In this document: piece by piece, positions 1-15,079 of the stretch | How positions within the stretch are numbered: position 1 is the first letter of the stretch | How the letters are laid out: every line of letters starts with the position of its first letter | DNA from: Oligoflexales bacterium | GTDB taxonomy: Bacteria; Bdellovibrionota_B; Oligoflexia; Oligoflexales; RGVZ01 | Direction of reading: 5' to 3' | Assembly (NCBI GenBank): GCA_044236265.1 | Contig: JBIIGV010000071.1 | Coordinates: 1-15,079 of the forward strand | DNA: 15,079 nucleotides | The notes under the pieces: generated by a model | Seen by the model: the letters and a program-made list of their open reading frames with translations, nothing else | Told to the model about the DNA's origin: nothing | Databases searched by the model: none | Made by a program: the position numbers and the translations under genes

Positions 1-496
1 GATGGCAGATCGAAAGCTGGGCGATGATAAGGAATCGGCGAATCTGATTTCACCCGCCGTAATGGGGATGTTTGACCAGACGGAAGTCATTTTTGATTTG
101 GCACAAGCGAATGAGGACGTTGCTATGGACGGTCACTGGCGACTATCCGCCATCCATAAACTTGAAAGCGGAACATTTATGACGGGTCACCTCATGAGAG
201 TCAAACCGAATGCCGGCGACGACTATTGGGACATTGCTCTCGGAGGTCGAAAGAAAAGCTCGAGCCTGGGATCATTTGGAGCTGAATTTCTCTATAGCCA
301 GCAAAAGGACGGAACCTCAGGAAAATGCTCCGTACCCTCGCTACTAGGGGTCCGCGCTGACGTTGACCACGAATTGACAGCCGCTCAACTTGCAAGCCTA
401 GGCGCACAATATGTAACTGGTAGCTGCAGTTATGACCGCATTAAAGAAACCGTCGACGACCTTGAACTAAAAGCCGCGTTCACCATGATTTTCTAA
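1..496 (+). CDS. Probable outer-membrane beta-barrel protein, C-terminal part (probably 5'-truncated by window edge)
   Basis: Frame open from base 2 to TAA at 496. Repeated amphipathic beta-strand-like segments (GHWRLSAIHKL, YWDIALGGR, FGAEFLYSQ, LGVRADVDH, ASLGAQYVT). Ends LELKAAFTMIF with terminal Phe and alternating hydrophobics, like a BAM beta-signal. No family recognised. Confidence 0.6.
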   Translation, partial: MADRKLGDDKESANLISPAVMGMFDQTEVIFDLAQANEDVAMDGHWRLSAIHKLESGTFMTGHLMRVKPNAGDDYWDIALGGRKKSSSLGSFGAEFLYSQQKDGTSGKCSVPSLLGVRADVDHELTAAQLASLGAQYVTGSCSYDRIKETVDDLELKAAFTMIF

Positions 497-515
497 GTCT
501 AGCTTCAAACTAAAT

Positions 516-546
516 CGGATCGTTGAATCAACGATCCGTTCTTATA
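516..546 (+). terminator. Probable intrinsic terminator of the first CDS
   Basis: Perfect inverted repeat CGGATCGTTGA-A-TCAACGATCCG (516-538), 20 nt after the stop codon, followed by TTCTTATA (imperfect U tract). Confidence 0.6.
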
Positions 547-600
547 TAGCCATTTGGGAAAATGCGCCCGAATCGACTTCCACCTGAAGACACTTTACTA

Positions 601-635
601 AAAAATAAAAAGCCCGGCACTCCTGTGCCGGGCTT
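601..635 (-). terminator. Intrinsic terminator of the lipoprotein gene
   Basis: 11-bp stem AAGCCCGGCAC/GTGCCGGGCTT with 4-nt loop (610-635). On the minus strand it is followed by a long T tract, about 25 nt after the stop at 660. Confidence 0.88.
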
Positions 636-659
636 CTGTATCTTGGTCATGACGCTCAG

Positions 660-2261
660 TTATTTAACTGTCCCGAGATCTGGAGGTGTTGGTAACGAAG
701 AATCAGAGTGTGTGAACAGTCCGAAACCAGCCGTGTCTGGAGTCTTGGTGGTATCGATGGTGTACACTCCGTCAGATCCTTGCGCAAAGCACTGGCGAGC
801 GACTAGTCCGTTCGTACCGCTCGTCGTCTGACTCATGGTCCATGTTTGTCCGACTGTGAGATTTTGCACCGCAGGAACATACATGTGAAGCGTCATGGCA
901 CTCTGCCCTTGTCCACGGGTGCTGACGTAGTACTGACTGTTTTGGAGGGGACAATTCGAGCCACTATTCTGATAGCAAGCAAACGGATGGTAGCTTCCAT
1001 CTGGCTTAATCTCTAAAGAGTTCTTGATTGACTTACGAATACTGCCCTGAGAAAAAGCACCGGAAGAAGCACATCCAGACATCAAACCTGTCGTAGCATC
1101 TGCGGTAACACTAGACACAAAACCGCGCGGCTGCTCACCATAGTTTGCACCTGGATTGACCCAGTAAGCAAAGTTACCTGCTCCGGTATTTGGATTCATA
1201 TTGTAGCCGATCATCATGATCCCAGATGCTGCCTGATTTTGATCCAGAAACGCGCTATTTGTCGTCGGATCAACGTAATCACCATTGGCATTAGTGCTGA
1301 CGTTGAGATCAAGCTTGCCGTCTACAACCGCGTTAGCAGAAATCTTGGTGTTTAAGCTTGCTGTTAAAAGCTTATACTTCACCGAGTCACCAGATCGCTC
1401 ATAGTTGATCGTCAAAATACGCTCTTTGTCAGCATTCTGCGCGCCAAAGTCTTTGTCACGGCGAATCACGATGGTACCCGTATAGGTCGCTTCATCACTG
1501 CCTGGATTATGGGTCAAAATGATTTTTTCTTTAGGATCATTGGCACCAGCCGCACCGCCTGGAATTGATGGCATCTTCATTTCAATCTCAGTAACATACT
1601 TTGTGCCGCTACGGGTCATTTTCGCAGCGCTGACAGGCATCTTGCTAGGATCTTTTCCCGCTGCAGTAGCTGCCGCATCCATGATTGCTTTGAAATCTAT
1701 CGACTCGCCATCTGCCGCGGGAAGTAGAGTTGTACCTGACTTCTTAGCCTGACAAATCATCATCTGAACCATACCGAGCGTACGATCAACCATCGCGGAT
1801 AATTGCTTTACTTTGCCGCGGGTGAAACTCACCATACAAGCTTCCGATGAGCCGGTGATCTTGGACTTACCATCACTGGTACCGGACAAGTACACCGGGC
1901 CACTCGCGTTGTTGACAACAATCATTTCGGAATCAAATTCGTAGCAGGTTTCATTGCCATCCATCGGAGCAGGCTTCACCAGCGCAGGCGGGAAACACTC
2001 CCCTTCACCGCGAAGTCGCTTACCAGCCTCTTCATTTTTTGCCTTAACACTTTGCTCTTTATTGTCATCCAAATTAAGAGCCGTCGAATTTGTCTGTGGG
2101 TAAACAGAGATCGCCAACCCAGATGGATAAGCTGCTATTGCTTCAGAGTTAGCGGGAGCGTCATTGTTACTCTTCTTCTTACCGCACGCATTCCACATCA
2201 GTCCGCCTGCAATCAGGCAGCTGCTCACGAGAGCTAATTTTTGTCGACTTGTTCTTTTCAT
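660..2261 (-). CDS. Hypothetical lipoprotein, 533 aa, Cys-rich
   Basis: Long ORF with SD-like AAGGA before the ATG. Basic N-terminus and hydrophobic stretch ending MWNA-C, then a GKKKSNND linker (lipoprotein-type signal). 8 further Cys. Has its own terminator. No family recognised. Confidence 0.85.
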   Translation of the reverse strand: MKRTSRQKLALVSSCLIAGGLMWNACGKKKSNNDAPANSEAIAAYPSGLAISVYPQTNSTALNLDDNKEQSVKAKNEEAGKRLRGEGECFPPALVKPAPMDGNETCYEFDSEMIVVNNASGPVYLSGTSDGKSKITGSSEACMVSFTRGKVKQLSAMVDRTLGMVQMMICQAKKSGTTLLPAADGESIDFKAIMDAAATAAGKDPSKMPVSAAKMTRSGTKYVTEIEMKMPSIPGGAAGANDPKEKIILTHNPGSDEATYTGTIVIRRDKDFGAQNADKERILTINYERSGDSVKYKLLTASLNTKISANAVVDGKLDLNVSTNANGDYVDPTTNSAFLDQNQAASGIMMIGYNMNPNTGAGNFAYWVNPGANYGEQPRGFVSSVTADATTGLMSGCASSGAFSQGSIRKSIKNSLEIKPDGSYHPFACYQNSGSNCPLQNSQYYVSTRGQGQSAMTLHMYVPAVQNLTVGQTWTMSQTTSGTNGLVARQCFAQGSDGVYTIDTTKTPDTAGFGLFTHSDSSLPTPPDLGTVK

Positions 2262-2448
2262 GGCGCAATCCTTTGCATTGAAATCTTAGTCAATAAACTG
2301 ACAAACTTCGTAAAAAACAATAAATCGATGGTATCAAAGTTTCTTAGAGCAGACAAAATTCCTGCACAGAATAGTTCAACACTTCTAATTTATTAGATAA
2401 TTTACCAGAATGAATGTGGTAAGAGTTGCGCATTCTTGGAGACAGCAC

Positions 2449-3837
2449 TCACAAAATTTCTTTTTGTCCCCACCACGCATTGACGTCACGCCATAGCAGC
2501 GCAAAGGAATCCCATCCAGAAACCTCCGCGATGAACTCAGAGGTTAGAGGCCCAGTTGCAGGAACTCGGGATGCAACATCCGTAAAACCCAACTCACCTT
2601 TCTTCCGCACAATCCCGCGAACCATATAAAGACTGTGCAAGTAGGCACGACCCGCCTTAACCGAATCCAATGTTACAAAGGGCTGATTGAGGGCCTCTAC
2701 TGGACTAAACACTCCGGGCGTCGGAGGAAATCGAAATTGATCACAGTCTCTTTGCCGGCAAGAAAGATACTGCGCCGTACCCTCGTCAAACCATGTAGGC
2801 CATGCACGACCATTTGAGCGCAACGATAACAAAGCATGAGATAACTCATGACGCAGAACCGTCGCCAGTGGTCCCTGAACTTGATTTAGCATATGTGACG
2901 CCACCGGAATTCGCATACGCCCGTCAAACACCCCTTCAGCCCAGCCAGGACCTCCGGGAATCACATCGCGAAACTCTTCTTTGCGATAAAGAATGACTTC
3001 TACTGGTGTCGCGGGTGGCGCCACACCGAAAATCTCGGAATACTCCTGAACGGCGGCCTCAAGGATATCAAGCACCGGCCTCAAGATGGCCTCATGATCA
3101 TCTTCCCGGTAGCTCACATAGAAATGCTCGCTGCGCTCTGTCTTCTGTTTAGCGCCAGACTTGGCCTTCGCCTTCATGGCTTGGAGGCGTTGTTTGGCCA
3201 ATTCGGACATGGCAGCCTCCTGTCCCTCTCCAGCTGTCTGCGCTCCTTCAAGAATCGTCACTGCTTCATCAAATCGTCCCAATGACTCTAACGTGTCTGC
3301 ATAGATAAGACGGCCTTCAATGTCTTCTGGTTTCGCCAGAACATAGGTCGCCAAATAACTAGCGGCCTCAGGCCAGTTTTTGGAAACACGCAAACAAAAC
3401 CCTAAGCCCTTCTGAGCCTCGGGCACCTGTGCAACACCTAAGACTTTGTAAAAAATCTTGCTCGCCTCGTCACAATCCTGTGTCTTGATTTTCATCCAAG
3501 CCACGCTTGTCATCAACACAGGCCATTGGCGCGTCAACCAATCCTTAAAGGCTGGTGACGCCTCCGGCGTAGCTAATGCTTGATTTGACAATCTGAGAGC
3601 CCCATCAAAATCACCCGTTGTGTAAGCCGCTACGATACGACGGTAGGTGGCCATCTCTAGCTCTGCGAAAGGATCTTTAGGAACTTCCAACTGTGGCGCT
3701 GGCTCTGCCGTCAGTGCTGCCTGCAACTTTTTATTTTTAACAGGATCATTTTTATCAGGATCGTCAATCAGATAGGCGACGGCCCCTGCCAGAACTACCA
3801 GGAGCAGGATCACGTTTGTGAGTGACGATTTATTCAC
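2449..3837 (-). CDS. Membrane-anchored TPR-repeat protein with C-terminal gluzincin (peptidase MA-like) metallopeptidase domain
   Basis: N-terminal TM helix (VILLLVVLAGAVAYLI). TPR-like helices (YADTLESLGRFDEAVTILE). HELSH zinc motif followed by PTWFDEGTAQY with the third-ligand Glu. GTG start overlaps the grxC stop (GTGA). Confidence 0.85.
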   Translation of the reverse strand: MNKSSLTNVILLLVVLAGAVAYLIDDPDKNDPVKNKKLQAALTAEPAPQLEVPKDPFAELEMATYRRIVAAYTTGDFDGALRLSNQALATPEASPAFKDWLTRQWPVLMTSVAWMKIKTQDCDEASKIFYKVLGVAQVPEAQKGLGFCLRVSKNWPEAASYLATYVLAKPEDIEGRLIYADTLESLGRFDEAVTILEGAQTAGEGQEAAMSELAKQRLQAMKAKAKSGAKQKTERSEHFYVSYREDDHEAILRPVLDILEAAVQEYSEIFGVAPPATPVEVILYRKEEFRDVIPGGPGWAEGVFDGRMRIPVASHMLNQVQGPLATVLRHELSHALLSLRSNGRAWPTWFDEGTAQYLSCRQRDCDQFRFPPTPGVFSPVEALNQPFVTLDSVKAGRAYLHSLYMVRGIVRKKGELGFTDVASRVPATGPLTSEFIAEVSGWDSFALLWRDVNAWWGQKEIL

Positions 3838-4100
3838 GGCTCTAAACCATTAATGAGGGGAAGTAACTCACCACGATCATGAACGGCCTTCACATCCATG
3901 AACCCGCCCATGAACTTGTCACCAATGAAAATCATCGGAACGGTTCGCCAACCGCCATTGGCCTCCGACAAACGCTGGCGCTCTTCATGCCGACCATCCA
4001 GCGAAATTTCCTCATAAGGAACGCCCAGAGACTTGAACAGCCGTTTTGCTGAGTCACAGTAGGGACAAACCGTTGTTGTATAAATTCTTACCAGTTTCAT
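3834..4100 (-). CDS. grxC: Dithiol glutaredoxin (Grx3-like)
   Basis: 88 aa with CPYC active site, TVPMIFI cis-Pro motif and GGFMD motif. Confidence 0.93.
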   Translation of the reverse strand: MKLVRIYTTTVCPYCDSAKRLFKSLGVPYEEISLDGRHEERQRLSEANGGWRTVPMIFIGDKFMGGFMDVKAVHDRGELLPLINGLEP

Positions 4101-4244
4101 GTCCTAAGTTTACACAATTTGGGGCCACACGACCAAATCCAATTTGAGGTGCAAAGAGACAAATTGGCGCCAAAATAAGCGCCACACGACGTATTCATAA
4201 AAATCTGAATCCGTCGGGTGGCACCAATTTAGAATTTATGAGTT

Positions 4245-5897
4245 TTAATGCCAGTCGTTACGAGCACCGGCCTCTGCAGGTTTCTTCGCATGCCAGGGTT
4301 TTTTCTGCCCGCCGTCACCTTTTGCTGCCCATGGCCTATTCGAACCGAAAGAATCGGGCTTACCTTCACCGCGGAAAGGACGTCGTTCTCCACGATCGAA
4401 TCCACGAGGACCGCCTTTACCGAATCCTCCGCCACCAAACTTTCCTTTTCGACCGCCGAAGCCACCAGGCCTCTTACCGCCGAATTGGAATTTTCCGCCA
4501 CCACCGCCCATGCGGTCATTGTTACCGAGCATGCGTTTGCCTTCAGCCTCACTCATGCCAATGCGGTCTTCACCTGAAACAGTGCGTCCGATTGAGAGGC
4601 AGGAAACAAGGCGGAGTGCCAATTCTTCACCTGTGTACTTCGCTGCCAGTTCCGATGCCAATGATGACAGATCCAACTGCAAACGTACGCCGTCGACGTC
4701 ACGTGCAAGTTTCTCTGCGCGACGAGCCTTGACGGTTGCTAAACTTGGAACTTCTGATACGACAAACTCGCCAGCGTGCTTCGCTGTGAAAACATCACCT
4801 CCGCGAAGATCACCAGGTGTTGCGAACGTGATAGCTACGCCCTGCTTACCGGCACGGCCAGTACGACCGATGCGGTGAACGTAACGCTCACGATTTTCGG
4901 GAACACTGAAGTTGATCACGTGTGTAACGTTTGGAATATCAATTCCACGCGCTGCGACATCAGTTGCGATAATGACTTTTGCACGGCCGTCTTTCAAAGA
5001 CTGTACGGCCTGATTACGAATGGCTTGTGACATATCGCCATGAATCGACTTCGATGCCACACCACGAGCAGAAAGTATCTCTTGAAGTTCATCAACATCA
5101 CGCTTCGTTCTACAGAAGATGATGCCTTTTTCCGGCTCTTCAACTTCTAAAATCCGTACCAGTGCGGCTTCTTTTTCGTGACCACGGACCACGATCAGAC
5201 GCTGCTCAATATCAAGGTTTGTCTGCTGTCCTGCATTGAGCTGAATGTGTGTCGGCTCCTTCATAAACTCGCGCGTCAGTGCTTTGACTTCTGGAGGCAT
5301 GGTCGCCGAGAACAGCAACGTCTGGCGATCTGTTGGCATGGTGCTCAGTATTTCACGGATGTCATCGATAAAGCCGCGATCCAGCATTTCATCTGCTTCA
5401 TCAAGGACGATGATATGTGGCGTAAATCGCTTGAGGCGGCCTTCGCGCATGTGATCCATGAGACGGCCCGGTGTGGCCACCACAACCTGCGCGCCGCGGT
5501 TAATTAGTTCAACCTGTCTAAGGTAACCTTGTCCCCCAACCACGGGAACGGTCTTTACACCGGCGAATCGACCGAGGCGGAACAACTCATCGCTGATCTG
5601 AATCGCCAATTCACGTGTAGGCGTTAAAACTAACACCTCAACTGTTTTATCGTTACGTAACCGACTCATGGCCGGAAGACCGAAGGCTGCCGTTTTGCCG
5701 GTACCCGTCTGAGCTTGACCGATGATGTCGCTTCCTTCAATAATTGCGGGGATCGCCTCAACCTGAATCGGACTTGGGGTCTTAAAGCCAGCGGCCTTAA
5801 CACCTTCAAGAATTTCGGGGCTTAGACCGAGGGTCTCAAACCCCTGGACCGCTTCTGCTTCAAGGCCGACAGAGGCTACTACGTTATCAGTTGTCAT
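4245..5897 (-). CDS. deaD: ATP-dependent DEAD-box RNA helicase with Gly/Arg-rich C-terminal tail
   Basis: Q motif GF..PSPIQ, AQTGTGKT, PTRELA, TPGR, DEAD, SAT, ARGID and HRIGRTGR motifs. AGGA upstream of the ATG. Exact subfamily name uncertain. Confidence 0.95.
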   Translation of the reverse strand: MTTDNVVASVGLEAEAVQGFETLGLSPEILEGVKAAGFKTPSPIQVEAIPAIIEGSDIIGQAQTGTGKTAAFGLPAMSRLRNDKTVEVLVLTPTRELAIQISDELFRLGRFAGVKTVPVVGGQGYLRQVELINRGAQVVVATPGRLMDHMREGRLKRFTPHIIVLDEADEMLDRGFIDDIREILSTMPTDRQTLLFSATMPPEVKALTREFMKEPTHIQLNAGQQTNLDIEQRLIVVRGHEKEAALVRILEVEEPEKGIIFCRTKRDVDELQEILSARGVASKSIHGDMSQAIRNQAVQSLKDGRAKVIIATDVAARGIDIPNVTHVINFSVPENRERYVHRIGRTGRAGKQGVAITFATPGDLRGGDVFTAKHAGEFVVSEVPSLATVKARRAEKLARDVDGVRLQLDLSSLASELAAKYTGEELALRLVSCLSIGRTVSGEDRIGMSEAEGKRMLGNNDRMGGGGGKFQFGGKRPGGFGGRKGKFGGGGFGKGGPRGFDRGERRPFRGEGKPDSFGSNRPWAAKGDGGQKKPWHAKKPAEAGARNDWH

Positions 5898-5996
5898 GTA
5901 ATTTTATCCTGACGGCCCGCGAAAATGAGGATTGGGCATAACCCATTGCAATGTCCCGGCAAACTGCAAGCCGCTTAATTGACGGGATCTATTAAT

Positions 5997-6033
5997 GCGG
6001 GCGGACCTTATGAAAATTTTATTAAAAAATCAA
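5997..6033 (-). promoter_or_regulatory. Putative sigma70 promoter of the helicase gene with GC-rich discriminator
   Basis: Minus strand TTGATT (6033-6028), 17 bp, TAAGGT (6010-6005), then CCGCCCGC. An AT-rich UP-like tract lies upstream. Confidence 0.5.
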
Positions 6034-6079
6034 CCATTATTTTATATATTTCTACTAAATGTCTTAAATTAAAGGACCT

Positions 6080-6147
6080 AAATCCTAGACGGATTTTTGA
6101 CAAATCGTAGACATTGTCTAAAATTTATTTTATTCAAATCCTAGACA
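6080..6147 (+). promoter_or_regulatory. CarH/LitR-type operator: tandem 11-bp direct repeats over the -35 element
   Basis: AAATCCTAGAC, GGATTTTTGAC and AAATCGTAGAC in exact 11-bp phase (6080-6112), plus an exact copy of unit 1 at 6136-6146. Cores TAGACG/TTGACA/TAGACA match the TnnACA CarH repeat. A cognate-family regulator is in the same operon. Confidence 0.75.
6097..6124 (+). promoter_or_regulatory. sigma70 promoter of the mrp-folE-carH-like operon
   Basis: TTGACA (6097-6102), 16 bp, TAAAAT (6119-6124), about 60 bp upstream of the first start codon. Confidence 0.75.
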
Positions 6148-6181
6148 GATATGGCGACTGACCACTTTAGGAGATCCAAAG

Positions 6182-7363
6182 TTGGACCGAACCGAGATGA
6201 CTGATAACAATCAGCAGCAATTATCACCGCAGATAGCCGAAAGCATCCGGCGCGAAGCGATGGCAGGATTAGTCATGGCCGCGCAGCTTCCAGAATCAGG
6301 ATTAAGCGACGCCGACCACGCTCAAACGAGAGCCAGAGTGCTAGGAGTCTCCCCCACCAGCGACGGCCGTCCTCAAGTGCGCGTTGACTCCACCGGCCTA
6401 TCGCTTGATCAAAAACTCGTTGTTGAGCGCACGCTACTCCGTCACTTTGGCAACCAGGAATTATCGGACGTTGCCATTTACTTCCAGCGATCGAGTTCTG
6501 CAAGTGCCCGCGAATCCGCTCCGGCGCCCGTGAAAAAGAAACATCCACTCGGACTTAATCTTGAGACTAAACCCATTGCTGGAGTTAAAGCGATCATCGC
6601 TGTCGCCTCCGGTAAAGGTGGCGTCGGCAAATCAACTGTTTCGACAAATTTAGCTGCGGGTCTCGCAAGACTAGGACTTAAAACAGGACTCATGGATTGT
6701 GATGTTTATGGCCCATCGTCACCACTTATGCTCGGCGTATCGGGATCCATGCCCGTTGAAAAATCCAAGTTGATTCCCCTCGAAGGACACGGCGTCAAGG
6801 TTGTCAGCTTTGGGTTTCTTACCGACGTAAAATCTCCGGTCATTTGGCGCGGACCAATGGTCGCAAAAGCGATTGAGCAACTTTGCTACGACGTGGCTTG
6901 GGGAGAGCTGGATGTTCTGGTACTGGATCTTCCACCCGGAACGGGCGATGTCCAGATGACATTAGCAGAAAAACTCCCCCTGACAGGTTCCGTCATTGTC
7001 ACAACGCCGCAAGACGTTGCCTTGATCGACGCTCACAAAGCGGTTTCCATGTTTGAGAAAATGAATGTGCCAGTGCTCGGCGTTGTGGAGAACATGTCCC
7101 ACTACACGTGCACGGCGTGCGGGCATGAAGAGCATATCTTTGGTTCCGAGTCGTTCGCTGGCTTTTTGACCTCACGTAAACTTGGATTGATTACGTCCAT
7201 TCCTTTGAGCCGAAATATCAGAGAGCTGAGCGACCAAGGGCAACCCGTAGTTCTTGACGACACCAGCAAATCATCACAACCATACCGCCAACTGGCGGAC
7301 TTCGTTAAAACGGCAATCTCGCAAACACTGCGAGTCGATACAAATCTGGAGAATCAGCTATGA
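6182..7363 (+). CDS. apbC: Mrp/ApbC/NBP35 family Fe-S cluster carrier ATPase
   Basis: VASGKGGVGKST, DCDVYGPS, WRGPM, DLPPGTGD, VTTPQ and ENMS..CxxC motifs. TTG start is supported by AGGAG at 6169-6173; alternative ATG at 6197. Confidence 0.95.
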   Translation: MDRTEMTDNNQQQLSPQIAESIRREAMAGLVMAAQLPESGLSDADHAQTRARVLGVSPTSDGRPQVRVDSTGLSLDQKLVVERTLLRHFGNQELSDVAIYFQRSSSASARESAPAPVKKKHPLGLNLETKPIAGVKAIIAVASGKGGVGKSTVSTNLAAGLARLGLKTGLMDCDVYGPSSPLMLGVSGSMPVEKSKLIPLEGHGVKVVSFGFLTDVKSPVIWRGPMVAKAIEQLCYDVAWGELDVLVLDLPPGTGDVQMTLAEKLPLTGSVIVTTPQDVALIDAHKAVSMFEKMNVPVLGVVENMSHYTCTACGHEEHIFGSESFAGFLTSRKLGLITSIPLSRNIRELSDQGQPVVLDDTSKSSQPYRQLADFVKTAISQTLRVDTNLENQL

Positions 7364-7992
7364 CCATGCCCAACAAAGATCCCATCTCAAAAAGCTACGC
7401 TCGCCTTCCTGATATCTTTACAGGCCTTGATCAGAAGCAGCGTCTAGCTATTGCAGGCCAGTTAATCATCGGCTCTGCCAAGTCAGAAAATCCACTTCGC
7501 GAAGGACTCCAGCGCACACCAGAACGCTTTGCCAAGGCCATGGGGTTTTTGCTGTCTGGCTACGAGACGACGCCAGAACAAGTCGTTGGTGAAGGCCTAT
7601 TTACATCAGATAACTCCGGTGTCGTTAGCGTCAACAATGTTGAATTTTACAGCCTTTGTGAACATCACATGCTTCCCTTCTGGGGCGAAGTTTCTGTCGC
7701 CTACTACCCCACTGGTAAAATTATCGGACTCAGCAAAATACCCAGATTGGTCGACTTGTTCGCCCGCCGTTTGCAAGTCCAAGAACATCTAACGAGCCAG
7801 ATCGCAAAAGCCCTCAACGAATTACTTCAGCCGCGTGCTGTAGCAGTGCGCATCAGTGGCAAGCATCTTTGTATGATGATGCGCGGCGTTGAAAAACAAA
7901 TGTCATCCACAGTAAGCGAAACAACTCTCGGTGTTGAGACCTTAACGAATTTGGAACAGCAAAGACTTTTTGCTGCATTGGAAGGGAAATAA
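7360..7992 (+). CDS. folE: GTP cyclohydrolase I (type IA)
   Basis: REGLQRTPER, SLCEHHMLPF, GLSKIPR, RRLQVQE and HLCMMMRGV motifs, with Zn ligands present. ATGA overlap with mrp. Confidence 0.95.
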   Translation: MTMPNKDPISKSYARLPDIFTGLDQKQRLAIAGQLIIGSAKSENPLREGLQRTPERFAKAMGFLLSGYETTPEQVVGEGLFTSDNSGVVSVNNVEFYSLCEHHMLPFWGEVSVAYYPTGKIIGLSKIPRLVDLFARRLQVQEHLTSQIAKALNELLQPRAVAVRISGKHLCMMMRGVEKQMSSTVSETTLGVETLTNLEQQRLFAALEGK

Positions 7993-7997
7993 TCATC

Positions 7998-8981
7998 ATG
8001 AGTGAGCCAAGTCTGATCCAAAAATTTAGTATAAAAACGACAGCACGCATGGTTGATATGAACTCCCATACAATTCGTGCTTGGGAACGTCGCTACAAAG
8101 CTCTCGACCCCGATCGCAACGAGGCCAACAACCGCCGCCAATACTCCCAGCGCGACGTCGAGCGCCTTTCACTGTTAGCTAGACTCGTGCGTCAAGGTCA
8201 CCAAATCAGTCACATCGCAGGACTGTCCAATGACATTCTAGAGACGATGTTGATGAGCGAACCCGGTGATGCCAAAATAGCAGCGCCACCCGTTGAACAA
8301 TTGATTCTTGGCCGCTGTATCGCTGCCTTGGAAAAGTATGAACTGGTATTGATTCAAGCCGAACTTGAAGCGGCGCGAAATCTGATATCAGCAGAGCATT
8401 TTTTGACGCAGATTGCTGTGCCGCTTTTGCGCGATGTCGGGGCGCGCGTTTATAATGGAACCTTCAGCATTGCACAGGAACACGCATTGTCATCCATCCT
8501 GCGCGCTCAATTGATGCAAACGTTATTTAATCTAAGAAATGCGATCGCCGTCCGCGCATTCACGCGAAAAGATCAAGAGCACGGCCTCTCCATATGTCTC
8601 GCGACCCGTGACGGTGACCTCCATGAATTCGGAATTCTGGCCTCGGCTATCTTGGTTGCCAACGAAGGTCACGTTCCTCACTACTTCGGTCCAAACCTGC
8701 CATCAGCGGCTCTAGCGGATGCTGCCCGCGCGGTCAACGCTGACGTCGTGATTGTGGGCAACACGCCCTCAGCTGAACCTTTTGGCGAACAGCGGCAGGA
8801 AACCTATGCGCGAGATCTTCAAAACAAGATTTCACCTTCTTGTCAGATCTGGTGGGGCGGTGTCTGTACCATCAAAAACCCAGAACTTTTAGGCCGAGTT
8901 TTACAGATCCATACTTTAGAATCCCTTAAAGAGAACCTTCGCTCCGTATTCCCTCACTCAAAAAGTCGTACGACTGTCTAA
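7998..8981 (+). CDS. MerR-family regulator with cobalamin-binding domains (CarH/CarA/LitR-like)
   Basis: MerR HTH with TIRAWERRY signature. Four-helix cap ending AQEHALS. Rossmann B12 domain with GDLHEFG, YFGPNLP and WWGG. Starts 5 nt after the folE stop. Confidence 0.92.
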   Translation: MSEPSLIQKFSIKTTARMVDMNSHTIRAWERRYKALDPDRNEANNRRQYSQRDVERLSLLARLVRQGHQISHIAGLSNDILETMLMSEPGDAKIAAPPVEQLILGRCIAALEKYELVLIQAELEAARNLISAEHFLTQIAVPLLRDVGARVYNGTFSIAQEHALSSILRAQLMQTLFNLRNAIAVRAFTRKDQEHGLSICLATRDGDLHEFGILASAILVANEGHVPHYFGPNLPSAALADAARAVNADVVIVGNTPSAEPFGEQRQETYARDLQNKISPSCQIWWGGVCTIKNPELLGRVLQIHTLESLKENLRSVFPHSKSRTTV

Positions 8982-9011
8982 GTCTGAGACAATTTGTCGT
9001 GGTAACGGACA
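8975..9011. promoter_or_regulatory. Tandem palindromic enhancer (bEBP UAS-like) sites
   Basis: TGTCT-AAGTCTG-AGACA (8975-8991) and TGTCG-TGGTAAC-GGACA (8995-9011). Both are TGTC-N9-GACA, 20 bp apart, about 100-135 bp upstream of the predicted sigma54 start site. Confidence 0.65.
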
Positions 9012-9083
9012 GCTGAGCTTACGCTAATGGATCTAACTGCCTAAAATAACAGAGACCAGCCCCCATGCACCCCCTCCAGGCTC

Positions 9084-9099
9084 TGGCATGGGTCCTGCA
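9084..9099 (+). promoter_or_regulatory. sigma54 (-24/-12) promoter
   Basis: TGGCATGGGTCCTGCA: GG (9085-86), N10, GC (9097-98), close to consensus TGGCACGnnnnTTGCW. Predicted start about 9110. Confidence 0.72.
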
Positions 9100-9109
9100 C
9101 TAAGGAGCT

Positions 9110-9270
9110 CATCCAACCAACAGGTTGGTGGAGTTGTTCGGCGGTTTTCACATTGAATCAAACCATGACACTTTTTTTGAAACAGTCATAAAGATTCATC
9201 AAATTCCATTCTGTTGCTCTTCCTGTTGCCACTCTTCTCTCTCACTCCTCTAAACCGCCGAGCAACTCTC
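9110..9270 (+). ncRNA. Candidate structured non-coding RNA (sRNA or long parA leader); 3' end uncertain
   Basis: Begins at the predicted sigma54 start. Hairpin CCAACC/GGTTGG (9113-9128). 17-bp helix 9131-9147 with 9252-9268, whose only non-Watson-Crick pair is U-G on the plus strand. Inner hairpin 9154-9198. No credible ORF. No known family recognised. Confidence 0.6.
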
Positions 9271-9385
9271 TCTCAACTCTTCCAATCCCCATCAAAATCT
9301 TCATCATAAATTCTCCGTAAACCATCCTTGATATGCTAAACTATTGCATACCACAGATGATTAAAGCTTTCGTACGGAGAGACTC

Positions 9386-10156
9386 ATGAAGTTTGCCGTT
9401 TTCAATCAAAAAGGTGGCGTCGGCAAGACGTCAGTTGCCTGCAATATTGCTGCTTGCTTTGCGCAACAGGGAAAAAGAACGCTTGTGGTTGACTTGGACG
9501 CCCAAGGCAACGCGTCTCACTACCTTGGATTTGATTCTGATCATCCTGAGGGAAAAACCATCTGTGACTTCTTTCAATCCACGATTGGCATCAATTTGTT
9601 TGGATCGTCACTGTCCGAATTTGTGCACTCGACACCGGTCAGAGATCTTTTCGTCCTACCAGCTGATGGACGACTTTTTGAAATGCAACCCAAGCTGGAA
9701 GCTCGCTATAAAATCTTTAAACTTCGTGACGCTTTGAATGAACTAACTGAGTCTGGAAAGTTCTCGCAAGTGATTCTCGACTGTCCACCAGCGATGAACT
9801 TTTACAGCATGAGCGCCCTAATGGCAGCAGATCGAGTACTCATTCCATTTGATTGCGACGCTTTTGCTGTATCGGGGCTCAGTGAAGTTATACGGGTCGT
9901 CGATGATGTCAGAGAGGATCATAACCCCCATCTTCAAATCGCTGGAGTGATTGTGAATCAATGGATTGCCAATGCAAACCAATCAAAGTCAGTACTCGAA
10001 AGAGTGCGCGCGCTTGGGATCAAGGTGTTTGAACCATTTTTACAAACATCGGTTGCCATGCGCGAGAGTCACGACGATCGCCTGCCGCTGGTAAAGTCAA
10101 AACCAAAACACAAACTCACGGCCAGCTTCATATCCTTGGCTAAAGAGATTTCCTAG
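9386..10156 (+). CDS. ParA/Soj-family ATPase (orphan, no adjacent parB)
   Basis: Deviant Walker A NQKGGVGKTS, VDLDAQGN, ILDCPP and ADRVLIP motifs. SD GGAG at 9376-9379. Confidence 0.92.
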   Translation: MKFAVFNQKGGVGKTSVACNIAACFAQQGKRTLVVDLDAQGNASHYLGFDSDHPEGKTICDFFQSTIGINLFGSSLSEFVHSTPVRDLFVLPADGRLFEMQPKLEARYKIFKLRDALNELTESGKFSQVILDCPPAMNFYSMSALMAADRVLIPFDCDAFAVSGLSEVIRVVDDVREDHNPHLQIAGVIVNQWIANANQSKSVLERVRALGIKVFEPFLQTSVAMRESHDDRLPLVKSKPKHKLTASFISLAKEIS

Positions 10157-10161
10157 TAGAC

Positions 10162-10593
10162 TTAGTTAGCAGGCAAACTCACGATAATGGGCTTGAGCGT
10201 GATGAAGGACATGATGCTCAGAAAAATCATGGGAATACCAAAACTCAAATGCTCAGGGTTTAATATCACCGCAACAATCCCCATCAATCCTGGAATTTCA
10301 CCCATCGCAAGTAGTATAATCAGGTGCACCAAGGTCACCTTGGCACCCTCAAGAAGCCTTGCTTTCGCAAACTGTTGCGCTAATAACACAAGCACACCGA
10401 GACCCAGAAAAATTTTACACTGAATGTCTCCTGAGACCGCCGTCAAGAAACCATTGAAGGAAGGGGTTTGTTCAGGAGCCAGGACAAACTTTAACACGAC
10501 GATGAGCATGACCTGAAAAATGACAAATCCCGCGGTAAGCATATAGCCAAGCACGAGAGGCTTAGGTTGCTGATTCGGAGCACTTTGATTCAT
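10162..10593 (-). CDS. Hypothetical integral membrane protein (about 4 TM helices)
   Basis: 143 aa with four hydrophobic segments. GAGGA SD upstream. Starts 30 nt downstream of the MshEN gene stop, so probably co-transcribed. Confidence 0.75.
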   Translation of the reverse strand: MNQSAPNQQPKPLVLGYMLTAGFVIFQVMLIVVLKFVLAPEQTPSFNGFLTAVSGDIQCKIFLGLGVLVLLAQQFAKARLLEGAKVTLVHLIILLAMGEIPGLMGIVAVILNPEHLSFGIPMIFLSIMSFITLKPIIVSLPAN

Positions 10594-10623
10594 TGAGCAA
10601 TCCTCATGTCCTTCTTAAAATAT

Positions 10624-12360
10624 TCAATCAACAGGAACGGCGCGAATCACGTCCGCAAACGTTTGTCGCAATCCTTCATGGTTACTTGAACCCGTAAATG
10701 ATGCGAGGCAGATCGCTGTGTGTGTTCCAGGACGCATCACCAAGGCATGCGTGACATTCTCCAAGACCACATCAGAATGATCAAACCATGCATCAGGCTC
10801 GCGACCTTCTACTATTGTTCTGAGTGAGGCCTCATTATGCCCCTCTGGCAGCTCAAGATAGACGTCTGATCGCGTTCCATCTTTCACCCATCGTACACCG
10901 ACAACTTCATTGTTAGCGCGAACGATGGCCAGCAACCCTTGCCCAATACCAACCCGGCACGCGACATCAGCTATTTTGGTGAGGGCCCGCGCCATGTCAG
11001 TTGTTACTTGAAGAGAGATCAAAACACGATTTAGATGAGCAATTCCTGCATGACTCGACGACTCAATCGTTACATCTTCCGAGCCAATCAAATCAAGGTC
11101 AGGCTCGTTAGCAGCTGTTGCTTCAATTCCACTAATCTCTGGTTGCACATCGCCTGGTATATCCTGATGGTCACCAAACTGCGGTTCAAACGAGTTGGTC
11201 TGATCACCTGAGCCGTCTTTGACCGTTTCTCCAGATTCGAAATCCTCAGGAAAATCTGTTGACGCCTCTAGGCTCTCATCAGACTGGAACTCCGGATTTA
11301 GAGTTTCTTCAGGCTGCACTTCGACCGATGTATCTAGCGACAAATCCACGTCTTGACCTGAAGCATCAAAATCAGCAGGAGTCTGTGATGCCTCGAGATT
11401 TTGGGCAGCTACGTCAAGCGCCCCAATCTCATCAATCTGGTCTTCTTTTTCCGTCGGTTCGCTCAATTCACCATTCAAGGTCGCGTCAAGATTCGCCGTT
11501 TGCTCTGCGTTGGCAGTCAGCAATTCAACTTCCTGTTCAGTTTGAGCCGGCATAGCCTGCTCATCCGCTGGACCCATGTCTGTTTGCACGCTCTGTTCAT
11601 AATATTGAGGGGCTGCTATCTCCTGCATATTTGCAGAGACAGAAGGATCTGATCCCAAATCAGAGCTCACAGACTCAGCGGCGACTTGATTTGTCGCTTG
11701 CGCCAAATCCGAATCATCATTTAGCTCTTGGAAACCATCATCAAGCCATCCACCAGCTGGCACACTTGAGGCGACGCTGCTAGACGCCGCCGCTGGCGGA
11801 GCCACCATCTCGCGGGCATTAGACATGGGGCTGTCGTTCTGTTTAAATATTCCCGTTGAATTTCTACTGGTCGCTGGGAGTGGAGGCCTGCCCAATGTGC
11901 GCAGCAAACCTTCAAACCCGCTTTCTCCGATATCCATGGGAGCCCCAATACGTTGCAAGGCTCGATGAATTTCACTCAGTTTTGCTATCATCGGCTTGAT
12001 CCGCAGACCGGTGAAAAATCGCACTTGATTGATAGCGTCCTGATCCGTTGTATCGACCATCGCCAAACGCAGTAACCCATCGTTAACAGATAAAGGCACC
12101 ACCTCCAACCATGCCAAAACATGTAATGGCACGAGGGTGGCAACAGCAGGATCTAAATCGTGCATGATATCTTTAGCCACTTGAAGGCATCCTGTCTTGG
12201 AAGCCATCAAAGCCGTAAGCTCATCTTCGTCCAAAAGCCCCATGGCTAGAACTGATCTTGCGAAACTGCCATGATAAGCCGCACTCTCCCGCTTGATCAT
12301 CTGCCGATCAGCCGCCGACAAAATTCCTTCCTGGACTAAAAATGCACCAAGACGCGACAT
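10624..12360 (-). CDS. MshEN/T2SSE_N-domain protein with long acidic linker and unknown C-terminal domain; no ATPase domain
   Basis: N-terminal RLGAFLVQEGIL and VVPL....LRLAMVD..D..AINQVRFFTGLRIKP typical of GspE/PilB N domains. About 230 aa of D/E/S/Q-rich low complexity. No Walker A. AAGGGG SD. Confidence 0.82.
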   Translation of the reverse strand: MSRLGAFLVQEGILSAADRQMIKRESAAYHGSFARSVLAMGLLDEDELTALMASKTGCLQVAKDIMHDLDPAVATLVPLHVLAWLEVVPLSVNDGLLRLAMVDTTDQDAINQVRFFTGLRIKPMIAKLSEIHRALQRIGAPMDIGESGFEGLLRTLGRPPLPATSRNSTGIFKQNDSPMSNAREMVAPPAAASSSVASSVPAGGWLDDGFQELNDDSDLAQATNQVAAESVSSDLGSDPSVSANMQEIAAPQYYEQSVQTDMGPADEQAMPAQTEQEVELLTANAEQTANLDATLNGELSEPTEKEDQIDEIGALDVAAQNLEASQTPADFDASGQDVDLSLDTSVEVQPEETLNPEFQSDESLEASTDFPEDFESGETVKDGSGDQTNSFEPQFGDHQDIPGDVQPEISGIEATAANEPDLDLIGSEDVTIESSSHAGIAHLNRVLISLQVTTDMARALTKIADVACRVGIGQGLLAIVRANNEVVGVRWVKDGTRSDVYLELPEGHNEASLRTIVEGREPDAWFDHSDVVLENVTHALVMRPGTHTAICLASFTGSSNHEGLRQTFADVIRAVPVD

Positions 12361-12635
12361 AGGGCCCCTTACGAAGCGGCGGTTCGCCTGCTGAATTAAT
12401 ATTAATCAGTTTCCATATTTTATTGATTTTAACACAAAAATTAACCTCCTGGAGCTTCCTGAAGAGGTAAAAGCGCTTGTGATCCCCGCCTTTGACTGGC
12501 AACATCGATAGTGGATGACGAGCAACAAATCACTGGAATCAGGATTAGTTTTGCTGGTTTTGGTCGTTTGCCAAACTTTGGTGACGCCCCAGAAATTTGA
12601 CCAATAGACTTAAATAGATCGGGTGAGGACTCAAG

Positions 12636-13466
12636 ATGACAGGACAAAAGCAAGTCGAACATTCACTTAAAAAGCCGGATTCCTTTCAAGACCATGTGAT
12701 GAAGGGCATTCAATCACTGGTTAACAACAAAACCCGCCTTTTCATGTTTCTTGCTCCAGTCATTGTCGTAGCGCTGGCTTTCTACGCTGTACAATCATGG
12801 ACCAATCATAAAACCGAGGCTCGCCGTGCAGAGCTAGCGAAGATTCTAGCGATACAAACAGACGAACAGTCAGACGTGGGCAAACGTCGGGAAGAAATTC
12901 AGAAAGAAATCGATGCTATCCGCGCCGATCGTAAGACTGACGCTAAGGGCAAAAAGGCAGAACTTTCGGCAGATCAACTTGCCAAGGTGACCGAGCTTGA
13001 AAAGAAAATCTCATCCTTGAAACCTGACAACTCAAAATCCCTGGAAGCCTTCAAAAAATTCTACGACAGCAACAAGGATAAGCCTGAGGGCTGGATGGCA
13101 GGATTGGCTTGGGCCGCGGGTCAGCTACAAAATGATAAGACCGCGGATGCGCGACCCATCGTTGAATCCATTTCAAAGGCCAGCGGCTCCAATAAGTTTT
13201 ACCAGCTCACATCCCGATTCATGCTCATCGGCATACTTGAGGATGCAGCCGAGTATGATGCAGGCATCAAAGAGTGCGATACGCTGTCAACAATCGCGAC
13301 TGACGAATCAAAGCCAGCCGTTCTGCTCGCAAAAGGACGTCTGCAATATTTCAAGAAAGCAATGCCAGAGGCTCGAACAGTACTCAACGAGCTGATTGAA
13401 AAACATGGATCTACGCCAGAAGCAACCAAGGCTCGCGGCATGATTGCCATGATGGGGCCAAGCTAA
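12636..13466 (+). CDS. yfgM: YfgM-like membrane-anchored TPR protein
   Basis: N-terminal LKKPDSF segment, single TM helix and C-terminal TPR helices. GAGGA SD. Directly upstream of the bamB-like gene, matching conserved yfgM-bamB synteny. Confidence 0.75.
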   Translation: MTGQKQVEHSLKKPDSFQDHVMKGIQSLVNNKTRLFMFLAPVIVVALAFYAVQSWTNHKTEARRAELAKILAIQTDEQSDVGKRREEIQKEIDAIRADRKTDAKGKKAELSADQLAKVTELEKKISSLKPDNSKSLEAFKKFYDSNKDKPEGWMAGLAWAAGQLQNDKTADARPIVESISKASGSNKFYQLTSRFMLIGILEDAAEYDAGIKECDTLSTIATDESKPAVLLAKGRLQYFKKAMPEARTVLNELIEKHGSTPEATKARGMIAMMGPS

Positions 13467-13500
13467 TTTCTTAATTTACTTGTTTGCTTCCTGATGAGAG

Positions 13501-14619
13501 ATGCTTATGACGGGTTACTTGAAAAATCATTTCTGCTTTATCTTTCTGGCGATTGCTTTGTTTGGCTCGGTTGCCACAGCGCAATCTCAGCAACAACGCC
13601 CATTTCGTCTCGGCGTGATGCGCATGAACCCGGAACTTGACGAGATCAAGCCGCTTGCAGCTTCTGACAACGGCGGTTTTGTGATCCGCGGCGACATCAT
13701 CATCGGTAGTTTCGATTCTAAAAATATTCGCGCATACAACATGACCAATCGCAAAACATTGTGGTGGCAGAGTATTGATAGCGAAGTCACAGCTCCCCCT
13801 CTTCTGACGGAAAATGCATTGATTGTGAGTACACGATCTGGGCGTTTGACAGCATTTAACCCAACCAATGGCGACAAGCTCTGGGACATCACGTTAGACT
13901 CCTTCAGCGAACGTCCCCTTACATTTTCTAACGGATTCATTTACATCGTCACAGCCGGCCAAGTCGCATATTCAATCGAGGCAAGTTCGGGTAAGCGCCT
14001 CTGGGTTCATGATGCTGGCTTTCCTGATATGGTAACCGTTCGCCGCCCACCAGCCCCGGTCATCCATGATGGGCGAATGATCATTGGACTGGCGACCGGT
14101 GAGCTGATGGCGTTACGCGTGGAAGATGGTAAGCGTCTTTGGCGCTACAATCCATTTTACCAAGAAGCCAAATTTAAGGACGTCATTGGCGAAATGACAG
14201 TGCACAACGGAAAGTTATTGGTCACACGTTATGATGGTCTGATTGCGATTGTAGATATTACGCAAGAGCGTCAAGTGATCTGGCAGGATCGACAGTCATC
14301 GGCTTCGACATCGACATTTAGATCAGGGCGCTACTATGTGGGACTGACCAATGGAGAGGTCCTTTCGTACGATGCTTCTACAGGACGTATTAACTGGCGC
14401 GCACATACCGGAACGACGCCGTCATTTATGATTGCTAGCGAAACAAACATTTACGTGTTTGGAGCAAACGGCCGGATCACCTCACTCGATGTGGGCACTG
14501 GCACTTATCAGTGGGGCGACGACCTGGGCAGCCGGCTAAGCACAAGTCCAATTGTCGTTGGCAACAAGATGTATGTGTCCACCGGATTACGCAATATCTA
14601 CGGCTATCAAATTCAGTAA
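13501..14619 (+). CDS. bamB: BamB-like PQQ-repeat beta-propeller protein
   Basis: Repeated A.....G...W blades (AFNPTNGDKLW, SIEASSGKRLW, ALRVEDGKRLW, SYDASTGRINW). Signal peptide present. Follows yfgM. True start may be ATG 13507. Confidence 0.82.
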   Translation: MLMTGYLKNHFCFIFLAIALFGSVATAQSQQQRPFRLGVMRMNPELDEIKPLAASDNGGFVIRGDIIIGSFDSKNIRAYNMTNRKTLWWQSIDSEVTAPPLLTENALIVSTRSGRLTAFNPTNGDKLWDITLDSFSERPLTFSNGFIYIVTAGQVAYSIEASSGKRLWVHDAGFPDMVTVRRPPAPVIHDGRMIIGLATGELMALRVEDGKRLWRYNPFYQEAKFKDVIGEMTVHNGKLLVTRYDGLIAIVDITQERQVIWQDRQSSASTSTFRSGRYYVGLTNGEVLSYDASTGRINWRAHTGTTPSFMIASETNIYVFGANGRITSLDVGTGTYQWGDDLGSRLSTSPIVVGNKMYVSTGLRNIYGYQIQ

Positions 14620-14643
14620 AAGCCTCGCTTGTAGCAACGAGGC
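14617..14643 (-). terminator. Intrinsic terminator between convergent bamB and manC
   Basis: Minus strand GCCTCG-TTG-CTA-CAA-G-CGAGGC hairpin followed by TTTT. Confidence 0.6.
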
Positions 14644-14657
14644 ATGATCAGCAGAGG

Positions 14658-15079
14658 TCAAGTCAACTCGGATCGACCGGATTCCTTGAGTCTATCAACA
14701 ATCATTTTTACATCCTGGGCACGATTTTTTGGACAAACCAAAATCGCGCCTTTGGCATGAACTACGACGACGTCTTTCATTCCTAGGACTGCAGTCATCG
14801 GTCCATCTGAATCTACCGTGCAATCCTCACTATCAATGAGCAGAACATCACCACTTGTAAAGTTTCGCTGTCGATCCACAGAAAAGCACTGGGACAAGGC
14901 ATCCCAACTTCCAACGTCCTGCCAGCCAATGTCAGCCTCGACGACGCTAACTTTTTTTGACACTTCAAGAACAGCATGGTCTATCGATATCTTCGGCAAG
15001 GAGCCGTAAACTGCAGCGAGTTTCTCCCCACTAACTTGCGCAAGACTCTTACAGCCAGCAGCCACCCCCTCAAGAGCAG
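14658..15079 (-). CDS. manC: Mannose-1-phosphate guanylyltransferase, C-terminal part (5'-truncated); lacks the fused cupin PMI domain
   Basis: LPKISIDHAVLE, GWQDVGSWDAL and ILVCPK..AQDVK.IV motifs. Frame is open to the window edge. Confidence 0.9.
   Translation of the reverse strand, partial: ALEGVAAGCKSLAQVSGEKLAAVYGSLPKISIDHAVLEVSKKVSVVEADIGWQDVGSWDALSQCFSVDRQRNFTSGDVLLIDSEDCTVDSDGPMTAVLGMKDVVVVHAKGAILVCPKNRAQDVKMIVDRLKESGRSELT

Follow-up and report, generated by a model that had tools for sequence, protein, structure and literature searches.

A predicted sigma54-driven RNA family of the Oligoflexales whose loop motif recurs in mRNA leaders

What is encoded between the CarH-like gene and parA in this DNA of an Oligoflexales bacterium, where a -24/-12 element is directly followed by a long foldable stretch? 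We refer to the whole stretch of DNA analysed (15,079 nt) as the window. An earlier note on the window had proposed an enhancer-controlled small RNA or, as the alternative, a regulatory leader of parA. The element almost certainly belongs to a real and apparently undescribed RNA family, with the following features at and around the window copy.

6182..7363, + strand: mrp/ApbC-type gene, a recurring upstream neighbour in families f1, f13 and f15
7998..8981, + strand: MerR/B12-binding (CarH-like) gene, a neighbour only in part of genus g1 and outside the system
8975..8991, no strand: distal enhancer-like palindrome TGTC-N9-GACA, overlapping the stop of the MerR/B12 gene
8995..9011, no strand: proximal enhancer-like palindrome TGTC-N9-GACA, a second perfect copy
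9084..9098, + strand: sigma54-type -24/-12 promoter TGGCAT-N6-TGC (GG-N10-GC), with TGGCA and TGCA invariant in a 12-row alignment
9111..9270, + strand: predicted non-coding RNA, its 5´ end deduced from the distance to the promoter and its 3´ end uncertain; no intrinsic terminator here
9113..9128, + strand: 5´ hairpin P1, optional (missing in genus g3, longer in family f13)
9131..9147, + strand: 5´ arm of the 17-bp closing helix P2
9146..9153, + strand: conserved linker UUCACAU (family pattern UCACMUU or UCCCUU)
9154..9198, + strand: inner hairpin P3/P4 with a UUUGAAA loop; P4 is genus-specific
9199..9251, + strand: open C/U-rich loop, the predicted decoy surface
9211..9218, + strand: loop motif copy 1, CUGUUGCU
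9223..9230, + strand: loop motif copy 2, CUGUUGCC, usually CUGUUGUUGCU in relatives
9252..9268, + strand: 3´ arm of P2, pairing with 9131..9147
9386..10156, + strand: ParA-family ATPase gene, downstream in few relatives and outside the system
10624..12360, - strand: MshEN-domain gene used as synteny anchor; in most relatives the RNA lies just past its 3´ end on the opposite strand

The nested fold described previously, with its 5´ hairpin at 9113-9128, long closing helix, inner hairpin and C/U-rich loop, holds at every coordinate. The inner pairings are TGAATC/GATTCA (9154-9159 with 9193-9198) and ATGAC/GTCAT (9165-9169 with 9185-9189), and P2, 94% Watson-Crick, is the sole long inverted repeat of its kind in 8400-9900. 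The fold has a z-score of -5.0 on the + strand, where none of 200 shuffles was equally good, and of -2.7 on the - strand. Pyrimidines make up 43 of the 53 nt of the loop. A weak 4-bp pairing is predicted within it and the mean unpaired probability is 0.84; in this prediction the window-copy loop is mostly, but not wholly, open. The element was also said to contain no real ORF, and none of at least 60 aa lies within 8981-9386. Across the family, a conserved small ORF with a ribosome-binding site was found in none of 39 of the 45 members, the other six have unrelated ORFs, and indels in the loop break the reading frame in the family alignment, which led us to reject a leader peptide or dual-function RNA. 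Two checks suggested earlier turned up neither a known family nor a dispersed repeat: Rfam 15 gave no match at the element (E up to 5) or in 14 homologue loci (E up to 1), and the RNA is single-copy in the source genome by BLAST and by covariance model, which dismisses a REP/MITE repeat. Elsewhere in the window, an inverted repeat and a terminator-like hairpin lie between convergent genes at 511-641, with weak chance matches only in Rfam.

The promoter reported directly ahead of the fold is present as TGGCAT-N6-TGC, and throughout the family it takes the form TGGCAY-N6-TGC, in which the base before TGC is C, G or A and never the consensus T (45/45). Among 89 scored sigma54-like motifs in the source genome, only this one precedes a long-range helix that stacks perfectly over more than 11 bp. 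The upstream palindrome was absent from the earlier note, as were the repeated loop motif, the matching mRNA leaders and a mechanism. Perfect TGTC-N9-GACA sites occur in 17 of the 45 family upstream regions (0.1 in shuffles) and sites with at most one mismatch in 29 of 45 (2.6 in shuffles), mostly 80-125 nt ahead of the promoter; other spacer lengths of the palindrome occur 0-1 times in these regions. Genus g3 is set apart by having the site in 0 of 6 genomes, and all six share a block, TTTGGTCGCATGTT, about 110-130 nt upstream of the promoter (L094-L099) and have no P1. The source genome encodes rpoN and 12 full-length-scoring sigma54 enhancer-binding domains, and in it the perfect enhancer stands at 8 of 90 sigma54-like motifs, a count made without shuffle control that includes secreted-protein genes with GUUG leaders. 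The enhancer-defined regulon, mostly secreted or lipoprotein genes, is spread over contigs C76, C94, C139, C183, C209 and C214 of the source genome. From these elements, the RNA is very probably transcribed from a sigma54 promoter.

Altogether, 52 copies were recovered, 45 of them scored in the main family analysis and 7 later. They come from 43 genomes of six Oligoflexales families and from 2 metagenome contigs; counts across related genomes overstate independence. BLAST found the RNA in 8 of 12 same-genus genomes and in 0 of 47 others, the records with same-genus copies being mostly labelled Oligoflexales. Three kinds of member were found outside the training set. A covariance model built from 9 sequences added G010, which has a perfect 17-bp P2 of different sequence and the same promoter upstream. 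A synteny search at the MshEN anchor added G007 and all six g3 genomes tested; in G002 and G003 the anchor position falls off the contig. Finally, 40 anchor loci of other families, 4 of them cut by contig ends, gave 17 of 36 usable loci with promoter, long helix and pyrimidine loop, all on the strand opposite the anchor, as expected. A metagenome scan gave 3 matches, of which 2 were real and one (L072) was a chance match, as were the pattern matches inspected outside the Oligoflexales. Further copies, not linked to the anchor, came from a pattern search and a sequence-only model; genomes of family f13 have two or three copies each. Of 7 further matches checked, 6 have the strict promoter pattern, all 7 the long helix and 5 the enhancer. 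With these insensitive models, no copy was found at the anchor in 7 f12, 2 f2, 1 f3 and 1 f16 loci, and 36 genomes of the class that lie outside the order gave no convincing copy; the model R2 misses even the copy of the source genome. A literature search returned no paper on the RNA or its motif, and no regulatory RNA in Oligoflexales; subscription journals and the supplements of Bdellovibrionota transcriptome and RNA-motif papers lay outside its scope, and an unnamed copy could figure in such supplements.

Family f13 has a second subtype at the MshEN locus, with a long 5´ domain, no inner hairpin and a clear terminator (L103, L104, L108, L109, L111, L148), and its mrp-linked subtype sits elsewhere, in tandem in G074 (L151). 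Two candidates, in G081 (L119 1457) and G080 (L138 409), are doubtful members with the variant promoter TGGTAC-N6-CGC and a different, poor closing helix; they were dropped before the 45-copy counts.

Members share an order of promoter, optional 5´ hairpin, closing helix, short UCACMUU-like linker, inner hairpin and pyrimidine-rich loop, and in automatic folding 44 of 45 form a closing helix 11-21 bp long. Conservation and covariation of this helix, which the earlier note had asked of relatives, were found as two-sided changes. In a plain MAFFT alignment of 9 sequences, 96.5% of cells are paired and two-sided change affects 9 of 32 pairs, a result that no slid control reached; in P2, 6 of 17 pairs change in this way. 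A model-fitted alignment of 18 rows, including one wrong-strand row, has two-sided change in 31 of 32 pairs and leans toward the model. The wobble polarity that had been noted in the window as agreeing with the promoter direction is a family trait: among 699 P2 pairs of the 45 members, 42 are G-U and none is an A-C mismatch, in helices that were called on the + strand. Subject to that choice of strand, G-U pairs without A-C mismatches fix the + strand. Promoter, enhancer and this polarity led us to reject a minus-strand, CsrB-like reading of the GGA-rich complement.

The neighbourhood bears on whether the element acts in cis, either as leader of parA or as the 3´ structure of the convergent MshEN-domain mRNA. 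The neighbours that recur across families are mrp upstream and the MshEN-domain gene downstream, and the tight linkage to the 3´ end of the latter would suit such a role, as would the lack of a detectable intrinsic terminator between element and parA in the source genome. Since none was found there, read-through into parA is possible, or the 3´ end of the RNA may be made by processing or Rho; a U-tract lies within 60 nt downstream in 11 of 45 members. Against action in cis, parA lies 3´ of the RNA in 1 of 8 BLAST relatives (and on one metagenome contig, while in G012 it is on another contig), extra copies are not linked to the MshEN gene, the window has 1.3 kb and two genes (parA and a 143-aa ORF) between RNA and MshEN gene, and the element has its own promoter and enhancer and a G-U polarity that points to the + strand. 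A cis-acting element is thus very unlikely; of the two readings offered earlier, the parA leader falls away and the small RNA survives as a prediction. The MshEN-domain protein itself has a long acidic linker of very variable length and is conserved in 70 of 94 genomes of the order.

What the loop presents is a repeated short motif. YYGYUG occurs 136 times in 44 of the 45 loops, compared with 6.6 times in shuffles, within otherwise variable loop sequence, and one member carries five near-tandem UUCCCGUUG-like units. Motif bases are on average 55% unpaired in predictions. In several members the motif resembles the 5´ arm of P2 and could therefore serve an internal switch. One reading of such an architecture is a 6S-like decoy of RNA polymerase or sigma54, in which the GUUGCU of the loop copies a -12 box; an end-joining helix with bubble and inner stem, and the match of GTTGCT to many -12 boxes in the source genome, are in its favour. 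This is most improbable: the bubble is very asymmetric (about 7 versus 53 nt), a canonical 6S gene lies elsewhere, and the reading leaves unexplained the leader arrays described below.

The same motif recurs, in the same sense, in mRNA leaders of the source genome. Antisense RNA predicts the complement of its motif in its targets, and a decoy predicts the motif itself. We examined 1722 intergenic leaders (-65..-5) for at least three UGYUG against 30 dinucleotide shuffles, with gene starts and signal peptides called by rough in-house rules. Such arrays were found in 12 leaders (shuffle mean 3.2, max 6), compared with 1 in antisense (0.9 expected from shuffles) and 2 of 1226 trailers; five leaders carry 5-9 copies, and the top 7-mers of loops and of leaders overlap. 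The products are signal-peptide-like for 11 of the 12 (39% of the rest) and lipoprotein-like for 7 (12% of the rest), and a sigma54 motif accompanies 3 (2%). Pfam assigns PKD, papain-like peptidase, matrixin-like peptidase, an EEP-family enzyme and one carboxyl transferase, and leaves 7 without a name. In 6 of the 6 top leaders the last copy overlaps the Shine-Dalgarno or lies 0-7 nt from it, and copies often also fill the spacer ahead of the start codon. The arrays are conserved. Leaders of the matrixin-like lipoprotein and its orthologues were taken from the 30 best of 66 genomes, one of which had no start; of the remaining 29 leaders, 25 hold at least three copies, and the total is 136 motifs against 4 in trailers and 14.7 in shuffles. 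A strict leader pattern was found in 15 of 130 genomes and its reversed control in 2; of 16 matches inspected, 9 precede signal-peptide-like ORFs, and several others are due to chance.

These leaders weigh against a repressor that acts by base pairing, in which the C/U-rich loop would anneal to target mRNAs at CARCRGG(A) or at the Shine-Dalgarno. GcvB and Hfq-independent C/U-rich sRNAs are models for such an RNA, UCCUGUUG is complementary to CAACAGGA, and the loop pairs with start regions at a mean of -19.6 kcal/mol, compared with -17.1 to -18.6 for shuffles. The complement of the motif is not enriched near starts in the source genome, however, no target stands out, the best duplex energies equal those of shuffles, and the same-sense arrays would be left unexplained. 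We consider base pairing of this kind unlikely.

Instead, the RNA probably acts as a decoy of some kind, and on balance we lean towards a decoy for a putative translational repressor protein. The sequence basis of this model consists of the promoter, the enhancer, the covarying helix, the loop motif, the same-sense leader arrays and their conservation. One enhancer-binding protein would switch on the RNA together with several targets, in a coherent feed-forward loop. The RNA would be made, P2 would join the ends and hold the loop of repeated (C/U)UG(U/C)UG motifs open, and the helix may protect the ends or represent a processed boundary. A protein that binds the motif would block translation at leaders where copies abut or flank the Shine-Dalgarno, and the loop would titrate it off these leaders. 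Likely targets are secreted proteins and lipoproteins (the matrixin-like protease, the papain-like protease, the PKD protein and the EEP-family nuclease/phosphatase) and a small cytoplasmic protein. The two motif copies in the window loop are a low valence for a sponge; leaders of the same genome have up to 9.

Two other kinds of decoy have to be weighed. In the first, a C/A-rich sRNA pairs with the GUUG leaders and the RNA titrates that sRNA and not a protein. This would explain the same-sense match equally well, and the C/U interchange within the motif is what pairing to G tolerates. It is rather unlikely, as none of 13 other intergenic clusters, judged by eye, stood out as a structured cluster of the complement (a partner with a single seed would have escaped notice), no Hfq was found, and overlapping arrays of up to 9-11 short copies would better suit a protein. 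In the second, the leader arrays recruit an activator, a stabiliser or a membrane-localising protein, e.g. an RRM protein; the RNA, induced as part of a response, would tone that response down. G/U-rich leaders can be enhancers, the targets are mostly exported proteins, and RRM proteins are encoded in 127 of 130 genomes, a distribution so wide that co-distribution with the RNA is uninformative. The position of copies 0-7 nt from or over the Shine-Dalgarno, often filling the spacer, is the geometry of occlusion, however, and makes a positive factor rather unlikely as well.

If the partner is a repressor protein, one candidate is a Bdellovibrionota-specific 96-aa protein encoded by the second gene of a sigma54 operon with a perfect enhancer on contig C81. 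It was reached as the orthologue of a small cytoplasmic protein found with the strict leader pattern. In its best 30 orthologues, 24 leaders have at least three copies, with 159 motifs compared with 1 in trailers and 12.9 in shuffles. Self-repression is common among such regulators, and the rich, conserved array is as expected of an autoregulated binder; the protein may be that, or may merely be a target. It is single-copy in 100 of 130 genomes, a wider spread than that of the motif, and has no significant Pfam or PDB match, its nearest Atlas clusters being unnamed Bdellovibrionota proteins. The operon (L241 1823-2540, - strand) encodes two small lineage-specific cytoplasmic proteins of about 75 and 96 aa that share an N-terminal IV(S/D)(L/F)..(R/K) motif, and the operon promoter is conserved across the class.

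Arrays and RNA coincide imperfectly. Among a further 40 leaders of the C81 gene, those from f12, f2, f3, f10, f17, g2 and 9 of 11 f19 genomes lack arrays, and no RNA was found there either. Arrays are present where no RNA was found in f14, f9, one genome each of f16, f4 and f8, and two of the 11 of f19, and G025 has the RNA and no array on the C81 orthologue. A search of 10 genomes, most with arrays and no RNA found, returned weak non-member matches only, with a model that misses the source genome's own copy. The leader element thus has a wider distribution than the RNA as detected; copies may have been missed or left unassembled, or the repressor can exist without the decoy. CsrA, for example, is described as present without such a decoy in FliW-controlled bacteria (PMC4894983).

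Other candidate binders are two single-RRM proteins and RapZ, which the source genome encodes along with CsrA. The leaders of the RRM-protein genes carry no motif, and CsrA is ruled out on motif grounds. Hfq (PF17209), cold-shock and Ro60 (PF05731) domains were not found in the source genome, which is 89% complete, and for RNase III a search with one sequence motif gave no match. Upstream of csrA (L100 1653-1850), 200 nt hold four UGYUG, and the gene is flanked by what we take to be flgL-like and fliW-like genes. A dksA-like gene of an f12 genome (L193 1538-1996) has three UGYUG before its Shine-Dalgarno.

How does this RNA compare with known decoys? CrcZ and CrcY of Pseudomonas are described with an RpoN promoter, an enhancer-binding activator, a repeated motif common to the repressed mRNAs and redundant copies (PMC8395346). 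The Oligoflexales RNA resembles them in its predicted RpoN-type promoter with upstream activator site, its repeated motif and its multiple copies in f13. It is, however, about 130-190 nt long and G/U/C-rich with one long closing helix, whereas CrcZ has 407 nt and A-rich motifs for Hfq; such motifs are missing from the pyrimidine-rich loop, where GUUG/GCUG words are enriched, and the Hfq domain was not detected in the incomplete source genome. Like CsrB, RsmY and RsmZ, it repeats a short motif that also lies at target ribosome-binding sites and is predicted to relieve repression by titration. Those RNAs show GGA in hairpin loops (PMC13443453), unlike the inner region here, which has no GGA in the window copy and 0-2 in relatives (45 members), even though CsrA is encoded. 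A same-sense motif in target leaders near the ribosome-binding site is typical of protein-sequestering decoy RNAs and occurs here too, in the leaders of the predicted targets, which gives the RNA a decoy signature of the CsrB/CrcZ type with a different motif.

GlmY of Enterobacteriaceae is described as a sigma54-driven decoy sRNA (PMC7073468, PMC4152352) whose activator binds TGTC-N10-GACA (PMC3045617). Our palindrome is one base shorter than that GlrR site, with N9 in 17 of 17 perfect sites and N10 in 0 of 45 regions. RapZ is shared, with rapZ directly after rpoN in the source genome; at L101 1987-2862, neither hpf nor ptsN lies between the two. The RapZ of the source genome has a shorter basic tail at its C-terminus, with 4 basic residues in the last 19, compared with 8 in E. 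coli. GlmY mimics another sRNA, whereas the motif of the Oligoflexales RNA matches mRNA leaders, and no Rfam match was found. Pxr of Myxococcus is likewise a small structured RNA behind a sigma54-type promoter, from a lineage that is predatory or related to predators, and is described as three consecutive stem-loops behind pxrR/pxrK (PMC5684412); the fold here is nested, with no adjacent two-component genes among the scanned neighbours. In Bacteroides, the multicopy FopS sRNAs and the single-RRM protein RbpB are described in an Hfq-less host and in envelope-protein control (PMC11697453). FopS acts by base pairing, whereas the Oligoflexales targets carry the motif itself and not its complement. 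Neither 6S nor Y RNA fits: there is no RF00013 match and no rod with a symmetric central bubble, the 6S RNA of the genome being encoded on contig C139, and the Ro60/TROVE domain was not found in the source genome. Y RNAs are recognized by a bulged-C stem, and P2 is unbulged in the window copy. The RNA would work most like CrcZ and CsrB, yet fails the defining tests of CrcZ, CsrB, GlmY, Pxr, 6S and Y RNA.

The few bacterial decoy-RNA circuits that we know of are Csr/Rsm, Hfq-Crc and RapZ, and we know of no bacterial regulator with a specificity for GUUG/GCUG arrays, which is the RNA-binding specificity predicted here. One far-reaching and doubtful possibility is that Oligoflexales have a third kind of circuit for the global repression of translation, next to Csr and Hfq/Crc. 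Its repressor, perhaps the 96-aa protein, would be an RNA-binding protein outside all described families that recognizes GUUG/GCUG arrays where ribosomes bind the mRNAs of exported hydrolases and lipoproteins. It would repress itself and be released by a sigma54-driven decoy under the same activator, thereby gating a secreted toolkit. With exported proteases, nucleases and lipoproteins as its targets, the circuit may set when secreted enzymes are produced in these little-studied relatives of predatory bacteria. The RNA, its promoter, its enhancer, the motif and the target list were all obtained from the DNA sequence alone.

Two further observations concern similar sequences elsewhere. Contig C160 of the source genome (3013-3119) holds about 35 tandem GTT units (CAA on the other strand). 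In G055, a non-coding stretch after position 1613 of L163 is likewise driven by a sigma54 motif, structured and rich in pyrimidines, and carries CCUGUU repeats; it is separate from the family copy of that genome.
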